In this document: positions 1 through 64,000 of the stretch, piece after piece
Layout of the letters: every line of letters begins with the position of its first letter
How positions within the stretch are numbered: the stretch's first letter is position 1
Source of the DNA: an uncultured Spirochaetota bacterium
GTDB taxonomy: Bacteria; Spirochaetota; Spirochaetia; SZUA-6; Fen-1364
DNA: 64,000 bases
Reading direction: 5' to 3'
Assembly: GCA_963820525.1 (NCBI GenBank)
Contig: CAWGAA010000001.1
Location: 2,432,001 to 2,496,000, forward strand
Program-made: the position numbers and the translations under genes
The notes under the pieces: model-generated
The model's database searches: none
Told to the model about the DNA's origin: nothing
The model's input: only the letters and a program-made list of their open reading frames with translations

Positions 1-32
1 AATCTTTTGATTATTTTGAGGAGGAGTATGCG

Positions 33-713
33 ATGAACGCGATCGAGCTGAAAAATGTCAAGAAGAACTACCCGCTTGGAGCAACAACGGTCCATGCTCT
101 GCGCGGCGTGGACCTCGCAATCGAAGAGGGAGACTTCATTTCGATTGTCGGCCCTTCGGGGAGCGGAAAGACCACCCTGTTGAACATCATTGGATGCATT
201 GACAGCGCAACCGAAGGATCCGTGAAGATACACGGAAACGAGGTCACCACTCACTCGGACAAGCGTCTGACGGACCTCCGACTCCACACGATCGGCTTCA
301 TATTCCAGACCTTCAACCTGATCCCGGTCCTCACCACGCGGGAGAACGTCGAGTTCCCTCTCCTGCTGATGAAAAAGGAGCATCTCTCCAAGAAGGAGAT
401 CCGAAAGCGCGCCGAAAAGCTCCTGGAGGAAGTGGGGCTGAAGGAGCAGATGGGCCAGAGGCCCTTCGAGCTTTCCGGCGGCCAGCGCCAGCGCGTTGCG
501 ATTGCCCGCGCCCTTGTCACCAAGCCCACTATCATTCTCGCGGACGAGCCGACGGCAAACCTGGACTCCGAAACCGGAGAGATGATCCTGAAGCTCATGA
601 AGGAGCTCAACGTCGTGGAAAAGACGACCTTCATCTTCTCCACGCACGACGCGGACATCCTGAAATACGCCAACAGCGTGGTCAAGATCAAAGACGGCCT
701 CCGGGTTTCGTGA
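33..713 (+). CDS. ABC transporter ATP-binding protein, LolD/MacB-like
   Basis: Walker A GPSGSGKT, signature LSGGQRQRVAIARAL, ILADEPTANLDS; SD GAGGAGGAG upstream. Confidence 0.93.
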   Translation: MNAIELKNVKKNYPLGATTVHALRGVDLAIEEGDFISIVGPSGSGKTTLLNIIGCIDSATEGSVKIHGNEVTTHSDKRLTDLRLHTIGFIFQTFNLIPVLTTRENVEFPLLLMKKEHLSKKEIRKRAEKLLEEVGLKEQMGQRPFELSGGQRQRVAIARALVTKPTIILADEPTANLDSETGEMILKLMKELNVVEKTTFIFSTHDADILKYANSVVKIKDGLRVS

Positions 714-729
714 CGGGGGAGGAAAGAAT

Positions 730-2242
730 ATGTTGATTTTCAAGCTTGCCTGGAGAAACATCCTTCGCCACAAAGGGAAGAGCATCATCATCGGCACCAT
801 TCTCTTCCTCGGTGCATTCATCATGACGCTGGGAAACGCCACCGCCATCGGAATGCAGAAGGGGATCGAAGAGAACATCGTCAAGAGCTTCACGGGCCAC
901 ATCATCCTTGTCTCCTCGGAGGAGATAAAGGACAACGTGATCTTCACCCCCATGGCCAAGCCGCTCAAGATCCTGAAGGACTTTGACAAGGTGAGCGCCC
1001 TGCTCAGGCAGCAGAGCTACGTCAAGGACTTCCTTCCCATGGCCCGCGGCGGGGTCGCCATCCTGGGGGGAAACCAGATGAGCTTCATGCTCACCTTCGG
1101 GTGCAACTTCGGCGATTTCCAGCGCGTCTTCGACCATCCCATCAAGGCCATGGAGGGGGAGCTCCTGAAAAACGGGGATCACGGGCTCCTGGTCAATATC
1201 AACGGCCGGAAGTGACCTCCACAAGTCCCAGGGTTTCTGGCTCCTGCCCCAGGGGTACGAGCTGAACACGGGAAACCTGACCGACGATGCCAGGAGGGAG
1301 ATGCCCTATCTGCCCCTGAAGTACGAGCTGGCGTTGGAGGGCTACGGGGAGCCAACGGCCACCAACATGACGCTTCCGGTAAAGGGGATCATCCGTTTCA
1401 AGTCGCTCAATGCGGCCCTGTACCAGGTCACCCTCATGGACATCGAATCCTACCGCCAGATCTTCGGCTACTACACGGCGGAGGACGTGGTCGAAAAGCT
1501 TCCGCCCAAGGAAGCGGCGCTCATGGATGCCGGGGAAGATGACCTGTTCGGCTCCGGCAATATCTTCTCCGCGGGCGGCTCCTCCTCGGTGAGCGACCTG
1601 GAGGCAAAGATTCGAACCCAGCCCCCGGTGACCAGGAAGATCAACCTGAACAATGCCGCGTACAACTACATCTCGGTGCTGCTCGCCCCGGGAGAGAAGA
1701 TAGACGCCTCCATGGCCAAGCTGAAAGAGCTCATGAAGGAGAACGATCTTCCCGTCAAGGTCCTGAGCTGGAAGCAGGCCACGGGGCAGGTCGCGCAGGT
1801 CGCGGACATCGTCCAGGCGATTCTCAGCGTCTTCGTCATCCTGCTGTTCTTTGTCGCGATCATCATCATCATGAACACGCTCAGCATGACGGCTCTGGAA
1901 CGCACCGAGGAGTTCGGGATGATGCGAGCCGTGGGAGCGCAGAAGGGTTTCATCAGCAGGATGTTCCTCACCGAGACTTTCTTCCTTTCGTTCATCTTCG
2001 GCGGTGCCGGCATCTTCATCGGCGTCATCGTCACCTGGATCATACGGCCGCTGGGAATCAGCTCGGGCGGAAAGGAGATCTTCGAGCTCCTGTTCGGCGG
2101 AGAAGTCTTCCGCCCCATCCTCGGATCCGCCGGGTTGGTGACGGGCATTTTCAGGCTCGGGATCGTCACGCTGTTGGCGGTGATCTACCCCCTCCTGGTC
2201 GCCAGGAAGATCAGCCCGCTCGACGCCATTAATCGCCAGTAA
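730..2242 (+). CDS. FtsX/LolC-E-family ABC permease, split by a +1 frameshift at ~1213
   Basis: N-term LAWRNILRHKGKS; C-term MTALERTEEFGMMRAVG and ARKISPLDAI; removing T1213 joins ORF 730 in frame to ORF 1301. Confidence 0.85.
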
Positions 2243-2255
2243 AAGAGGGAATAGT

Positions 2256-4085
2256 ATGTTTCACGTGGTATTGCAGATAGCGGGGATCGTGCTCATTGCG
2301 GCCGTTTCCGCGTTGCTCCTGTACATCGTCTATAAGCTGGTCACCGCGCGCCTCTCCGTGCGGATCGGCCTTCGAAACCTCGTTCGTCAGTTCCGGAGGA
2401 ACCTCCTTTTGGGCATCGGGATCGCGGTGGGCATGTGCATCCTCTTCGTGACCACCTCCTTCACCAGCGGGCTCACGGACATCATCTTCAACAAGATCAT
2501 GGTCTACATGACGGGCCACATGCGCGTCATGATGGCCGAGTACACAACCCGGCGCGCCGACGTCATCAGGGACAAGCCGCGCGCCATCGAGGCGATCAGG
2601 AAGAACGTCGAAGGAATCAAGTCCATCGACGAGGACATAAGCGCGTTCGCGATCGGCGTGGGAAACGGCAAGACCTCCATGCTGGCACTCGTGGGAATAT
2701 CGCGCGACTCCGCCTTCTACAGCGACACCGACCTTGAAGCGGGAAGCACCCGGGACATGTACAAGAAGGACGTATTCCCGGGAATCGTTCTCTACAAGAA
2801 CGCGGCCAGGGACATGAACGTCGGCATGAACGACATCATCACGGTGCGATTCGAGACCGTCTATGGGCAGTCCCAGGCGCCCAAGTTCAAGATCGTGGGG
2901 CTCATCCCGTCCCAGAACATGTTCATGGACGTGGCGGCTTACGTGGATATGGAGACTCTCAGGACCATGCTCAACCTGAAACCGGAGGAATGCCTTGGCC
3001 TCAACATCGTCACCACCTACCCCGAAGACCGCCAGAAAGTGATTGCGATGGCCAACCGGCTCCACGGGGCGCTGGAGCCCCAGGCTGCCGGCGTGATGGC
3101 CGAGCTTGCAAACGGGACGGTGAGCGTAAAAGCCCCCGTGCTCGCCCTGAAGCTGGAATCCGATCCCCAGGCCTTCGAGATAGCCAAGGGAAACCTCCAG
3201 TTCGTCAAGGCGGACCTCGATTCCCTTGCCGGAGCCAAGGACGGCGTCATCCTCACCCAGCCGCTTTCCGCCGCTCTCCACGCGGATACCGGTTCCACGC
3301 TCACCTATCGCTACACGCCCAAGTACTCCAACGATGTGGTGGAGCGAAAAGTTGTCGTGAAGGGGATCATCAAGCCTGCCGCGCCCTTCGACGGTCCGGC
3401 TGCCCTGGCCAATGAGAACCTGTTCTACGACACGTTCTTCCGCAATATCCCGAAGGAGCCGGCCAGCGTCTCCCGCGACGCACCCATCTTCAAGGCGCTC
3501 CTCCCCGAGTGGGATCTCCTGGAGCGCAGCAAGGACACGGACTCTTCCATAAAGAAACAGAACAAGCTCAACACGGAATCCTGGAAAGGCGCCAAGCTGG
3601 ACGTACAGACCATGTACGAAACGGCGAGCATGATCATCGATTTCCAGCTCGGCCTGAACATCATCTCCGTGGTGGCCGTGTTCATCCTCTTCTTCGTCAT
3701 TCTGATCGGGGTCGTGAACACGATGAGGATGAGCATCCGGGAGCGGACCCGGGAGATCGGCACCAATAGGGCCATCGGGATGCAGCGCACAGACGTGCGC
3801 TGGGTCTTCGTGTTCGAGATTGTCCTCCTGGCTTTCTTCGCCTGCCTGGCCGGAACCATTCTCGGCTACGGCTTTACCCGGCTTCTTTCCTCGTTCACGA
3901 TCGACCTGAAGGACAATCCGTTCAGCATGTTCTTCGTCAACAAGCACCTCTACTTTGTCCCGACCCTGACGGCGACCTACATGACTTTCGGAATCATCAT
4001 GGCGATATCCTACATAATCGCCCATCTCGCAGCGCGGCGCGCCGCCAACCTTGGCGTCGCGGAAGCGCTCCGTCACTATGAATAA
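2256..4085 (+). CDS. FtsX/LolC-E-family ABC permease with large periplasmic region
   Basis: GLRNLVRQFRRN, MSIRERTREIGTNRAIG, AARRAANLGVAEALR; multiple TM segments. Confidence 0.9.
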   Translation: MFHVVLQIAGIVLIAAVSALLLYIVYKLVTARLSVRIGLRNLVRQFRRNLLLGIGIAVGMCILFVTTSFTSGLTDIIFNKIMVYMTGHMRVMMAEYTTRRADVIRDKPRAIEAIRKNVEGIKSIDEDISAFAIGVGNGKTSMLALVGISRDSAFYSDTDLEAGSTRDMYKKDVFPGIVLYKNAARDMNVGMNDIITVRFETVYGQSQAPKFKIVGLIPSQNMFMDVAAYVDMETLRTMLNLKPEECLGLNIVTTYPEDRQKVIAMANRLHGALEPQAAGVMAELANGTVSVKAPVLALKLESDPQAFEIAKGNLQFVKADLDSLAGAKDGVILTQPLSAALHADTGSTLTYRYTPKYSNDVVERKVVVKGIIKPAAPFDGPAALANENLFYDTFFRNIPKEPASVSRDAPIFKALLPEWDLLERSKDTDSSIKKQNKLNTESWKGAKLDVQTMYETASMIIDFQLGLNIISVVAVFILFFVILIGVVNTMRMSIRERTREIGTNRAIGMQRTDVRWVFVFEIVLLAFFACLAGTILGYGFTRLLSSFTIDLKDNPFSMFFVNKHLYFVPTLTATYMTFGIIMAISYIIAHLAARRAANLGVAEALRHYE

Positions 4086-4098
4086 GGGGGAACGAACA

Positions 4099-4890
4099 AT
4101 GACCTTTGCCATGCTTTCACGGCCGCGCTTGCTGGCCGTTGCCCTCGTTCTGGCGGCCTCGGCGCCGGGACTCTGGGCAGGCGCCACCATCCAGCAGATC
4201 ATCGACTACATGGACGCCAAGTACGAAATAAGAAGCGACATGACGGCCAAGGCTCGCATCACCACCAAGGACCCGGAGCAGGGCAACAAGGTGATAGACT
4301 CCATCTACTACCGCAGAGACAGCGACGACGCGTTCCTGATCGTAATCGCGGACCCGGAGACGGACCGCGGAAACGGGTACCTGCGGGTGGGAGACAACAT
4401 GTGGCTGTACCGCAGGAACACCCGCACCTTCACCCACATCGGCCGGGACGAAAAGATCGGAGGCTCCAACACGAGCGCCGGGGACGTGGAGACCAGGAAG
4501 TTCAGGGAGCTCTACAAGCCCTCCGTGGACTCCTCGGGCAGCGAGATCATCTCTGAGGAGACGCTGGGAAGCGCCAAAATCCCGGTCTACAAGCTCGAAG
4601 TAATAGCCAAGGTGAACGACGTGAAATACCCCAAGCTGGTGATGTGGGTGACCAAGGACAAGTTCCTCGAGCTCAAGCGCGAGTCCTACAGCCTTTCGGG
4701 CACTCTCATGGAGACCTCCTTCTTCACCAACTACAAGGAGGTGGAGGGCAAGTATGTTCCCCTGCTCATGAAGTTCACGGATGAGGTAGAGAAGGGAAAG
4801 ACCTCCCTCTTCGAGATCACGGGGATCTCCTTCGAGAAGGTGGACAACTACAAGTTCGACAAAAAATACCTGGAAAGCTTGAGCAAATAG
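4099..4890 (+). CDS. LolA-like outer-membrane lipoprotein-sorting protein
   Basis: Signal peptide; IADPETDRGNGYLRVGDNMWLY and GSNTSAGD resemble the LolA_like family; follows FtsX permeases; SD AAGGGGG before ATG 4099. Confidence 0.75.
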   Translation: MTFAMLSRPRLLAVALVLAASAPGLWAGATIQQIIDYMDAKYEIRSDMTAKARITTKDPEQGNKVIDSIYYRRDSDDAFLIVIADPETDRGNGYLRVGDNMWLYRRNTRTFTHIGRDEKIGGSNTSAGDVETRKFRELYKPSVDSSGSEIISEETLGSAKIPVYKLEVIAKVNDVKYPKLVMWVTKDKFLELKRESYSLSGTLMETSFFTNYKEVEGKYVPLLMKFTDEVEKGKTSLFEITGISFEKVDNYKFDKKYLESLSK

Positions 4891-4891
4891 G

Positions 4892-6305
4892 ATGACGGCA
4901 ATGAACCGGCTGATCGCTCTCCTCTTCGCGTTCGTGTTCTGCGCGGTCTCCGCGGGCATGCTGCTCGCGGAAGATTCGGCTGCACCGGCGGATAATGCCG
5001 CGGAAGACGACTTCTTCGGAAGCGGCTCCGTTGAGACGAAAGACAACCAGGCCGAAGTGAAAAACATGGCAGAGCAGCTGGACACTGAGCGGGTCGGGCT
5101 ATCGGGCAACATGCAGGCGTCGAGCTCCTACACGATGACGCGGGACTTTTTCAGAGGCATCGGCACCATGGATAACAACAGTTGGGCCAACGCGGTCCAG
5201 GGTGATTTCCTGGTGGATGCCCGTCTCAAGAAGAACTTCAGGGCCTTCGTTGACTTGAATCTGGGATATCTCAGCCCCGGCGTGCCGGTACCCCACACCT
5301 TCACGACGATGGACAACGTCATAACGCTGCTTCCCGGAACGACATTTCAGGTCACGGAATCCCCCTCCACGCTCCTTCTGATCAAGGAAGTCTTTGTCGA
5401 TTTCAACCTGGCAAATACCGTGTATTTCAGGGCCGGCAAGCAGGTCCTTTCAATGGGGCAGAGGGTATCTCTGGACTCCCACGGACCTCATCAATATCCA
5501 GCGCAAGAGCTTCATGAACCTGAATGCATTACGCGAGGGTGTCCTGGGATTGCGTACGGACATCGTGTTCGCGCGCGAGTTTCATTTCTATACGTTCCTG
5601 GATTTCAACTCCATCGACACCCTGTCGAACGTGGCGGGGGCGGGACGCGCCGAGTTTCTTGTGGGCGCAACGGAGTTCGGGGTCTCCGCCTGGGCAAAGC
5701 AGAACAAGATCCCGGCCTTCGGCCTGGACGTCTCGACAACCCCGTTCTGGAACATCGTCTTCTACGCGGAGGGCGCCTTCTCCTGGGGCTCCGACATTGA
5801 AAAGATGAGAACGGACGGGTCCACCTATTTCATCCGCGGCGAGCTGGTTCCCAGGATATCCGCCGGCCTCTCCCGGTCCTTCGACGCGTGGGACGTGAAC
5901 GACAGGATACAGGTCAATGCGGAGTTCTACTACAACGGGGCGGGCTACGACGAGAACATGTTCCAGGCGCTCAGCCCCACGAACCTCGCCAATTTCTTCG
6001 CGCGCGGAGATTACACCTACAGCGACTACGGCAGGTACTACGGAGCGCTTTTCGTCACCATCAACAAATTCTTCGTGGACCAGCTCACCCTCACGCTGAG
6101 CGGGCTGGGCAACTTCTCGGATCTCTCCTTCATACCCATGGCGAGCCTTGCATGGTCTCCCGTGAACAACTTCACGCTGAACTTCCAGGTCGCAACCTAT
6201 CTGGGGCCCGACCAGCGCGAGTTCACGGCCGCCTTCAACCAGGCGAACGGGAGCATGGGAAACAATATGCTCACGGCGAGCATCTACGCCACGGTGGCTT
6301 TCTAA
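4892..6305 (+). CDS. Putative outer-membrane beta-barrel protein, frameshifted at ~5449
   Basis: Signal peptide; LIKEVFVDF...FRAGKQVL(Q)WGRG...WTPTDLIN motif spans the two frames; amphipathic strands; C-terminal ATVAF. Confidence 0.7.
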
Positions 6306-6350
6306 GGCTATTGCAATAGGGTGATTACGGAGCGCGGCACCGGGAGCGCC

Positions 6351-7421
6351 CTACTGCATGTGCTGGAAGACCTCGTAGATCGTATCCTCCACATCCCTTC
6401 CCCGAAGCCTCTCCCGTCTCAAGGATGACTGCGGAATTGAGAGGCGGGCCTTCTTCCTCGTTTCCTCCGAGATGATGATTCCCCCGGCCGGCGCAAGGCT
6501 TTCCAGGCGGCTCGCCATGTTGACCGTGTCTCCGATCAGCGTGTTGTCGTAGCGATGGTTTCCCCCCACGTTCCCGCGGATGACCGGGCCGGTGTGGATG
6601 CCGATGCGAAACTGGATGGGGCGCCGACCCTCCTGGATTTCCCTGGCGTTCATTTCCTTGAGCTCCCGCTGGAGCTGAACCATGCTTTCAACGGCGACCT
6701 TGGCATCCCGATAGACCGCGAAGAAGGCGTCCCCGATGAACTTGTCGATGTCCCCTCCGGCCTGGTAGACGATCCGGGTAGCCACATCGAAGACCGTGTT
6801 CAGCGTCCTGATCACGTCGCGCGGCGGCATGTGCTGGGTCATCTCCGAGAATCCCTTGATGTCGGCAAAGACGACCGTGAGCTCGGTCTCCTCCTCGGGA
6901 ATCGCGATCTTCTGCAGATGTGCGTACGCCTTGGCGATATCCCAGATCGTCCTCGGAATGTAGTCCTTGATAAGGTCCACGAGGATGAAATCGTGGATGG
7001 CCGCCTCGTGAAGCTCGGAGATCTTGCTCTGTATATCTTCGTTGAAGAGATAACTCCGTATCAGCGGCTTGACCACGGTTGAAAGGAGAGTCTCGGCCGA
7101 TTTCCTGTCGATGACATTGTCGATTCCGAATGAAAAAGCGCTCTTCATCGTTCCTGCGTCGCTCTCCGCAACGATGACGATGATGGGAATGATGCGAAGC
7201 ATCTCGTCGTTTTTTAAGGCGGAAAGCCATTCCAGGATGCCCGTGACGCTGCTGTCCGCGATCACCAGGCATACCCGGTTTTCATACAAGTAAGGCTCGG
7301 CCTCCTCCATCGAGGCTGCCCGGCGGATCTCCACCTCGCCGCCCCCCTCCCCGGAAAGGGCCTCCCTCATCTCCTCGGCGTTCAAGCTCACCGAGCCGAT
7401 GCACAGGATGTCGTGTACCAT
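6351..7421 (-). CDS. Class III adenylate cyclase with N-terminal degenerate receiver-like domain
   Basis: FADIKGFS, DKFIGDA, RIGIHTGPV, IGDTVNMASRLE; start at MVHDIL (7421) after a TACTAT box. Confidence 0.9.
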   Translation of the reverse strand: MVHDILCIGSVSLNAEEMREALSGEGGGEVEIRRAASMEEAEPYLYENRVCLVIADSSVTGILEWLSALKNDEMLRIIPIIVIVAESDAGTMKSAFSFGIDNVIDRKSAETLLSTVVKPLIRSYLFNEDIQSKISELHEAAIHDFILVDLIKDYIPRTIWDIAKAYAHLQKIAIPEEETELTVVFADIKGFSEMTQHMPPRDVIRTLNTVFDVATRIVYQAGGDIDKFIGDAFFAVYRDAKVAVESMVQLQRELKEMNAREIQEGRRPIQFRIGIHTGPVIRGNVGGNHRYDNTLIGDTVNMASRLESLAPAGGIIISEETRKKARLSIPQSSLRRERLRGRDVEDTIYEVFQHMQ

Positions 7422-7609
7422 GGCGATATAGTACACAAACCGAAGGCCTTGAGAATCCTCGTCCGGGAGCCGCGTGGGAATCTTCTCCCACGGCATACGC
7501 TGCCGCCGCTCTGTTGACGGCAAAGCGGTCGAGAAAATACACTCTCTCTTGAACGGCGCGATCCGACGCCCGTCCTGGGGTTGGACCCATGAAGAAAGGA
7601 AGGCGGTGC

Positions 7610-8572
7610 ATGAAAGCCATTGTGGTAAGAGAGTTCGGAGGGCCCGAAGTCCTGAAGCTCGCCGAAGTGCCCATTCCGGAGCCCGCGGCAGGGCAGGTGC
7701 TGGTACGAATCAAGGCTGCCGGCGTGAATCCGGTGGAAACGTATATACGAAGCGGCGTGTACGCGCGAAAGCCGGATCTTCCCTTCACTCCGGGCACGGA
7801 TGGCGCGGGGCTTATCGAAGCGGTGGGAAGCGGCGTTGAGCATGTAAAGCCCGGCGACCGCGTGTACGTGGGTGGAAGCTCCACCGGTACCTATGCCGAA
7901 TATGCGCTCGCACTTGAGTCTCAGGTGCATCGCCTTTCTGAGCGCGCTTCATTCTCCCAGGGGGCGGGCGTGCACGTGCCTTACGCAACCGCCTACCGGG
8001 CGCTCACCCGCTTCGCCCATGCGCGGGGCGCGGAGATCGTTCTGGTGCATGGGGCAAGCGGCGGGGTGGGGATTGCCGCCGTGCAGATTGCCCGCGCCCT
8101 GGGGATGACCGTGATCGGAACCGCCGGGTCAGACCGGGGCCGCGAGCTCGTGAAAAAGGAGGGCGCTCATCACTGCCTGAATCATCGCGCGAGCGGCTAT
8201 CAGAAGGATGCCCTCAGCCTGACGGAAGGCCGGGGGTTTGACGTCATTATTGAAATGCTTGCCAACGTCAACCTGGGGGCTGACCTGAAGCTCCTGGCCA
8301 TGGGCGGGCGCGTCGTAGTAATAGGCTCCCGCGGTGAGGTAACGATCAACCCGAGAGAGCTGATGGGACGAGATGCGGCAGTCTACGGCATGCTCCTCTG
8401 GAATATCCCCGATGACGACTCCATAAGCACTCATGCAGCGATTGTGGCTGGCTTGGAAAATGGCTCGCTCAAGCCAGCCGTCGGCAAGGAGCTTCCCCTC
8501 GCCGAAGCGCCCGCAGCCCACAAACTCGTCATGGAGCCGGGGGCATGCGGGAAGATCGTGCTGATACTGTAG
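7610..8572 (+). CDS. NADPH:quinone oxidoreductase (zeta-crystallin/MDR family)
   Basis: FGGPEVL, AAGVNPVE, PFTPGTDGAG, VLVHGASGGVG, GKIVL. Confidence 0.92.
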   Translation: MKAIVVREFGGPEVLKLAEVPIPEPAAGQVLVRIKAAGVNPVETYIRSGVYARKPDLPFTPGTDGAGLIEAVGSGVEHVKPGDRVYVGGSSTGTYAEYALALESQVHRLSERASFSQGAGVHVPYATAYRALTRFAHARGAEIVLVHGASGGVGIAAVQIARALGMTVIGTAGSDRGRELVKKEGAHHCLNHRASGYQKDALSLTEGRGFDVIIEMLANVNLGADLKLLAMGGRVVVIGSRGEVTINPRELMGRDAAVYGMLLWNIPDDDSISTHAAIVAGLENGSLKPAVGKELPLAEAPAAHKLVMEPGACGKIVLIL

Positions 8573-8599
8573 GTTGGAGCGCGGTCCACGGCGAGACCC

Positions 8600-9017
8600 C
8601 CCATCTTCCACCTTTATCTGAGCCGTGACGCTGAAAAGCCCCATGAAGCAGTCCGGCTGCCCGATACCCCTTCCATCTATATACGACACGGGCGCCGGGG
8701 TAGGCGCTGAAAACGATGGGGCTGCCCGGAGCTCCCGAGTTCTTCACGCTAACCCTCTCGTGATAGATTCCCTCCATCACATAGACCTTCTGGCCGGTCA
8801 CAAGCGTCGAGGCGGCTTTCTGGATCGTCTTCCAGGGCGCCTGCATCGTTCCAGGATTCGAATCGCTGCCATACGTGGAGACGGAGAAGATGCTTGCCGG
8901 ATCCACGGGCTCGGGATAGGTAAAGCCCGGTGCGTCCGACTGCCACGCGCATCCGGCAAGGGACAAGATCACGAGGACAATCGAAAAGCAAATCGGCGCC
9001 GTACCCCTCACCCCCAT
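8600..9017 (-). pseudogene. Truncated, frameshifted lipoprotein with DUF1565/parallel beta-helix N-terminus
   Basis: Lipobox LAGC; VSTYGSDSNPGTMQAPWKTIQKAA...VMEGIYHE...AYPGARVV|IDG across a frameshift at ~8680; homology-like sequence ends ~8600 (approximate). Confidence 0.65.
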
Positions 9018-9154
9018 GCGAGCTGCCCTCCAGTAAATGTTTCGCGAGACTCTATCCGATCTTTCCCGTCCTTTCAACGGCTTTATCGGCTCTCGAATTG
9101 CGGCGCGGCATCAGCGGTGCTATGATTGTCCTCACCGGCTAGAGGAGGCGAACC

Positions 9155-9904
9155 GTGCGACTCGGACGCGATAAGAGCTGCGCTCCACTTCTCCAGCTCG
9201 ACGAGGTGCGGCGGAGGCTTGGCCTCGTGGCGGAGAGCGGGGGAGGGCTTCATGCCATTGAGGTGGACCACGTCATCGGCACGGTGGACCGGTGCTGCGA
9301 CTTCGACAGGTGTTTCCGCCCCTTGAGGCCCCACCTCGTGAGCCTCGTCGAGAAGGTGAAGAAGGCGTTCCCCGAGGGAGACTTTCCTCCCATTCACGTC
9401 ATCCAGATCGATCGCGCCTACTTCGCGGTGGACGGCCACAAGCGCCTCGCGGCGGCGCACATGCTTGGCGTGAAATCCATCGACGCGGAGGTGACGCGCC
9501 TGTCCAGTCCCTATCCCATCAATGAGCGGACACAGGAGTCGGATATCGCTCTGCATTCGGCGCAGGACCATTTCCTGAAAAACTCGGGGCTTCAGGCAGC
9601 CCGCCCCTCCGCGCGCATCGCCTGTCGGCTGCCGGGCCAGTACGGAGAGCTCTTGGACGTGGTCAAGGCATACGGCTACGATCTGGCCCTGTCGACGGGG
9701 CGTCTTCAGCAGCCCGCCGAGGTGGCGGCTTCCTGGTACGACTGCGACTACCGGGAGAGGCTTCGAGACGAGCGCTCGGGGGGCATATGCAAGCTTCTCT
9801 CCTGCTGTTCCGAGGGTGAGCTGTACCTCATGATCCATCGCTCTTCACGGCTTTCCGGGTCTGCCGCCTCTGAGCATTTTCCTGACGCCCCGGATACACG
9901 ATGA
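9155..9904 (+). CDS. ParB/Sulfiredoxin-like N-terminal domain protein (DUF4032-like)
   Basis: IGTVDRCCDFDRCFRP and PPIHVIQIDRAYFAVDGHKRLAAA...IDAEVT; SD GAGGAGG before GTG. Confidence 0.75.
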   Translation: MRLGRDKSCAPLLQLDEVRRRLGLVAESGGGLHAIEVDHVIGTVDRCCDFDRCFRPLRPHLVSLVEKVKKAFPEGDFPPIHVIQIDRAYFAVDGHKRLAAAHMLGVKSIDAEVTRLSSPYPINERTQESDIALHSAQDHFLKNSGLQAARPSARIACRLPGQYGELLDVVKAYGYDLALSTGRLQQPAEVAASWYDCDYRERLRDERSGGICKLLSCCSEGELYLMIHRSSRLSGSAASEHFPDAPDTR

Positions 9905-11678
9905 ACCTCTACGCTGTCCTCCTGGACGTGATGGGCTCGGCAGCCTTCACCGTTTCGGTAAGCGAGATCCTCATCCATGTGCGCAGGAGAAGCAGGAGCT
10001 CCAGCCTGTCCGTTGCCGCCATGTCTCTGGCAACCGCGGCCTACTGCCTCATGTGCGCGGGCCAATACAACGTGACGGCTTCCGCCGACAGCTTGTTTTG
10101 GCTCAGGGCCGAGGCTGTCTTTCTCAACCTCATGGCGCTTTCATTTCTCTGGTTCATATCGGACACGACGGGCGGCGTTCCCAAATGGCACATGAGGATC
10201 TTCTGCGCCTGGTTCGCTCTAAACGCCGCGGCCCAGGTTCTCGGGTTTGGAGACCTCACCTGGATCGCCGGCAGCCAGAGCATCAAGGAAATAACGCTTC
10301 CCTTGGCAGGAAAGATCGTCTATCTCGAGCTGGTTGCGGGACCGCTCAGCGACATCCAGTTCGTCGCGGGCATTCTCCTTCTCGCCTATATCTTTTGGGT
10401 CACGCGAAAATGGCGCACATCGGGACGAGAAAAGGAGCGCAGTGGTCTTCTTGTCGTCGTCGGCATCATCTTTACCGCATACCTGAACGATTTCGCGGTG
10501 ACCTCCGGCTTCTACGCCTTCGTGTACCTCACCGAATTCGCCTGGCTTTCGGGCGTGATCTACGTCGGCTTCCAGCGCTCGAACGAGATCCTCGAGTCCG
10601 TGAGGGTGAAGGAAGCCCTCGCGGAAAGCGAGGAAAAATTCAGGCCCTCATCGAGCAGTCGAGCGAGGCGGTGATCCTCGCCGATGAGAATGGCGTCATC
10701 ATCGAGTACAACCATGCCGCAGAAAAGCTCACCGGGGTTCCCGCCTTGCTGGCTGTCGGGATTCGGGCGCTGGATATCGAGGGGCGCATCATCGCCGAGG
10801 TGCAACGCAGAGGGGAGACACCCCCCGGGATCGAGGCCTTTTTCCGCGAGATGAGCGACCCCAGCTCGGGACAGGCAGTCGAGCGGAGGGTCGAGGGGGA
10901 GCTTCGCCGCTCCGACGGAACGATCAGATACTTCAGGCAGAACATCTTCCCCATCCGCACACGGAAGGGGTATCGGCTGGGAAGCATTGCGTACGACGTC
11001 ACCGAACTCAAGAAGTCAAATGACGCGGTCGCTGCCTCCCTTCAGGAGAAGAGCCTGCTCTTGAAGGAGATCCACCACCGCGTGAAGAACAACCTGCAGG
11101 TGATTTCCAGCCTCCTGTACATGCAGGAAAACCGCGCACAGGACCCGAAATACAAGGCGATCATCCAGGATTCCCGAAACCAGATCCTCTCGATGTCGCT
11201 GATCCACGAGGACCTCTACCGCTCCAACGATTTCAGGAACATCCGCTTCGGGGAGTATATCCGAAGGCTCACGGGCAGGCTCGTTACCCTGTTCGCGAGC
11301 GGCGGTCAGGTCTCTCTCAAGCTTCTTCTCGAGGACGTCTCGCTCAGCATCGACAAAGCGATACCCTGCGGGCTCCTCGTCAACGAGCTGTGCACGAACG
11401 CCCTGAAGTACGCATTCCCCGCGGGGTTCACGCAGCCGGATCCCGAGCTGCGCATAGAAATCCGCGAACTGCATGACGATGCTGTGGAGCTTGTCGTTGC
11501 AGACAACGGAATCGGCTTTCCCGAATGCCTCGACTTCCGGGAAGCGCAATCCCTGGGCATGCAGATCGTGACGGCGCTTGCACGGCAGATCCGGGGCACA
11601 ATCCGCTTGGAGTCGTGCCCGGGAGCCTGCTTCAGGATCCAGTTTCCCAAGACGGCAGGGGCCGGCAGAAAGGTCTAA
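9901..11678 (+). CDS. Multi-TM PAS sensor histidine kinase (HisKA_2 type), frameshifted at ~10640
   Basis: Multi-TM N-half (ORF 9901); PAS then LLKEIHHRVKNNLQVISSLL, NELCTNALKYAF, DNGIG, SLGMQIV (ORF 10053 frame); junction AESEEKF|QALIEQS. Confidence 0.85.
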
Positions 11679-11713
11679 CTGAAAAAACGATCTTCGGTGC
11701 ATACTGGCTCATC

Positions 11714-12600
11714 ATGATCAGGAAAAGCCGCCCCGATGGAACCTACCTCGGCAATCTGCCGCACTTCACCCGGATGATGCCATACCTGATGCCCACCCGC
11801 ACCGACGCGAGCATCTACTTCGAGCAGGACTTCGACGTGACGCACGCGCGTAAATACGTGAAGAGCGTGAACCAGGCATCCGAGGGCAACGGAAAGAAGA
11901 TCACCTTCTTTCAGGTGTTCCTCTGCGCTGGCGTGAGGACCCTCGCCCTGCGCCCCAAGCTCAACCGCTTCGTGTCGGGTTACAACTACTACCAGAGAAA
12001 CGAGATCCTCTTCAACTTTGTGGCAAAAAAAAGCTCAGCGACGACGGTGCTGAAATCAACATCACAATACCCTTCGCGCCGGACGAGACCCTGGCTACGC
12101 TCCCGGCCAAGGTAAGTTTGTTCGTCAACCGGGGAAAAGGCGGAGAAAGCAACGAGAGCGACAGCCTCAACATCTTCCTGATGAAGCTTCCCCGGTGGAT
12201 GATCCGCATGGTGGTATGGGCGCTGCGCTCGCTGGACTACCACAACCTGCTTCCCGGCTCATTCATCAAATCGATGCCCTTCTGGGCCAGCGTCTTCTTC
12301 ACGAACGTGGGAAGCGTCGGAATCGACGCTCCGCTTCACCACAACTTCAACATCGGCACATGCAGCCTGTTCATCGCCCTGGGCAAGATCAGGCGGGAGC
12401 CCGTCCTGACGGACAACGGGACTGTGGAATATCGGGAGAGAGTGAAGGTGACCTTCACGTACGACGACCGGATCGTCGACGGAATCTACTGCGGGCGGGC
12501 CATCGACCTGTTCCGGGGCCTTGTGGAGAATCCCGAACGGCTGGAGAATCCGCCGGAGCTGAGCACGGAACAGCGGGCGGAGCTGATGCTGAAAGCGTAG
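11714..12600 (+). CDS. Stand-alone 2-oxoacid dehydrogenase E2-like acyltransferase catalytic domain, frameshift at A8 run 12025-12032
   Basis: RPKLNRFVSG, FFTNVGSVGID, LFIALGKI, FTYDDRIVDG; no lipoyl domain; adding one A joins the two frames. Confidence 0.8.
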
Positions 12601-12608
12601 GAACACGT

Positions 12609-14339
12609 ATGTACGAAAAGAAGCCCTGGCTTCGATTCTACGGCGCCACCCTCTCTACCCTCGCCTATCCCAGCACGACCATGTACGGCGCCTATCATCA
12701 TATGGCGGCGATGGTGCCCAAAGTTGCGGCTCTCGTATTCCTGGGCAAGGGCATGACGCACTCCGAGCTCGATGATTCCATCATCCGCGTCAGCAGGGGT
12801 CTGGCCGCACAGGGCATGAAAAGCGGGGATCGCGTCCTCGTCTGCCTGCCCAACATCCCCCAGGCCGTTATCGTGTTCTATGCCTTGAACCGGCTGGGCG
12901 CCGTTCCCGCCATGATCCACCCGCTTTCCGCCCCGGCTGAAATCCTCGCGTACGCCCGTCAGGCATCCTGCGCGTGGGCAGTCACCCTGGATGCCTTCTA
13001 CCCTCGCTTCGCCGAAGTCCGCGGCCAGACCTCGATAAAACGTACCGTGGTCTGCCGGCTCGAAGACTGCATGGGAATGATAACTTCACTGGCTTTCGCC
13101 CTGACTCAGGGCAGAAAAATCAAGCCGGTGCCGGCGGAAGAGGGTATCATCCGCTGGAAAGACATCGATGGGAAGGCCGCCGCAAAGCCCGAGCTCAAGC
13201 TTCCTGACCCTCTTTCTGACACGGAGATGTCCCTGATCCTCTTCAGCGGCGGCAGCACGGGCGTGTCCAAGGCGATCATGCTCTCCAGCCGGAACTGCAA
13301 CGCCCTTGCCATCCAGACGAATGCCGCGGGGGGGCCGATTCTCCCCGGCGAAATAATGCTCTCCATTCTGCCCATGTTCCACGGCTTCGGCCTGGCGGCC
13401 GGCATCCATGCCATCCTGATTCACGGGGGGACCTGCATCCTGGTTCCCCGCTTCAATGCCGACGGCCTTGCGAAGCTGGTGAAGAAGTACAGGCCGCAAT
13501 ACCTTGCCGGGGTTCCGACCCTCTTCGATGCCTTGGCGGCCAATCCCCGTTTCAAGCGTACTCCCCTCGGCTGCTTCAAAGGCCTCTTCTCCGGCGGCGA
13601 TACCCTCAGCCGCGAGACCAAAGAGCGCTTCGAGGCGGTTTTGAGGCAAAACGGCGGGAATATCCCCCTGCGTGAAGGCTATGGGCTTACCGAATCGGTC
13701 ACTGCCAATATCCTTATGCCGCGGGACCACTACAGGGAGCGGAGCATCGGCGTTCCCTATCCCGACATGATAGCCAAGGTGGTGCGCCTGGGCACGACCG
13801 AGGAGGCGGCTCCCATGGAGGACGGCGAGATCTGCGTGTGCGGCCCTACCCTCATGCTGGGCTACATGAACGACCCCGAGGAGACGGCGGCCGCCCTGCG
13901 CACCCATGATGACGGTATCATGTGGCTGCACACGGGAGATCTCGGCTGCATGGACGCGGACGGATTTCTCTACTTCCAGCTGCGCATGAAGCGGATAATC
14001 AAGACCTCCGGCGTGAGCGTCTACCCATCGAACATCGAGGACGTGCTGAACAAGCATCCCGCCGTGCGGCTCTCCTGCGTCATTGGAGTTCCCCATCCCA
14101 CGAAAGTGCAGGTCCCGAAAGGATTCGTGACCCTCAACGACGGGTGGCAGGCGAGCTCCGAGCTGGAGAAGGAGCTGATCGATCTCTGCCGAAGCCGCCT
14201 GACACCGTACTGCTGCCCCCGCTGCATCGAGTTCCGCGATCAGCTGCCCCTTACCCTGGTGGGCAAGGTGGCCTACCGACGCCTCGAGGAGCAGGACCGG
14301 GAATCCGCAGGGGCTGATTCAGCCGTCACGCAGGACTGA
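12609..14339 (+). CDS. Long-chain fatty acid--CoA ligase (AMP-binding)
   Basis: FSGGSTGVSK, REGYGLTE, WLHTGDLG, LTLVGKV. Confidence 0.92.
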   Translation: MYEKKPWLRFYGATLSTLAYPSTTMYGAYHHMAAMVPKVAALVFLGKGMTHSELDDSIIRVSRGLAAQGMKSGDRVLVCLPNIPQAVIVFYALNRLGAVPAMIHPLSAPAEILAYARQASCAWAVTLDAFYPRFAEVRGQTSIKRTVVCRLEDCMGMITSLAFALTQGRKIKPVPAEEGIIRWKDIDGKAAAKPELKLPDPLSDTEMSLILFSGGSTGVSKAIMLSSRNCNALAIQTNAAGGPILPGEIMLSILPMFHGFGLAAGIHAILIHGGTCILVPRFNADGLAKLVKKYRPQYLAGVPTLFDALAANPRFKRTPLGCFKGLFSGGDTLSRETKERFEAVLRQNGGNIPLREGYGLTESVTANILMPRDHYRERSIGVPYPDMIAKVVRLGTTEEAAPMEDGEICVCGPTLMLGYMNDPEETAAALRTHDDGIMWLHTGDLGCMDADGFLYFQLRMKRIIKTSGVSVYPSNIEDVLNKHPAVRLSCVIGVPHPTKVQVPKGFVTLNDGWQASSELEKELIDLCRSRLTPYCCPRCIEFRDQLPLTLVGKVAYRRLEEQDRESAGADSAVTQD

Positions 14340-14355
14340 TCGGCGAGCCGGACGC

Positions 14356-16311
14356 ATGCACTCGGACTCATCCAGTCGCCGCCGTTTTTTCGCCCTGACC
14401 CTTTCAATCCTTCTGTCAACGTCTGCTTCCGGTCTGCCGGGGGCTGCCGCTGAATCACGGACATCGACGCCTTCCAATGCCGCTGCCACAACCCGATGGC
14501 CCGCGGTGATCCTGGACGGCTCCAGCCATTTCCTGATAGGAAATACGGTTTTCATACTCGCCCTCCTCGTGTCAATCGTGGTGCTCCTGCTTCAAATCCG
14601 AAGCAGGAAGAGAGCCGAGGGGGCGCTTCGAAAAAGCGAGTCATACTACCGTTCCCTTTTCGAAAACTCGCTCTACGGCATCGTCGTGACCAACCCGGAT
14701 TTCACCTTCCGTGAGGTCAACGCAGCTTTCTGCAGAATGCTCGAGTACGGCGAAGACGAGCTTGTCGGCTCGCGGACAATCGGCGCCGTCACCCACCCCG
14801 ATGACCTCGACAAAAGCAGGGAGCTGCTCAAGAAACTGGTCGGGCGGGAGATCGAAGAGTTCATCGAGGAGAAACGCTACGTCGCCAAATCGGGAAGAAT
14901 CATCCAGGCGCTGACCTTTGCCCGGGGCATCTACGACCCGAGCGGCCGCTACGTGGGCGGCACGGCCTCCGTGCTCGACATCTCGGAGCGCAAACGGGCT
15001 GAGGCTTCCCTGAAGGAGTACTCGGAACGCCTGGAAGAGATGGTGCGGGAGCGCACCGCGGAGCTGACGCGGGTCAACGAGGAGCTTCGCAAGGACATCG
15101 AGGAGCGAAGGCTGGCGGAAGAGGAGCGGGGGAAGCTCGGCGAGCAGCTTCGGCAGGCCCAGAAGGTGGAGTCCATCGGACGGCTGGCAGGCGGCGTGGC
15201 CCACGACATCAACAACCTTCTCTCACCCATCCTGGGCTATGCCGAGCTTCTCCTTGCCGACCTTCCCCTGGGGGATCCGAGGAAGACGGAGCTGGAGCAG
15301 ATCCTCGGCGCTGCAACGAGAGCCAGGGACCTGACGCGGCAGCTCCTCGCCTTCGGCAGGAGACAGATCCTTTCCCTGGCCCAGGTGGACCTGAGGGGGG
15401 TGGTATCGGGATTCGAGAAGCTCCTGCGGCGAACGATCCGTGAGGACATCCGCATCGACGTCCGCCTCCCGGGAAAGCTGGGGACGGTCCGCGCGGACGC
15501 GGGACAGATCGAACAGGTGCTGATGAACCTCGCCGTCAATGCCCAGGACGCCATGCCGGACGGCGGGGTCCTGACCGTGGCGCTGGAGGACGGGGTGCTG
15601 GATGAATCTTCCCGCGTCGCCCATCCAGACGTTGTCCCGGGCAGCTACGTCAGGCTTACCGTGGGCGATACCGGAATCGGGATGGACCCCGTGATGCGCG
15701 ATCACGTATTCGAGCCCTTCTATACAACCAAGGAGCGGGATAAAGGCACGGGCCTGGGCCTGTCCATGGTGTACGGGATCGTCACACAGCACGGCGGCTA
15801 CGTCTGGGTTTGCTCGGAGCCCGGTCGTGGGACCGCATTCACGATCCACCTGCCGAGGGTGGCTGAAGAGGCGACGAATAGAGAAACGCCCCTGCCGGCA
15901 ATGGGGGAGACCCCCCGCGGCGGAGAGACGATCCTCGTCGTGGAGGACACCGCCGCTGTGGGGGAGCTTGCGTGCACGATCCTCAGGCGGCAGGGCTATT
16001 CCGTGCTTCCGGCGGAGACCGTGGAGAGAGCCCGCGCCATCGTGCGGGGACGGGAGGAACCGATACACCTCCTTCTCACCGACGTGGTGATGCCGGGCCT
16101 CAACGGCAGGGAGCTTTATCAACAGCTGTCGGCCGCCAAGCCCGGCATGAGGGTGCTTTACATGTCCGGCTACACGGATGAGGTGATCGCCCATCACGGC
16201 GTCCTTGACGAGGGAGTCTCCTTCATCCAGAAGCCGTTCTCCATGGATGCCCTCTCCCGCAAGGTTCGGCAAGTCCTGGACGAAGAAAGCGGGCGCAGCG
16301 GAGATCCTTAA
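14356..16311 (+). CDS. Hybrid PAS histidine kinase-receiver
   Basis: PAS (THPDD), GRLAGGVAHDINNLL, MNLAVNAQDAM, FEPFYTTKE, GTGLGL, C-terminal REC LLLTDVVMPG; start uncertain. Confidence 0.9.
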   Translation: MHSDSSSRRRFFALTLSILLSTSASGLPGAAAESRTSTPSNAAATTRWPAVILDGSSHFLIGNTVFILALLVSIVVLLLQIRSRKRAEGALRKSESYYRSLFENSLYGIVVTNPDFTFREVNAAFCRMLEYGEDELVGSRTIGAVTHPDDLDKSRELLKKLVGREIEEFIEEKRYVAKSGRIIQALTFARGIYDPSGRYVGGTASVLDISERKRAEASLKEYSERLEEMVRERTAELTRVNEELRKDIEERRLAEEERGKLGEQLRQAQKVESIGRLAGGVAHDINNLLSPILGYAELLLADLPLGDPRKTELEQILGAATRARDLTRQLLAFGRRQILSLAQVDLRGVVSGFEKLLRRTIREDIRIDVRLPGKLGTVRADAGQIEQVLMNLAVNAQDAMPDGGVLTVALEDGVLDESSRVAHPDVVPGSYVRLTVGDTGIGMDPVMRDHVFEPFYTTKERDKGTGLGLSMVYGIVTQHGGYVWVCSEPGRGTAFTIHLPRVAEEATNRETPLPAMGETPRGGETILVVEDTAAVGELACTILRRQGYSVLPAETVERARAIVRGREEPIHLLLTDVVMPGLNGRELYQQLSAAKPGMRVLYMSGYTDEVIAHHGVLDEGVSFIQKPFSMDALSRKVRQVLDEESGRSGDP

Positions 16312-16339
16312 GGCCGCGCTCGTTCGGCGAGCGGGCGTG

Positions 16340-17161
16340 CTACGCCTCCGCCCCCAGCTCACGCAGCGTCGCGACCGTCTCTGCCACCACATCGACGTCG
16401 TTAGAGTCGTGCCAGTCGCTGTTCTGGTACTCCAATGAGACGGCATCCCGGTACCCACGAGCGACAAGCTCCTCGAGGATGGCCCGGATGGGAATGACGC
16501 CGTTTCTCGTCGTGGTCTGGAGCTTGCCTTTCCGGGCTTGACGGACATGGACGTGGCGCGCGTACGCCTGGAGCTCTCGCACGTCCTCGATCGCGAAGCC
16601 GCACGACACGAAATGGGAATAGTCCAACGTGAGCTCGATGCCGGAAACACGGGCCAGGAGCAAGGCGACTCGCGGATCTTCAATGATCGAATCCACGTGC
16701 GGCTCAACGGAGAGGCGTATCCCGGCCGCGCGGGCGATTGCGGCGTACTCCTGGAGCGTTTCGACGCAGAGCTGCCAGCCGCCCCCGATTTCCCCCGCCT
16801 GCACGATGCCCGGCTTGAGCGTGATGCCGTGCGCCTCGCACCCTTCGGCGATCTCGACGACGCGGCGGAAGAGCCGGGCATTCGATTCCCGGCGCCAGCC
16901 ATCCGGATCGTTCGTCTCGAATGGCAGGAGCGGGAACAGATCGCACACCCTCATCCCCTCGCGCCCCAGCCGTTTCTTCAGGCGTCGCCCCTGCCGCCGG
17001 GGCGGATCGGGGCCGTCGATAGCGAGGTGAGCGAAGCCGATGTCGACGTGCTCGAAACCGAGCGCGCGCAAGATCCGAATCGAGGCATCGAGGGAGAGGC
17101 AGGCGAACGACCAGGAGGAGCAGGCGACCGTGAGCGATCGGTCCGCTATTCGCAGACGCAT
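16340..17161 (-). CDS. Sugar phosphate isomerase/epimerase (xylose-isomerase-like TIM barrel)
   Basis: SVEPH, TLDYSH, RHVHVRQ, VSLEY metal-ligand pattern. Confidence 0.8.
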   Translation of the reverse strand: MRLRIADRSLTVACSSWSFACLSLDASIRILRALGFEHVDIGFAHLAIDGPDPPRRQGRRLKKRLGREGMRVCDLFPLLPFETNDPDGWRRESNARLFRRVVEIAEGCEAHGITLKPGIVQAGEIGGGWQLCVETLQEYAAIARAAGIRLSVEPHVDSIIEDPRVALLLARVSGIELTLDYSHFVSCGFAIEDVRELQAYARHVHVRQARKGKLQTTTRNGVIPIRAILEELVARGYRDAVSLEYQNSDWHDSNDVDVVAETVATLRELGAEA

Positions 17162-17165
17162 GTCG

Positions 17166-18008
17166 TCATTCCTTGACCGCGCCCCGGGTAAATCCCTGGA
17201 CCATGTAGCGCTGCAGCATCGTGAAGATCAGGATGGCCGGAATGCAGGCCAGGACGGCCCCGCTCATGATCTGGCCCCAGCTGATCCGTCCATGCTGACC
17301 CTGCATCAGCGCGAGTCCCACCGTGAGCAACCGCAGGTTCTCGCTGCGCGTGAAGGCGAGCGCGTAGATATACTCCCGCCACGCCAGGATGAAGGCGAAC
17401 ATGGCCACCGCCACCAGGCCCGGCGCCGACAACGGGAGGATGATGCGGAAGAGAACCTGCGAGCGCCGGCATCCGTCCATGATCGCGGCCTCCTCGAGGG
17501 ACACCGGTATCGTGTCGAAGTATCCCTTCAGCATCCAGATGGAGAACGGCAGCGCGAACGTGCCGTACGCGATGATCAGCGACAGGTGGGTGTCGATGAG
17601 CCCCAGGGTGCGCATGACGATGAACATCGGTATCACCAGCAGGACGTAGGGGAACATCTGCACGGCGATGATGAGCACGCCGAGAAATCCCCGCCCCCTG
17701 AACCGGAACCGGGAGAGGCTGTATCCGGCGAACACGGAGATGAGCAGGGCGCAGGCCGTCGTGATGACGCTCACCTTGATCGTGTTCACGTAGTACACCC
17801 CGTAGGTGGTGTGAAAGAGCATGAAGAGATAGTTATCGATGGTGGGCCGCTTCGGTATCCAGCGGGGTATCTTGGTGAAAATCTCGTCCCCCGGCTTGAA
17901 GGAGGTCGAGATCATCCACAGGAACGGGAAGGCCAGCACGAGGCTGAAGAGGGCGAGCCCGATGTATCTCCCCGTGTTCCCGATTCTCCTGCGTGCGGTA
18001 CGAGTCAC
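17166..18008 (-). CDS. Carbohydrate ABC transporter permease (MalG-like)
   Basis: PFLWMISTSFK; EAA motif IPVSLEEAAIMDG; GTG start after GGAGG. Confidence 0.92.
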   Translation of the reverse strand: MTRTARRRIGNTGRYIGLALFSLVLAFPFLWMISTSFKPGDEIFTKIPRWIPKRPTIDNYLFMLFHTTYGVYYVNTIKVSVITTACALLISVFAGYSLSRFRFRGRGFLGVLIIAVQMFPYVLLVIPMFIVMRTLGLIDTHLSLIIAYGTFALPFSIWMLKGYFDTIPVSLEEAAIMDGCRRSQVLFRIILPLSAPGLVAVAMFAFILAWREYIYALAFTRSENLRLLTVGLALMQGQHGRISWGQIMSGAVLACIPAILIFTMLQRYMVQGFTRGAVKE

Positions 18009-18025
18009 GACGACGCCTCCCCTTC

Positions 18026-18910
18026 CTATCGCGGATAGATGATCCGCCTGATGTAGAAACCCGTCAGCACCATCATGATGATCAACATGACGGTTGCAAC
18101 GGCTGCCGCCATGCTGAATTGAAACGCCGAAAAGAAAAGCTGGTACGTGTAGGTCGACAGGACCTGAGTGGCGTTGCCGGGACCGCCCCGGGTGAGGATG
18201 TAGGTGAGCTCGAACTGGTTGATGTTCCAGATCGTTGACAGGATGATCACGATGAACGAGATGTTGCGCAGGTGCGGGATCGTCAGGTACCTGAAGCTCT
18301 GCCACGAGTTGGCACCGTCGATGGTGGCCGCCTCGTACTCCTCGCCGGGAATCGCCTGGAGCCCGGCGAGCAGCACGATGGCCACGAAGGGGATGCCCTG
18401 CCAGATCCCCGCCGCGATGATCGCCCACATCGCGGTAGCATCCGTCGCCAGCCACGCGACGTTCTCGCGGATCAGCCCGAGGGAGATCAGGATGGAATTG
18501 AGGATTCCGTACTGTTCCTCGTAGATCCACTTCCACGTTATCGCGGCGAGGGCCGGCGGAATGACCCAGGGCGTCAGGATGATGGCGCGAAATACCGCGC
18601 GCCCGGGGATCGGCTTGTTCAAGAGGACCGCCAGGAGCAAGCCGAGCAGGTACTGGCCCACGAGCACGCTCAACGCCCACCAGATCGTGTGCCACAGCGA
18701 AAGGAGAAAGGTCTTGTCCCTCGCCAAAAGCAGGTAGTTCTTCAACCCTACAAACACGGGTGCCGGCGTGTACGCATCCCGGTTCACGAAGCTCAGGAAG
18801 ATTCCGCTCACGAGCGGGTAGAGAAGCAGAACGCCGATGAGAATGATGGCGGGCGACAGGTACGCGTAGGGCAGCGCCTTCTCTCTTCGTCGATAAGCCC
18901 ATCCCGGCAT
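18026..18910 (-). CDS. Carbohydrate ABC transporter permease (MalF-like)
   Basis: FVGLKNY, LAGLQAIPGEEYEAATIDGA, LTRGGPGNAT. Confidence 0.92.
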   Translation of the reverse strand: MPGWAYRRREKALPYAYLSPAIILIGVLLLYPLVSGIFLSFVNRDAYTPAPVFVGLKNYLLLARDKTFLLSLWHTIWWALSVLVGQYLLGLLLAVLLNKPIPGRAVFRAIILTPWVIPPALAAITWKWIYEEQYGILNSILISLGLIRENVAWLATDATAMWAIIAAGIWQGIPFVAIVLLAGLQAIPGEEYEAATIDGANSWQSFRYLTIPHLRNISFIVIILSTIWNINQFELTYILTRGGPGNATQVLSTYTYQLFFSAFQFSMAAAVATVMLIIMMVLTGFYIRRIIYPR

Positions 18911-18932
18911 GCTTTTCCCCGATCGGTCAAAG

Positions 18933-18965
18933 GGAAGCGGCGCGAAGCGGGACGCGCCGCTTTCC
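18933..18965 (-). other. GC-rich stem-loop between SBP and permease genes (likely mRNA stabiliser/attenuator)
   Basis: AAGCGGCGCG ... CGCGCCGCTT perfect 10-bp inverted repeat with 8-nt loop, just after the SBP stop. Confidence 0.6.
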
Positions 18966-18973
18966 GTGAGAGA

Positions 18974-20314
18974 TTACTGCTGAAGCTGCGTGAGCTGGGC
19001 TTCGAGGGCGGCGAGCCCATCATCCACGCTCACCTTGCCCTGCATCATGTTCTGCACCGTCGCCCTGCCGAACAGCTCGGCGAACTGCTGCCACTTCGGT
19101 GCCATCACCAGCGGCCGGGAGAACTCCATGATGTCGAGGAAGGGCTGGAGGACCGGCTCGTAGTGAGCCTTGGCCCACGTGACGTAATCCTTGGTGAAGT
19201 TCATCCCCAGCGGGACGTACGCATACTCGTCCGCGTACGTCTTGCCTTCCTTGTACTGCGTGAGGTAGAAGAAGTTCATGAACTTGATGGCCGCGTCCTT
19301 GTTCTTCGAGGCCTTCAGGATATTCCAGGCATTGGGGAATCCCATGGTGGCGGTCTTCATGCCGGGCGCCGCGGACGGAGTCAACCCGGTGCTCCATTTC
19401 CCTTCCAGGCCCGGGGCCTTCTGCCGCAGGGCCGGGATGATCCAGTTGCCGTTGTAGATGATCGCGAAGTTGCCGAACGCGAAGCCATTGGTCACCGCTT
19501 CCCAATCCATGTTGACGATCGTCGCCGGCATGACCTTGTATTTCTGAACGAGATCGACCATGAATTGGGTGCCCTTCTTCGCCTCCGGCGAGCCGAGATC
19601 GGAGACCCATTTTCCGTTCGCGTACTTGTCGATAGGCGTGCCGGCCTGCCACATCCAGCATTCCCAGAACTGGACGGCGTTCTCGGCCTGAACGGGAACC
19701 CCGAACCCCCATTGGTCGATCACCCCGTCGCCCTTCGTCGACACGGTCAGCTTCTTCGCGGCCGCTATCAGCTCGTCCCAAGTCCTCGGATGAGACGTGA
19801 TCCCCGCCTTCTGCAGCAGGTCGTCGCGGTAGAAGAAGCCCCACGTGGCGCCGTCGGCGGGGAACCCGTCGATGCGCCCGTCGGGGGTCTGGATGACGTT
19901 GAGCGCTCCGGGAAGCAGGTTGTCCTTCAGCTTCTGCGGGATCGCGTCGGTCACATCCGCGTAGGCGCCCATGGAGCGGAACTGCGCCACCATCGTCGGG
20001 TTCGCCTCCGCGATGTCCGGCGGGGTGCCGCCCATGATGTCCACCAGGAGCTGCGCGGGGGCGTCGGTCCAGCTCACCCGGGTCTGCTCGATCTGGATGC
20101 CGGGATTCTCTTTCATGAAGCGATCGGCCGCCGCGTTGACGACATCGATCATTCCGGGAATCCACGTCATATGGAAAATCCTGATCTTGACCGGCGCCGC
20201 CGCCTGACCCGCAGGCGCAGCCTCTTGCTTCCCGCCGGCGAACACCGGCGCCGCGGCCATGAGCATGAGCAGTGCCATGCCCAGCGCGACTAAAAGTCGC
20301 ATACTGTTCTTCAT
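18974..20314 (-). CDS. Sugar ABC transporter substrate-binding protein (CUT1 family)
   Basis: Signal peptide ending VFAGGKQE; FFYRDDLLQKAGI, PRTWDEL; operon context. Confidence 0.9.
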   Translation of the reverse strand: MKNSMRLLVALGMALLMLMAAAPVFAGGKQEAAPAGQAAAPVKIRIFHMTWIPGMIDVVNAAADRFMKENPGIQIEQTRVSWTDAPAQLLVDIMGGTPPDIAEANPTMVAQFRSMGAYADVTDAIPQKLKDNLLPGALNVIQTPDGRIDGFPADGATWGFFYRDDLLQKAGITSHPRTWDELIAAAKKLTVSTKGDGVIDQWGFGVPVQAENAVQFWECWMWQAGTPIDKYANGKWVSDLGSPEAKKGTQFMVDLVQKYKVMPATIVNMDWEAVTNGFAFGNFAIIYNGNWIIPALRQKAPGLEGKWSTGLTPSAAPGMKTATMGFPNAWNILKASKNKDAAIKFMNFFYLTQYKEGKTYADEYAYVPLGMNFTKDYVTWAKAHYEPVLQPFLDIMEFSRPLVMAPKWQQFAELFGRATVQNMMQGKVSVDDGLAALEAQLTQLQQ

Positions 20315-20377
20315 ACGACCCTCCTTGCGGTATCGTTTCTGAAGAGAGGAATGCACCCACCGTGCTGCCTCTCACGT

Positions 20378-21268
20378 TCATCCATTCCCATACCCCAGCT
20401 CCTCGAGGTATCGATCCAGGATCTCGCGATGGACGCTGTCAAGGAGGAAATCCGGCCGCCGTGTCCGGGCATTGCCGATCATCCCTCTTCGCTGGAGGAA
20501 GTACTTCTCCGCGGCCAGGAAGAACTCGGCGGACTGGTCGACGTAGAAGAGGTAGGGGAGAATGCGGTTGTGCGCTTCGAACGCCTCCCGCTTCCGGCCC
20601 TCCGAGAACATCTTATATATGGCCACGAAACTGTCGGCGAGGCTGCAGCCGGGCATGACGCCGATGGCGCCGCGCTCCAGGGCCTCGAAAAACCCCAGCC
20701 CGCCCTTTCCGGCCAATACCTTGAGGCCGCCCTCGGTGAGGCGGGATACCAGGGGTCCCGCGGGCTTCGACTCGACCTTGACCAGCAGCTCCATCCCCGC
20801 CCCCCTCGCCAGCTCGAGAAACTCGAGGGCGGGGATGCTCACCTTCGTCTCCTCCGGCGCGTACTGGATGACGACGGGGATACGCACGGAGGCCATGACC
20901 GCTTTAAGGTGGCCCATGATGGCCGCCGTATCGGGGCCGGCGAAAAACGGCGGGAGGAGCATGACGGCGTCGGCGCCGGCCGCTTCCGCTTTGGAGGCTT
21001 GCGCGCAGGCGTGGATGGTCGCGTGTGCGGTCACCGAAACGATCGTCTTCACCCTCCCGCGGACGGCCGCGATGAAAAAGTCGAGGAGCTTGGACCGCTC
21101 GGCATCGGCGAGCTTGTAGAACTCGCTTCCGACGCCGAATATCGCCAGGCCGTGCACGCCGCCGCCGATCACCGTCTCGATGAGTCCCTCCATGCCGTCG
21201 AAGTCGATTCTCTCGGAGGCGTGAAACAGCGTGGGAACAACGGGACAGACACCGTGAATTTCCGTGAT
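20378..21268 (-). CDS. DHDPS/NAL-family aldolase or dehydratase (L-KDA dehydratase-like features)
   Basis: In-frame N-terminus IHGVCPVVPTLF...IDFDG upstream of the ATG at 21193; GVGSEF, IQYAP, Schiff-base K in VKVES; apparent ATC start behind TAAGGAG. Confidence 0.8.
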   Translation of the reverse strand: MTEIHGVCPVVPTLFHASERIDFDGMEGLIETVIGGGVHGLAIFGVGSEFYKLADAERSKLLDFFIAAVRGRVKTIVSVTAHATIHACAQASKAEAAGADAVMLLPPFFAGPDTAAIMGHLKAVMASVRIPVVIQYAPEETKVSIPALEFLELARGAGMELLVKVESKPAGPLVSRLTEGGLKVLAGKGGLGFFEALERGAIGVMPGCSLADSFVAIYKMFSEGRKREAFEAHNRILPYLFYVDQSAEFFLAAEKYFLQRRGMIGNARTRRPDFLLDSVHREILDRYLEELGYGNG

Positions 21269-21277
21269 CGGCTCTCC

Positions 21278-22471
21278 TTAGATCTCGACCCAGCTCGGGA
21301 CCCTGCTCCTTCTCTGGGATTCCTTGTCCACCGCGTTTCCCTCCTCGATGAACGGGAATCGCGACTCGATATCGTCGTCCACCCGCACTCCCAGCCCAAT
21401 GGCGCCGGGCAGGCCGATCGAGCCGTCCCGAACCTCGACCGGCTCTTCCAGAATGTCGTCCCGCAGAGGATTGTGGGTGCGATCGTACTCGAGGATGATG
21501 CAGTTGGCCGTCGAGACGATGAAGGCGATGTTCGCCATCAATCCCACGCCGCTTCCGAACACGTGCGGCGCGCACGGAAGCTGGTGGGCGGAGGCGAGCG
21601 CGGCGATCTTCTTGCATTCGCTGATTCCGCCGGACCGCGTCACGTCCGGCTGCACGATGTCGACGGCCCGCGGGGACAGCAGCTGCTGGAAACCGAAGCG
21701 GGTGTACTCGTTCTCTCCCGTCGCGATCGGGACCCTCGTCGCCCCGCAGAGCCTCCGGTAGCCCTCGATGTCGTCAGGATGCAATGGCTCTTCCAGCCAG
21801 AAGATCGAGAACGGCTCCAGGCGGCGCGCGACTTCCAGCGCCGTGAAATCGGACCACGGGTGGTCGGTATAGCACTGCCCCGCGTCCGTCATGATGTCGA
21901 AGCCGGGGCCCACGCTCTCACGGATGGCCCGGATTCGTTCGATATCGTCGTCCAGATCCGAGCCGATGCGGACCTTCAGGGCCGTATAGCCCTGCTCGCG
22001 GAACCCTTTGACGTCGGCGATCATATCCGGCAGCGGCTGCTCCATCCCCGCGCTCGCGTAGACCCGCGTCCGCTCGCGGCACGCTCCGCCCAGGATCCGA
22101 TAGAGGGGCTGCTTCACGAACTTGGCTGCAATGTCCCACAGGGCGATGTCCAGTCCGCTGATGATCGGCACGATCGTGCCCTTTCTCCCCCAGTGGCTGG
22201 AGCGGACGTACATCTTGTGCCAGAGCCTTTCGATATTCAGCGGATCCTCTCCCACCAGGAGCGGGACGAACTGCTCCTCGACGATGAGCTTGACCGATCG
22301 AGGAAGGAACGCCGCCTCTCCGATCTCGCCGATCCCCTCGATACCGGAATCGGTCACGATTCGAACCAGGACTGCGTTCCTCCGCAGCGTGACGCCGCCC
22401 GACCATGACCAGACTTCGCTCGGCTTGTACGAGTAGCTGAGAAGGTGAGTCCGAATGCCGATGATCTTCAT
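21278..22471 (-). CDS. Mandelate racemase/muconate lactonizing (enolase superfamily) enzyme, probable acid-sugar dehydratase
   Basis: GLDIALWDIAAK, KVR, MTDAG, WLEEP, ATGENE, QPDVTRSGG, CAPH. Confidence 0.9.
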   Translation of the reverse strand: MKIIGIRTHLLSYSYKPSEVWSWSGGVTLRRNAVLVRIVTDSGIEGIGEIGEAAFLPRSVKLIVEEQFVPLLVGEDPLNIERLWHKMYVRSSHWGRKGTIVPIISGLDIALWDIAAKFVKQPLYRILGGACRERTRVYASAGMEQPLPDMIADVKGFREQGYTALKVRIGSDLDDDIERIRAIRESVGPGFDIMTDAGQCYTDHPWSDFTALEVARRLEPFSIFWLEEPLHPDDIEGYRRLCGATRVPIATGENEYTRFGFQQLLSPRAVDIVQPDVTRSGGISECKKIAALASAHQLPCAPHVFGSGVGLMANIAFIVSTANCIILEYDRTHNPLRDDILEEPVEVRDGSIGLPGAIGLGVRVDDDIESRFPFIEEGNAVDKESQRRSRVPSWVEI

Positions 22472-23457
22472 CGCGTACCCTCCGGAAGCTCGACGGTGAC
22501 ATTCCGTTCGATGGATTCCTCCACGGCCCGCATGACCTGAAGCGTCCGGTAGGCATCACGAAGCGAGGAGAGCGGCTCCCTGCCGCCAAGGAGGCACTCC
22601 TCGACGAAGTGGCGGACCTCCCCTTCGAACATCGCGTCATACAGCGGGTAGTCCCGGGAAGATCCTCCGCCGGAGGTTCCCCTCACCGCGTCGCGCCGGG
22701 AGAAGTGCAGCCCCCCGTCGCGCCCCAGCACCTTGATCGTGAAGGTCCACGGATCGCTCGTCTCGTCTTCTCCCGCCCATGAGACGAAAAGATGCGCCAG
22801 CGCCCCGTCGGCGAACTCCGCGTTGAGGACGACCTGCTCCTCGCTTCCCTGCGGCATGCGACGGAAAGCGCTCGCGAAGCCATGCACCCGTCGGGGCGCG
22901 CCAAGGAGGGCGAGCAGGATATAGATTTCGTGGCAGAGTACCTCGCGCAGCGGACCGTGGTACTTCGAGAGGTACTCCTCGGGCATGCGGTAGATCTCGC
23001 TCATGAAGAAATAGAACGGAACCCCGATTCCCCCCTCCCGCGTGTAGCGCATCATGCGGCTGATCTCCGGAAGGTAGAGGTAGCTGTGGCCCGGAACGCA
23101 CAGAACGCCGTAGCGGCCCGCCAGCTTCTCGAGCTCGGCGATCTCTTCCAGCTCGTAGCTGACCGGTTTTTCCACCAGAACGTGCTTTCCGTGCCGCATT
23201 GCCATCTCTGCGTACGCGAAATGGGACTCCGTCGGCGTGAGCACGAATACGGCATCTATCGCGTCGAGCGCGACAAGCTGCTCGGGAGTCTCTACCGGCG
23301 TGACGCCCCAGCTTTTGGCCTTGGCCGTGATGTGCTCGATCCTTCCTCCGCTGACGGCCACCAGCGCGGCGCTCCGGCAGCGGGACAACGCGCGGAAGTG
23401 ATTGTCCGAAACCCGCCCGCAGCCGATGAACCCGACGCCCACGGGATTACGCGGCAG
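22468..23457 (-). CDS. Gfo/Idh/MocA-family oxidoreductase (second of pair)
   Basis: VGFIGCGRVS, HVLVEKP; strong SD GAGGAGGT then CTG at 23457. Confidence 0.8.
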   Translation of the reverse strand: MPRNPVGVGFIGCGRVSDNHFRALSRCRSAALVAVSGGRIEHITAKAKSWGVTPVETPEQLVALDAIDAVFVLTPTESHFAYAEMAMRHGKHVLVEKPVSYELEEIAELEKLAGRYGVLCVPGHSYLYLPEISRMMRYTREGGIGVPFYFFMSEIYRMPEEYLSKYHGPLREVLCHEIYILLALLGAPRRVHGFASAFRRMPQGSEEQVVLNAEFADGALAHLFVSWAGEDETSDPWTFTIKVLGRDGGLHFSRRDAVRGTSGGGSSRDYPLYDAMFEGEVRHFVEECLLGGREPLSSLRDAYRTLQVMRAVEESIERNVTVELPEGTR

Positions 23458-24501
23458 TTTGCACCTCCTCGAAAGCTCCGCTGGCCAGGGAGCGGACGAC
23501 GGCCAGGGTGATCTCCGTCGCCCGGGCGCCGTCTTCCATGCCCGGTGCCGGGATGCGATCTTCGAGAAGACATCTGAGGAATTCCCCTGCAGCCGCTTCA
23601 CGCCGCCCTCGATCGGCGAATGCCACATGACGTCGGGATGCGTCATGCCCGTGACGATGTCCCCGGGATTCGCCTCGATCCCGCGCTCGCTGGTGACGGT
23701 GAGGAAGTGACGAAACTCGTCCACGTAGATGCACCCTTCGCTTCCCAGGATCTCGAACCGCTTGTCTGTCGGGCTGTCCTTGGGCAGGGCGCCGCTCATG
23801 TCCACGCATGCAAGGCCGCCGCTTTTAAGCCGGGCGACTGCCGCGAAGCTGCTCTCGAACACGGCGTCCCCGGATCCCACCTCCCTCGCGAGCCCGATGA
23901 CCTTGGTGACCTCGCTCCCGCTCACCCAGCGGATCGCGTCCCAGAGGTGAACGCTGCTTTCGATGATCAATCCTCCGCCGCGCCGGCGGTCGAAGACCCA
24001 GGCGCCATGCAGCTCACCGTGCTTTTTCATGGAAAACCTGAAGTTGGCCCTGATATAGTCGATGCTTCCCACGCGTCCCCCGTCGACGACGGCCTTCGCC
24101 TCCTGGAACGAAACGGTGAAGCGTTCGGGGAAGCACATCATCAAGCGGCTTTTGCCCGCGCCGAGGAGCGACCGGATGACGGCGAGCTCCTCCATGCTGA
24201 TCGCGAGCGGCTTCTCGCAGAGAATGTCCTTTCCCGCCTGGACGCATTCCCTGATGACCGCGGACCGCACGGTCGGGGGAGTCGCCAGATAGACCGCCTC
24301 TATGTCCCGCCGCTTCAGCATCGCGCGGTGATCCGTGTAGCAGTCGGCCCGGTGCGTCTTTTTCGCGCTCTCGAGCCGGCGCGGATCGACATCGCAGACC
24401 GCCCGCAGCTCGCACTCGTCGATCGTTTCGGCCAGGGCGGCATGGATCCGCCCCATCCATCCCATGCCGATGATCCCTATCCCAATCTTTCTCGATGCCA
24501 T
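23447..24501 (-). CDS. Gfo/Idh/MocA-family oxidoreductase (first of pair), frameshifted at ~23587
   Basis: IGIIGMGWMG, ILCEKPLA, GGGLIIESSVH; typical C-terminus EFLRCLLEDRIPAPGMEDGARATEI lies in an alternate frame ending at 23447. Confidence 0.8.
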
Positions 24502-24504
24502 GGG

Positions 24505-25515
24505 CTATTCCACGACGCGCACATGCGCAATTTCCGCTCGATTGACCACCCCGAATGAATCCCCGTTCGAGCCCGATTCGCCTTTCAAGATCCGGACAAC
24601 CGCTCGAGCGGTCTGCCGTTTCAGCTCCTCGATCGATCCCTCGGAATAGAACGCCGCGTGCGGAGTGATGATGACGTTCTCGAGGCTCAGCAGGGGATGA
24701 TCCGCCCCGATGGGTTCCTGTTCCAGCACGTCCAATCCCGCTCCGCCGAGCCGCCCGTCTCGCAGCGCCTCGAAGAGCGCCGCCTCGTCGATCACCTGAC
24801 CGCGGCTCGTGTTGACGAGAATCGCGCCGTTTTTGAGGGCGCCGAGCTCCCCGGGGCCGAGCAGATGCGCCGTCTGGGGAGTCAATGCAACGTGCACCGA
24901 GAGAACGTCGGATCGATTCAGGAGCTGGGTGAGCGGCACGGGGGTCGTTCCCTCCCAGGCGAACACCTCGGCAGGGACATACGGATCATATGCGATGCAC
25001 ACCATGCCGAATCCGTGCATCTTGCGGGCGACCAGGCGCGCGATTCCGCCATAGCCGAGCAGACCCAGCACCCTCCCCGCCAGCCGGTGGATGGGCTTCC
25101 CCACCCTGACGTCCCACCGGCCGTTCTGCACGGCGCGATGGAGCGTCTGCAATTTCCTTACGAGCGCCAGGATGAGGGCGCAGGTATGATCGGAGACCTC
25201 TTCCCGGCAGTAATCGGGGACATTGCAGACGGGGATGCCGCGATGGGAGGCGGCCTCCAAGTCGATCATATCGATGCCGACGCCGTATCGGGCGATGACC
25301 TTGCACGAGGGAAGCGAATCGATGACGGCCCGCGTGATGGGAGCGTACTGCACCAGAAGCGCGTCGGCGCCGCGCGCGGCCTCGATCACCTGCGCCTCCG
25401 TCCTGCACTGTGCGATCTCAAGCTCTGCCAGACCATCCAGCTCTTCCTGCTCTATTTCAAAGGGGCCGAGATCGCAGTCTGTCACGATTGCGCGGAAGGA
25501 CGGAGACCTTTGCAT
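24505..25515 (-). CDS. D-isomer-specific 2-hydroxyacid dehydrogenase (CtBP-like)
   Basis: RYGVGID, GLLGYGGIA, VNTSRG, LDVLEQEP, ITPHAAFYS. Confidence 0.92.
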   Translation of the reverse strand: MQRSPSFRAIVTDCDLGPFEIEQEELDGLAELEIAQCRTEAQVIEAARGADALLVQYAPITRAVIDSLPSCKVIARYGVGIDMIDLEAASHRGIPVCNVPDYCREEVSDHTCALILALVRKLQTLHRAVQNGRWDVRVGKPIHRLAGRVLGLLGYGGIARLVARKMHGFGMVCIAYDPYVPAEVFAWEGTTPVPLTQLLNRSDVLSVHVALTPQTAHLLGPGELGALKNGAILVNTSRGQVIDEAALFEALRDGRLGGAGLDVLEQEPIGADHPLLSLENVIITPHAAFYSEGSIEELKRQTARAVVRILKGESGSNGDSFGVVNRAEIAHVRVVE

Positions 25516-25522
25516 TGAACCC

Positions 25523-25551
25523 ATGGTAAGATATTATGATATGATTGTCAA
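25523..25551 (-). promoter_or_regulatory. Sigma70-type promoter of the leftward catabolic operon, overlapping a putative FadR operator
   Basis: Minus strand TTGACA-17 nt-TACCAT, then 7 nt to ATG 25515. Confidence 0.7.
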
Positions 25552-25671
25552 TAGGCTCGCCACAGCGGGCCCGACGCGGCCTCCTCGAGGATGCCGGAAA
25601 CCCATGATTCCCAGCTTTTATGGCCAGGAAGGGCTTTTCGGAGAGAGGCCCGGGCGGGCAGAGCCGGAGCC

Positions 25672-25700
25672 TTTACAACATTACATTATCATGATATCTT
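25672..25700 (+). promoter_or_regulatory. Sigma70-type promoter of the FadR-like gene/rightward operon
   Basis: TTTACA-17 nt-(TGA)TATCTT, then 7 nt to ATG 25708. Confidence 0.65.
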
Positions 25701-25707
25701 ACCACCC

Positions 25708-26496
25708 ATGCACCAATGGGGAATGGGCCTTGAGCCGATCGGCGACACCGACAAGATCCAGCAGATCGTGAAGGTGCTCCAGGACTTCATCATCGAGGGC
25801 AATCTGAAGCACGGCACCGAGCTTGAAGCGGAACGGGTCCTCGCCTCGCGCCTGGGGGTGAGCCGCTTCAGCCTGCGCGAGGCGCTGCGGGTCGCCGAAG
25901 CCCAGGGACTTATCGAAATCTCCCGCGGCCGCAGGCCCCGGGTGGCCCGGATGTCGTCGGACGCGGCGGCCAAGATGATCGCGCTCGTTCTGCGCCGGAC
26001 GAAAAAGACGCTCCTCGACCTGATCGCCGCGCGCCAAGGGCTCGAGACCCAGATCGCCCGCCTGGCGGCGTCCCATGCCGAGGAAGCGCAGATCATCGAG
26101 ATGCAGAAAACCATCGAAGCCATGGAGCGAAACCGGGACAATCCCGAGGTCTGCGTCGAGGAGGATATCAAGTTCCACGGCGCCCTGGTGCAGGCGACGG
26201 GCAACGTCGTCTTTGAAGTCATGCTTGCTCCCCTCGCCGAGCTTCTCCGGGATTCCCGCAAGGAGACGATCCGGCATGGCATCGACCGGGTCGTCGTCGG
26301 GCACAAGGCGATCCTGGCGGCGGTTCTCAAAGGAGATCCGGAAAAGGCCGCGCAGGCCATGTATCAACATCTCAAGATGGCCGAGGAGGATCTGAGGAAG
26401 AACCTGGGAAACCCGAAAACAGGAGGTCCTCGCAAGAGCGTACGAAACGGTGCGTACATCGAGAGCGGGATACGGAGGCAGAAGCCGTCCGCGTGA
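25708..26496 (+). CDS. FadR/GntR-family transcriptional regulator (wHTH + FCD)
   Basis: AERVLASRLGVSRFSLREAL; FCD motif DIKFHGALVQATGN...H...MYQHL; alternative start 25723. Confidence 0.9.
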   Translation: MHQWGMGLEPIGDTDKIQQIVKVLQDFIIEGNLKHGTELEAERVLASRLGVSRFSLREALRVAEAQGLIEISRGRRPRVARMSSDAAAKMIALVLRRTKKTLLDLIAARQGLETQIARLAASHAEEAQIIEMQKTIEAMERNRDNPEVCVEEDIKFHGALVQATGNVVFEVMLAPLAELLRDSRKETIRHGIDRVVVGHKAILAAVLKGDPEKAAQAMYQHLKMAEEDLRKNLGNPKTGGPRKSVRNGAYIESGIRRQKPSA

Positions 26497-26549
26497 ATCC
26501 CCTCGGACGGCGGGGCGCGCCGACGAGGAGAGAAACCCGTGGAGAGGTT

Positions 26550-27815
26550 ATGGTTGTTGATTTCCCCTACTCCGATGTTCCCAGCCTGCGCATCCCGGAC
26601 GGTAATCTGCTCGGCGTATTCGCGGCCCGCAACCCCGCGCCTCGCGCGGGTGTCGACATGCTCGTCCGTGAGGCGCTCGCCTCCCCCATCGGGTCCCCCC
26701 GGCTCCGGGAGATGGCCCGGGGAGCGAAACGAGTCCTCATCGTCGTGGATGACAACAGCCGCCCAACCCCGGTCCATGCCATCCTTCCGCCGGTGCTGGA
26801 CGAGCTCGGCGCCGCGGGCGTCCAAACCTCGCGCATAGAGTTTCTGCTCGCGTTGGGGACCCACCGCTTCATGACCGATGAGGAGATCGCGGCGAAGCTC
26901 GGGAGGGGGGTAGCGGAGCGCTTCCCCGTTTTCAACCACGACTGGAACAATCCATCGGCCTGCCAGCTTATCGGCACGACGTTCAAAGGCGTCGAGGTAT
27001 GGATGAACAAGAAAGTGGTCCAGGCCGACCTCGTCATTGGAATCGGCCTGATCATGCCGATCGACGTGTGCGGTTTCACCGGCGGCGGCAAGATCCTCGT
27101 GCCGGGAACTTGTGGTAGAATCACCAACGACGAAATGCATTGGAATCGGGTCGGCGTGCCCGACGAGCAGGTGATGGGCAGGCGGGACAATGCAGTGCGG
27201 GCCGCGATCGACGAGATGGCGAGGAAAGCGGGGCTCGGCTTCATCGTGAACGTGATCCTCGATCCGCGCGCCGGAGTCCTGCACGCGGTGGCCGGCGACA
27301 TGGTCGATGCCCACCGCAGAGGATGCGAGCTCTCCTTCGAGGCCCACTCCGTCCGGCTTCCCTGCCAGGCGGATATCGTGGTTGCCGACAGCCACCCCTT
27401 CGACATCGATTTCTGGCAGGCGAACAAGGCCCTCGATCAGGCCGGCCTCGCCGTGCGCAAAGGAGGAGCCCTGATCCTCGTGACGCCCTGCGTGGAAGGC
27501 TTCTCGGCCACCCACGGCGAGCTCTCCCGGCACGGATACCCGCCCGTGGAGGAGATCAAGAGAATGGTCGAGCAGGGAACCGTGGGCTCGAAAGCCGTCG
27601 CCGTGCACATGGTGCAGGTGAGCAAGGTGGCTCGGGAGAGGGCGACGGTGATCGTGGTCACGCGGGGAATCTCCCCCGCTGACCTTCGAAGAGCGGGAAT
27701 GGAGCATGCGGCAACTCCCCAGGAAGGGCTCCAGAAGGCGCTCGAGCTGGCGGGACCGGGCGCGAAGGTCGCGGTCCTCCAGGGAGCCGCCCAGATGATC
27801 CCGCTCATCGGGTGA
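26550..27815 (+). CDS. LarA-family (nickel-pincer-dependent racemase/epimerase-like) protein
   Basis: PIGSPRL, DDNSRPTP, ALGTHR, GFTGGGK, FWQANKAL, TPCVEG. Confidence 0.85.
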   Translation: MVVDFPYSDVPSLRIPDGNLLGVFAARNPAPRAGVDMLVREALASPIGSPRLREMARGAKRVLIVVDDNSRPTPVHAILPPVLDELGAAGVQTSRIEFLLALGTHRFMTDEEIAAKLGRGVAERFPVFNHDWNNPSACQLIGTTFKGVEVWMNKKVVQADLVIGIGLIMPIDVCGFTGGGKILVPGTCGRITNDEMHWNRVGVPDEQVMGRRDNAVRAAIDEMARKAGLGFIVNVILDPRAGVLHAVAGDMVDAHRRGCELSFEAHSVRLPCQADIVVADSHPFDIDFWQANKALDQAGLAVRKGGALILVTPCVEGFSATHGELSRHGYPPVEEIKRMVEQGTVGSKAVAVHMVQVSKVARERATVIVVTRGISPADLRRAGMEHAATPQEGLQKALELAGPGAKVAVLQGAAQMIPLIG

Positions 27816-27845
27816 TGGGGCCGGAGACAAGGAGGCGCGGATACC

Positions 27846-28589
27846 ATGCACGCGAATCGGCTGGCCGTGGTGACGGGAGGGGCGCAGGGCATCGGCCGGG
27901 CAATCTGTCAGGCTCTCGCGCGAGAGGGAGCCGACCTCATAGTCGTGGACCGAAACTTCGCTGGGGCCGAAGAGACGGCGGACGCCGTGAAGACGCTGGG
28001 CGGAGAGGCTCGGGCGTTCATGGCGGATGTATCCGACGAGGATGCGGTGGTTCGCCTCTTCGCCGAGATCGCCGATCGGGGCCGCCGGCTCGACGTTCTG
28101 GTGAACAACGCGGGCATCTGCCAGCTCTGTTCCATCCTCGACCTTCGGGCCGCCGACTGGGACCGGGTATTGGCGGTGAATCTGCGCGGCACCTTCCTCA
28201 TGAGCCGGGAGGCCTTCCGTCTGATGAAGGAGCAGCGCGGGGGGAAGATCATCAGTATCGCCTCCGCGGCGGCCAAGATCGGCGGCGTCACGGCAGGCGC
28301 TCACTACGCCGCTTCGAAGGCCGGCATCATCGCCTTCGCCAAGAGCCTCGCGCTCGAAGCGGCGCCGTACCGGATCAACGTGAACGTCGTCTGTCCTGGA
28401 CCGATAGAAACGGAGATGACCGACGCCTGGGGCGAGGAGACCAATCGGGCGTTCGCGGCGCGGATCCCCTGGAAGGAGTACGGAAAACCGGCTGATGTCG
28501 CCGAAGCGGTGGTGTTCCTTGCCTCCGAGCGGAGCCGCTATATCACCGGCGAAGTGCTTGACGTGAACGGCGGTCTGGTCATGGATTGA
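27846..28589 (+). CDS. Short-chain dehydrogenase/reductase (FabG-like)
   Basis: TGGAQGIG, NNAG, YAASK, ITGEVLDVNGG. Confidence 0.92.
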   Translation: MHANRLAVVTGGAQGIGRAICQALAREGADLIVVDRNFAGAEETADAVKTLGGEARAFMADVSDEDAVVRLFAEIADRGRRLDVLVNNAGICQLCSILDLRAADWDRVLAVNLRGTFLMSREAFRLMKEQRGGKIISIASAAAKIGGVTAGAHYAASKAGIIAFAKSLALEAAPYRINVNVVCPGPIETEMTDAWGEETNRAFAARIPWKEYGKPADVAEAVVFLASERSRYITGEVLDVNGGLVMD

Positions 28590-28619
28590 GAGGAACGCGC
28601 GGCGGCACGGAGAAGGACC

Positions 28620-30086
28620 ATGAGCGGAGAACCTCCATCTTTTCTGAACCTCATCGGCGAGTCCTGGGCAGAGAGCTCGTCCCGGCGGACCTACGCGGAC
28701 GAAAACCCGTCCCACAGGGGCGCCGTGCTCGGCCTCTTCCAGGCATCTCTGCCCGAGGACATCGCCGCCGCGGTGGACGCGGCATCCCATGCGTTCCCCG
28801 CATGGCGTACGCAGGCTCTGCGAGAGCGGCAGGAGATCATCGGCCGTTTTCTCGCTTCTCTCGCAGGCGCGGTGGAAGAGCTTGCACGGATCATTGCTCT
28901 GGAGAATGGAAAAACGATCAGGGAAGCCCGCGCGGAGGTGGGCTCGGCGCTGGTCGAGGGCAGTTACCACCAGCACCAAGTCTCGCGGCTGATCGGTCAC
29001 ACTCTCCCCATCGGAAGCCCGGGGATCACCGGCTGGGTGCAGTACCAACCCCTGGGGGTTGTCGGGATCATAAGCCCGTGGAACTTCCCCATCAACGTCC
29101 TCTGCAGGAAGGCGCTTCCCGCCCTGCTCGTCGGCAACACCGTGGTGTTCAAGCCCGCCAGCTTTACCCCATGGTCGGCCGTTTTCCTCGCGAGGCTGTT
29201 CCGGGACGCAGGGCTTCCCGCAGGGGTCTTCAATTGCGTGACGGGGGCGGGTGCGACGCTGGGGGACGCCCTGATCGGAGATCCCCGGGTCCGCGCCATC
29301 TCATTCACCGGATCCACCGAAGTGGGCATTGAAATCCAGCAGAAGGCGGCGCGCCGTCTCTTGCGGACCCAGCTCGAACTCGGGGGAAAGAACGCCCTCA
29401 TCGTGACCGACGACGCGGATCTCGAGCAGGCGGCGTCTGCAGCCGTCGCGGCGGGGTTCGCGTGCGCGGGCCAGTGGTGCACCTCAACGAGCCGGATACT
29501 CGTCCAGCGAGGCGCGTATCGCGCCTTCATCGACGCCCTGGCGGCGCGCTCTGACTCTCTCGTGGTCGGTGATCCGCTGGAGGAGAAAACGGACATGGGG
29601 CCGGTAGCGGGCCCTGCCCAGTACCAGCGGATCGGGCAGGCCATCGAGAAAGCCAAAGTGCAAGGGGCCCGGATGATCACCGGAGGCATGGCAGCCGCAG
29701 CGGCCGGCGCCGCCGCTGATGGATACTTCGTGCGTCCCACGCTCTTTGCGGAGGTCACCCCGGAGATGGAGCTCTTCCGGACCGAAGTTTTCGGGCCCGT
29801 TCTGGCGGCGACGCGCTTCGATTCCCTGGAGGATGCACTCAGGCTGGCCAACGATTCGCGCTACGGCCTTTCCTCTGCGATCTTCACGCGAGATCTCGGC
29901 ACGGCGTTCGCCTACATCAATGGGATCGAGGCCGGATTGGCGCACGTCAACATCCACACCGGTTTCAAGGATCCCGCGCTGCCGTTCGGGGGATGGAAGG
30001 AATCCGGTTTCGGTATTCCGGAAAACGATCGGACGGGACTCGAGTTCTTCCTCGACCGCAAGGCGGTCTACGTCAAGACGGAGTGA
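28620..30086 (+). CDS. NAD(P)-dependent aldehyde dehydrogenase (alpha-ketoglutarate semialdehyde dehydrogenase-like)
   Basis: ISPWNFP, SFTGSTEVG, LELGGKN, GQWCTS, EVFGPV, PFGGWKESG. Confidence 0.9.
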   Translation: MSGEPPSFLNLIGESWAESSSRRTYADENPSHRGAVLGLFQASLPEDIAAAVDAASHAFPAWRTQALRERQEIIGRFLASLAGAVEELARIIALENGKTIREARAEVGSALVEGSYHQHQVSRLIGHTLPIGSPGITGWVQYQPLGVVGIISPWNFPINVLCRKALPALLVGNTVVFKPASFTPWSAVFLARLFRDAGLPAGVFNCVTGAGATLGDALIGDPRVRAISFTGSTEVGIEIQQKAARRLLRTQLELGGKNALIVTDDADLEQAASAAVAAGFACAGQWCTSTSRILVQRGAYRAFIDALAARSDSLVVGDPLEEKTDMGPVAGPAQYQRIGQAIEKAKVQGARMITGGMAAAAAGAAADGYFVRPTLFAEVTPEMELFRTEVFGPVLAATRFDSLEDALRLANDSRYGLSSAIFTRDLGTAFAYINGIEAGLAHVNIHTGFKDPALPFGGWKESGFGIPENDRTGLEFFLDRKAVYVKTE

Positions 30087-30093
30087 TCGGAAG

Positions 30094-32289
30094 GTGAAAC
30101 TGGCGAGCATCGACAGCCCCACGACGCTCCACCGCCTGGCGGTAGACGATTCGGACTGGAACGACGAGCCTCCCGCTCGGCTCCTGTGGATGGCGCAGCT
30201 GCTCCTGCTGATCCGGCGGTTCGAGGAAACGCTCCTGGAGCTCAAGGGCAGGAACCTCGTGCACGGTCCCGTGCATTCGAGCATCGGCCAGGAGGCGGTT
30301 GCCGTCGGCGCGGCGCTGGCGCTGCGGTCATCCGACACGATCGTCGGCACCCATCGGGCGCACCATCAGTACCTGGCGAAAGTGCTGAACGCAATGGCGC
30401 CGGCGGACTTCACTCCCCTCGCCGGCGGACTGACGACCGGCATGCAGGAGGCCGTGAGAGCGCTCCTGGGCGAGATCATGGGATTGCGGGACGGATGCTG
30501 CGGCGGCCGGGGAGGCTCCATGCACCTGTTCAATCCCGAAGCGGGGGTGATGGGGACGAACGCGATCGTCGGGGGCGGGATCCCCATGGCAACCGGCGTC
30601 GCATGGGCGAACCGAATGACGGGGAGGGACGGAGTGACCGTCTGCTTCTTCGGAGACGGCGCCGTATACCAGGGAACATTGCACGAATCTGCCAATCTCG
30701 CGGCGCTGTGGAAAGCGCCGATCATCTACTTCATCGAGAACAACCAGTTCGCCGTAGCGACCAGACGGGCGGATGCCTGCTCGGCGAAAGAGCTGGCAGA
30801 TGTGGCCCAGGCCTACGGGATGCGTTCCCTCCAGGTCGACGGCATGGATCCGCTGGCCGTGATGCGCGCGGTCCGGGAGGTCGTTCGGCTTCGCACGCAG
30901 GGCTGGCTTCCCTGCTTCGTGGAAGCCGACACATACCGATTCCTTCACCACGCCGGCGGCAATCCCGGCAGCGCTTACGGCTACCGCAGCAAGGAAGAGG
31001 AGCGCAGGCGTCACGACAGGGACCCTCTGCTCAGGGTTCTTGACCGCCTGCGGAGGATGGGAATCCTCGACGACGGTACAGACCGGATATTAAAAAAGCA
31101 GGCGGAGGAGTGCATTTCTCGGGCGGTCGACTCCTGCACTGAGAAACAGGGGAATTCCGTCTCGATCAGGGAGAGGCTCTGGCCCAGGAAGGAGGATCTG
31201 GCGCTCGGTCTCCGCTCCGACGCCGATTATCACGGGGCGAGCTATGTGGAAGCCGAGGATCTGGAGTGCCGCAGGAAGCTCACCTACGTCGAGGCGATCG
31301 CGGCGGTAACGGGACGGTGGCTGGAGAAGGATTCCCGGGTGGTCGTTCTCGGCGAGGAGGTGGCCAACCTCGGGGGGGGCGCCTATGGGGCCACCAAGGG
31401 TCTCCACGCGCGGTTCCCCGGCCGGCTGATCAACACCCCGATCTCTGAGGCAGGGTTCTCGGGTCTGGCCTGCGGCGCCGCGATGAACGGCCTGCGGCCC
31501 ATCGTGGAGATCATGTTCTCCAGCTTCGCCCTCGTGGCGGCCGATCAGCTGTTCAACCAGATCGGGCAGCTGGGATACATCTACGGCGGACGATCCCCCG
31601 TCGCTCTCGTTGCGCGCATGCGCGTGGCCATCGGCCTGGGCTACGGCGCCCAGCACAGCCTCGATCCGGCGGCGCTCTTCAGCCTGTTCCCCGGATGGCG
31701 CATTTTCGCGCCCGCGACCGCCTTCGATTACATCGGGCTGTTCAACGCCGCCATGCTGGAGCAGGCTCCGACGCTGATCATCGAGCACCACGAGCTGTAC
31801 GGCCGCTCCTTCACCGTCCCGGACGGGGCGCCGGACCATCTCGTGCGGCCGGCGCGGGCGAAGATCGTCCGCCGGGGAGACGACTGCACGGTCCTCGCAT
31901 ACAGCGCCACCGTCTCCCAGTGTCTCCAGGCCGCCGAACAGCTTGCGCGCGATGGAATCGATGCCGAGGTGATCGACCTGCGGACCCTCGACGACGCCGG
32001 AGTCGACTACCGCACGATCGGCGAATCCCTGGAGAAGACCGGAGCGCTGGCCGTGGTGGAGCAGGCCCCCGCGTGCAACTCCATCGGACCGAAGATCTCC
32101 GCCGAGTGCCTGAGAAGGTTCTTCGATTCTTTCGATTGCCCCCCGGCGCTCGTTGCCGCGCCGAACGTCCCCATCCCCGTCTCACGGGAACTGGAGCGGG
32201 CATGTATCCCGACAACCGCCGACATCGTGAGAAGCGTCAGCGCCGCGGCGAGAAGGGAACAAAGCGAGAGCCGCCAACCGTCGCCTTGA
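30094..32289 (+). CDS. Fused alpha/beta E1 component of a TPP-dependent 2-oxoacid/acetoin dehydrogenase
   Basis: HSSIGQEA, GRGGSMH, TPP motif GDGA...ENN; beta part TPISEAGF, GAQHS, EVIDLRTL; start GTG 30094 approximate. Confidence 0.88.
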   Translation: MKLASIDSPTTLHRLAVDDSDWNDEPPARLLWMAQLLLLIRRFEETLLELKGRNLVHGPVHSSIGQEAVAVGAALALRSSDTIVGTHRAHHQYLAKVLNAMAPADFTPLAGGLTTGMQEAVRALLGEIMGLRDGCCGGRGGSMHLFNPEAGVMGTNAIVGGGIPMATGVAWANRMTGRDGVTVCFFGDGAVYQGTLHESANLAALWKAPIIYFIENNQFAVATRRADACSAKELADVAQAYGMRSLQVDGMDPLAVMRAVREVVRLRTQGWLPCFVEADTYRFLHHAGGNPGSAYGYRSKEEERRRHDRDPLLRVLDRLRRMGILDDGTDRILKKQAEECISRAVDSCTEKQGNSVSIRERLWPRKEDLALGLRSDADYHGASYVEAEDLECRRKLTYVEAIAAVTGRWLEKDSRVVVLGEEVANLGGGAYGATKGLHARFPGRLINTPISEAGFSGLACGAAMNGLRPIVEIMFSSFALVAADQLFNQIGQLGYIYGGRSPVALVARMRVAIGLGYGAQHSLDPAALFSLFPGWRIFAPATAFDYIGLFNAAMLEQAPTLIIEHHELYGRSFTVPDGAPDHLVRPARAKIVRRGDDCTVLAYSATVSQCLQAAEQLARDGIDAEVIDLRTLDDAGVDYRTIGESLEKTGALAVVEQAPACNSIGPKISAECLRRFFDSFDCPPALVAAPNVPIPVSRELERACIPTTADIVRSVSAAARREQSESRQPSP

Positions 32290-32314
32290 CTCTTTTTCCC
32301 GCGATTATTACTAT
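32286..32314 (+). promoter_or_regulatory. Sigma70-type promoter upstream of parE
   Basis: TTGACT-17 nt-TACTAT in an AT-rich intergenic stretch. Confidence 0.6.
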
Positions 32315-32391
32315 TTTTTGAAACTGGGATGCCCCTTCTTCTTCCGAAAGCAGTGAGAATCAATTCGCGTATACAAGTAGAGGATACCCCT

Positions 32392-34218
32392 ATGGCAAAA
32401 ACATCCGTAAAATACGACGAAAAAACCATACAGACCCTGGATGCCCTGGAGCATATCCGCCTTCGAACCGGCATGTACGTCGGCCGGCTGGGAGACGGCT
32501 CCAACCCCATGGACGGCATCTACGTGCTCTTGAAGGAAGTCATCGACAACAGCGTGGACGAGTTCATCATGGGTGAGGGCAGGGCCGTCGAGATCACGCG
32601 AAAGAAGGACACGGTCACCGTCCGCGACTACGGCCGCGGCATCCCCCTGGGCAAGGTCATCGACTGCGTGAGCAAGGTGAACACGGGCGGCAAGTTCAAC
32701 GACGACGTGTTCCAGTTCTCGGTGGGCTTGAACGGCATCGGCACAAAGGCGGTGAACGCCCTTTCCCAGGAGTTCGAGGTGATGAGCTATCGGGAGGGGA
32801 AGTTCGTGCAGGGCCTCTTCAAGGAGGGGAAGCTGGTGAGCCAGAAGGAGGGCAGGGACCCCAAGGCCAAGCGCGGAACCGCCATCCGCTTCACCCCGGA
32901 CCCCAAGATTTTCGGCTCCTACGCGTGGAACGACGAGTTCATCTTAAAACGCCTGCGCTACTATGCATACCTCAACAGCGGCCTGGCCCTCGTGTACAAC
33001 GGAAAGACAGTCGTGAGCGACAAGGGGCTTCGCGACCTTCTGGAAGAGGAGATCGGAGAGGAGTCCACCCTCTACGGCATCGCCCACTTCAAGAACGGCC
33101 ACCTCGAGTTCGCCTTCACCCATACCGGCAACTTCGGCGAGAACTATTTCAGCTTCGTGAACGGCCAGTTCACGATCGACGGCGGCACCCACCAGACCGC
33201 TTTCCGCCTGGGGGTGCTCAAGGCCATCGACGTGTACGCCGGGGTGAGCTTCTCCGCGGAGGACGTGCGGGAAGGCATGATCGGAGCCATTGCGATCAAG
33301 CTGAAGGACCCCATATTCGAAAGCCAGACCAAGCACAAACTGGGCAACAACGAGATCCGGGGCTGGATCGCCGACGAGGTGAAGCAGCAGACCCTCCTGT
33401 GGCTGCACAAGAACGAGGCGGAGGGCAGGAAGCTCGTCGAGAAGATCAAGGCGAACGAGCGGATCAGGAAAGAGCTTTCCACCATCAAGAAGCAGGCGCG
33501 CGAGCTCGCCCGCAAGGTGGAGATCCACATCCCCAAGCTCACGGACTGCAAGGTCCATTTCGACGACGAGCGCGACAAGCGGCGGGAGGAGACCAGCATC
33601 TTCCTCACGGAAGGGGACTCGGCGGGCGGCGCGATGATCCAGGCGCGGGACGTGCATACCCAGGCCATCTTCTCGCTGAAGGGAAAACCGCTGAACGTCT
33701 ACGGCCTGAAGCGCGACACGGTCTACAAGAACGAGGAGCTGTACAACATCATGCGCGCCCTGGGCATCGAGGACGGCCTAGATGGTCTTCGCTACGCCAA
33801 GGTGATCATCGCCACTGACGCGGACGTGGACGGGATGCACATCAGGAACCTGCTCCTCACCTACTTCCTCCACTATTTCGAGGAGCTGGTCATGAAGGGC
33901 CATGTCTACATCCTGGAGACGCCGCTTTTCCGCGTGCGTACGAAAAACGAAACGGTCTACTGCTACAGCGAGGAGGCGCGGGACCAGGCCGTGAAGCGGA
34001 TGAAGCAGCCCGAGGTGACCCGCTTCAAGGGTCTTGGCGAGATCAGCCCCAAGGAGTTCAAGCAGTTCATCTCGGACGACATCCGGCTGACCCCGGTTCA
34101 GATCCAGTCCATGGGAAACGTCCACAAGACCCTGGAGTTCCTCATGGGGAAGAACACCCCGGAGAGAAAGAAGTTCATCGTCAGCAACCTCATTACCGAC
34201 GCGGTGCAGGGGGCGTGA
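32392..34218 (+). CDS. parE: DNA topoisomerase IV subunit B
   Basis: HIRLRTGMYVG, EVIDNSVDE, DYGRGIP, TEGDSA, ATDADVDG, RFKGLGE. Confidence 0.9.
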   Translation: MAKTSVKYDEKTIQTLDALEHIRLRTGMYVGRLGDGSNPMDGIYVLLKEVIDNSVDEFIMGEGRAVEITRKKDTVTVRDYGRGIPLGKVIDCVSKVNTGGKFNDDVFQFSVGLNGIGTKAVNALSQEFEVMSYREGKFVQGLFKEGKLVSQKEGRDPKAKRGTAIRFTPDPKIFGSYAWNDEFILKRLRYYAYLNSGLALVYNGKTVVSDKGLRDLLEEEIGEESTLYGIAHFKNGHLEFAFTHTGNFGENYFSFVNGQFTIDGGTHQTAFRLGVLKAIDVYAGVSFSAEDVREGMIGAIAIKLKDPIFESQTKHKLGNNEIRGWIADEVKQQTLLWLHKNEAEGRKLVEKIKANERIRKELSTIKKQARELARKVEIHIPKLTDCKVHFDDERDKRREETSIFLTEGDSAGGAMIQARDVHTQAIFSLKGKPLNVYGLKRDTVYKNEELYNIMRALGIEDGLDGLRYAKVIIATDADVDGMHIRNLLLTYFLHYFEELVMKGHVYILETPLFRVRTKNETVYCYSEEARDQAVKRMKQPEVTRFKGLGEISPKEFKQFISDDIRLTPVQIQSMGNVHKTLEFLMGKNTPERKKFIVSNLITDAVQGA

Positions 34219-34276
34219 ACGCTTTGACGGGGCGGCGCGCCTTTAGTGCGCGGCCGCGGCGTTTGAAAGGATTGTC

Positions 34277-36178
34277 ATGAGCCAGCTCAAGCCGCTGATG
34301 GAGAAGAACTTCCTCGAATACGCCAGTTACGTCATCATCGACCGCGCCATCCCGGACCTCCGGGACGGGTGCAAGCCCGTGCAGAGGCGCATCCTCGCCA
34401 CGCTCTTCGAGATGCACGACGGGAAGTTCCACAAAGTGGCCAACGTGATCGGGGAGACCATGAAGCTCCACCCCCACGGGGAAGTCTCCATCGGAGACGC
34501 CCTGGTGGTGCTGGCCAACAAGGAATACTTCATCGAGAGGCAGGGCAACTTCGGCAATATCATCACGGGCCACGAAGCCGCCGCGCCGCGCTACATCGAG
34601 TGCCGCCTCACGCCCCTTGCCGTGGAGACCCTGTTCAACAAGGCCCTCACCGAGTTCATCCCCAGCTACGACGGGCGCAAGCTCGAGCCTCTGGAGCTTC
34701 CCGCCAAGGTGCCGGTGCTCCTCATGCTGGGGGCGGACGGGATCGCGGTGGGCATGTCCACCACGATCCTTCCCCACAACTTCATCGAGCTCCTGGAGGC
34801 TCAAATAGGCATCCTCAAGGGGGAGAGCGTCGAGCTGTACCCCGATTTCCTCCAGGGCGGCTTCATCGATGTCTCAGACTACCGGGACGGCAAGGGCAGG
34901 GTGCGCATCCGCGCGCGAATCGACCAGGGGGCGCACAAGCTGGTGATCCGCGAGGTACCCTACTCCACAACCACCACCAGCCTCATCGCCTCGATAGAGA
35001 ACGCGGTGCAGAAGGGCAAGGTGAGCGTCAGCACCATCTCGGACTTCACAACGGACAGGGTGGAGATCGAGCTTCACCTCTCGCGCGGAGCCACACCGGA
35101 GAAGGTGGTGGACCAGCTCTACGCCCACACCGACTGCGAGGTGTCGATCAACTCCAACATCGTTGTCATCCGCGGAAACAGGCCCATAGAGATCGGGGTC
35201 TCGGAGTACCTGGAAGAGTTCACCTCCATCCTCAAGAAGCAGGTCAAGGCGGAGCTGGAGCACGAGCTGGCCGTGCTCGAGGATAGAAGACACTGGCTCA
35301 CCCTGGAGCAGATCTTCATCGAGAACCGCGTCTACAAGCACATCGAGAAGGCGGCCACGGAAGAGGCGGTGCGCAAGCAGGTCTTCGAGGGGATGAAGCC
35401 GTTCAAGAAGAGCTTCGTCCGCCCCATGACGGATGATGACGTCACGCGCTTGCTGGATCTGAGGATCAGGCGGATCTCGGCCTATGACATCAAGAGAAAC
35501 CGGGGGGACATCGACGACATTGTCGCGGCCATCAAGCAGGCCAACGCAAAGCTTCGAAACCTCACCAAGACGGCGGTCGCGTGGCTGCTCGGGCTCATCG
35601 AAAGCTACGGGGAGCGCTACCCGCGGCGCACCCTCATCGAGACGTTCCACACGGTGGACAAGCTCGCCGTGGCGCGGGCAAACATCCGCCTCACGTATGA
35701 CCGCGACTCAAGCTTCTTCGGCTCCAGCGTCCGCGGCTCCGAGTTCGTGATGAACGTGACGGAGTACGACAAGATCCTGGCAATAACCTCGGACGGCACC
35801 TACCGCGTCATGACGCCGCCGGAGAAGGCATGGATGCCGGGCGTCCTGTTGTACGCGGCCGTGTTCGACTCCAAGAAGGGCGCCGGGTTCACCGTCATCT
35901 ACCGCGACGCGAACAAAGCCGCCTGGGGAAAGAAGGTGCGCATCGAGCGGTTCATCACGAACAAGGTCTACCCGCTCGTGAAGGAAGGGTCCCTCGGGAT
36001 AGACTTTCTTTCGGACAAGAAGGCGCCGGGGACGGTCGTGCTCCACATGGTCCCGGCCAAGCGGCAGAAGCAGAAATCGATCACGGTGGACCTTGGCAAG
36101 CTTCCCCCCTGCGGCCTCGCGGCGCGGGGAACGCGCCTCACCGCCAAGGCGATGGAGCGTGTGGAGCAAAAACCATGA
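34277..36178 (+). CDS. parC: DNA topoisomerase IV subunit A
   Basis: RAIPDLRDGCKPVQRRIL, HPHG, catalytic Tyr in AAPRYIE; no GyrA-box, short CTD. Confidence 0.88.
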   Translation: MSQLKPLMEKNFLEYASYVIIDRAIPDLRDGCKPVQRRILATLFEMHDGKFHKVANVIGETMKLHPHGEVSIGDALVVLANKEYFIERQGNFGNIITGHEAAAPRYIECRLTPLAVETLFNKALTEFIPSYDGRKLEPLELPAKVPVLLMLGADGIAVGMSTTILPHNFIELLEAQIGILKGESVELYPDFLQGGFIDVSDYRDGKGRVRIRARIDQGAHKLVIREVPYSTTTTSLIASIENAVQKGKVSVSTISDFTTDRVEIELHLSRGATPEKVVDQLYAHTDCEVSINSNIVVIRGNRPIEIGVSEYLEEFTSILKKQVKAELEHELAVLEDRRHWLTLEQIFIENRVYKHIEKAATEEAVRKQVFEGMKPFKKSFVRPMTDDDVTRLLDLRIRRISAYDIKRNRGDIDDIVAAIKQANAKLRNLTKTAVAWLLGLIESYGERYPRRTLIETFHTVDKLAVARANIRLTYDRDSSFFGSSVRGSEFVMNVTEYDKILAITSDGTYRVMTPPEKAWMPGVLLYAAVFDSKKGAGFTVIYRDANKAAWGKKVRIERFITNKVYPLVKEGSLGIDFLSDKKAPGTVVLHMVPAKRQKQKSITVDLGKLPPCGLAARGTRLTAKAMERVEQKP

Positions 36179-36912
36179 GCGATTTTTCAAAAAGCGAATG
36201 GTCCGATGCATCAAGCGCGCAGGCCTTCATCGACGAGGCGCAGAGGTACATACCGGAGCGCGCGCGCATGTACCGCCTTCTCGCTTCTTTCCTGAAACAG
36301 GCTGTGGCGCCCCGCTTCCCGTCGAAGCGGCTCTCCGTCGTCGAGTTTGGCTCCGGCGACGGGGCGCTCTCCCAGACGATACTGCGCGAGAATCCGGGGA
36401 TCCGGCTCGTGCTCCTTGACGGCTCTCAAGAGATGCTGGAGGGCGCGCGCCGGAGGTTTTCCGGGGCAGCCGACGTCGACTGTCTCCACGCCACGTTCCA
36501 GGAGCTTCTCGCGGGAAAGCCCATGCCCGGGCCGAATCACTTCGTCGTATCGTCACTTGCCATCCACCACCTCGTGCTCGAGGAAAAAAGGAGGCTCTTC
36601 AGGCTCGCCGGGGACAGCCTGGAGACGCACGGAGCCTTCGTGAACATCGATGTCGTTCTCCCCCCGCCAGGCTCCCTTGACGCGTGGTACCATGAGCTGT
36701 GGCGAGAGTGGATCGAAGCCAATGATGGTATCGTGGCGGACGGGAAAACCTTCACTCATGTCCCGATGAAGGCCAAGTGCAATCCGGACAACATGCCGGA
36801 CACCCTCGAGGCGCAGTTGGAAGCTCTCCGCGATGCGGGCTTTGCGCCCGTGGACACCTTCTTCAAGTGCGGGGTGTTCGCCGTATTCGGAGGGTTCAAG
36901 CCGGCAGCGTAG
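36175..36912 (+). CDS. Class I SAM-dependent methyltransferase
   Basis: VVEFGSGDG, LDGSQEML, SSLAIHHL; ATGA overlap with the parC stop. Confidence 0.85.
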   Translation: MSDFSKSEWSDASSAQAFIDEAQRYIPERARMYRLLASFLKQAVAPRFPSKRLSVVEFGSGDGALSQTILRENPGIRLVLLDGSQEMLEGARRRFSGAADVDCLHATFQELLAGKPMPGPNHFVVSSLAIHHLVLEEKRRLFRLAGDSLETHGAFVNIDVVLPPPGSLDAWYHELWREWIEANDGIVADGKTFTHVPMKAKCNPDNMPDTLEAQLEALRDAGFAPVDTFFKCGVFAVFGGFKPAA

Positions 36913-36940
36913 GCGCGCTGTGCGCGGCGGGCCGGGCCTT

Positions 36941-39079
36941 TCAGGTCCTGCGCAGGACCACGAGCGACACGTCGTCTGCGAGCTTGCCGCCGAACTTCTT
37001 CATGTCTCCGGATTCGGCGAAGGCCGCCACGGAATCCATGATCGCCGTGATGATGGAGTCCGGGTCCTGCCCGATATTCTGGCGGAAGACGAGCTTGAGG
37101 TTCTCCAGCCCGTACTGCTCATCCCTCTGGTTCTTGGCCTCTATGGCGCCATCGGTGTAGAGCAGAAGCACGTCCCCCTTCTCCATGGAGAAGGATCCCT
37201 CGGACTGCTTGGAGCTCACGTACTCGGTCAGCCCGAGGAAGGCCGTCTTGTCGATCATGTCGCGAAGCTCAACCACCGCGTCAGGGGCTTTCCTGTAGAG
37301 AAGGGCAATGAGGTGGGTGCCCGCGTGGGTGAAGGTGCCGTTTCTCTCGACGAGCACGCTGCACGTCATGAACTTGTCGCTTCCAATCCGTTTCTTGTTG
37401 ATGCTGCAAAGGACCTTGTTGATGATGTCGTAGACGTCGGAGATGGCGAGCTCGCGCTTGAGGGCCTGGGACGTGAAGAGCGCCCCGTGCAGGGCCGACA
37501 TGTGAATGAGGGCCATCATTCCCGCGGGAAGGCCGTGTCCGGCGACGTCGCCGATGTCGATGTAGTTTCCGAACTCCATGGGGAAAAAGTCGTAGAGATC
37601 GCCGCCGACCTCGCTGGCGGTGGTCATGGCGCACGAGGCCTCGTAGCCCGGAAGCGAGAGGGAGCGGGGAACGATCGAGGTCTGGATGCCGCGGGCGATG
37701 TCCATCTCCCCGGAGAGGCGGTTCTTCTCCTGCTGGGTCTGCTTTCCCGACATGATGGCGAAGATGATGGAGAGGTTCCCCGTGAGGTTCCTGATGGTCG
37801 TGTCCTCTTGGGGAAGAATCTGGTCGAACTCCGTCTTGAAAAGAACCACGAACCCGGTGAGCTCCTCGTGGTTGAAGACGGGGTACGCCGCTATAAGGCG
37901 GAAGACTCCCTTGAATTGCGGCGGGATGGGAATGATCACCCTGTCCTTGGACTGGAGCATGTCCTTTACCGCCAACTCGCCCATGTCGGTAATGCTCTCG
38001 CGGGCGGCGCCCTGGATGTCCGGCAGTCGGTACACCTGCTGCATGATGAGAGCGTTGATCTCCCTCTGGGAGATGCGCTTCACGGCATCCAGCTTGATGA
38101 GCGGGACGCAATAGTTGAGGATCATCTCGGGGGAATCCACCTGGAGAATGTCCCCCTTCTTGCGGTAGGCCATCACCGCGTTGAACCTCATCGTCGTGAC
38201 GGCAAGACTCCGCTGGGCGGCTTCCAGGAACGTGGACAGCGTTTCCTTGATCATCCGGTAATCCTCTTCGGCATTGCTGGCGATGACACGGTTGATGATC
38301 TCGGTGCGCGATTTTTCAGCTTGCGCCAGCTTCGCGTGAAGGTCGTTCAGGTGGAACATCCTATAGAGGAAATACTCGTGGAATGCGCTCACCGCGAACA
38401 CTATGGTGGGGATGATGAAGGGGAAAAAGGGCGAGGTCGTGAGAAAATTTAGCGAAAAAATGCCCGGAATCAGCATGAGCGCGATGAAAATGTTGAACAG
38501 GGTGAAGGGGTACTTCCGCTGGCGGATGATTCCCTCGTGGAACTTGAACAGGCGGTTGGTGTAATTCGCACAGACGAACAGCGAGGCCGTGAAGAGGAGG
38601 TACAGCCAGTTTGCCACCCCCTGGTAGGGGCGCATGGCCTCGGAATCGATTGCCGGGGCGCTTGCGAAGAGCTGGGCAAGCCCCACGCCCGTCATCAGGG
38701 GGAACAGCACCGTCATCACGATGAATAAGGCGCCGGAGATGGCGAGGAAAATGTATAACGGCCGGAGGCGCGTCTTGAAATCGTCGAAGAGGAAGCTCTT
38801 CCTGATTCGCTGCACGTGGACGGAGTATTCGAGGACGAACAGCGTCCCAAAGGAAAAAAGAGAAAGGAGCGACGCCAGAGGCTTGTAGAACGTCCTCTGG
38901 TTCTCCCCCAAAAGGATTGTGAAGACCAGAAGGACGAGCCCCGAGAATGCGAGCATGATGATGGAGACGAGGAAAACGGCCGGCCTTTTGCCGTATTCGG
39001 TCCGCTTCGCCGCGTCGTACCACAGCACCAGGGAAGCAGCCGAGACCGCGAGGTAGCTGAAGAAGAGGAAGTCCGTCAT
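36941..39079 (-). CDS. Membrane-bound PP2C/SpoIIE (RsbU/SiaA-like) serine phosphatase
   Basis: Multi-TM N-terminus; EMDIARGIQTSI, EVGGDLYD, GDVAGHG, YTDGAIEA, DDVSLVV. Confidence 0.9.
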   Translation of the reverse strand: MTDFLFFSYLAVSAASLVLWYDAAKRTEYGKRPAVFLVSIIMLAFSGLVLLVFTILLGENQRTFYKPLASLLSLFSFGTLFVLEYSVHVQRIRKSFLFDDFKTRLRPLYIFLAISGALFIVMTVLFPLMTGVGLAQLFASAPAIDSEAMRPYQGVANWLYLLFTASLFVCANYTNRLFKFHEGIIRQRKYPFTLFNIFIALMLIPGIFSLNFLTTSPFFPFIIPTIVFAVSAFHEYFLYRMFHLNDLHAKLAQAEKSRTEIINRVIASNAEEDYRMIKETLSTFLEAAQRSLAVTTMRFNAVMAYRKKGDILQVDSPEMILNYCVPLIKLDAVKRISQREINALIMQQVYRLPDIQGAARESITDMGELAVKDMLQSKDRVIIPIPPQFKGVFRLIAAYPVFNHEELTGFVVLFKTEFDQILPQEDTTIRNLTGNLSIIFAIMSGKQTQQEKNRLSGEMDIARGIQTSIVPRSLSLPGYEASCAMTTASEVGGDLYDFFPMEFGNYIDIGDVAGHGLPAGMMALIHMSALHGALFTSQALKRELAISDVYDIINKVLCSINKKRIGSDKFMTCSVLVERNGTFTHAGTHLIALLYRKAPDAVVELRDMIDKTAFLGLTEYVSSKQSEGSFSMEKGDVLLLYTDGAIEAKNQRDEQYGLENLKLVFRQNIGQDPDSIITAIMDSVAAFAESGDMKKFGGKLADDVSLVVLRRT

Positions 39080-39098
39080 AAACGCCTCCTAGAAAGCT

Positions 39099-40175
39099 CT
39101 AATAGTGGTCCAGGACCTGCCGCAGCCGCCGGATCTTCTGCTGGATGGCGTCCACCTGATTCGAGGAGGCTTCCGCCTGAATCCGGCCCGCCAGTTCCCG
39201 GGTCTTGGCAATGATGTCCTTGCTGATCGTCTGCTGCTCCGACGCCTTTTCCTTGGAGAGGTTGCTCACCGTGCGAATGATCTCCACCGCCAGAATGACG
39301 CCCTGAAGCGCACCCGCGACGGAGAGAAGCGAATCCTTCTCCTTCTCGATCTCCCCCGAGGTCACCGTGGTGTGCTCCACAACCTTTCGGACGATCTCCT
39401 GGATATGGGTGACGAAGTCCTCGATGTTCTTCAGCGAGTTCTCGGTTTCCTGGGCGAGCTTTCGGATCTCCTTGGCAACCACGTCGAAGGCCCTGCCGTG
39501 AGCACCCGCGCGCGTGGCCACGACGGATGCATTTATCGAAAGCACATATGTCTTGGAGGAGATTTCGGACATCATCTCCAGTATCCCGACGATCTTTTTC
39601 GACTCATCGTAGAGCCGCCGGGTTTCCTCCAGGGACGCCCCCAGCTCCCCCGTCAGCTCCCTGACCTTGGCCTGAACCTGCTCGGAAAGGGCAAAGGCCT
39701 TTTCCGCGGTCCCCGCGAGGTTATCGGAGATATCGAAGGCCTTCTTGGAATTGTCGAAGATCGACTTGGAGTTGGACTCGAGCCGCTCGATGCTCTGCCC
39801 GAACGAGGTCCAGGCCTCCGAGAAGGACTCTGGGCGCGGGGCCTTCTGGAGCAGGAGCTCCGCTTCTTCCCAGCTCTTCTTCCATTCTTCCCACACGGAT
39901 CTGTCCGGGAGAGCGAGATCGGGCTCCGGGGAAGGGACCGCAGCTTGCTGCCCTTCGAGTGACTGGGCGGAAAAGCCGGCGGAAGCCTCGTCCGCCGGAA
40001 GCGCCCGCCCCTCGCGGGAAAGGATGAGGGAGACCGCCCACGCGACGAGGAAGCCCGCCGCGATGACGGCGCTCCTCACCACGGCGGAGGAAACGAGCCA
40101 TGAGGTGGCAATACAGACGGCCGCGAGCGCGAGAATGATGATGAGCGCCACCGAAGCCCGAGAGCGGTTATTCAA
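39099..40175 (-). CDS. Short methyl-accepting chemotaxis-like protein
   Basis: Two adjacent TMs; hairpin tip TYVLSINASVVATRAGAHGRAFDVVAKEIRKLA; TTG start overlaps the upstream gene. Confidence 0.85.
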   Translation of the reverse strand: MNNRSRASVALIIILALAAVCIATSWLVSSAVVRSAVIAAGFLVAWAVSLILSREGRALPADEASAGFSAQSLEGQQAAVPSPEPDLALPDRSVWEEWKKSWEEAELLLQKAPRPESFSEAWTSFGQSIERLESNSKSIFDNSKKAFDISDNLAGTAEKAFALSEQVQAKVRELTGELGASLEETRRLYDESKKIVGILEMMSEISSKTYVLSINASVVATRAGAHGRAFDVVAKEIRKLAQETENSLKNIEDFVTHIQEIVRKVVEHTTVTSGEIEKEKDSLLSVAGALQGVILAVEIIRTVSNLSKEKASEQQTISKDIIAKTRELAGRIQAEASSNQVDAIQQKIRRLRQVLDHY

Positions 40176-40548
40176 CCTTCACGGCTCCCGGAACGAGGAA
40201 CGTCAGGGTGGGCAGGCTCGTCACCTGCCAGGTGATGTCCTTGTTGTGACGGATCCTGATCAGGTATTTCTTGTCGTCACTGAGATCCGCCAGCTTCATG
40301 ATCCATTTCGCGATTGCCTTGATCCCCGAAGAGTTGAGGAAGGTGAGCTGCATGAAGTCCAGGTCCACCTGTTTTATCCCCTTCGACACGCAGCCGCCGT
40401 GGATCTTGTCAAAGAGCGGATCCAGGATCTCCCCCGGGTCCTGCATGTCGACGTCTCCGACGAAAGCGACGCCGATCCCCGCCGGTGTGTCGGTGACTTC
40501 GATGGAGATCCGCGACTGCTTGACGGGATCGATGGCGAGCTTGTTCAT
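40168..40548 (-). CDS. STAS-like phospho-acceptor (slr1659/SiaC-like anti-anti-sigma type)
   Basis: LDFMQLTFLNSSGIKAIAKWI and ITWQVTSLPTL; SD GAGGAGG. Confidence 0.8.
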   Translation of the reverse strand: MNKLAIDPVKQSRISIEVTDTPAGIGVAFVGDVDMQDPGEILDPLFDKIHGGCVSKGIKQVDLDFMQLTFLNSSGIKAIAKWIMKLADLSDDKKYLIRIRHNKDITWQVTSLPTLTFLVPGAVKVE

Positions 40549-40557
40549 ATCTCCTCC

Positions 40558-41043
40558 TCACGCGCGCTTGGATTCGAGGCTGACCGTCACCGAATCCCCG
40601 TGGACCTTCACATCCATGTCGAGGCCCGTCTCGTAGCGGATCCTGGCAAGCCCCAGCTGGCTCTTGCCGTCCTTCCTCACGGCTGCCTCCCTCATCTGGC
40701 TCATGTATGCCTCAAGAGGATCGCCTTTCATGATCTTCTGGAAGAGAGACTTCAGGGTCTCGACTGCCTCGGTCGAGGCCTGGTTTGAAACGGAGATGCT
40801 GATATTCTCCGCGGTCGTGAGAACGCTGACCGCGATCTTGATGTCGTCCCCGGCGGCGTACTTCACGGCGTTCTCGAGAAGCTCGCTGGCGGCCATCGCG
40901 ATGTTGTCGGCCCGCGTCGTGTCTTGAAGGCTCACCGCCATGAAGCTCTGGATGAAGCTGCGAACGACCGCGATGTACTTCCATCTCGGACCGAAGGAGA
41001 GCTCGATGTACCCGTCCGGTTTCTGGCCTGAGTCTTTTGCCAT
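40558..41043 (-). CDS. HATPase-fold Ser/Thr kinase (RsbW/slr1658/SiaB-like)
   Basis: N-box ASELLENAVKYA; G2-like KSQLGLARI; start MAKDSG after GGAG. Confidence 0.8.
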   Translation of the reverse strand: MAKDSGQKPDGYIELSFGPRWKYIAVVRSFIQSFMAVSLQDTTRADNIAMAASELLENAVKYAAGDDIKIAVSVLTTAENISISVSNQASTEAVETLKSLFQKIMKGDPLEAYMSQMREAAVRKDGKSQLGLARIRYETGLDMDVKVHGDSVTVSLESKRA

Positions 41044-41262
41044 GGCATCTCCCTTCCCTTGGAGAATAGAGCCGAACCAAAGGGAAATCAAGCCGGCGCG
41101 AGTATTGCCGAACGTACGTGAAGGCTTTATATGAGAGTCCCGCCTCGTGAGTATCGCGATTCCCGGCCGATTCCGCAAGTCGGCTGCGGCGGATTCGCTC
41201 GCGGGGCATTCAAGAAGGACTCTCCCTTTACAGCGGGGTAGGGCCTCCGCTACAGTTCGGCC

Positions 41263-42810
41263 ATGAGAACGATGGCGCCCCTGCCTCCTCTCACCAAAGC
41301 CTCTCTCTGGGCCGCGGGGATCGCCGCGGCCGCCGCGGCGATCTGGTTGACAAGCCTTCACAGCTACCTCCTGTTTCACAGCATCTCGGAAATGTTCTCA
41401 ATCGCGATCGCGGCGTGCGTGTTCATGATCTCCTGGAACTCGCGCGATTACCCCGAAGCCCGCCCGTTCGTGATCCTGGGCATCGGATACCTGTTCGTGG
41501 CCGGAATCGACATGATGCACACCCTTTCCTATGAAGGGATGAACGTGCTCACGGAGGTACGAGACTATCCCACCAAGCTGTGGGTAGCCGCCCGGGCTCT
41601 CCAGGCGCTGACGACGCTGGCATTCGCCGTCCTCATGCGCCTGAGAAAGACCGCCCCGCATTCACTCGCCTTTGCGGTCGGCGCCGCGGCCACCGCCTTC
41701 CTGTTTCTGTCCATCTTCCAGTGGAACATCTTTCCCCTCTGCTTCGTGGAGGGCCAGGGAGTCACGGCGTTCAAGAAAGGGAGCGAGTACGCGATTTCCG
41801 CTGTCCTGGCAGCCTGCATCTTCCTTGTGGCAGGAGAGCGGCTGGCGGTGAGCCGGCGGGTGCAGAGCCTTCTCATCTCCGCGTTCGCCCTGAACATCGC
41901 AAGCGAGCTTGCCTTCACCCTCTATACCAGCGCCTACGGGACAGAGAACCTCATCGGACACTTCTTGAAGATCCTCTCATTCCTCTGCACCTACCAGGCC
42001 CTCATCGCCACGGAGGTGCGCAAGCGCATCGCGATGATCGAGGAGTTGGAGAAGGCCAAGGCGGCGCTCGAGAGAAACGAGGGGGAGCTTCGAAAGGCGA
42101 ACATCGCCAAGGACAAGTTTTTCTCGATAATCGCACACGACCTTCGAAATCCCATCGCCGGCGTCCTTACCGTTTCGGAGCTCATCACGCGCAGCTTCGA
42201 CAAGCTGGAGGAGAGAAAGATCAAAGAGCTCTGCGGCCTGATTCTCGAGGGTACCCGCCAGGCAATGGAGCTCCTGGAGAGCATCCTCCAGTGGGCCCGC
42301 ACCCAGACCGGGAGGATCGAATACCGGCCCCGGCCGGTCGGGCTTTTGGAGATCTCCCGAAGCACGGTGGACCTCCTTCACCCCATGGCGGAGCACAAGG
42401 AGATCGAGATCACGCTTCGAGTGGATCGCGAGGCGTGCGCGTATGCGGACGAGAACATGCTTTCCACGGTGCTGCGGAACATCCTTTCCAACGCCATCAA
42501 GTTCACACCGCGGGGAGGCACGGTGGTTCTCTCGGCCCGGGAGAGAGACGAATGCATCGAGCTTTCCCTTTCCGACACGGGCATCGGGATGCGGCCGGAA
42601 GAGCTTGAAAAGCTCTTCCGAATCGACACCCATTTCTCCTCCAAGGGCACGGAAGACGAGCGGGGAAACGGGATGGGCCTTGCGATCTGCAAGGAGTTCG
42701 TGGAGCTGAACCGGGGAACGATCTCGGTGCGAAGCACTCCCGGCGAGGGAAGCGTTTTTACCGTTTGTCTTCCCAAGCGCGGCCCGGCGGGCGCGGTCCC
42801 GAACAACTGA
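41263..42810 (+). CDS. MASE3-domain sensor histidine kinase
   Basis: YLLFHSISEMFSI, DMMHTLSYEGM, LWVAAR (MASE3); KFFSIIAHDLRNP, NAIKFT, GNGMGL. Confidence 0.9.
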   Translation: MRTMAPLPPLTKASLWAAGIAAAAAAIWLTSLHSYLLFHSISEMFSIAIAACVFMISWNSRDYPEARPFVILGIGYLFVAGIDMMHTLSYEGMNVLTEVRDYPTKLWVAARALQALTTLAFAVLMRLRKTAPHSLAFAVGAAATAFLFLSIFQWNIFPLCFVEGQGVTAFKKGSEYAISAVLAACIFLVAGERLAVSRRVQSLLISAFALNIASELAFTLYTSAYGTENLIGHFLKILSFLCTYQALIATEVRKRIAMIEELEKAKAALERNEGELRKANIAKDKFFSIIAHDLRNPIAGVLTVSELITRSFDKLEERKIKELCGLILEGTRQAMELLESILQWARTQTGRIEYRPRPVGLLEISRSTVDLLHPMAEHKEIEITLRVDREACAYADENMLSTVLRNILSNAIKFTPRGGTVVLSARERDECIELSLSDTGIGMRPEELEKLFRIDTHFSSKGTEDERGNGMGLAICKEFVELNRGTISVRSTPGEGSVFTVCLPKRGPAGAVPNN

Positions 42811-42894
42811 AAAAGGCCGCGGGGCTGACACGCGGCGGGGAACAATGTAAATGTGCGCTGAGGACAGGCCACGGCCTGGCCATCTAAGGAGGGG

Positions 42895-43305
42895 ATGACT
42901 CTCATGAAGATTCCGGAGAAAGTGAAAAAGTTTCTCACCGGAAAAGTCGGATGGGTCGGAACGGCTTCCCGAGACGGGATGCCGAACATCGCCATTAAAG
43001 GGTCCCTCCAGCTGCTCGACGATGAGCATCTGCTCTTCGCGGACCTCTTCTCCCTGAAGACAAGAAAGAACCTCGAAGAGAACCCGAAAATAGCCGTAAT
43101 GGTGACGGACATGGACACCCATGCCGGTTACATCTTCAAGGGTTCGGCGGAGCTGATCTCCGAAGGGCCGCTCTTTACGCGAATCGCCGAGGAGCTCCGC
43201 AAATCTCCCAAGAAGCTTCCCGAGCCCAAGTATGTCGTGAAGATCGCGGTCGAAAGGATCTTTGACCAGTCCCTCGGCCCGAACGCCGGCGGGGAGCTGC
43301 AGTAG
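42895..43305 (+). CDS. Pyridoxamine 5'-phosphate oxidase-family FMN-binding protein
   Basis: VGTASRDGMPNI, KTRKNLEENPKIAV, GYIFKG; SD TAAGGAGG. Confidence 0.85.
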   Translation: MTLMKIPEKVKKFLTGKVGWVGTASRDGMPNIAIKGSLQLLDDEHLLFADLFSLKTRKNLEENPKIAVMVTDMDTHAGYIFKGSAELISEGPLFTRIAEELRKSPKKLPEPKYVVKIAVERIFDQSLGPNAGGELQ

Positions 43306-43329
43306 CGCGGCTCTCCGCAAGCGCGGCCC

Positions 43330-44583
43330 CTATTCGGCCGCCGCCAGCAGAGCCAAGACATTCTCGACGGGCACGCCGGCCTGGATGTTGTGCACGTTGG
43401 CAAGAACATACCCTCCGCCTTCGGCGAAAATGCGGCTGTTGCGCGTCGCTTCCCTCTGAACCTCGTCGGCAGAGGCGAAGGGGAGAGTGTGCTGGGCATC
43501 GATGGAGCCGCCCCAAAAGACGAAGTCGCTTCCGTAGTCTTTCTTCAGCAGCTGCGGCGACATGCCGGCGGCGGAAATCTGCACCGGGTTCAAGATATCC
43601 ACCCCCGCTTCCCGCATGTCGCCCAGGAGCGGCGCGATGGAGCCGCAGGTATGGTAGAAGGTCTTCCAGGGGGTGTTCCGGTGGACCCACTCGTTCATCT
43701 CCTTGTGAAGCGGTTTGAACATCTCCTTGTAGGACCGCGGGGAGATGAAGGGCCCGTTCTGTGAGCCGAAATCCGTGCCGCTCATGACGATGACGTCGAT
43801 TCTGTCCCCCACCGCCTGGCGGTACATCGCCAGGTTCTTCATCTGAAGCTCGAGCTGGCAGTGGAAGATGTCGGTGATGTAGCTCGTGCGCGTGAGAAGG
43901 GAGACATACCATTCCTCCGGGTCCCGCACTCCCTTGGGCCTGGGGATGTGCGGTCCGGGCACGATTGCGATATCGCCGAAGCCCGCGCCCCAGAAGTTGC
44001 CCAGCAGGGAGTAGTCGGAGTTCTCGAACCACCAAGTGGAGCTTTCCTCCAGAAAGCGCAGCTCTTCGGCCGTGTAGAGGGAATAGGTCTGGTTCACCCA
44101 CTCCTTGGCGTCGAGCTTCTCCTCTTGGATCGGCTCCTGGCGGACGATGGTATCGAAGTAGTAGCCGCCCTTCGGCATCCTCCCCGAAGGGGGAGCGGAA
44201 CGATCTCCCCGGGGATACTGGACGATATCTCCATTGGCCTGCACATCGAGCGCCGAGCGGCCCGAGATGAAGGCCTCCGTCCCGTCGAACATCCGGAAAG
44301 GCTTCCACGCTTCGTTTTTGTATCCGAATATCGTCGTGGGGAGCTGGATCCCGTAGGTATCGACGCCCAGGCTCCTTCGAACCGCCTCCTCGACCTCGGC
44401 CAGCATCTGGAACGGGTCCCAGATCCGGATGTCGCCCCCAACGATTCCGAGGGCCTTTTTCAGACGCGCGTAGGTGCTTGCGTGGATACCGGTGACGAGG
44501 GTGCTTCCCAGATCCAGAGGAATCCGATCCGGCTTTTCGTGATTGATTGCCGCGCGCACCCTTTCCCGCGAGGTCATCGGCAT
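43330..44583 (-). CDS. Uroporphyrinogen decarboxylase/MtaA-CmuA-family protein
   Basis: MTSRERV...PDRIP, DFGSQNGPFISP, FYHTCGS, NPVQ, FWGGSIDAQ, HNIQAGVPVEN. Confidence 0.85.
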   Translation of the reverse strand: MPMTSRERVRAAINHEKPDRIPLDLGSTLVTGIHASTYARLKKALGIVGGDIRIWDPFQMLAEVEEAVRRSLGVDTYGIQLPTTIFGYKNEAWKPFRMFDGTEAFISGRSALDVQANGDIVQYPRGDRSAPPSGRMPKGGYYFDTIVRQEPIQEEKLDAKEWVNQTYSLYTAEELRFLEESSTWWFENSDYSLLGNFWGAGFGDIAIVPGPHIPRPKGVRDPEEWYVSLLTRTSYITDIFHCQLELQMKNLAMYRQAVGDRIDVIVMSGTDFGSQNGPFISPRSYKEMFKPLHKEMNEWVHRNTPWKTFYHTCGSIAPLLGDMREAGVDILNPVQISAAGMSPQLLKKDYGSDFVFWGGSIDAQHTLPFASADEVQREATRNSRIFAEGGGYVLANVHNIQAGVPVENVLALLAAAE

Positions 44584-44621
44584 GCTCCCGGGCGTTGTCT
44601 CCTCCCGCGCGTCGCGATAGA

Positions 44622-44648
44622 GCGCTCCCGCCGAAGCGGCGGGAGCGC
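44622..44648 (-). other. Perfect 12-bp stem-loop downstream of the sugar SBP gene
   Basis: GCGCTCCCGCCG-AAG-CGGCGGGAGCGC; no U-tract, so more likely a stabiliser than an intrinsic terminator. Confidence 0.6.
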
Positions 44649-44661
44649 ATTCACGATTATA

Positions 44662-45660
44662 CTACCGGATCCCTTTTTCGATAAGAGGCTTTATTTCGGC
44701 GATGTTCTGGGGGGTCACCGTGCCGACTCCGGTGTTCACATGCAGGCCGGGAATCTTGTAGAGCTTGGTCATCACGATCTGGCTCACCGGGACGTATCCC
44801 TGGAGGTAGAGCACCTGATCGAAGCTCGCGCTGATGTAGCCCTTCTCGATCCCGTCGATGGTGGCGGGAGAGAGGTCGATACCGCCAACAGCCACGTCTC
44901 CGGGCTTCTTGCCCGCCGCCTGAAGGACCTTCGGCAGGGTGGCCGTGATGTTGCCGTGCTGCGTGCCGATCGCCTTCAGATCGGGGTTTCTCTGGATGTA
45001 TGCGGTGAGGATGGGGATCGCGAGGGACGCTTCGGTGTCCACTTCGTTGGACACGTCGAGTTTCTCAACCTGGAGGCCGGCCGCAACCAAGGCGTCATAA
45101 ACGCCCTGCGCGCTCTTGCTCCTGCCTTCCTGGTGCCAGATGTCGTACACGAGAGCCTTGTCGCCGGCCTTGAGTCCTGACTTGACCATCGCCTGGCCCG
45201 TGAGATATCCGCCGCCGTACAGATCCGCTCCGGCGTACCCGAAGCCCTTGTCCTGGTACTTCGCCTCGATGTTGGGAAGCGGATTGTTGCCGCTCGTGAC
45301 GATGATGCCCAGCTTCTCTGCCTGGTCCACCAGTGAGGCGAAAGCGGCTTCTCCGGGATGTCCCATGATGACGATCCCGTCCGGATTGGCGGCGAAAGCC
45401 TGCTTGAACTGGTCAATCATCTTCTGGGGATCCCAGCCCGAGTACTGCTCGATGAGCTTTACGCCATTGGCGGCCGCGGCTGCCTTGGCGCCATTGGTCC
45501 TGGCCAGCGTGGAGGGGTCTCCCTGCGTGCCGCCCATCTGCATGTAGATCGTGATCTGCTTGCCTCCGGCTGCCTCCTTCTGGCCGGCCGCGGATACGCC
45601 GCTTACCACCAGGATGCCCAGGACCGCGATCGCGATCAGACACTTTGCAAACTTGCCCAT
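44662..45660 (-). CDS. Monosaccharide ABC transporter substrate-binding protein (RbsB-like)
   Basis: Signal peptide ending SAAGQKE; PDGIVI, GGIDLS, DQVLYLQGY. Confidence 0.88.
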   Translation of the reverse strand: MGKFAKCLIAIAVLGILVVSGVSAAGQKEAAGGKQITIYMQMGGTQGDPSTLARTNGAKAAAAANGVKLIEQYSGWDPQKMIDQFKQAFAANPDGIVIMGHPGEAAFASLVDQAEKLGIIVTSGNNPLPNIEAKYQDKGFGYAGADLYGGGYLTGQAMVKSGLKAGDKALVYDIWHQEGRSKSAQGVYDALVAAGLQVEKLDVSNEVDTEASLAIPILTAYIQRNPDLKAIGTQHGNITATLPKVLQAAGKKPGDVAVGGIDLSPATIDGIEKGYISASFDQVLYLQGYVPVSQIVMTKLYKIPGLHVNTGVGTVTPQNIAEIKPLIEKGIR

Positions 45661-45706
45661 TGTATCCTCCCTTTCAAAGGTTTCTCCTGCGCCAACGGCG
45701 CTTTTT

Positions 45707-46738
45707 TCATGAGCTGTTTTCCTTTCGCGAGGGCACGGCCCAGCGGCCGAGCCTCCGGGCGAACCTCGCGATCCCCCCTTTTTCGATGACGATGTTGAGC
45801 ACGACGGAGGCGGCCATCACCATGCCTTCCACGAGCTGGACCCAGTAGCCGCTGATCCCCGTGGCCACCACCCCCGCCTCAAGCGAGCCGATGATATAGG
45901 AGCCGAAAAACGTGCCCACCAGGGACCCGTAGCCGCCGGCGATGGAGGTCCCGCCGATGAAGACCGCCGCCATCACCGGAAGGAGGAAGCCCTGGCCCTG
46001 CGTGGGGAAAAAGACGTTGATCTCCAGGGTGAGCAGAAGAGCCGCGAAGGCGGCGATCACGCCGTTCATCGTGAAGAGCTTGATCCGCGTCGCCTCCACA
46101 TTGATTCCCATGACCCGGGCGACGTCGGGATTGTCGCCGATGAACATGATGGCCTCGCCGAAGGTGTGGCGGTTGAGGATGAACCACAGAAAGACCGCGA
46201 GCGCGAGCGCCCAGAGCGCCTGCACGGGGAACACCCCGAAAAGCCGGCCCACGAGAATCGAATGCACGGGGTGGCCGACCACCTCCCTGAGGTTCAGCTG
46301 AAGACCTCCCGCAAGGAGCACCGTTACCCCGTACCAGAAGAACTGCGCGGCAAGGGTCGCCATGATGGAAGGCACACCGATACGGGCCACCATGAGACCG
46401 TTGATGTAGCCCACCAGGGCGCCGGATCCGAGGGCGAGGACGACGCCGAGCAGGGGGGAGTTGAAAGTCTTGAAGCACCAGGCGAAAACGAAGCCGGCAA
46501 ACGCGACGATTGCGGGGAAGCTCAGGTCGATCTCCCCCGCCGTGATGATGAAGGTGAGCCCGAGGGCGAGGACGACCTGCGGGGGCACGGTCTGGAAGAA
46601 GGACATGTAGATCCTGTAGCCGGTGAATACCTGAGGCGAGGTGGCCATGAATACGAGGTACAGGACGGCGAGAACCGTCGCGATGGGCAGGCCCTCGATT
46701 CTTCCCAGAACGCCGAAGGGGGACCTTTGCCGCATCAT
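45707..46738 (-). CDS. Monosaccharide ABC transporter permease (RbsC-like)
   Basis: GEIDLS, VPSIMATL, IGDNPDVARVMGI, AAVFIGGTSIAGGYG. Confidence 0.92.
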   Translation of the reverse strand: MMRQRSPFGVLGRIEGLPIATVLAVLYLVFMATSPQVFTGYRIYMSFFQTVPPQVVLALGLTFIITAGEIDLSFPAIVAFAGFVFAWCFKTFNSPLLGVVLALGSGALVGYINGLMVARIGVPSIMATLAAQFFWYGVTVLLAGGLQLNLREVVGHPVHSILVGRLFGVFPVQALWALALAVFLWFILNRHTFGEAIMFIGDNPDVARVMGINVEATRIKLFTMNGVIAAFAALLLTLEINVFFPTQGQGFLLPVMAAVFIGGTSIAGGYGSLVGTFFGSYIIGSLEAGVVATGISGYWVQLVEGMVMAASVVLNIVIEKGGIARFARRLGRWAVPSRKENSS

Positions 46739-47556
46739 GAGCGCTCCTTGAAGCTCGCGTTACCGCTCGCTGGATGTTCCTTGTCTTTCATGCCGTGCGC
46801 GTACTCCAGCAGGAACTCATCCAGCGCCTTCAGCGAGATGTCCTTCTTCAAGATGCTCGCCACGATCTCGCCCCGGTCCATGACGATGAAGCGGTCCGAT
46901 ATCTCATAGACGTCCTGGATGTCGTGGGATATGTAGATGGAGGCCTTGCCCCCCTCCTTGATTTTGTGCACGAAGTTCAGGACCTTTCGCACCTCTTTCA
47001 AAGAGAGGGCCGCTGTGGGCTCGTCGAGGATGATGAGATCCGCCTCGAAGTGCATCGCCCTGCCGATGGCCACCCCCTGCCGTTCTCCGCCGGAGAGCTT
47101 GCTCACCTTGGATTCCACCGTAATGCCCTTGCCGCGGAATCCGATCGTGCTGATCATGATGTCGTTCGCTATCTCCTTCTGCTTCTTCACGTTGATGAAA
47201 CCGAAGGGGTAGGTGATCTCGCGTCCAATGAAGAAATTGCGCCAGAGGGCCTGCTTCTCTCCCAGAGACTTGTCCTGATAGACGGTCTCGATTCCGTACT
47301 CGTGGGCTCTCTTCACGGTATATGCGTGCAAATCCACTTTGCGGCCCGCCACGAAAAGATCTCCTACCGATGGAGGGAAGACGCCGGTGAGGATTTTGAC
47401 CAAGGTCGATTTCCCCGCTCCGTTGTCGCCGATGAGCCCGACGATCTCGTTTCTCCCGACGTCGAGGTTGATCTTTTTCAAAGCGCAGACAAGGCCGAAA
47501 TACTTTTCAATATCAACAAGACGCAATGCGGAGTTTGCCTCGGGAATCCCTGGCAC
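46735..47556 (-). CDS. Monosaccharide ABC transporter ATP-binding protein (single NBD)
   Basis: GDNGAGKST, LSGGERQGVAI, ILDEPTAAL. Confidence 0.92.
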   Translation of the reverse strand: MPGIPEANSALRLVDIEKYFGLVCALKKINLDVGRNEIVGLIGDNGAGKSTLVKILTGVFPPSVGDLFVAGRKVDLHAYTVKRAHEYGIETVYQDKSLGEKQALWRNFFIGREITYPFGFINVKKQKEIANDIMISTIGFRGKGITVESKVSKLSGGERQGVAIGRAMHFEADLIILDEPTAALSLKEVRKVLNFVHKIKEGGKASIYISHDIQDVYEISDRFIVMDRGEIVASILKKDISLKALDEFLLEYAHGMKDKEHPASGNASFKERS

Positions 47557-47576
47557 GGCAGATCCTCCTTGATAGT

Positions 47577-47591
47577 GGTACAGCTTGTACC
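47577..47591. promoter_or_regulatory. Putative operator for the GntR/LacI hybrid regulator
   Basis: Palindrome GGTACA-gct-TGTACC; degenerate copy GATACA-aca-TATACC at 47694-47708. Confidence 0.55.
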
Positions 47592-47716
47592 TTTCAGTGG
47601 TAACCGATTATAGCATTGCAAAAATGGCAAATCAAGTGAAAAAAACGTGTCTTTTTGCATTTTATGTTTGTAAATAAGGAGAAACCATGATATGATACAA
47701 CATATACCTACAAGCT

Positions 47717-48802
47717 ATGAGGAAATATCAGCTCGTTGAATCGTGGGCAAAGAAGGCAATCTCGGACGGCAAGATCGCAGCGGGGGAAAAAATCCCTTCG
47801 GAGAGCCAGCTCTGCGCCCAATTCGGGGTGTCGCGGAACTCCGTCCGTCAGGCAATCCGCAATCTCATCCAGGAGGGATGGGTCTCCAGCATTCGCGGGG
47901 TGGGTACGTTTTGCCGTTCCCGTCTTCCTTCAACCCAGCTCACAACGAATATTGCCTTCGTGGCATTCTTCGCAAGCTCCTACATCTTTCCCGAGGTCAT
48001 CAGGGGATGCGATCACATCCTCTATACCAAGGGCTTCAACCTCATCTTGAACCAGTCCGAATACGACCTTGAAAAGGAGCGGAACATCCTCCTGGCCCTT
48101 CGAAAGAAAAGAGTGGACGGCATCATCATCGCCCCCGTGTATGACGGGAAAGACCGCTCCAACGCCAGCCTCCTGGAGGAGATTCAGGCCGAAGGCATCG
48201 CGATCGTCCTGTGCGACAGCACGTTCCTCGACAAGCGGTTCAGCTTCGTTGCCATGGACGACATCGCGGGCGGCGCGGCGGCGGCCTCGTACCTCTGGGA
48301 GAGGGGGCACAGGAAAATCGGGGTATTCTTCCAGGATGACTACCTCGTCAAGATCCGGAGGGCAGAGGGGGTTTGCGGGTTCCTCGAGCGGCAGGGAACG
48401 CCGGTCCGCTACGATTGGATCGTCAAGTTCAAGGGACAGGGCCCTTCCAGCGAAGCCTCATTCGCCGCGGAGCGCTTCCTGAAAAAGGCTCCCGATCTTC
48501 CCACGGCCGTCGTATGCTCAAGCGACGAGGACGCCCTTCAGCTCATCCAGGTGGCCGAGAAATACTCCATCCGCGTTCCCCAGGATCTCTCCGTGATCGG
48601 CTTCGACAACTCGAGCATCGCGGGGCTCCAGCGCGTCTCGCTCACCTCCGTGGACCATCCCAGCTTCTCCATGGGAGAGCTCATGACCAACATCCTGTTG
48701 GAGAGGATCTTCCACCCCGACCTGCGCTTCGTCACGCGAACGCTCATCACCCCTTCAATTGTGGAGCGGGCCTCGGTTCGCGCGCTCGAGGCCGGTTCAT
48801 AG
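47717..48802 (+). CDS. AraR-type regulator (GntR wHTH + LacI sugar-binding domain)
   Basis: IPSESQLCAQFGVSRNSVRQAI...GVGTF; VPQDLSVIGFDN, LTSVDHP. Confidence 0.9.
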   Translation: MRKYQLVESWAKKAISDGKIAAGEKIPSESQLCAQFGVSRNSVRQAIRNLIQEGWVSSIRGVGTFCRSRLPSTQLTTNIAFVAFFASSYIFPEVIRGCDHILYTKGFNLILNQSEYDLEKERNILLALRKKRVDGIIIAPVYDGKDRSNASLLEEIQAEGIAIVLCDSTFLDKRFSFVAMDDIAGGAAAASYLWERGHRKIGVFFQDDYLVKIRRAEGVCGFLERQGTPVRYDWIVKFKGQGPSSEASFAAERFLKKAPDLPTAVVCSSDEDALQLIQVAEKYSIRVPQDLSVIGFDNSSIAGLQRVSLTSVDHPSFSMGELMTNILLERIFHPDLRFVTRTLITPSIVERASVRALEAGS

Positions 48803-48839
48803 CGTCCTCCTCGTCCAGGCGCCGGGAGGGCGAAAGAGT

Positions 48840-49231
48840 TCACTTCTCGATGGGCACCCCCACCAGGTTTCCGTATTCGGTCAAGCTTCCATCGTGGTTC
48901 TCCGCCGTCTCTACTCCCAGGAGGTATTTCAGTACGAACCATGTATGGCTGGACCTCTCTCCGATACGGCAGTAGCTGACAACCGTTTTCTTCGGGTCGA
49001 TCCCGTTCGAGAGCCCTGCCCTCCCCAATCGCCCCCCGATCCTCCATGTCCTTTACCATCTGAAATGCGGCGCGGTCCTTGACGGAGCCGAAGGGATTCA
49101 GCCACTCGAGCTTCGCATAGAGCGTGAAATCCCTCTGGGTATTCAGCCGGTTGATTCGGACCATGGGACGGGTTTTCCTCGTTCGGGAGCATTTCCAGTA
49201 TGCTCTCGTAGACTCGAGCATCATGGTTCAT
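48840..49231 (-). pseudogene. Chimeric remnant: cysteine synthase N-terminus joined to rhodanese/sulfurtransferase C-terminus
   Basis: VYESILEML...|PMVRINRL...LYAKLEWLNPFGSVKDR, then in another frame [23 protein letters not shown]...[17 protein letters not shown]. Confidence 0.75.
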
Positions 49232-49275
49232 TGCTTCAATCTCACAAAGAAAGGTACTTTCGCGATGCCCCGCAG

Positions 49276-50199
49276 TCAAAACCGGGACCGGCCTCGGCAG
49301 GAGAGGGAGATTTCGGCGCCGGGTGAGAGGGAGAAAAGCTCTGCCGCGCTGCCGCGGTTCACGGCGACCTCAAGGAGTCCGTCGCTTCCGATGTACGCAA
49401 GCGGCGCCCCGAGCGGTGCCTGGGCGAACGCTGCGACAAGCGGGATGCGCGCCCCTCCGGGGAGCAGGACGTCCAGCTCCCCCGACAGCATGATGCTATC
49501 CGCGGAAGGGAGCCACGGCTCCAGAAGGAGGGCGCCCGCATCGCGGCGGAGAACGCCGATGCTGGTCACGAGGTTTCCAAAGGCGTCCACGTGGAGCACC
49601 TCGCCGCTCACGATCGGTCCCTCTCCTGCGCGGAAACGCGCCGGCTCCCCCGCGGCAGGAGCGATCTCCGATACCGGTCCCGCTTCGATGCCGGGATGGA
49701 CGGCGAGCTTCGGGTAAGGCAGGAGGGTGAGGCTTTCCACCTTCGGCCCAAGCTCCATGATGTCCGCTCCCGCGGCCAGATGGGCGGCGGCTGGCGCGAA
49801 GATGTCCCTGCCGTGGAACGTGGAGCTCACGCTGTCGCGCTGGAACGCCGGGGAGGCGATCTCGACGGCAATCCGCTCCTTCCGGCGGGCGAGCAGGAAC
49901 GTCACAAGCCCGTTGTCCGGGCCGACGAAGGTGAAATCCGGGAACCGCACGGCAACCGCTCTGCGGGAAGTTCCGACTCCAGGGTCCACCACGGCGAGCA
50001 CGACGGCTCCCGCGGGCAGGAAGGGGACCGACTGCCAGAGCGCGAAAGCCCCTGCGCGCACGTCCCCGGGGGGTACCTCGTGCGTCAGATCGATGAAGCC
50101 GACGCCGGGAGCGATCCCCGCCATCACCGCCTTCATCACCCCGACAAAGACGTCCCGCGAACCGAAATCGCTCACGAGCGCAATGACTCCCCGCCCCAT
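49276..50199 (-). CDS. SAM hydroxide adenosyltransferase / chlorinase-fluorinase family (DUF62)
   Basis: SDFG, DLTH, VVDPGVGTSRR, GPDNG, STFHGRDIFAP, DAFGNLVT, LEVAVNRG. Confidence 0.92.
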   Translation of the reverse strand: MGRGVIALVSDFGSRDVFVGVMKAVMAGIAPGVGFIDLTHEVPPGDVRAGAFALWQSVPFLPAGAVVLAVVDPGVGTSRRAVAVRFPDFTFVGPDNGLVTFLLARRKERIAVEIASPAFQRDSVSSTFHGRDIFAPAAAHLAAGADIMELGPKVESLTLLPYPKLAVHPGIEAGPVSEIAPAAGEPARFRAGEGPIVSGEVLHVDAFGNLVTSIGVLRRDAGALLLEPWLPSADSIMLSGELDVLLPGGARIPLVAAFAQAPLGAPLAYIGSDGLLEVAVNRGSAAELFSLSPGAEISLSCRGRSRF

Positions 50200-50216
50200 C
50201 CGCCCTCCCTTTCCCC

Positions 50217-50648
50217 TCATATGTCGAGCACCACGCGCGCCATCCAACCGCCGGCGGCCTGCCGGACCTTGAGAAGGTGCAGGGTCACAGCCTTGACGTC
50301 GAGCTGTAGGGTATGACGTGAGGGGTTGATTCTTTCGCCTTCAAGCTCGGCCGAAAGGCGCCAGCGGCGGCCCTCCCGCGTCAGGCGGGGCCAGGGGCAG
50401 CGGAGGAGGAGCTGCTCCGCGTCCTTGTAATAGACAATCTCCTCAAGGAGGCGGAACAGGAGCATGTCCAGCTCTTCTTCCTCTGCCGACACTGGCTTCT
50501 TCACCAACCCCTCCACAGACTCGGGTGATTCAACCATGACGCCCAGGGTCGCGTCGGCGCAGAGGCTGAAGAGGTCCTCCAGGGTTTCGGCGCGGGCTTC
50601 GAAGGCGATATCCGCGATTGCCACGTCTTCCAGGTAGCGGTACGGCAT
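50217..50648 (-). CDS. Archease
   Basis: YRYLEDVAIADIAFEA, LFRLLEEIVY, DVKAVTLH, C-terminal VVLDI. Confidence 0.9.
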   Translation of the reverse strand: MPYRYLEDVAIADIAFEARAETLEDLFSLCADATLGVMVESPESVEGLVKKPVSAEEEELDMLLFRLLEEIVYYKDAEQLLLRCPWPRLTREGRRWRLSAELEGERINPSRHTLQLDVKAVTLHLLKVRQAAGGWMARVVLDI

Positions 50649-50652
50649 CGGT

Positions 50653-51552
50653 TCAGCTCTCGCAGGCCGCAAGGCCCTCCAGGATCCTCTGCCGGGCCCC
50701 TTCCACTCCGGGGCCGATGAACACCATTTCGCTCCTCGGTGCCGTTGATTCCTCGAAATCGATGCGCCCCGCCACGTAATTGAAGACCCATTCCCCTTCC
50801 GCGAGGAAGCGGACGAAGCCCTTGGAGCGGAAGACTTCAGCGGGAAGAGATGAGAGGAAGGAGACGAATCGGGCCCTGTCGAGGGGCCTCTCGGCAGAAG
50901 CCGTGAAGGCCTGGACCTGGCGGTGGTGGCCCGGGTGGGCCTTCGGCAGGCGGCGGTCGGGATTGCGCGCACTCTGGGGCCCGAAGAGAAGCGAAAGATC
51001 CAGATCGCAACGCGTCGTTTCCACGGTCAGGGCGCCGCCCATGTGGGAAGAAACCCTCCTCCGCACGGCGGCAAGCTCTTCCCCGGTCGCGAGGTCGATC
51101 TTGTTCAGGACAACCAGATCCGCGCTTTCAAGCTGGGAGCGCTCGGCGTATCCCATGGCCGGATACCGTGTCGCCGCGTACACATCCACGATGCACACCA
51201 CGCAATCGAGACGCACGATGGGAAGGGTCTCCTCGACGGTATAGACCAGGGCATCCGCCTCCGCCACCCCCGTTGCTTCCAGCACGATCCATTCGGGACC
51301 CGCCTTTTCGACAAGCTCGCTTACCGCGGCGTTGAGCTCCCCCGCGAGAGAGCAGCAGACGCACCCGCCGGCGAGCTCCACGTAGCGAATGTTCCTCCCC
51401 TTGATCACCCGGCTGTCCACGGCCAGCTCTCCGAACTCGTTCATGACCACGGCGAGCTTGATCCCGGCGTCGGAGAGGACGCGGGAGAGAAGCGTCGTCT
51501 TTCCGCTTCCCAGGGGACCCGTGATCAGCGTGATCGGGGTCTTTTCCTTCAC
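50653..51552 (-). CDS. COG0523/CobW-family GTPase metallochaperone
   Basis: ITGPLGSGKTT, MNEFGE, GGCVCCS, EATGVA, LNKID, FRSKGFV, MVFIG. Confidence 0.92.
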   Translation of the reverse strand: MKEKTPITLITGPLGSGKTTLLSRVLSDAGIKLAVVMNEFGELAVDSRVIKGRNIRYVELAGGCVCCSLAGELNAAVSELVEKAGPEWIVLEATGVAEADALVYTVEETLPIVRLDCVVCIVDVYAATRYPAMGYAERSQLESADLVVLNKIDLATGEELAAVRRRVSSHMGGALTVETTRCDLDLSLLFGPQSARNPDRRLPKAHPGHHRQVQAFTASAERPLDRARFVSFLSSLPAEVFRSKGFVRFLAEGEWVFNYVAGRIDFEESTAPRSEMVFIGPGVEGARQRILEGLAACES

Positions 51553-51560
51553 CTGTCTCC

Positions 51561-53018
51561 TCAGCCCTTGATGTTCCCGATGGGCACGAACCTGGCGACG
51601 CGCCGGCTCAATCCCGCACGCTCGGTGGCCTCGATGACCTCGTCGATATCCTTGTAGGCTCCGCCTGCTTCCTCGGCCACCCCGGAAAGCGAGGAGCTCT
51701 TCACGTAGATGCCCCTGGCCTCCATCTCGTGAAGCAGCCGGGAGCCCTGCCAGATCCTCCTCGCCTTGGTGCGGCTCATGGTGCGGCCGCTTCCGTGGGC
51801 GGTCGTGAAGTAGCTCTGAGCCCCCGTTTCCACCCCGGCCAGCAGGTAGGATCCCGTCTCCATGCTCCCGCCGATGATCACGGGCTGACCGGTCTTTCTG
51901 TACGCCGCCGGAAGGCCGGGCATTCCCGGGGCAAACGCGCGCGTCGCTCCCTTTCTGTGCACAAGAAGCCGCCGGGAGCGCCCTCCCACCTCGTGCTCTT
52001 CCAGCTTGGCCGTGTTATGGGCGACGTCGTAGACCTGGCGGATTCCCAGGGCCCGGGGGTCCCTGTGGAACACCTCTGAGAACACCTCCCGGATCCTGTG
52101 GAGGATGACCTGCCTGTTGGCGAAAGACATGTTTATGGCGCACTTCATGGCCGAAAAGTAGTCCTGGCCTTCGGGGGAGGAGAAAGGCGCGCAGGCGAGC
52201 TCCCGATCGAGAACCTTGATGTGGAACTTTCCTTCCATTGCCTTCAGGAAGGCCTGCAGGTAATCGGTTGCAACCTGGTGGCCGAAGCCCCGGCTGCCGC
52301 AGTGAAACATGATCACGACCTGATCGTCCCGCGTTATGCCAAAGGACTCGGCGAGCTCCCGATTAATGACGTTCTCCCGCCTGGCCACCTGGATCTCCAG
52401 GTAATGGTTGCCGGAGCCAAGGGTGCCGATCTGGCGGTAGCCGCGATTGACGGCTCTCTCGCTGATCTTGGATGCGTCGGCGCCGGAGATGCACCCCCCC
52501 TCCTCCGTGGCCGCAAGGTCCTCTTCCAGTCCGTAGCCGTTTCGAATGCAGTAGCGGGCGCCCTGCTGGACAACCTGTCGGAACTCGTCTGCGCTGATGG
52601 AGAGAAATCCGTCGCGCCCGACTCCGGCGGGGATCCGCTGGAAGAGCTTGTCGACCAGCTCCCTGATGTGAGGTTGGACCTCCGCGAGGGTGAGATCCGT
52701 GGCCACGAGGCGCATCCCGCAGTTCACGTCGAACCCGATTCCGCCGGGGGAGATGACCCCTTCTTCGACGTCGAACGCCGCGACCCCACCAATGGGAAAT
52801 CCGTAGCCCCAGTGCCCATCAGGCATGCAGAAGGCGTGGCCCACGATCCCCGGCAGGCAGGCCACGTTGGAGATCTGGTCGAAAACTCCTTCGTCCATCT
52901 CCGAGACGAGCTTCTGTGAGGCATAGATGCGCGCGGGAACCCTCATCCCCTTCTTGTGGGAAGTGGGCAGCTCCCACAGAAAATCGCCGAGCTTCTTGAT
53001 GTCCGCAGGGACGGCCAT
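51561..53018 (-). CDS. rtcB: RtcB RNA 3'-phosphate/5'-OH ligase (long, archease-associated type)
   Basis: MPDGHWGYGFPIGG, GFDVNCG, GSGNHYLE, HCGSRG, HNTAK, HRKGAT, HGSGR, AEEAGGAYKD, NIKG; SD GAGGAGG. Confidence 0.95.
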   Translation of the reverse strand: MAVPADIKKLGDFLWELPTSHKKGMRVPARIYASQKLVSEMDEGVFDQISNVACLPGIVGHAFCMPDGHWGYGFPIGGVAAFDVEEGVISPGGIGFDVNCGMRLVATDLTLAEVQPHIRELVDKLFQRIPAGVGRDGFLSISADEFRQVVQQGARYCIRNGYGLEEDLAATEEGGCISGADASKISERAVNRGYRQIGTLGSGNHYLEIQVARRENVINRELAESFGITRDDQVVIMFHCGSRGFGHQVATDYLQAFLKAMEGKFHIKVLDRELACAPFSSPEGQDYFSAMKCAINMSFANRQVILHRIREVFSEVFHRDPRALGIRQVYDVAHNTAKLEEHEVGGRSRRLLVHRKGATRAFAPGMPGLPAAYRKTGQPVIIGGSMETGSYLLAGVETGAQSYFTTAHGSGRTMSRTKARRIWQGSRLLHEMEARGIYVKSSSLSGVAEEAGGAYKDIDEVIEATERAGLSRRVARFVPIGNIKG

Positions 53019-53080
53019 TGACGACCTCCTCAGGCTTGCAGTCGCCGTTTCCAACCGGTCACGGGATCCGCGCCCCGCCG

Positions 53081-53641
53081 CTACCCCGGGAACAGGCAGC
53101 AGAGCATGCGCGTCCCGAGCCTGCCCTGGACGAACGCCAGGCCGACGCAGACGGAAAACAGCACGACGTTCACCACGCTCACCCAGGCGATGAACGGGCC
53201 GATGGCGAAGATGAGGGCGGCGGCCGCGGCGGAGCAGATGAAGAATGCTATGCCCACGAAGGTCTTCGTTCTCAGATAGAGGCTCTTCGCCTTTCGGAAA
53301 CGGACGCTTCCGTCGTAGCGGCCGCTCAACCACGCAGCGGCCACGATGAGCGGCAGCGTTCCGCCGAAGGCTCTCATGGCGCCCGTCGCCGTCCGATGGA
53401 AGAGAACGGGAAAGGCAAGAATGTAGAGTGCCGTCACGAGGGCCGAGACCGTAAAGGCAACTGCGAAGTGGACGATAATAGGGTGGATGTCCAGCTGCAG
53501 GACCCGCCTTCGATTCCGGGAAACGGGGTCATTGAACGCCTCGAACATCTTTCTGGCAACTCCGCAGGCGGGACAAACGTCCTTGACCCTGTTCTCTTCA
53601 ATCACGAGACCGCAGGATTTACACCGGATCAATTGCGCCAT
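53081..53641 (-). CDS. Rubredoxin-like CxxC...CPxC domain fused to a DUF2231-like multi-TM domain
   Basis: RCKSCG...VCPACG...FE; HPIIVHF; four hydrophobic segments. Confidence 0.8.
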   Translation of the reverse strand: MAQLIRCKSCGLVIEENRVKDVCPACGVARKMFEAFNDPVSRNRRRVLQLDIHPIIVHFAVAFTVSALVTALYILAFPVLFHRTATGAMRAFGGTLPLIVAAAWLSGRYDGSVRFRKAKSLYLRTKTFVGIAFFICSAAAAALIFAIGPFIAWVSVVNVVLFSVCVGLAFVQGRLGTRMLCCLFPG

Positions 53642-53751
53642 ACTCCCCTCCTCACATTCGAATGATGAGCTATCCTACCGCGACACAAAGACCGCCGCAA
53701 GATCAAGGTCGCCGTAATGCGGCCGGCATAAGCAGCCGAAGAATTTAGGGA

Positions 53752-54198
53752 ATGGAAAAAATTCTTTCCGTCATGACCTCCTTCCTCGGAACGCTTTCGT
53801 TCGTAAAGAAAACGCCGGCGGCCCCGGAGGCAAGCGGGGAGGAGCTGCCGATCTCGCGGCACAGCCACGCCGTGGCCAGGCAATGCAGCGAGCTCGTTGC
53901 AAGCGGCATCAGGGCCGCGAGCGAGGCCGGCCGGCGTATGGCGAAGATCGAGCGCAATATCGAGCGGGCCGCCGCGCTGCTGAAAAAAACCAGGGGATCG
54001 CACCGCGACGCCGCCGCCCAGGGCCTGCGGAACATCATGGAACAGCTTGCCCCCGTCCTGAGCCTGGGCGTTTCCTCAACGGGGGAGCTCCTCGAGCTGG
54101 CCCGGGAGGCGAGCCGGCTCGACGAGGCCCCCGCCCGCCGGCGGCTCAATCCCCTTTCTTCTCCGCGGCTTTCGCCGCCTGCTCGGCCAGACCGGTGA
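53752..54198 (+). CDS. Hypothetical helical protein
   Basis: Only sizeable ORF filling the gap between two minus-strand genes; no motif; 3' end overlaps the SPFH gene. Confidence 0.35.
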   Translation: MEKILSVMTSFLGTLSFVKKTPAAPEASGEELPISRHSHAVARQCSELVASGIRAASEAGRRMAKIERNIERAAALLKKTRGSHRDAAAQGLRNIMEQLAPVLSLGVSSTGELLELAREASRLDEAPARRRLNPLSSPRLSPPARPDR

Positions 54199-55024
54199 GG
54201 GGCTTCAGGAGATTCACGAACTCCAGGGGGAAGATGAACTTGGTGGAAGGGCTTGCCCCCATCTGCTTCAGGGTATCGAAATACTGAAGCATCATCGTCT
54301 TGGAATCCACGATCTTGGCCGCGCTGAAGATCTTCTCCAGTGCAAGGGCGAATCCCTCGGCCCGAAGGATGGCAGCCTGTCGATCGCCTTCCGCCTTGAG
54401 GATCGCCGACTGCTTGTCACCCTCGGCCACCAGGATCGCCGATGCCCTCTTTCCTTCGCTTTCCGTCACCATGGCCCTGCGGTTCCTCTCCGCCGACATC
54501 TGACGGTTCATCGCGTCCTGGATGTCCTTGGGAGGCACGATCTCGCGGATTTCAACCGTGGTCACCTTGACCCCCCAGCGCTCGGTCACGTCGTCCATCT
54601 TTGTGCGAAGGATGCGGTTGATGTCCTCGCGCTTGGCCAGAACGTCGTCCAGCGGGATGTCTCCGATCACGGCGCGAAGCGTCGTGGTGGCGATTCCCTG
54701 GCTGGCCCCGGCGAAGTTGCCGACCTGGATCACGGAGGCGGTGGGCTCCACGATGCGCCAGTAGATGAGGAAGTCGATGTCGATCGGCGCGTTGTCCTTT
54801 GTGATGCAGGTCTGTCGGGGGATCTCCAGGTACAGCTCGCGAAGGTCCGTCCACACCGGCCGGTCCACGATGGGGATGAGGAAAACCAGGCCGGGACCCC
54901 GCGCCCCGATCGAGCGGCCCAGGCGGAAAACGACCAGCCGCTGATACTCCCTGACCACCTTGATGGACGCCGACAGGATGATGATGGCAAGAATCACGAT
55001 GACAGCGATGGCGACGATACTCAC
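54146..55024 (-). CDS. SPFH/band 7 (stomatin-like) protein
   Basis: VVREYQRLVVFRLGR, GPGLVFLIP, ITKDNA, WGVKVTTVEI, QMSAERNRRA; GTG start after AAAGGAGG. Confidence 0.92.
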   Translation of the reverse strand: MSIVAIAVIVILAIIILSASIKVVREYQRLVVFRLGRSIGARGPGLVFLIPIVDRPVWTDLRELYLEIPRQTCITKDNAPIDIDFLIYWRIVEPTASVIQVGNFAGASQGIATTTLRAVIGDIPLDDVLAKREDINRILRTKMDDVTERWGVKVTTVEIREIVPPKDIQDAMNRQMSAERNRRAMVTESEGKRASAILVAEGDKQSAILKAEGDRQAAILRAEGFALALEKIFSAAKIVDSKTMMLQYFDTLKQMGASPSTKFIFPLEFVNLLKPLTGLAEQAAKAAEKKGD

Positions 55025-56346
55025 GGGTGAGCCTCCTTTCGTCGAACGACAAGCCGCAATCCTTCCCTCTGGACAATCTCCACCGACTCCCCGCTCTTGA
55101 TCGCGCCCTCCGCCGAGCGGGCGCTCCACACCTCGCCGGCCGCCCGAACCTGGCCGTCCGGAGCGAGGTCCGTCAGGGCCACGCCGTCCAGCCCGGGCAG
55201 GACTTCCTCGCCGAAGGCGATCCTTCGGCCCTGGGCGGCAATCCCCTTGGAGATGACGAACATGAAGAACAGCGTCACCAGGGTTGTCATGACCCCGATG
55301 GTTATGGGAGACACGCGGATCTCCGGGGCGGATGGAAACACTGGGGCCCGCCACGGGGGAAAGAGGAGGAACGAGCCGAGGAGAAAGGAAACGATCCCCC
55401 CCGCGGTCCACACGCCGTGGGAAGGAACCTTGATGTCCACGATGAACAGCACGACGGCGAGCGCTATAAACACGAGCCCGCCCAGGTTGGTGGGGAGGCT
55501 TCCGAAGCCTACCAGGGAGAGGAGGATGGCGATGCCGCCCGCAATGCCCGGCGCCCCGATGCCCGGGGCGGAAAGCTCGAAGATGATACCGAAGATCCCG
55601 ATCACCAGAAGGACGTAGGCGAGGTCGGGGTTCACCAGCACGCTCAAGAGCCGATCCACGAGGCTCATGTCGAAGCGGCGGACATCGGAGCCGGCCGTGC
55701 GAAGCACGATCGCGCCCGCCGTCGTTCGAACCGTCTTGCCGTCAACGGCGGCGAGGAGGCCGGCAAGGTCGGGCGCTTCCAGATCAGCCACGTGCCGGCT
55801 GACGGCCTCGGTCTCCGTGAGAGACGCGCTCCTGCGCACGGCCTCATCCGCCCACGCGAGGTTCCGCCCGCGAAGCTCGGCGAGGCTTAAAAGCTGTGCT
55901 GCCGCGTCGTTGGTCACCTTCTGGCCTTCCGTGCCCGGGATGTCCGCGCCCCCGGCGGAAACGGGGTGAGCCGCACCGATATGCGTTCCGGGAGCCATGA
56001 CGGTGAGGTGGGCGGCCATGGCGATGAACACCCCGGCCGACGCCGCCCGCGCGCCCCGGGGCGACACGTAGACGGCCACGGGCACCGTCGAGGAGAGGAT
56101 CGCCTGGACGATCTGGTCCATGGAAACTGAAAGCCCTCCGGGAGTGTCGAGGGACAGGAGCAGAAGGCGTGCCCCGTCCGCCTCGGCCTGGGATACGCCG
56201 CGCGAAACGTAGCGGGCTGAAATGGGATCTATCGGCCCGGCCAGCGTGAGGACAAGAACGATCCCGCGGGGGCTCCCGCTGTTGTCGATTGCGTAGCCGG
56301 GCAGTCGAAGGGTGAGGAGGGCGAGACAGGCAATCAGCGCCTTCAT
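55021..56346 (-). CDS. nfeD: NfeD membrane-bound ClpP-class serine protease
   Basis: LDTPGG, ARAASAG, IGAAHPV, multi-TM region, C-terminal OB fold; adjacent to SPFH. Confidence 0.88.
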   Translation of the reverse strand: MKALIACLALLTLRLPGYAIDNSGSPRGIVLVLTLAGPIDPISARYVSRGVSQAEADGARLLLLSLDTPGGLSVSMDQIVQAILSSTVPVAVYVSPRGARAASAGVFIAMAAHLTVMAPGTHIGAAHPVSAGGADIPGTEGQKVTNDAAAQLLSLAELRGRNLAWADEAVRRSASLTETEAVSRHVADLEAPDLAGLLAAVDGKTVRTTAGAIVLRTAGSDVRRFDMSLVDRLLSVLVNPDLAYVLLVIGIFGIIFELSAPGIGAPGIAGGIAILLSLVGFGSLPTNLGGLVFIALAVVLFIVDIKVPSHGVWTAGGIVSFLLGSFLLFPPWRAPVFPSAPEIRVSPITIGVMTTLVTLFFMFVISKGIAAQGRRIAFGEEVLPGLDGVALTDLAPDGQVRAAGEVWSARSAEGAIKSGESVEIVQREGLRLVVRRKEAHP

Positions 56347-56397
56347 TTCTTTAGCCAAATATAGCATGGAAACGAAGGAGGCTGCCAGGGGAAATGC

Positions 56398-57402
56398 TTA
56401 CGGATCCGCGCGGGATCTCCTGTATTCGTCCAGGACGTCCTTCACCATCTGGTAGGACTGAGCATCATAGGCGGTTCCGACGAGCATCCCGAAGCCCTTC
56501 TCCACGAGATCCTCCCACGCCTTCCTGGCTTTGGGGTCGACTTTCACGATCGTCAGTCCGTATTTCTGCATGATGCCGATGGCATCGGAGTCGGAACGCG
56601 AGATTTCCGGAGAGAGGGTTGCGGCGATTTTCTGGGCGGACCGGAGAAGCTTCCCCTGCAGATCGGCGGGGATGGCGGACCACGTCTTCAGGGAGACGAT
56701 CGTCGCTCCCCAGAGGGGGGCGAGCTTCAGATCCGTCATGTTGGAGGCAGCGCCGAACCATTGGTTGGAGGCCGCGAGGAGCGGGCTGGAGATCGTGGCG
56801 TCGATCATCCCGCTCTGGAGGCTCGTGAGAATATCGGTGGCGGCAAGGGGGACCACCTGGAAGCCCGAGCTCTGCCACGCCTGCACCTCATCGGGGTTCC
56901 CCCACACCCAGAGATTCTGTTTTCGAAGATCGTCCGGCGTCGTGATAGGGTAGCGGGAGAAGAAGTACAACCACCCCCCCGTTGACCAGAAGATCACCTT
57001 GAATCCGCGTTTCTCCAGCTCCTTCTCGAAGATGGGCTCGAGCTTTCCCAGGACGCCGGAAAGCTCCCCGTCGTCCCGAATGAAAAGCGGGAAGGACAGC
57101 GCCTTGATGCCGTTGTAGATTCCCTGGAGGCCGTTCATGGTGATCATCGCGCCGCTGATCTGCCCGATTCTGACCTTGCGCACGATGTCGGGCTCGTCTC
57201 CCGCCACGCCGGCCGAGTATATCTTGACCTCGAGGCTCCCGCCTGAAAGCTTGATCCATTCGGCCGCGATGCGCCGCAGCGCCTTGTCCCACGGGGAGCT
57301 TGAGGGCGCAAGGCTTCCGATCTTCAGGGTGAGTGCGCCGGCAGGAATCGGGAGGAGCATGATGCACAGAGCGAGGAAAAAAACGGGACGGATCCTTATC
57401 AT
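56398..57402 (-). CDS. dctP: TRAP/TPAT substrate-binding protein (DctP/TatP-like), copy 2
   Basis: LKIGSLAPSSSPW, GVAGDEPDIVRKVRIGQ, TPDDLRKQ, LQSGMIDA. Confidence 0.88.
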   Translation of the reverse strand: MIRIRPVFFLALCIMLLPIPAGALTLKIGSLAPSSSPWDKALRRIAAEWIKLSGGSLEVKIYSAGVAGDEPDIVRKVRIGQISGAMITMNGLQGIYNGIKALSFPLFIRDDGELSGVLGKLEPIFEKELEKRGFKVIFWSTGGWLYFFSRYPITTPDDLRKQNLWVWGNPDEVQAWQSSGFQVVPLAATDILTSLQSGMIDATISSPLLAASNQWFGAASNMTDLKLAPLWGATIVSLKTWSAIPADLQGKLLRSAQKIAATLSPEISRSDSDAIGIMQKYGLTIVKVDPKARKAWEDLVEKGFGMLVGTAYDAQSYQMVKDVLDEYRRSRADP

Positions 57403-57427
57403 GAGTATTCCTTGGGAGGGTGAGAAA

Positions 57428-57457
57428 AAAGTAGCACTCCCCCGCCGGGATCGTCAA
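57428..57457 (-). promoter_or_regulatory. Internal sigma70-type promoter upstream of the second DctP gene
   Basis: Minus strand TTGACG-18 nt-(TGC)TACTTT. Confidence 0.5.
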
Positions 57458-57486
57458 TCCCCGGGATCCTCCCCGCGGTCCGCCCC

Positions 57487-59421
57487 TCAGAAGCGCACGC
57501 TCCCCAGAAGGAAGGTGGTGAGGCCGGGGACGTACGTGATGACGAGCACGGCGAAGAGAAGGACAAGGAGGAAGGGCACCACGTTTCTCACGACCTTCGA
57601 AAGGGGCTGGTTGAAACGGTAGGAGGCGAGGTAGAGGTTGAGACCCACGGGCGGCGTCAGGTATCCCAGCTCCAGGTTGGCGAGGAAGATGATCCCGAGG
57701 TGAACGGGGTGTATCCCGTAGGACTGGGCGATGGGGATGATCAGCGGCGCCACCACCGTGATCGCGGAATAGATGTCCATGAAGCAGCCGACAACCAGGA
57801 GGGTGAGGTTGAGAAGGAGGAGAAAGACATAGCGGGACGCCACGGCGCCGTGGAGCCAGCCTGCGAGGCGGCCGGGAATCTGGGCGTCGATCACGTAATA
57901 CTGCAGCGCGTTTGCCATGGAGATGATGATGAGGACCCCGCCCATGACCAGGGCGCACTTTACGAAAACCTCGGGCACGCGGCGCCAGGGGATGTCTCGA
58001 TGCACAATGACCTCGACGACGAAGGCGTAGACCACGGAGAAAGCCGCGGTCTCCACCAGGGTCATGATGCCCCTGAAGAAGAAGAAAAGGATGAAGAAAG
58101 GAAGGAGGATCTCGAGGGCGGCGCCGGGAACAGCCTTGAGCGCTTCCTTGGGATCGAAAGGCACGCGAGGCACCTTGTCGCGCACGGAGCGATACACGCC
58201 CATCGCGGAGAGAACGACGACCATGAAGACTCCGGGCAAGACCCCTCCCAAGAACATCTGCCTGATGTCGACCTGGGCCACCACCCCGTAGAGGATCACG
58301 GCGAGGCTCGGCGGAAAGAGAAGGCCGATGCTGCCCGAAGCTGTCAGAAGCCCGGTGGAGAAGCTTTCCCGGTACGCCCCCTTGGCAAGCACGTAGTACA
58401 GCAGCCCCCCCACCGCGAGGATGGTCACCCCCGACGCTCCCATGAAGGTGGTGAGGAAGGCGCAGATGAGGATGCTCATGACGGTAAGGCCGCCGGGAAG
58501 CCAGCCGAAAAGGCCGCGGAAAAGCCGCACGAGGCGCTCTCCCGCCTTGCTCTCGGAGATGATGTATCCCGCGAGGGTGAACAGGGGGAGGGCAGGAATG
58601 ATGGGGCTGGCGGAAAGCATCGTGTAGGCCTGATTGGAGACAACCTCGAGGGAGCCGCCGGAATGAATGAACAGAAGGATGGCGAGGCCTCCAAGGAGAA
58701 CGAAGATGGGAGCCCCGAACAGCGCGGCGGCGATGAGAAGCACGACGAGGGGCGGGAAAAGCCAGCCCAGCGGGGCGGAAAGCGCGGTCTCCAGTCTCCT
58801 GAACGCCTCGGAGAGGCCCGCCGCTGCCCCGGCAAGGGCAGGCGGCGCTCCGGAAACTGCCGCCAATGAAGAGAAAAGGTTGGAAAGCGGATCCGCGCTC
58901 GCGAGGATCGCGGCGAGCAGGCCGAAGGCGGCGATCCATCTCCCCAAGGGACCGCGGGCGGCCTGCGCGATGAAACGCGCCGTCATCATCCCAAAGCCCG
59001 CCGGCATGACGAGAGCGAGAATCCAGATCGGAATCGCGCCGGCCGTCTCGCCGGGAAAAGCCTGCAGCGCGAAGGAGAGGGAAGAGAAAGCGAATACGGC
59101 GCCGAAGAAGACCGACACGAGCGATGTGCCGACCCGGATCGCGGCCCTCCCCCTCTCGGGGATGCGATCCGAGGCGACGGTGAGGGCGAGGTGCTTTCCC
59201 TCGCGCGCCGTGAGCGAGCCGCAGAGAAACGCCGTCCACAGCACGAGGTGCTGGACGTAGGCGGCGGAGCCGCGGATTCCGGGCAGCGAGAGCTTTCGCG
59301 CGATCACCTGGATGCACGGCAGCAGGGCCGTGAGCGCAAGGACGGCGGTGGAGAGGAAATCCTCCACGCGCGCGAATCCCGCCGCGGGCTTACTTTCGGG
59401 GATGCCCGGCGAGGTATTCAT
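57487..59421 (-). CDS. TRAP transporter fused DctQ-DctM permease
   Basis: DctQ-like N-term (AREGKHL); DctM motifs ALPLFTLAG, GLLFPPS, GYLTPPVGLNL. Confidence 0.92.
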   Translation of the reverse strand: MNTSPGIPESKPAAGFARVEDFLSTAVLALTALLPCIQVIARKLSLPGIRGSAAYVQHLVLWTAFLCGSLTAREGKHLALTVASDRIPERGRAAIRVGTSLVSVFFGAVFAFSSLSFALQAFPGETAGAIPIWILALVMPAGFGMMTARFIAQAARGPLGRWIAAFGLLAAILASADPLSNLFSSLAAVSGAPPALAGAAAGLSEAFRRLETALSAPLGWLFPPLVVLLIAAALFGAPIFVLLGGLAILLFIHSGGSLEVVSNQAYTMLSASPIIPALPLFTLAGYIISESKAGERLVRLFRGLFGWLPGGLTVMSILICAFLTTFMGASGVTILAVGGLLYYVLAKGAYRESFSTGLLTASGSIGLLFPPSLAVILYGVVAQVDIRQMFLGGVLPGVFMVVVLSAMGVYRSVRDKVPRVPFDPKEALKAVPGAALEILLPFFILFFFFRGIMTLVETAAFSVVYAFVVEVIVHRDIPWRRVPEVFVKCALVMGGVLIIISMANALQYYVIDAQIPGRLAGWLHGAVASRYVFLLLLNLTLLVVGCFMDIYSAITVVAPLIIPIAQSYGIHPVHLGIIFLANLELGYLTPPVGLNLYLASYRFNQPLSKVVRNVVPFLLVLLFAVLVITYVPGLTTFLLGSVRF

Positions 59422-60391
59422 CGAGCAGTTTCTTGGCCATGTCGTAGGAGGCGCGGTCGAAGCTTTTTCCGATCAGCTCGGAGAAGCCCTTGTCTATGAA
59501 TCCCTCCCACTGCGATTCCGCCTGGCTGGGCACCTGTGAGATCTTCAATCCGTATCTCGACATGACGGCAATGGCGCTGGCGTCGGCGTTGTTGATCTGG
59601 GGTCCCAGAGAATCCGCGATCCTCTGTGCGGCCTCCACCAGCCGAGACTGAAGCTCCGCGGGGATCTGGCTCCAGGTCCTGGTGGAGACCACCAGGGCCC
59701 CCCAGAGGGGCCCAAGCCTCAGACCGCACATGTTGTTCGCAATGCCAAACCACTGGTTGGAAGCTGCCAGCAGGGGGCTGGTCACGAACGCATCGATCAT
59801 CCCTCCCTCCAGGCTCGTCATGATGTCGGTTGCGGCCAGGGGGACCACCGGGAACCCCGAGCTCTGCCATGCCTGCACCTCGTCAGGATCGCCCACCCAC
59901 ACCCAGAGCTTCTGCTTTCGAAGGTCATCGGGGGTGACGATGGGGTATCGGGAGAAAAAGTAGACCCAGCCGCCGGTCGACCACATGACGACCTTGAACC
60001 CGCGGCTTTCCAGCTGCTGCGCGAAAAAGTTCTTCATGTGGTCCAGGACGAATTGAAGCTCTCCGTCGCTCCTGACGAACAGGGGGAACGACAGCACCTT
60101 GAGGCCATTAAAAATCCCCTGGAGCCCGCTCACGGTAATCGCAGCCGCGGAGAGCTGCCCGATCCTGATCTTTCGCACCATGTCGGGCTCGTCGCCGGCC
60201 ACGCCGCCGGAGTAGATCTTCACTTCCACAGAGCCGCCCGAGATCTGCTGCCATTCGGAGGCGATGCGGTGAATCGCATCGTCCCAGGGCGAGCCGATGG
60301 GAGCGAGGCTGCCGAGCTTGATCGTGATCGCGCCCGCGGAAAAGGCGGCCCACAGGCACGCGCAGCACGCGAGGATACCGGCCCTTCTCAT
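59390..60391 (-). CDS. dctP: TRAP/TPAT substrate-binding protein (DctP/TatP-like), copy 1
   Basis: IKLGSLAPIGSPW, GGVAGDEPDMVRKIRIGQ; clearly paralogous to 56398-57402. Confidence 0.88.
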   Translation of the reverse strand: MRRAGILACCACLWAAFSAGAITIKLGSLAPIGSPWDDAIHRIASEWQQISGGSVEVKIYSGGVAGDEPDMVRKIRIGQLSAAAITVSGLQGIFNGLKVLSFPLFVRSDGELQFVLDHMKNFFAQQLESRGFKVVMWSTGGWVYFFSRYPIVTPDDLRKQKLWVWVGDPDEVQAWQSSGFPVVPLAATDIMTSLEGGMIDAFVTSPLLAASNQWFGIANNMCGLRLGPLWGALVVSTRTWSQIPAELQSRLVEAAQRIADSLGPQINNADASAIAVMSRYGLKISQVPSQAESQWEGFIDKGFSELIGKSFDRASYDMAKKLLDEYLAGHPRK

Positions 60392-61329
60392 TGCCCCTCC
60401 CCTGTGTCGAGGAAAAAGTCGTCGGCGTGATCCAGGAGCCACCTCGCTTTTCTCTGATTGATGATGTTCTCCAGCCGCCCTGATGGCTCGCGGTTCGCGT
60501 CGATCGCGAGGGCGGCGGTGAGGAGCTCGCGAAACTCGGAGAGCTTCTGGTCCTTCACGCTCACGGTTGAGGCGAGCGCCACGTAGGGGCCGGCCCGGGT
60601 CCCCTTGGAAATCTCGACGGCCCGCAAGAAATTCTGCCGCGCCTTCTCCTCGCTGCCTCCCAGGTCCGCCGGGGCGGATCCGTAGAAGGAGATGAAGATC
60701 TCGTGGAGCGACCCACCCCCATAGGCGTCATCCCATTCCGCCACCTGGCCCAGCAGCGCCATGGCCCGGGGAACCGTGACGATGAGGGAGAAGTCGAATG
60801 GATCCGCGCCGAAGGCTCCCAGCCAGGAGACTCCGACCCAAAAGAGGTAATCGATGTCTGCGCGCGAGACGAGGCCGAGGGCGGCCCTGGCGCTTTTTGC
60901 ATCCAGCGCCGCCCGGAACCCCGGCCTTCGTAGTTCCAGCCCTTTGAGGATGTATTCCCTGCCGCGGAGGAACAGCTTCTTCGCCCTCATGCGCATGGCC
61001 ACCTGCCGGTCGAATTGGCTGGAGGGGAGCTCGCTCGCCGGGGTCTGGACGAATGCGGAAGCGTAGCTCACGAAGGTCCTGCCGGTTGACAGCGACAAAG
61101 CCGCGTTGCCCGGGTCGTTCGCCGCCAGGATCTCGTAGAGCTTCAGGGCGAAGGGCAGGGCGTCACCAACGAGGTCGGGATCGTCGTCCCCCGTGAACAC
61201 CGTGCTCTCTCCTCCGGCGGAAAGCACTCCACCGATTGTCCTCACCGCGAGCTGATTGATCGAACACCCTCCCAGGATGGCAAGGCAGAGAAGAACGGCG
61301 GAGATGCCGGGGACATTTTTCCTGTTCAC
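60388..61329 (-). CDS. tatT: TPAT T-component lipoprotein (TatT, Tp0956-like)
   Basis: Lipobox LGGC; GDDDPDLVGDALPFALK, YASAFV, LGGSEEKA; upstream of DctP and DctQM. Confidence 0.85.
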   Translation of the reverse strand: MNRKNVPGISAVLLCLAILGGCSINQLAVRTIGGVLSAGGESTVFTGDDDPDLVGDALPFALKLYEILAANDPGNAALSLSTGRTFVSYASAFVQTPASELPSSQFDRQVAMRMRAKKLFLRGREYILKGLELRRPGFRAALDAKSARAALGLVSRADIDYLFWVGVSWLGAFGADPFDFSLIVTVPRAMALLGQVAEWDDAYGGGSLHEIFISFYGSAPADLGGSEEKARQNFLRAVEISKGTRAGPYVALASTVSVKDQKLSEFRELLTAALAIDANREPSGRLENIINQRKARWLLDHADDFFLDTGEGQ

Positions 61330-61395
61330 TCTTCGATTATAGGGGAAACCACTTCGGGAGGCAAGAAAGCGGCAGTGCAGCGTCCAGGAGCGCTG

Positions 61396-61433
61396 CTAAG
61401 GCTGTGTCGCGCTTCTAAGGCTGTGTCGCGCTT
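61396..61433 (+). repeat. Perfect 19-bp tandem duplication
   Basis: CTAAGGCTGTGTCGCGCTT x2 in the divergent intergenic region. Confidence 0.9.
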
Positions 61434-61462
61434 CGCGCCGACGCAGCCGAGCCGCCGCAGTG

Positions 61463-61491
61463 TTGACAGGAGGGGCCGGGACTCCTACATT
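61463..61491 (+). promoter_or_regulatory. Sigma70 promoter of the HAD hydrolase gene
   Basis: TTGACA-17 nt-TACATT. Confidence 0.7.
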
Positions 61492-61503
61492 TCTGGCCAG
61501 CCC

Positions 61504-62169
61504 ATGGCCATCCGCTTTCGATGCCTTCTGCTCGATCACGACGATACCGCGGTAGACTCCACGCTCGCGATTCATTATCCCGCCCACCTGGAGAGCCTGC
61601 GCGTCCTCAGGCCGAACCGCGCCGTTCCTACCATGGAGGAGTGGCTTCTGGCGAACTTCCATGGGATCATGGATTACCTTGTGGGAAAGCTGGGGCTCAC
61701 CGAGGAGGAGCTGCTTCGGGAGTACGAGATCTGGCGCAGCTTCACGACGAGCCGCGTCCCCAGCTTCTTTCCCGGGTTCCTGGAGACGCTCGCCGCATTT
61801 CGCAGAAGCGGCGGGCTCGTGGTCGTGATCTCGCATTCCGAAGCCGACGTGATCGAATCCCATTACCGTCGAGCCGAGGATTCGGCTTCCTTCCCCGACC
61901 TGATATTCGGCTGGACGGAGGATGCCGAGAAGCGTAAGCCCAGCCCATGGCCAGTGCGGGAGGCCTTGAGGAGGCTCGCCGTGACTCCCGAGGAAGCCTT
62001 GATCGTGGACGACCTGAAGCCCGGCGTCCTCATGTCCCGCGCATCCGGGGTTGCCATAGCCGGAGCCGGGTGGAGCCACAGGGTGCCGGAAATCGCGGCG
62101 TACATGCGCGCTCACTCGCTGGCGTACTTCCCGACCATCGAGTCATTCAGAGACTTCCTTTTTCTCTAA
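61504..62169 (+). CDS. HAD-superfamily hydrolase
   Basis: Motif I LDHDDTAVDS, KPSP, IVDDLKPG. Confidence 0.88.
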   Translation: MAIRFRCLLLDHDDTAVDSTLAIHYPAHLESLRVLRPNRAVPTMEEWLLANFHGIMDYLVGKLGLTEEELLREYEIWRSFTTSRVPSFFPGFLETLAAFRRSGGLVVVISHSEADVIESHYRRAEDSASFPDLIFGWTEDAEKRKPSPWPVREALRRLAVTPEEALIVDDLKPGVLMSRASGVAIAGAGWSHRVPEIAAYMRAHSLAYFPTIESFRDFLFL

Positions 62170-62269
62170 TTTCTCCGAAATCCTCACTTGAGTTGAAGAT
62201 TCTTTCTCGATATACTTTTTTAAAGAACGTCTCTGCGGATGGCGCGGGGAGGAGACCGTAGGTCTTGCG

Positions 62270-63466
62270 ATGAAGCGCGATACGCTGAAGCTCTTCCGAA
62301 CGATCGAAACCCTCTATACCATCAAGGACTTGGACTCCCTGCTTGAAAACATCCTCACGGAAGCGCGGCATTTCGTGAATGCGGACGCCGGGACGATCTA
62401 CCAGGCTTCAAAAGGCTATCTCTACTTCAGCTTCGTTCAGAACGACAGCCTGTTCAAGGGAGAAACCAAGGGCAGGTACATCGCCACGGCAGTTGCCCTG
62501 CCGATCGACAAGAAGTCCCTGGCCGGGTACGTGGCGAAGACGGGGGAACCGGTCCTCATCGACGACGTCTACCATATCCAGAGCGATATCTCGGTGAGCT
62601 TCAACCCTTCCTTCGACCAGCAGAGCCACTACAAGACGAAATCGATCCTCGCAGTTCCCTTGAAGACCCGGGAGAACGAGATTGTCGGCGTGCTGCAGCT
62701 CATCAACGCGAAAAACGACGAGGGGGAGGTCGTTGCATTCTCCATGCAGGACCGCCTCTTCATCTCCCAGTTCGCCCTGAGCGCCGCGGATGCGATGGAG
62801 CGGGCACGCCTGACCCGGGAGATGGTTCTGCGCATGGTGGAGCTTGCCGAGCTTCGCGATCCCTTCGAGACCAGCGACCATGCGAAGCGGGTCGGCGCGT
62901 ACGCCGTGGAGCTCTACGAGAAATGGGCCATGCGGCGCGGCGTCTCGGCTCGGGAGATCAAGAAAGTGCGCGACGTTCTGCGCACCGCGGCGATGCTCCA
63001 TGACGTGGGCAAGGTCGCGGTGAGCGACATCATCCTGAAAAAGCCCACCCAGCTCTCCTACGACGAGAAGCTTTCCATGCGGCTGCACACGGTGCTGGGA
63101 GCCCGGCTGTTCCGCCGGACCAACTCCTTCTGGGACTACATGGCCGCGGAAGTGGCCCTCAACCATCACGAGAACTGGGATGGAAGCGGGTATCCGGGGA
63201 AGATCGAGGACATCTACGCGGAGAAGGTCTACCTGGCCGCCGGCAAGCAGGGAAACGAGATCCCCCTGACGGCACGCATCGTGGCCATCGCCGACGTCTA
63301 CGATGCCCTGATCAGTGAACGCGCCTATAAAAAGGAATGGCGGCAGGAGCACGCCCTTCGCTATATCCGCTACCAGGCGGGCAAGAAATTCGATCCCGAG
63401 CTGGTGAGCATATTCCTCAAGATGGCGGAACTGCTCGCCGCCATCCAGAGAAAGTACGCCTACTGA
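62270..63466 (+). CDS. GAF + HD-GYP cyclic-dinucleotide phosphodiesterase
   Basis: GAF (SLAGYVAKTG, IVGVLQLIN); MLHDVGK, HHENWDGSGYP, IADVYDAL, FDP. Confidence 0.92.
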   Translation: MKRDTLKLFRTIETLYTIKDLDSLLENILTEARHFVNADAGTIYQASKGYLYFSFVQNDSLFKGETKGRYIATAVALPIDKKSLAGYVAKTGEPVLIDDVYHIQSDISVSFNPSFDQQSHYKTKSILAVPLKTRENEIVGVLQLINAKNDEGEVVAFSMQDRLFISQFALSAADAMERARLTREMVLRMVELAELRDPFETSDHAKRVGAYAVELYEKWAMRRGVSAREIKKVRDVLRTAAMLHDVGKVAVSDIILKKPTQLSYDEKLSMRLHTVLGARLFRRTNSFWDYMAAEVALNHHENWDGSGYPGKIEDIYAEKVYLAAGKQGNEIPLTARIVAIADVYDALISERAYKKEWRQEHALRYIRYQAGKKFDPELVSIFLKMAELLAAIQRKYAY

Positions 63467-63990
63467 AGCCCGAACGCATCCCGAAGCGCTGAAAGAATCG
63501 TCCTCTCGGAGGCGAGCGAAGGCAGCCCGAGGAAGTGGAGCCGCCCGTCGATGATCCGCACGGCGTCGAAGCAGACAAACAGCGCCAGGATGGCCGCCGA
63601 TGCGGCAATAACGAGCGGCTGATGGGCAAGGAGCCGCCGAAACAGACGCACCCTGATCCCCCCGGGAGAGAGCCGCACGCCGGCGAAGAGAAGCAGAAGA
63701 AGCGCCGCCAGGGGCGAAAGGGGATGGAGCGCCATTGCCTGGGGGATCTCGAGGCGACTGAAGTGGATGAAAGCGCGGGTGAGGCCGCAGGTGGGACACG
63801 GGATGTGAAACAGGTTCATCACGGGGCAGATGCTGAAGGACGGCTCATGAAAGGAGAGGAGAAATCCCGCGACAAAGGGCAGGACGGCCGCCGGCATCCA
63901 GAGGCGGCCGAAGAGAAGCTCGCGCGCGCATCGCTCGACGGCTGGCGCCCAGCGCCGACCCAGACCGGCGATTTTTTTCTTGACAGCCAT
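63460..63990 (-). CDS. DUF2752-domain membrane protein
   Basis: CPVMNLFHIPCPTCGLTRAF...ALHPL. Confidence 0.8.
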   Translation of the reverse strand: MAVKKKIAGLGRRWAPAVERCARELLFGRLWMPAAVLPFVAGFLLSFHEPSFSICPVMNLFHIPCPTCGLTRAFIHFSRLEIPQAMALHPLSPLAALLLLLFAGVRLSPGGIRVRLFRRLLAHQPLVIAASAAILALFVCFDAVRIIDGRLHFLGLPSLASERTILSALRDAFGLQ

Positions 63991-64000
63991 AACGATGCCC

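Follow-up and report, generated by a model that had tools for sequence, protein, structure and literature searches.

A SiaABC-like partner-switch operon with a dedicated, diverged sensor-less mini-MCP in an environmental spirochaete

In the SiaABCD system of Pseudomonas aeruginosa, the PP2C phosphatase SiaA, the kinase SiaB and the phosphoprotein SiaC operate with the diguanylate cyclase SiaD. According to the consulted sections of the published reports, SiaC binds the coiled-coil stalk of SiaD in a phospho-dependent manner (PMC8457831; bioRxiv 10.1101/674879), with the phospho-site lodging between the helices and phosphorylation blocking the interaction (PMC8457831). The RsbU/RsbV/RsbW and SpoIIE/SpoIIAA/SpoIIAB systems follow the same PP2C, STAS and GHKL kinase logic as the operon analysed here. 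Adjacent genes for a kinase and a STAS protein also constitute the slr1658/slr1659 pairs (NF047703, NF047705; DUF6272). In the portions of the literature consulted, these two genes are named only in passing, and no account was found there of their family having an MCP partner.

The operon consists of four genes on the minus strand (36941-41043) of the window, which is the 64-kb stretch of environmental spirochaete DNA that was analysed. The features are collected in the table below. ORF calls reproduce the four genes, their coordinates and the gaps of 9, -8 and 19 nt that the initial annotation had listed between K, S, the mini-MCP and PP2C, respectively. As in SiaABCD, the operon combines genes for a membrane-bound PP2C, a GHKL kinase and a STAS phosphoprotein, the latter two small, with a fourth gene whose product is a signalling protein forming a dimeric coiled coil. 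However, this fourth gene encodes an MCP-domain protein rather than a GGDEF cyclase, and the gene order is K-S-X-PP2C. The region separating K from a divergent histidine kinase gene is the presumed operon promoter region, in which a simple sigma-70 scan returned no minus-strand site. As had been claimed, neither a sigma factor nor a diguanylate cyclase output is encoded at the locus, at least among the immediate neighbours and the 16 flanking ORFs scanned (22-56 kb of the window). No che genes are present in the window.

Table. Locations of the genes, domains and conserved regions of the operon, given as window positions and protein residues.
Feature	Window positions	Strand	Residues	Remarks
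K, GHKL kinase (putative)	40558-41043	-		161 aa; ATG start; GGGAG ahead of ATG
S, STAS-fold phosphoprotein	40168-40548	-		126 aa; Ser73 codon 40330-40332
Mini-MCP	39099-40175	-		358 aa; TTG start
PP2C, membrane phosphatase	36941-39079	-		712 aa
Mini-MCP membrane anchor	40011-40172	-	2-55	two hydrophobic helices, 4-residue loop
Mini-MCP disordered linker			57-89	follows the anchor
Mini-MCP long hairpin			116-223 and 228-335	two helices
Mini-MCP N-helix patch	39672-39734	-	148-168	family-specific conservation, outside Pfam MCPsignal match
Mini-MCP hairpin tip	39426-39563	-	205-250	best-conserved stretch in the family; Val219 codon 39519-39521
Mini-MCP C-helix patch	39267-39329	-	283-303	conserved, VAGxLQGV...
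PP2C multi-TM region	38390-39079	-	1-230	hydrophobicity
PP2C SpoIIE/PP2C domain	36944-37612	-	490-712	SpoIIE match; middle domain lies between TM region and SpoIIE
Divergent intergenic region	41044-41262	.		219 bp; K versus MASE3 histidine kinase gene

The K protein matches the Pfam families HATPase_c (29.5 bits) and HATPase_c_2 (28.3 bits), scores 23.8 bits against DUF6272, and has slr1658_superfam as its best NCBIfam match (72.7 bits). A PDB profile search gave a weak match to SpoIIAB (E 0.08). The N-box residues E54, E57 and N58 and a G2-like LGLxRI motif are invariant in K and 16 relatives. The G1 box of GHKL ATPases carries an adenine-binding Asp, a place that is taken in K by the invariant Asn87, and for this reason we consider K to be only a putative kinase. 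It is described here as a predicted anti-sigma-type Ser/Thr kinase of the GHKL class, related to the slr1658 superfamily.

The S protein has no Pfam match, and its best-scoring family is slr1659_superfam (47 bits). Because the best scores of both K and S fall under the curated cut-off of 100, the pair is regarded as a spirochaete branch separate from slr1658/slr1659. An AF2 model of S adopts a STAS fold (pLDDT 94.9). Foldseek returned SpoIIAA (1tid_B) with the best E-value (7e-6) and also matched 4qtp, while the top TM-score among the matches listed belongs to SiaC (7e6g_F, TMq 0.68). Ser73, within the FLNSSG motif, falls in the alignment column that holds the phospho-Ser of anti-sigma antagonists, and N72, S73 and G75 are invariant in all 42 relatives. 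The initial annotation had called K slr1658/SiaB-like and S slr1659/SiaC-like with an FLNSSG phosphosite. The slr1658/slr1659 likeness, the fold and the phosphosite hold up, whereas membership of the Sia families by sequence does not: K scores 18.3 bits against SiaB_fam (cut-off 85), PP2C scores 25.5 bits against SiaA (cut-off 700), S lacks a PF09345 match, and PDB profile searches gave no SiaB or SiaC match for K or S at E-values up to 1.

The PP2C protein matches SpoIIE (87.6 bits, residues 509-711), retains the motifs GDLYD, DVAGHG, TDG and DDVS, and has at least five hydrophobic segments in its N-terminal region, in agreement with its earlier description as a membrane PP2C with multiple TM segments. 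The middle domain of a homologue (L038) gives a weak GAF match. There are 12 SpoIIE-type phosphatase genes in the genome.

The mini-MCP belongs to a small, distinct subfamily of sensor-less MCPs. A domain search identified MCPsignal (PF00015, 75.2 bits, cut-off 34.6), with the match beginning at residue 177, and found no HAMP, sensor or any other domain. This score is the lowest among the 14 MCPs of the genome. Since the two N-terminal helices are joined by a loop of only four residues, the protein lacks a periplasmic domain, as originally proposed. Most subfamily members have two TM helices, but the anchor is absent from five complete members, and conservation across the family is lowest in the anchor and linker. 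Conservation is also lacking in the regions expected to contain methylation sites. The hairpin arms span about 108 residues, whereas in 10 of the 13 other MCPs of the genome 158 residues or more follow the tip. In a conservation profile built from 38 unique sequences, two conserved patches are evident in addition to the tip. The N-helix patch is a candidate docking site. Judging by the helix spans, it and the C-helix patch lie at similar distances from the tip and would thus probably be opposite one another in the hairpin.

The tip itself is MCP-like but only partly canonical, in contrast to the intact CheA/CheW-binding tip of the initial annotation. Each of the 13 other genomic MCPs has the Glu of the N-A-[AS]-I-E-A motif, as does each of the 56 ordinary MCP ORFs with a locatable tip motif (57 examined), whereas all 28 mini-MCPs have Val or Thr in its place (Val219 in the present protein). 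Two further residues are not retained, namely the next acidic one (AG-E) and the Gly after it. We take the two acidic positions to be trimer-of-dimers contacts in E. coli Tsr, and judging from their replacement, canonical array packing may be lost in mini-MCPs. All but three of the canonical tip positions (about 27 of about 30) are nevertheless kept, including N215, G224, G227, F230, V232-A234, E236, R238 and L240, even though members are only 30-55% identical overall. This conservation across distant mini-MCPs suggests a conserved partner. The genome encodes three CheA proteins and several CheW proteins.

Comparative analysis reveals that the module is real. K and S occur together at all 14 genome loci reached through S, and an MCP gene lies between S and PP2C at 9 of the 12 informative loci, as well as in both same-class genomes. 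Viewed from the MCP side, a metagenome scan yielded 80 loci, of which 28 encode mini-MCPs (at least 157 bits with the A5 profile) and 52 encode ordinary MCPs (at most 102 bits). S is directly upstream of the mini-MCP gene at 25 of 27 informative loci (the 28th, at a contig edge, was left out), whereas none of the 52 loci with ordinary MCPs carries K or S. These counts give good support to a functional tie between the MCP and the kinase-STAS pair. Among 401 sampled Spirochaetota genomes, the A5 profile finds just six full-length matches (318-404 bits, against 109 for the runner-up), each of them adjoining an S match. The S profile matches in 108 of these genomes. PP2C is the next gene in 19 of 21 metagenome mini-MCP loci with enough downstream DNA, and in type-1 loci the two genes adjoin or overlap. 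However, five K-S-MCP loci (L078, L079, L080, L138, L140) have no PP2C match in the stretches examined, which indicates that the MCP tracks K-S rather than PP2C. At all of these except L080, the MCP gene is immediately followed by a second paralogue of the kinase.

The association is not absolute. Absence of the MCP from orthologous operons had been named as evidence against the idea, and it is indeed missing from three of the 12 informative operons (L006, L010, L015), whose genomes carry no mini-MCP elsewhere (the highest-scoring of all candidates there reaches 87 bits with A5). In the K+S tree, loci with the MCP belong to two distant clades, and the three without it nest inside an MCP-bearing clade, implying at least two losses of the MCP and a switch that persists without it. 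In all, at least five genomes (the same three, L066 and L086) have K-S-PP2C without an MCP, and two mini-MCP loci (L102, L103) lack K-S. The only che gene near related loci is CheW, at 2 of 42 loci (326 kb). A search for a fused STAS-MCP protein found none, which is weak evidence. In other spirochaete K-S pairs, some of them more distant, S is followed by a gene for a TM-GGDEF protein (L033/L034, extended as L062/L063), an HD-GYP protein (L041/L043/L045), or a GAF-HisKA-HATPase-REC hybrid histidine kinase (L042/L044/L046). In light of these enzymes and of SiaC-SiaD, we read the position after S as an effector slot, and the assignment of the MCP to an output position fits this picture.

We very much expect the mini-MCP to be functionally coupled to K-S, and place slightly better than even odds on its acting downstream of S or K. 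From the observed gene order, domains, folds, co-occurrence and family signature, we infer the following contacts, direction of signalling, and link to CheA. The membrane PP2C would be the input of the switch, sensing a membrane or envelope cue. K would phosphorylate Ser73 of S, and PP2C would remove the phosphate on cue. Unphosphorylated S, or alternatively K once released by S, would dock on the coiled coil of the mini-MCP, most likely at the distal patches or the altered tip, and thereby set its signalling state. The mini-MCP would relay this state to a CheW/CheA unit via the otherwise canonical hairpin tip. If so, this MCP would have as its ligand not a chemical but a phosphoprotein of the cytoplasm. 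A chemosensory output of the switch is plausible, and we assign the whole chain a probability of roughly 40%.

The last step of this chain is weakened by the loss of the Glu and AG-E residues, the low MCPsignal score, the short hairpin without HAMP, and the scarcity of nearby che genes. The same features would fit a repurposed coiled coil, in which the mini-MCP serves the switch as an effector or membrane scaffold and no longer contacts CheW or CheA, the true output being something else on which K, S or the MCP acts. The hairpin might then be adapted to bind S and/or K, for example holding K at the membrane and so taking the part of the sigma factor in Rsb/SpoIIA. Such a role is also consistent with the variable distal ends of the hairpin, the conserved patches outside the MCPsignal match, the second kinase paralogue at four loci, and the existence of soluble members without TM helices. 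We consider it somewhat unlikely, as the many canonical tip positions are hard to explain without canonical partners unless hairpin structure demands them, and we know of no described MCPsignal domain that works without CheW/CheA. Moreover, MCP genes commonly reside far from che genes, and thus the lack of che neighbours weighs little.

Signals might instead flow from the mini-MCP into the switch, with the membrane-anchored protein as a transducer through which a membrane signal or array activity regulates PP2C (or K). The close spacing of the MCP and PP2C genes, the membrane location of both products, and precedents for Che control of partner switches (Shewanella Che1 with CrsR/CrsA, PMC9855816; F7 stage-1 clusters, PMC7184735; both as described in the consulted parts) point this way. 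This direction is improbable given that the MCP stays with K-S where PP2C is missing, that a poorly conserved and sometimes absent anchor would be odd for a membrane sensor, that PP2C comes with large multi-TM and middle domains of its own, and that output enzymes fill the same slot in related pairs. Another proposal, that the real target (a sigma factor, a c-di-GMP enzyme, or other protein) is encoded elsewhere and that the mini-MCP is an optional accessory modulating the switch in some lineages, draws on the operons that lack the MCP, the extensive partner-switch signalling implied by the 12 phosphatase genes, and the broad occurrence of S. It appears quite improbable, because mini-MCPs are found almost only beside K-S, which indicates a specific rather than loose partnership, and the scanned ORFs include no sigma factor or GGDEF candidate. 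Finally, MCP genes are numerous and scattered, and an ordinary orphan MCP gene could have landed in a partner-switch operon by chance. This explanation has a negligible probability, contradicted as it is by the 25 of 27 versus 0 of 52 loci, the six of six full-length matches that adjoin S, the tight gene spacing, and the distinct sequence signature.

Literature searches found no paper describing a kinase-STAS-MCP-PP2C arrangement, in keeping with the initial impression that the system had not been described. That impression needs one qualification, since ancestral stage 1/2 F7 che clusters, in the part of the report consulted, carry an mcpA-like receptor gene directly beside genes for an anti-sigma antagonist and a serine phosphatase (PMC7184735), making the combination of an MCP with a switch less unprecedented. 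Similarly, Shewanella che1 encodes McpA beside the CrsR/CrsA partner switch, and although McpA belongs to an odd heptad class, it is described in the consulted sections as present in CheA3 complexes (PMC9855816). In HsbA-HsbD and BgrV-BgrR, as far as the source was consulted, the partner-switch STAS protein directly targets a signalling enzyme instead of an anti-sigma factor, although unlike the present operon the target is a GGDEF enzyme (PMC8457831). Unlike Rsb and SpoIIA, the spirochaete operon and the flanking ORFs scanned include no sigma factor gene, and the K and S sequences are only remotely similar to those of the two systems. The Shewanella che1 partner-switch protein also has receiver and phosphatase domains. 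As far as they are described, the F7 and Shewanella genes reside inside full che clusters of Gammaproteobacteria, with McpA likened to the mini-MCP by description, whereas the spirochaete operon has no che genes and combines a separate kinase, a membrane-bound PP2C, and a dedicated sensor-less MCP subfamily. The presence of such an MCP beside the switch suggests an undescribed link between partner switching and chemosensory signalling.

The four co-directional minus-strand ORFs of the operon code for a predicted GHKL kinase (K, 161 amino acids), a putative STAS phosphoprotein (S, 126 amino acids), a sensor-less MCP-domain protein (358 amino acids; mini-MCP, a name also used here for its subfamily) and a multi-TM membrane phosphatase (PP2C, 712 amino acids). 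Their coordinates reproduce both the layout and the intergenic gaps of 9, -8 and 19 nt reported in the initial annotation. A GGGAG sequence resembling an RBS precedes the kinase ATG, and a promoter and terminator scan yielded nothing above shuffled sequences and no minus-strand promoter. The genome holding the window comprises 5.05 Mb in four contigs, and the close relatives found are all Spirochaetales, Spirochaetaceae or Treponema assemblies. The sequencing runs containing this DNA are wetland, sediment and soil metagenomes; no RNA run is among those listed, and they are silent on transcription.

Features of the operon and its flanks, by position in the window
Feature	Position	Strand	Domain or family match
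Kinase K	40558-41043	minus	HATPase_c + HATPase_c_2
STAS protein S	40168-40548	minus	slr1659_superfam, 47 bits; STAS fold by AF2 and Foldseek
MCP-domain protein	39099-40175	minus	MCPsignal, 75.2 bits
PP2C phosphatase	36941-39079	minus	SpoIIE, 87.6 bits
Topoisomerase subunit A	34277-36178		
MASE3 sensor histidine kinase	41263-42810	plus	
Two large ORFs (223 and 894 aa)	25699-29048	minus	no Pfam match at E <=1e-5

Around the operon are genes for sugar transport, type II topoisomerase subunits, a methyltransferase and a MASE3 histidine kinase. Flanking genes were left out of the system because none of those considered (the MASE3 kinase, the methyltransferase, topoisomerase subunit A and PNPOx) gave a tblastn match in any of 14 related loci. 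The MASE3 gene, which is separated from the operon by a 219-bp spacer and transcribed divergently, is not kept beside it in relatives. The calls for the two large ORFs are uncertain because of their GC3 of ~0.7. The proposed absence of a sigma-factor or GGDEF output near the operon holds for its immediate neighbours and for 16 flanking ORFs (22-56 kb). These same ORFs have no sigma-factor domain that might act as an alternative partner of K, and such a target may be encoded elsewhere. The scanned stretches of the window also lack che genes, the nearest CheW-domain genes being elsewhere on the contig.

The initial annotation likened K and S to slr1658/SiaB and slr1659/SiaC. These are indeed the nearest relatives by score or fold, but all matches are below the curated cut-offs. 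Specifically, K reaches 72.7 bits with its best family, slr1658_superfam (NF047703), and S is best matched by slr1659_superfam (NF047705), each against a cut-off of 100. Scores for the Sia families are 18.3 bits for K with SiaB (NF038262; cut-off 85) and 25.5 bits for PP2C with the SiaA type (NF038263; cut-off 700). S has no match at E <=0.01 in Pfam, including SiaC/DUF1987 (PF09345), and resembles SiaC in fold only. By these cut-offs, the three proteins are outside the Sia and slr1658/slr1659 families, yet they are predicted to be nearest relatives that work alike.

Fold search was needed to assign S to the STAS proteins because PDB sequence profiles gave only weak matches (S to anti-sigma antagonists, E 0.02; K to SpoIIAB, E 0.08). 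The AF2 model of S has a STAS fold (pLDDT 94.9), for which Foldseek gave the best E-values with SpoIIAA and 4qtp and also matched RsbV. The TMq to SiaC chains is 0.63-0.68, with 0.68 being the top TM-score among the matches listed. Ser73 of the FLNSSG motif, which had been proposed as the phosphosite, is located at the start of helix 2, aligns with the phospho-Ser (DS-x-G) of anti-sigma antagonists and is invariant in 42 relatives. These features are those of an Rsb/SpoIIA-type STAS antagonist with a putative phosphorylatable Ser at this position. No fused forms turned up when longer proteins with an S domain were sought, a result that carries little weight. A distant paralogue of S is present on contig 3 of the same genome (G000:C3:618191-618508, in locus L018, G000:C3:612001-624000; 29% identity, E 3e-6), and downstream of it are a 470-aa methyltransferase-like gene and a PilZ gene.

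In PP2C, the metal-binding motifs are intact, and residues 1-230 contain five or more hydrophobic segments. In an alignment of K with 15 relatives, including the second kinases of the type-2 loci described below, Asn87 is invariant and the N-box E/N is kept. This Asn occupies what we take to be the position of the adenine-binding Asp in the GHKL G1 box. Because an invariant Asn replaces that Asp, kinase activity of K is not assured, and nucleotide use by this family of predicted kinases may be unusual.

The sole Pfam domain of the mini-MCP is MCPsignal (PF00015), whose score exceeds the gathering threshold of 34.6 bits. When all 14 MCPsignal genes of the genome are compared, the operon MCP is the lowest (78 bits in the genome search versus 97-130 for the others). 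Pfam detects neither a sensor domain nor HAMP. In the AF2 model (pLDDT 76.5), N-terminal helices 2-26 and 31-55 are joined by just four residues, and the protein is therefore considered to lack a periplasmic domain, in agreement with the initial annotation. A disordered linker (57-89) is followed by a hairpin of helices 116-223 and 228-335, each with ~108 residues. About 135 residues follow the tip, compared to at least 158 in 10 of the 13 other MCPs of the genome. Five complete family members are without any hydrophobic segment. Foldseek is not discriminating for this model, as its matches mix MCP domains (2ch7, 3zx6, 3g67) with long antiparallel coiled coils of a generic kind, such as SMC arms.

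The genome has three CheA genes or systems, one of them Wsp-like, and several CheW genes. The Wsp-like cluster is located outside the window (L017, G000:C1:3146001-3165000) and consists of CheW, CheW, a 4HB-HAMP MCP, a CheA-REC hybrid, CheB and REC-HisKA-HATPase, with a REC-PP2C gene (398 aa) ~6 kb away. By length after the tip, the MCP of this cluster comes close to the operon MCP and is one of the two shortest of the 13 others in the genome.

Conservation across 38 unique mini-MCP family members is greatest at the tip (residues 205-250). The tip motif of the operon protein is N-A-S-V-V-A, versus N-[AS]-[AS]-I-E-[AS] in all 13 other MCPs of the genome. The Glu position of this motif is Val in 26 of 28 mini-MCP ORFs (Val219 in the operon protein) and Thr in the other two, whereas ordinary MCP ORFs from the same metagenome scan have Glu in 56 of 57 cases, the last being without a motif match. 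One of the two search patterns demanded Val or Thr; the unrestricted pattern likewise gave no Glu-bearing family member. The next acidic residue and one Gly are also altered throughout the family, and most other tip residues are kept. The Glu and the next acidic position presumably correspond to the trimer-of-dimers contacts E385 and E391 of E. coli Tsr. Thus, the "intact" CheA/CheW-binding tip of the initial annotation is intact at most canonical residues, but not at these three positions.

Two further conserved patches lie distal to the tip at residues 148-168, outside the Pfam match, and 283-303. Because each lies about equally far from the tip along its helix, the patches are probably opposite one another in the hairpin. 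Sequence varies at residues 1-140 and 310-358, and conservation is low ~80-110 residues from the tip, where methylation sites would be expected; one nearly invariant Glu, E313, stands in an [AS]-x-E-[EQ] context.

The association of these genes was examined from both sides. Species-representative genomes contain 14 loci with S proteins of 52-69% identity, all with K upstream. Two loci end just after S. Among the 12 others, the MCP lies between S and PP2C in nine, and PP2C directly follows S in three (L006, L010 and L015), such that the absence of the MCP from orthologous operons, which the initial annotation regarded as counting against its proposal, is seen in a quarter of them. No mini-MCP was detected elsewhere in the genomes of these three loci, where 87 bits was the highest score against the mini-MCP profile among all MCP candidates. 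On a tree of K and S (FastTree, midpoint-rooted), the three are nested within the MCP-bearing clade, a placement that points to at least two losses of the MCP. The partner switch persists without the MCP in several lineages.

A scan of metagenome contigs with the mini-MCP alignment returned 80 loci, which separate into 28 with at least 157 bits and 52 with at most 102 bits against the family profile. Excluding one of the 28 that starts at a contig edge, S is directly upstream in 25 of 27, accompanied by K wherever the contig reaches, and the kinase-STAS-MCP-PP2C neighbourhood is recurrent. One exception (L102) carries only PP2C fragments. In the other (L103), K and S are missing, and the gene just before the MCP codes for a FabH-like 3-oxoacyl-ACP synthase III; in one subclade of relatives (L003, L004, L005, L010, L012 and L048), this gene is found directly before K. 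None of the 52 ordinary MCP loci has K or S within ~4 kb. Among 401 sampled Spirochaetota genomes, with four candidates scored per genome, there are six full-length mini-MCP matches (318-404 bits; next best 109), all of which abut an S match and were themselves in the query alignment. Only 38 clusters among 5.8 billion proteins match the mini-MCP at E <=1e-20, and those named by organism are all from spirochaetes, a Treponema sp. isolate among them.

Besides the K-S-MCP-PP2C architecture of the window (type 1), four loci (L078, L079, L138 and L140) exhibit a type-2 architecture, in which a second kinase paralogue comes after K-S-MCP. L078 and L079 have a PAS hybrid histidine kinase upstream, and another locus (L080) consists of K-S-MCP without PP2C or a second kinase. 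On the K and S tree, the type-2 loci stand apart as a distant clade, and they keep K-S-MCP with no PP2C match in the stretches covered. The constant partner of the mini-MCP is therefore the K-S pair and not PP2C. The existence of the module and the tie of the mini-MCP to K-S are well supported. CheW is the sole che gene seen near any related mini-MCP locus, in two of 42 (L105 and L106), where it is accompanied by an MTS-type methyltransferase gene 2-3 kb upstream of K-S-MCP-PP2C. A divergently transcribed 484-aa MCP beside K-S (L053-L056 and L059) was considered as a further case and dropped because its tip has the canonical Glu and all five loci are in one genus.

The S profile has matches in 108 of the 401 genomes sampled, frequently with more than two in a single genome, and K and S are adjacent in all 29 loci returned. 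There are also hints of such pairs outside Spirochaetota, in Myxococcota and Cyanobacteriota clusters. In spirochaete pairs more distant from that of the window, the same-strand gene immediately following S codes for a TM-GGDEF protein in L033/L034 (extended as L062/L063), for an HD-GYP protein in L041, L043 and L045, for a GAF-HisKA-HATPase-REC kinase with a convergent sensor PP2C in L042, L044 and L046, and for TM-GAF-PP2C in L038 and L039. Some distant K-S pairs are followed by an apparently unrelated housekeeping gene. Because signalling enzymes recur directly after S, gene order supports the reading of this position as a putative effector slot. Spirochaete K-S pairs would then form a modular kit with interchangeable effectors, including GGDEF, HD-GYP, hybrid kinase and MCP proteins.

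Several other features accompany these pairs. A small PilZ gene precedes K-S in L062/L063, creating a PilZ-K-S-GGDEF cassette nearer to SiaABCD logic, and also in L052 and L057. The HD-GYP and GAF-HisKA-HATPase-REC proteins (L041-L046/L068-L073) share an N-terminal region of ~170 residues that has no Pfam match, carries the motif F-M-x-D-N-P-x-E-A and could be an S-docking module. The convergent sensor PP2C of L068, L069, L071 and L073 is of the HAMP or 4HB type. Mirror-image S-K-K-S double pairs followed by a BrkB-like membrane protein occur in L076 and L077. In a genome of the same class (L075, G159:C42), a second S copy adjoins a divergent CheB-CheR-PAS fusion of 961 aa and is preceded by a histidine kinase gene and one for an Hsp20-like protein of 165 aa.

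These observations can be accommodated by a Ser/Thr partner switch that gates a chemoreceptor, with unphosphorylated S or K as the ligand of the mini-MCP and the sensor signal of the membrane PP2C passed to a CheA/CheW array. We assign this reading a probability of about 0.35. By analogy to SiaC and SiaD, unphosphorylated S would dock on the coiled coil of the mini-MCP and set the signalling state of the receptor; alternatively, K released from S might dock there. We infer all contacts of the mini-MCP and the direction of signal flow. Complex prediction with two copies of mini-MCP residues 125-358 and S gave scores of 0.12 and 0.28 relative to a mark of 0.32, which is evidence neither for nor against binding. 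By default, the tip would still meet CheW/CheA because its canonical residues mostly survive across members that are 30-55% identical overall.

The chemosensory route is a candidate output, and the mini-MCP might instead be a scaffold repurposed outside CheW/CheA signalling, a reading that stands close behind the first because of the altered tip, the short hairpin without HAMP, the rarity of che neighbours, the switches that do without an MCP, and the invariant Asn of the predicted kinase. The methylation region, which is without clear conservation, may point in the same direction, and the surviving canonical tip residues would favour a chemoreceptor that remains in the array.

Partner switches control sigma factors and c-di-GMP enzymes, and chemoreceptors respond to small ligands, to redox state, or to c-di-GMP via PilZ adaptors. 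A sensor-less chemoreceptor-type protein that co-occurs almost exclusively with a kinase-STAS pair would directly join these two signalling designs. If the PP2C/STAS switch gates the MCP, chemosensory arrays would have a new route of input, and the MCP signalling domain would be a new class of partner-switch effector beside sigma factors and c-di-GMP enzymes. A mini-MCP still in arrays would let a signal based on phosphorylation reach taxis or a different Che output. A mini-MCP outside arrays would represent an MCP signalling domain working without a CheA/CheW context, and we know of no other. In either case, the family signature (Val or Thr for the tip Glu, plus the two distal patches) offers concrete residues to mutate.

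Full-text literature searches, in which most matches were judged from listings and which covered main texts, found no description of a kinase-STAS-MCP-PP2C operon or of a K-S-bound MCP subfamily. This agrees with the initial annotation, which knew of no such described system, but MCP genes beside partner-switch genes are already in print. In ancestral F7 che clusters (stage 1/2), a serine phosphatase and an anti-sigma antagonist accompany an mcpA-like receptor (PMC7184735). McpA, CrsR and CrsA are encoded at the Shewanella che1 locus, with McpA joining CheA3 complexes (PMC9855816). These precedents involve full che clusters, other kinase architecture and a sigma-factor output, whereas the window operon lies outside any cheA/cheW/cheR/cheB cluster.

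The closest studied system is SiaABCD. There, SiaC is phosphorylated on Thr68 by SiaB and dephosphorylated by the PP2C SiaA (bioRxiv 10.1101/674879), while unphosphorylated SiaC binds the coiled-coil stalk of SiaD with Thr68 between the helices, an interaction that phosphorylation prevents (PMC8457831). The authors of the latter suggest that proteins of this kind modulate whatever the neighbouring gene encodes. The fourth gene of SiaABCD codes for the diguanylate cyclase SiaD, whereas the flanking ORFs scanned here hold no GGDEF domain and the gene in the corresponding role in the operon carries MCPsignal only.

Follow-up and report, generated by a model that had tools for sequence, protein, structure and literature searches.

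The middle of a five-gene run in the window, a 64,000-nt stretch of DNA from an uncultured Spirochaetota bacterium, carries a conserved unit that consists only of three genes, rtcB, a COG0523 GTPase gene and archease. These genes recur from bacteria to archaea, and the GTPase is therefore likely a dedicated helper that sets the metal of the ligase. That it functionally partners the RtcB-archease pair is highly probable, and it is reasonably probable that this partnership concerns metal occupancy. On balance, we favor the interpretation of the triad as a conserved unit in which the GTPase would be a dedicated accessory exerting GTP-driven control over the metals bound by RtcB and archease.

The original prediction described an RNA-repair operon of five co-oriented genes separated by 62, 8, 4 and 17 nt, and the ORF coordinates confirm this layout on the minus strand (Table 1), including the CxCC GTPase (C64-V-C66-C67) between rtcB and archease. 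AG-rich stretches resembling Shine-Dalgarno sequences precede four of the five starts, the exception being the archease start, which lies 4 nt past the GTPase stop. A scan of positions 48500-54500 gave no sigma-70 consensus promoter. GC3 is alike over all five genes (0.79-0.83). The predicted absence of RtcA and RtcR also held, as neither PF01137 nor PF06956 was found in the genome (96.7% complete), which encodes a single RtcB, one strong cobW-domain match and three weak ones.

Table 1. Genes of the rtcB locus, in the order of transcription (coordinates are those of the window)
Feature	Coordinates	Strand	Description
Rubredoxin-like membrane gene	53641-53081	minus	186 aa; RUBY_RBDX domain (PF21349) and hydrophobic C-terminal part
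rtcB, 3'-phosphate/5'-OH RNA ligase (predicted)	53018-51561	minus	485 aa; PF01139, 553 bits; core gene 1
COG0523/G3E GTPase	51552-50653	minus	299 aa; GTG start; cobW PF02492, 145 bits, and CobW_C PF07683, 56 bits; GCVCC; core gene 2
Archease, RtcB activator	50648-50217	minus	143 aa; PF01951, 120 bits; core gene 3
DUF62 SAM hydrolase-family gene	50199-49276	minus	307 aa; SAM_HAT_N and SAM_HAT_C (PF01887 and PF20257)
Cysteine-synthase (cysK) 5' remnant	49033..49231	minus	Frameshifted, truncated; PALP match over 44 residues only

Both ends of the triad appear intact. PF01139 covers the full length of the window RtcB (model positions 1-426 of 426), and D97, C100, H205, H239, H334 and H408, invariant in all 21 aligned cassette RtcBs, correspond by motif context to the P. 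horikoshii metal ligands Asp95, Cys98, His203, His234 and His329 and the nucleophile His404. From its domain and the kept ligands, the protein is predicted to be a GTP/Mn-dependent RNA ligase. The core enzyme is shared with the E. coli RtcR-RtcBA operon and with RtcB2-PrfH; RtcR and RtcA were not found here, and the model of PrfH-linked RtcBs scores the window protein at 114 against a cut-off of 272. The human archease metal site is formed by D51, K156, D178 and I179 (PMC10944509). The window protein has the archease domain together with the metal-site Asp, Lys, penultimate Asp and C-terminal carboxylate: D13 and K119 are at least 90% conserved and D142 is invariant among 24 sequences, the last residue being I143.

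The GTPase has the two-domain build, CxCC, Walker-B Glu, NKxD and RxKG common to its COG0523 relatives (CobW, Nha3, ZNG1, ZagA, ZigA, MigC, YjiA) and the YjiA fold, YjiA (1nij) being the nearest solved structure. G1, C64-x-C66-C67, E92, N150-K-x-D153 and R242-x-K244-G245 (R242-S-K244-G245 in the window) are invariant in 40 homologues. The nearest homologues of the GTPase are 57-77% identical to it. In all 60 clade members linked to rtcB or archease, G1, the Walker-B Glu (G3), NKxD (G4) and RxKG are present, and CxCC is missing from one member only (L013). The linked GTPases share 30 signature positions and group together in the FastTree phylogeny, where the split that separates them has a support of 0.996. 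With NCBIfam equivalog scores of 110 bits for CobW (cut-off 332), 97 for the YjiA type (361), 92 for ZigA (600) and 23 for MRF (375), the window GTPase is far below all of these curated cut-offs. The linker of the clade is short and His-poor (median 23 residues and 1.5 His, compared with 38 and 3; at most 4 His among the 60 members), and an acidic helix after CxCC is conserved (E72, E74, E79). Two patterns run against viral contigs gave no relative. The partners also differ: COG0523 proteins with a linked client or partner are known (CobW-cobaltochelatase, Nha3-Fe nitrile hydratase, ZNG1-METAP1, ZagA-FolE, MigC-MurD), but the neighbor here is a predicted Mn-dependent, Zn-inhibited RNA ligase and no Zn, Co or Fe enzyme.

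When the clade was delimited by HMM score, independently of neighboring genes, 60 of its 66 loci had rtcB and/or archease on the fetched stretch, compared with none of 161 other COG0523 loci. The 66 include 57 with rtcB, 52 with archease and 44 with the canonical order rtcB-GTPase-archease; among the six lacking both partners on the fetched stretch, four were covered by 1.5-kb flanks only and one is a 1.6-kb contig. The linkage extends over several bacterial phyla and DPANN archaea, the hosts comprising Gemmatimonadota, Syntrophobacteraceae/Desulforhabdus, Verrucomicrobiota, Manganitrophaceae, Woesearchaeota and Micrarchaeota. It is kept through rearrangement, as in an archease-rtcB-GTPase order (L010), three opposite-strand layouts (L253, L254, L259) and an adjoining GTPase-archease pair with rtcB on a separate contig (L006). 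Three sequences, 88-95% identical to each other, are full-length GTPase-archease fusions; a search among proteins of 589-2000 aa, itself weak evidence, revealed no fusion at the level of the clade. An AlphaFold2 model of one fusion (P0126; mean pLDDT 70, pTM 0.47) is uninformative on domain contact, its archease part being mostly below 50 because only 3 of 53 alignment rows span archease; a fold search with this model returned YjiA, HypB and UreG. Separately, a seeming RtcB-GTPase fusion (P0162) was rejected as a single-member, frameshift-ridden sequence. In one class of genomes (that of G065), a hand count over relatives that are not independent found the matching RtcB type in all 42 genomes with a clade GTPase, and no clade GTPase in the 37 genomes that have only a distant RtcB type. 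The original prediction had made linkage of the GTPase to rtcB in other genomes one half of its test for refutation. With the linkage kept in different phyla and in bacteria as well as archaea, and with the archease fusion, the prediction withstands this genomic half.

The chemistry of the ligase suggests what the GTPase may do. According to published work on relatives, archease binds within the active site of RtcB, where it contributes a third site for Mn; Zn and Cu beat Mn at the Cys/His sites of RtcB and block guanylylation; and COG0523 proteins bind Zn via CxCC and hydrolyse GTP via RxKG (PMC9745838, PMC10944509, PMC13001444). Zn abolishes RtcB activity and binds at least 40-fold more tightly than Mn (PMC10944509, PMC9745838). 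The metal control would probably be directed against Zn, the poison of RtcB. In the mechanism that we propose, the GTP-bound GTPase would contact the ligase at archease or through it, take inhibitory Zn from the Cys-bridged RtcB site and let it go after GTP hydrolysis; Mn could then load and the ligase turn over. Within metal occupancy, Zn removal or exclusion is put forward tentatively. The sharper version, in which the clade would be a GTP-driven metal proof-reader that removes wrongly bound Zn or Cu from the active site of RtcB-archease and inserts no metal, is a speculative possibility. To our knowledge, no COG0523 protein has a demonstrated Zn-removal role. Neither an upstream regulator site nor a metal transporter points to a particular metal. 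Zur-regulated low-zinc COG0523 proteins would be expected to have a shared operator and a long His-rich linker; in 22 loci, the 250 nt before rtcB contain no shared AT-rich palindromic regulator site, although a promoter could sit farther up, and the neighbor clusters of 30 clade loci contain no recurrent metal transporter.

Delivery of an activating metal is rather unlikely as the form of this control, and the same holds for a classical insertase that would load Co, Ni, Fe or Mn into the apo-site of RtcB or archease in the manner of CobW, Nha3 and ZNG1. Simple delivery is a doubtful direction because the CxCC motif of the family binds Zn and Zn inactivates RtcB. Mn, the best metal of RtcB, is also a weak binder of thiolates. 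The CxCC of ZigA and MigC is a high-affinity Zn site (PMC13001444), and the archease site, the other possible recipient, is purely carboxylate (PMC10944509). An insertase would nevertheless follow the precedent of COG0523 proteins with dedicated clients (PMC11672702, PMC13001444). Few bacterial members of the family have a known client (PMC11672702). An insertase would also be consistent with the guanylylation of P. horikoshii RtcB in the presence of Co and Ni at 30% and 21% of the Mn level (PMC9745838) and with the stated uncertainty about the in vivo metal of RtcB (PMC10944509).

Human RTCB offers a surface for which PYROXD1 and archease compete (PMC10944509), and PYROXD1 protects the metazoan enzyme (PMC12263435, PMC10944509). 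By analogy, the GTPase may be a Zn- and GTP-sensing switch or shield that attaches to RtcB or archease and controls or protects the ligase while moving no metal, a reading that we consider unlikely. The interaction of MigC with another ligase, MurD (PMC12208494), points the same way, and the acidic helix of the clade could fit a basic RNA cleft. However, archease is an activator, so that its fusion to the GTPase suits cooperation over competition, and a metal-regulated site is missing upstream of rtcB in the 22 loci. The likeness to PYROXD1-RTCB would be one of function, each system having a dedicated accessory that tends the cysteine which binds metal in the active site of an RtcB-type ligase; PYROXD1 is a flavin oxidoreductase unrelated in sequence, whereas the GTPase of the triad is a metal-binding P-loop protein.

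The GTPase is an accessory that was lost about eight times within one RtcB lineage. Of the 76 genomes in the G065 class that share this RtcB type, 34 have no GTPase, and the RtcB tree requires nine changes in GTPase presence, equal to about eight losses. Archease directly follows rtcB in 19 of 20 fetched genomes without the GTPase; likewise, in 14 related genomes with RtcBs 60-73% identical and no adjoining GTPase, archease is next in 13. A residue-signature comparison revealed no RtcB or archease position that follows the presence or absence of the GTPase. Such frequent clean loss, with no compensating change, would be expected if the GTPase worked for a different client, in the upkeep of RNA or translation, and merely shared the operon, as would the absence of a partner within 1.5 kb for 4 of 10 clade genes in an archaeal phylum sample. 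Mere co-regulation is still quite improbable in view of the archease fusion and of linkage in varied gene orders and two domains; no other neighbor is common across phyla in the clusters of 30 loci, and all four archaeal genomes with an unlinked clade gene still encode RtcB.

The original prediction of a five-gene stress-repair module, in which a rubredoxin-like redox partner and a DUF62 enzyme for SAM damage control would work with RtcB, is favored by the short gaps, common orientation and similar GC3, but as a conserved system it is largely refuted and very improbable, since either outer gene occurs in 0 of 66 clade loci (upstream of rtcB, 19 loci offered at least 500 nt; past archease, 44 offered at least 400 nt), and the triad genes occur in 0 of 27 rubredoxin-gene and 0 of 29 DUF62 loci of relatives (0 of 56), counts that refer to genomes other than those of the nearest GTPase homologues. 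Neither outer gene lies within 1.5 kb of rtcB or archease in the relatives, and each has its own native context. The rubredoxin-like gene follows SPFH there: of 24 genomes, 15 carry SPFH at this locus and none carries rtcB, and two of four tested orthologues have a weak DUF2231 match; it most likely encodes a DUF2231-like membrane region and is a local neighbor stemming from an nfeD-SPFH locus. The DUF62 protein has both SAM_HAT domains and D72, R79/80 and H129 inside the expected motifs, which we take to be the Asp-Arg-His triad of (R)-SAM hydrolases, and scores 235 bits with NF058624 (cut-off 350). In 5 of 29 relatives' loci the DUF62 gene is followed by cysK, to which the window remnant is 62-71% identical, its own start being in a different frame; the gene is most likely a local neighbor from a DUF62-cysK block, whose end or junction the broken cysK marks. 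Most likely, each of the outer genes is part of some other gene block that borders the triad in this genome.

The closest known system is the rtcB-archease tRNA splicing operon (Desai et al. 2014, PMC3973293; Desai et al. 2015, PMC4604427; Gerber et al. 2024, PMC10944509), which has the same archease-type RtcB with its metal ligands and catalytic His and likewise an adjoining archease with the metal-site residues, no RtcA or RtcR being present in the genome. The difference is the COG0523 GTPase, inserted between the genes here or fused to archease in relatives. Neither a GTPase nor CobW is mentioned by Desai et al. 2014 (PMC3973293), and the main text of Haas 2009 (PMC2770081) mentions neither RtcB nor archease. 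Among the matches listed, RtcB or archease papers did not involve CobW, and metallochaperone, ZNG1, CBWD or CobW papers did not involve RtcB. No paper tying COG0523/G3E/CobW GTPases to RtcB or archease was found by this search, which covered literature other than the COG0523 network paper of Edmonds et al. 2021 and the RNA-repair survey of Burroughs and Aravind 2016, either of which might contain this link.

The clade bears on the question of how RtcB obtains Mn in cells despite the lethal and far tighter binding of Zn. The triad is a small soluble system of three proteins with an easy read-out (guanylylation, ligation), and the clade supplies a natural fusion as well as close natural controls that have no GTPase. 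The clade allows a direct test of which way a COG0523 protein moves metal; the flanking genes add nothing. If the proof-reader reading is true, the COG0523 family would gain a function in the reverse direction, and prokaryotic RNA ligases, among them the sole RtcB detected in each of several genomes of DPANN archaea, would gain a third component with a PYROXD1-like part.

All five co-oriented ORFs of the original prediction were re-found in the window with gaps of 62, 8, 4 and 17 nt, and their Pfam matches are a rubredoxin-like domain, RtcB, cobW with CobW_C, archease, and both SAM_HAT domains. The host genome (5.05 Mb, 96.7% complete) contains one RtcB and one strong cobW-domain match, and neither RtcR nor RtcA is detectable in it, in agreement with the prediction. 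GC3 of the rtcB-GTPase-archease triad is not unusual.

Coordinates of the features in the window and in related loci
Feature	Location	Strand
cysteine-synthase (cysK) remnant, frameshifted and truncated, after DUF62	window 49033-49231	-
nfeD-SPFH and rubredoxin-like/DUF2231-like membrane gene	window 53081-56367	-
148-aa ORF	window 53752-54198	+
variant archease	L010:3884-4312	
sigma-70-like gene	L011:4883-6001	
994-aa RtcB frame	G607:C6:6347-9169	
in-frame TGA of rtcB	L329:2343-2345	

By scoring loci from GTDB genomes, metagenomes and whole-genome searches with a profile built on the 40 top GTPase homologues, and after removal of nine loci from the host's own genome or duplicates, we defined a GTPase clade of 66 loci with at least 290 bits, including the truncated L015, which was admitted by identity. 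Within fetched flanks that vary from 1.5 to 6 kb, rtcB is present on 57 of these loci, archease on 52, both on 49 and either on 60, whereas the remaining 161 COG0523 loci, scoring 249 bits at most, carry neither partner; these counts are not independent, since many loci are kin (30 from one class, and ~60 of the controls betaproteobacterial). The order rtcB-GTPase-archease on one strand with gaps below 600 nt is found in 44/66. The hosts, by record title, include Gemmatimonadota, Syntrophobacteraceae, Desulforhabdus, Verrucomicrobiota, Manganitrophaceae, Woesearchaeota and Micrarchaeota, and metagenomic homologues were found at 57-77% identity. A FastTree phylogeny of 106 sequences places the linked proteins, together with archaeal kin that lack the linkage, on one side of a branch with 0.996 support and 31 other COG0523 proteins on the opposite side; the branching order within the clade is poorly resolved.

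The linkage outlasts changes of gene order. One locus (L010) has the order archease-rtcB-GTPase with a divergent archease, in another (L011) a sigma-70-like gene separates rtcB from the GTPase-archease pair, three (L253, L254, L259) have partner genes on the opposite strand, and in L006 the GTPase and archease stay together with rtcB on a different contig. Among 301 genomes of one archaeal phylum, ten have a gene of at least 269 bits; six of these have a partner within 1.5 kb, and the remaining four still encode RtcB. A full-length GTPase-archease fusion of 437 aa was found in the representative search and occurs as three sequences from NCBI and Logan assemblies, 88-95% identical, which form one lineage and thus represent one fusion event. 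Several peculiarities accompany these loci. In the L010 archease the N-terminal Asp, otherwise conserved, and the lysine of DVKA have been lost, and the genome of L010 also carries a second, ordinary archease-rtcB pair. The L011 product, from a Micrarchaeota genome bin, matches sigma-70 regions 2 and 4, which is odd in an archaeon. In G607, the clade GTPase is preceded by an RtcB whose frame gives two split matches, probably due to an intein. A separate COG0523 group (L207-L216, P0273-P0308) of ~600 aa has a long N-terminal region without Pfam match and no rtcB linkage in the loci fetched.

The GTPase is accessory to RtcB-archease. Of the 122 genomes in the class to which G065 belongs, 76 have an RtcB 64-76% identical to that of the window; by hand count, 42 of them have the clade GTPase, compared with 0/37 genomes having only a more distant RtcB. 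Of the 34 GTPase-less genomes 20 were fetched, and rtcB is followed by archease in 19, one of which (L351) holds a 34-codon GTPase remnant between the two genes. A phylogeny of RtcBs, 44 with and 33 without a linked GTPase, groups all of the former in a single clade (support 0.896), inside which members of the latter branch off at eight positions; GTPase presence needs nine parsimony changes on this tree, and no RtcB residue among the 77 is diagnostic of linkage. Searches for the clade GTPase in 60 close relatives of the host and in 400 genomes from the host's phylum gave best scores of 181 and 208 bits, respectively, and no member of the clade; 14 relatives have an RtcB 60-73% identical to the window's, directly before archease in 13. 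The host may have acquired the triad laterally, or may have retained it where its kin lost it.

Some GTPase-less archease-rtcB operons of the G065 class carry one in-frame TGA in rtcB (L327-L342, genomes G469-G490), which in 16/16 fetched, flagged genes coincides with the codon of the metal-bridging Cys (C100 in the window). The TGA is followed 14 nt later by a hairpin of 7 bp whose loop starts with G, with 99% of cells paired, but 57/500 shuffles are equal; selA is present in 4/4 tested genomes. These genes likely encode selenocysteine RtcBs; the engineered U98 RtcB is the only one found in print (PMC4150793, excerpts).

The outer genes are most likely passengers beside the triad. The original prediction had joined them to it as redox partner and SAM damage-control enzyme; its GTPase-rtcB/archease linkage holds in other genomes (60/66 versus 0/161), whereas rtcB lies within 1.5 kb in 0/27 fetched relatives' loci of the rubredoxin-like gene, and archease, GTPase or rtcB in 0/29 of DUF62, so that a five-gene stress module is highly improbable. 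Rubredoxin-like orthologues occur in 24/60 relatives, with SPFH just upstream in 15 of those 24; SPFH is on the locus in 15/19 family genomes having the gene, and in the window it lies one ORF further off. The nfeD-SPFH-rubredoxin-like block recurs in the host's family. The intervening 148-aa ORF, on the opposite strand, has no family match and was not seen at matching loci of relatives. DUF62 occurs in 31/60 relatives, with cysK next in 5/29 fetched loci; a more distant cysteine-synthase copy is found elsewhere in the host genome (47% over 45 aa). Given these native contexts and the cysK remnant, the region reads as three abutting blocks: i) nfeD-SPFH-(ORF)-rubredoxin-like, ii) rtcB-GTPase-archease, and iii) DUF62-cysK remnant. 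Read-through transcription across them is possible.

Each of the two components, the operon of rtcB with archease and the COG0523 family of GTPases, is already known. No paper joining them turned up in the literature searched, a survey of incomplete coverage that does not establish absence from print; their combination is not mentioned in the main-text portions consulted of PMC3973293, PMC2770081, PMC13247085 and the first half of PMC11672702.

The core proteins appear intact. RtcB D97, C100, H205, H239, H334 and H408 are kept in 21/21 aligned cassette copies and, by motif, correspond to the metal ligands and nucleophile given for the P. horikoshii enzyme in the abstract of PMC9745838. Window archease retains D13, K119, D142 and I143, matching those that build metal site C of the human complex (PMC10944509, in part). 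In the window GTPase, G1, CxCC (as GCVCC), the Walker-B glutamate, NKxD and RxKG are all present; G1, G3, G4 and RxKG, the latter a self-activating arginine finger (PMC13001444, in part), are present in 60/60 linked clade members and CxCC in 59/60. The window GTPase falls below every cut-off tested (CobW, YjiA-type, ZigA, MRF). Sequence-based candidates for a client-facing surface are the clade's linker, which is short and poor in His, and 30 signature positions that include an acidic helix immediately following the CxCC motif and Cys182, an additional conserved cysteine.

P. horikoshii RtcB is guanylylated most efficiently in the presence of Mn; Co supports 30% and Ni 21% of that level, Zn and Cu support none, and at 2 mM Mn the activity drops by half when 50 uM Zn is present (PMC9745838). 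Equimolar Zn likewise blocks human RTCB with archease, whose in-vivo metal is called uncertain (PMC10944509, in part). In ZigA and MigC, a Zn site of high affinity receives three thiolates from CxCC (PMC13001444, in part). From this chemistry and the linkage we tentatively favor, as first choice, removal or exclusion of Zn by the GTPase, since Zn delivery would be harmful. As second choice the GTPase would deliver Co, Fe, Ni or Mn, which is rather doubtful; gating or shielding of the ligase ranks third as an unlikely role, and co-regulation only is less likely still. With a Zn-avid GTPase encoded next to a Zn-poisoned Mn enzyme, and in one case joined to that enzyme's activator in a single protein, the simplest role would be that the GTPase manages the metal occupancy of RtcB.
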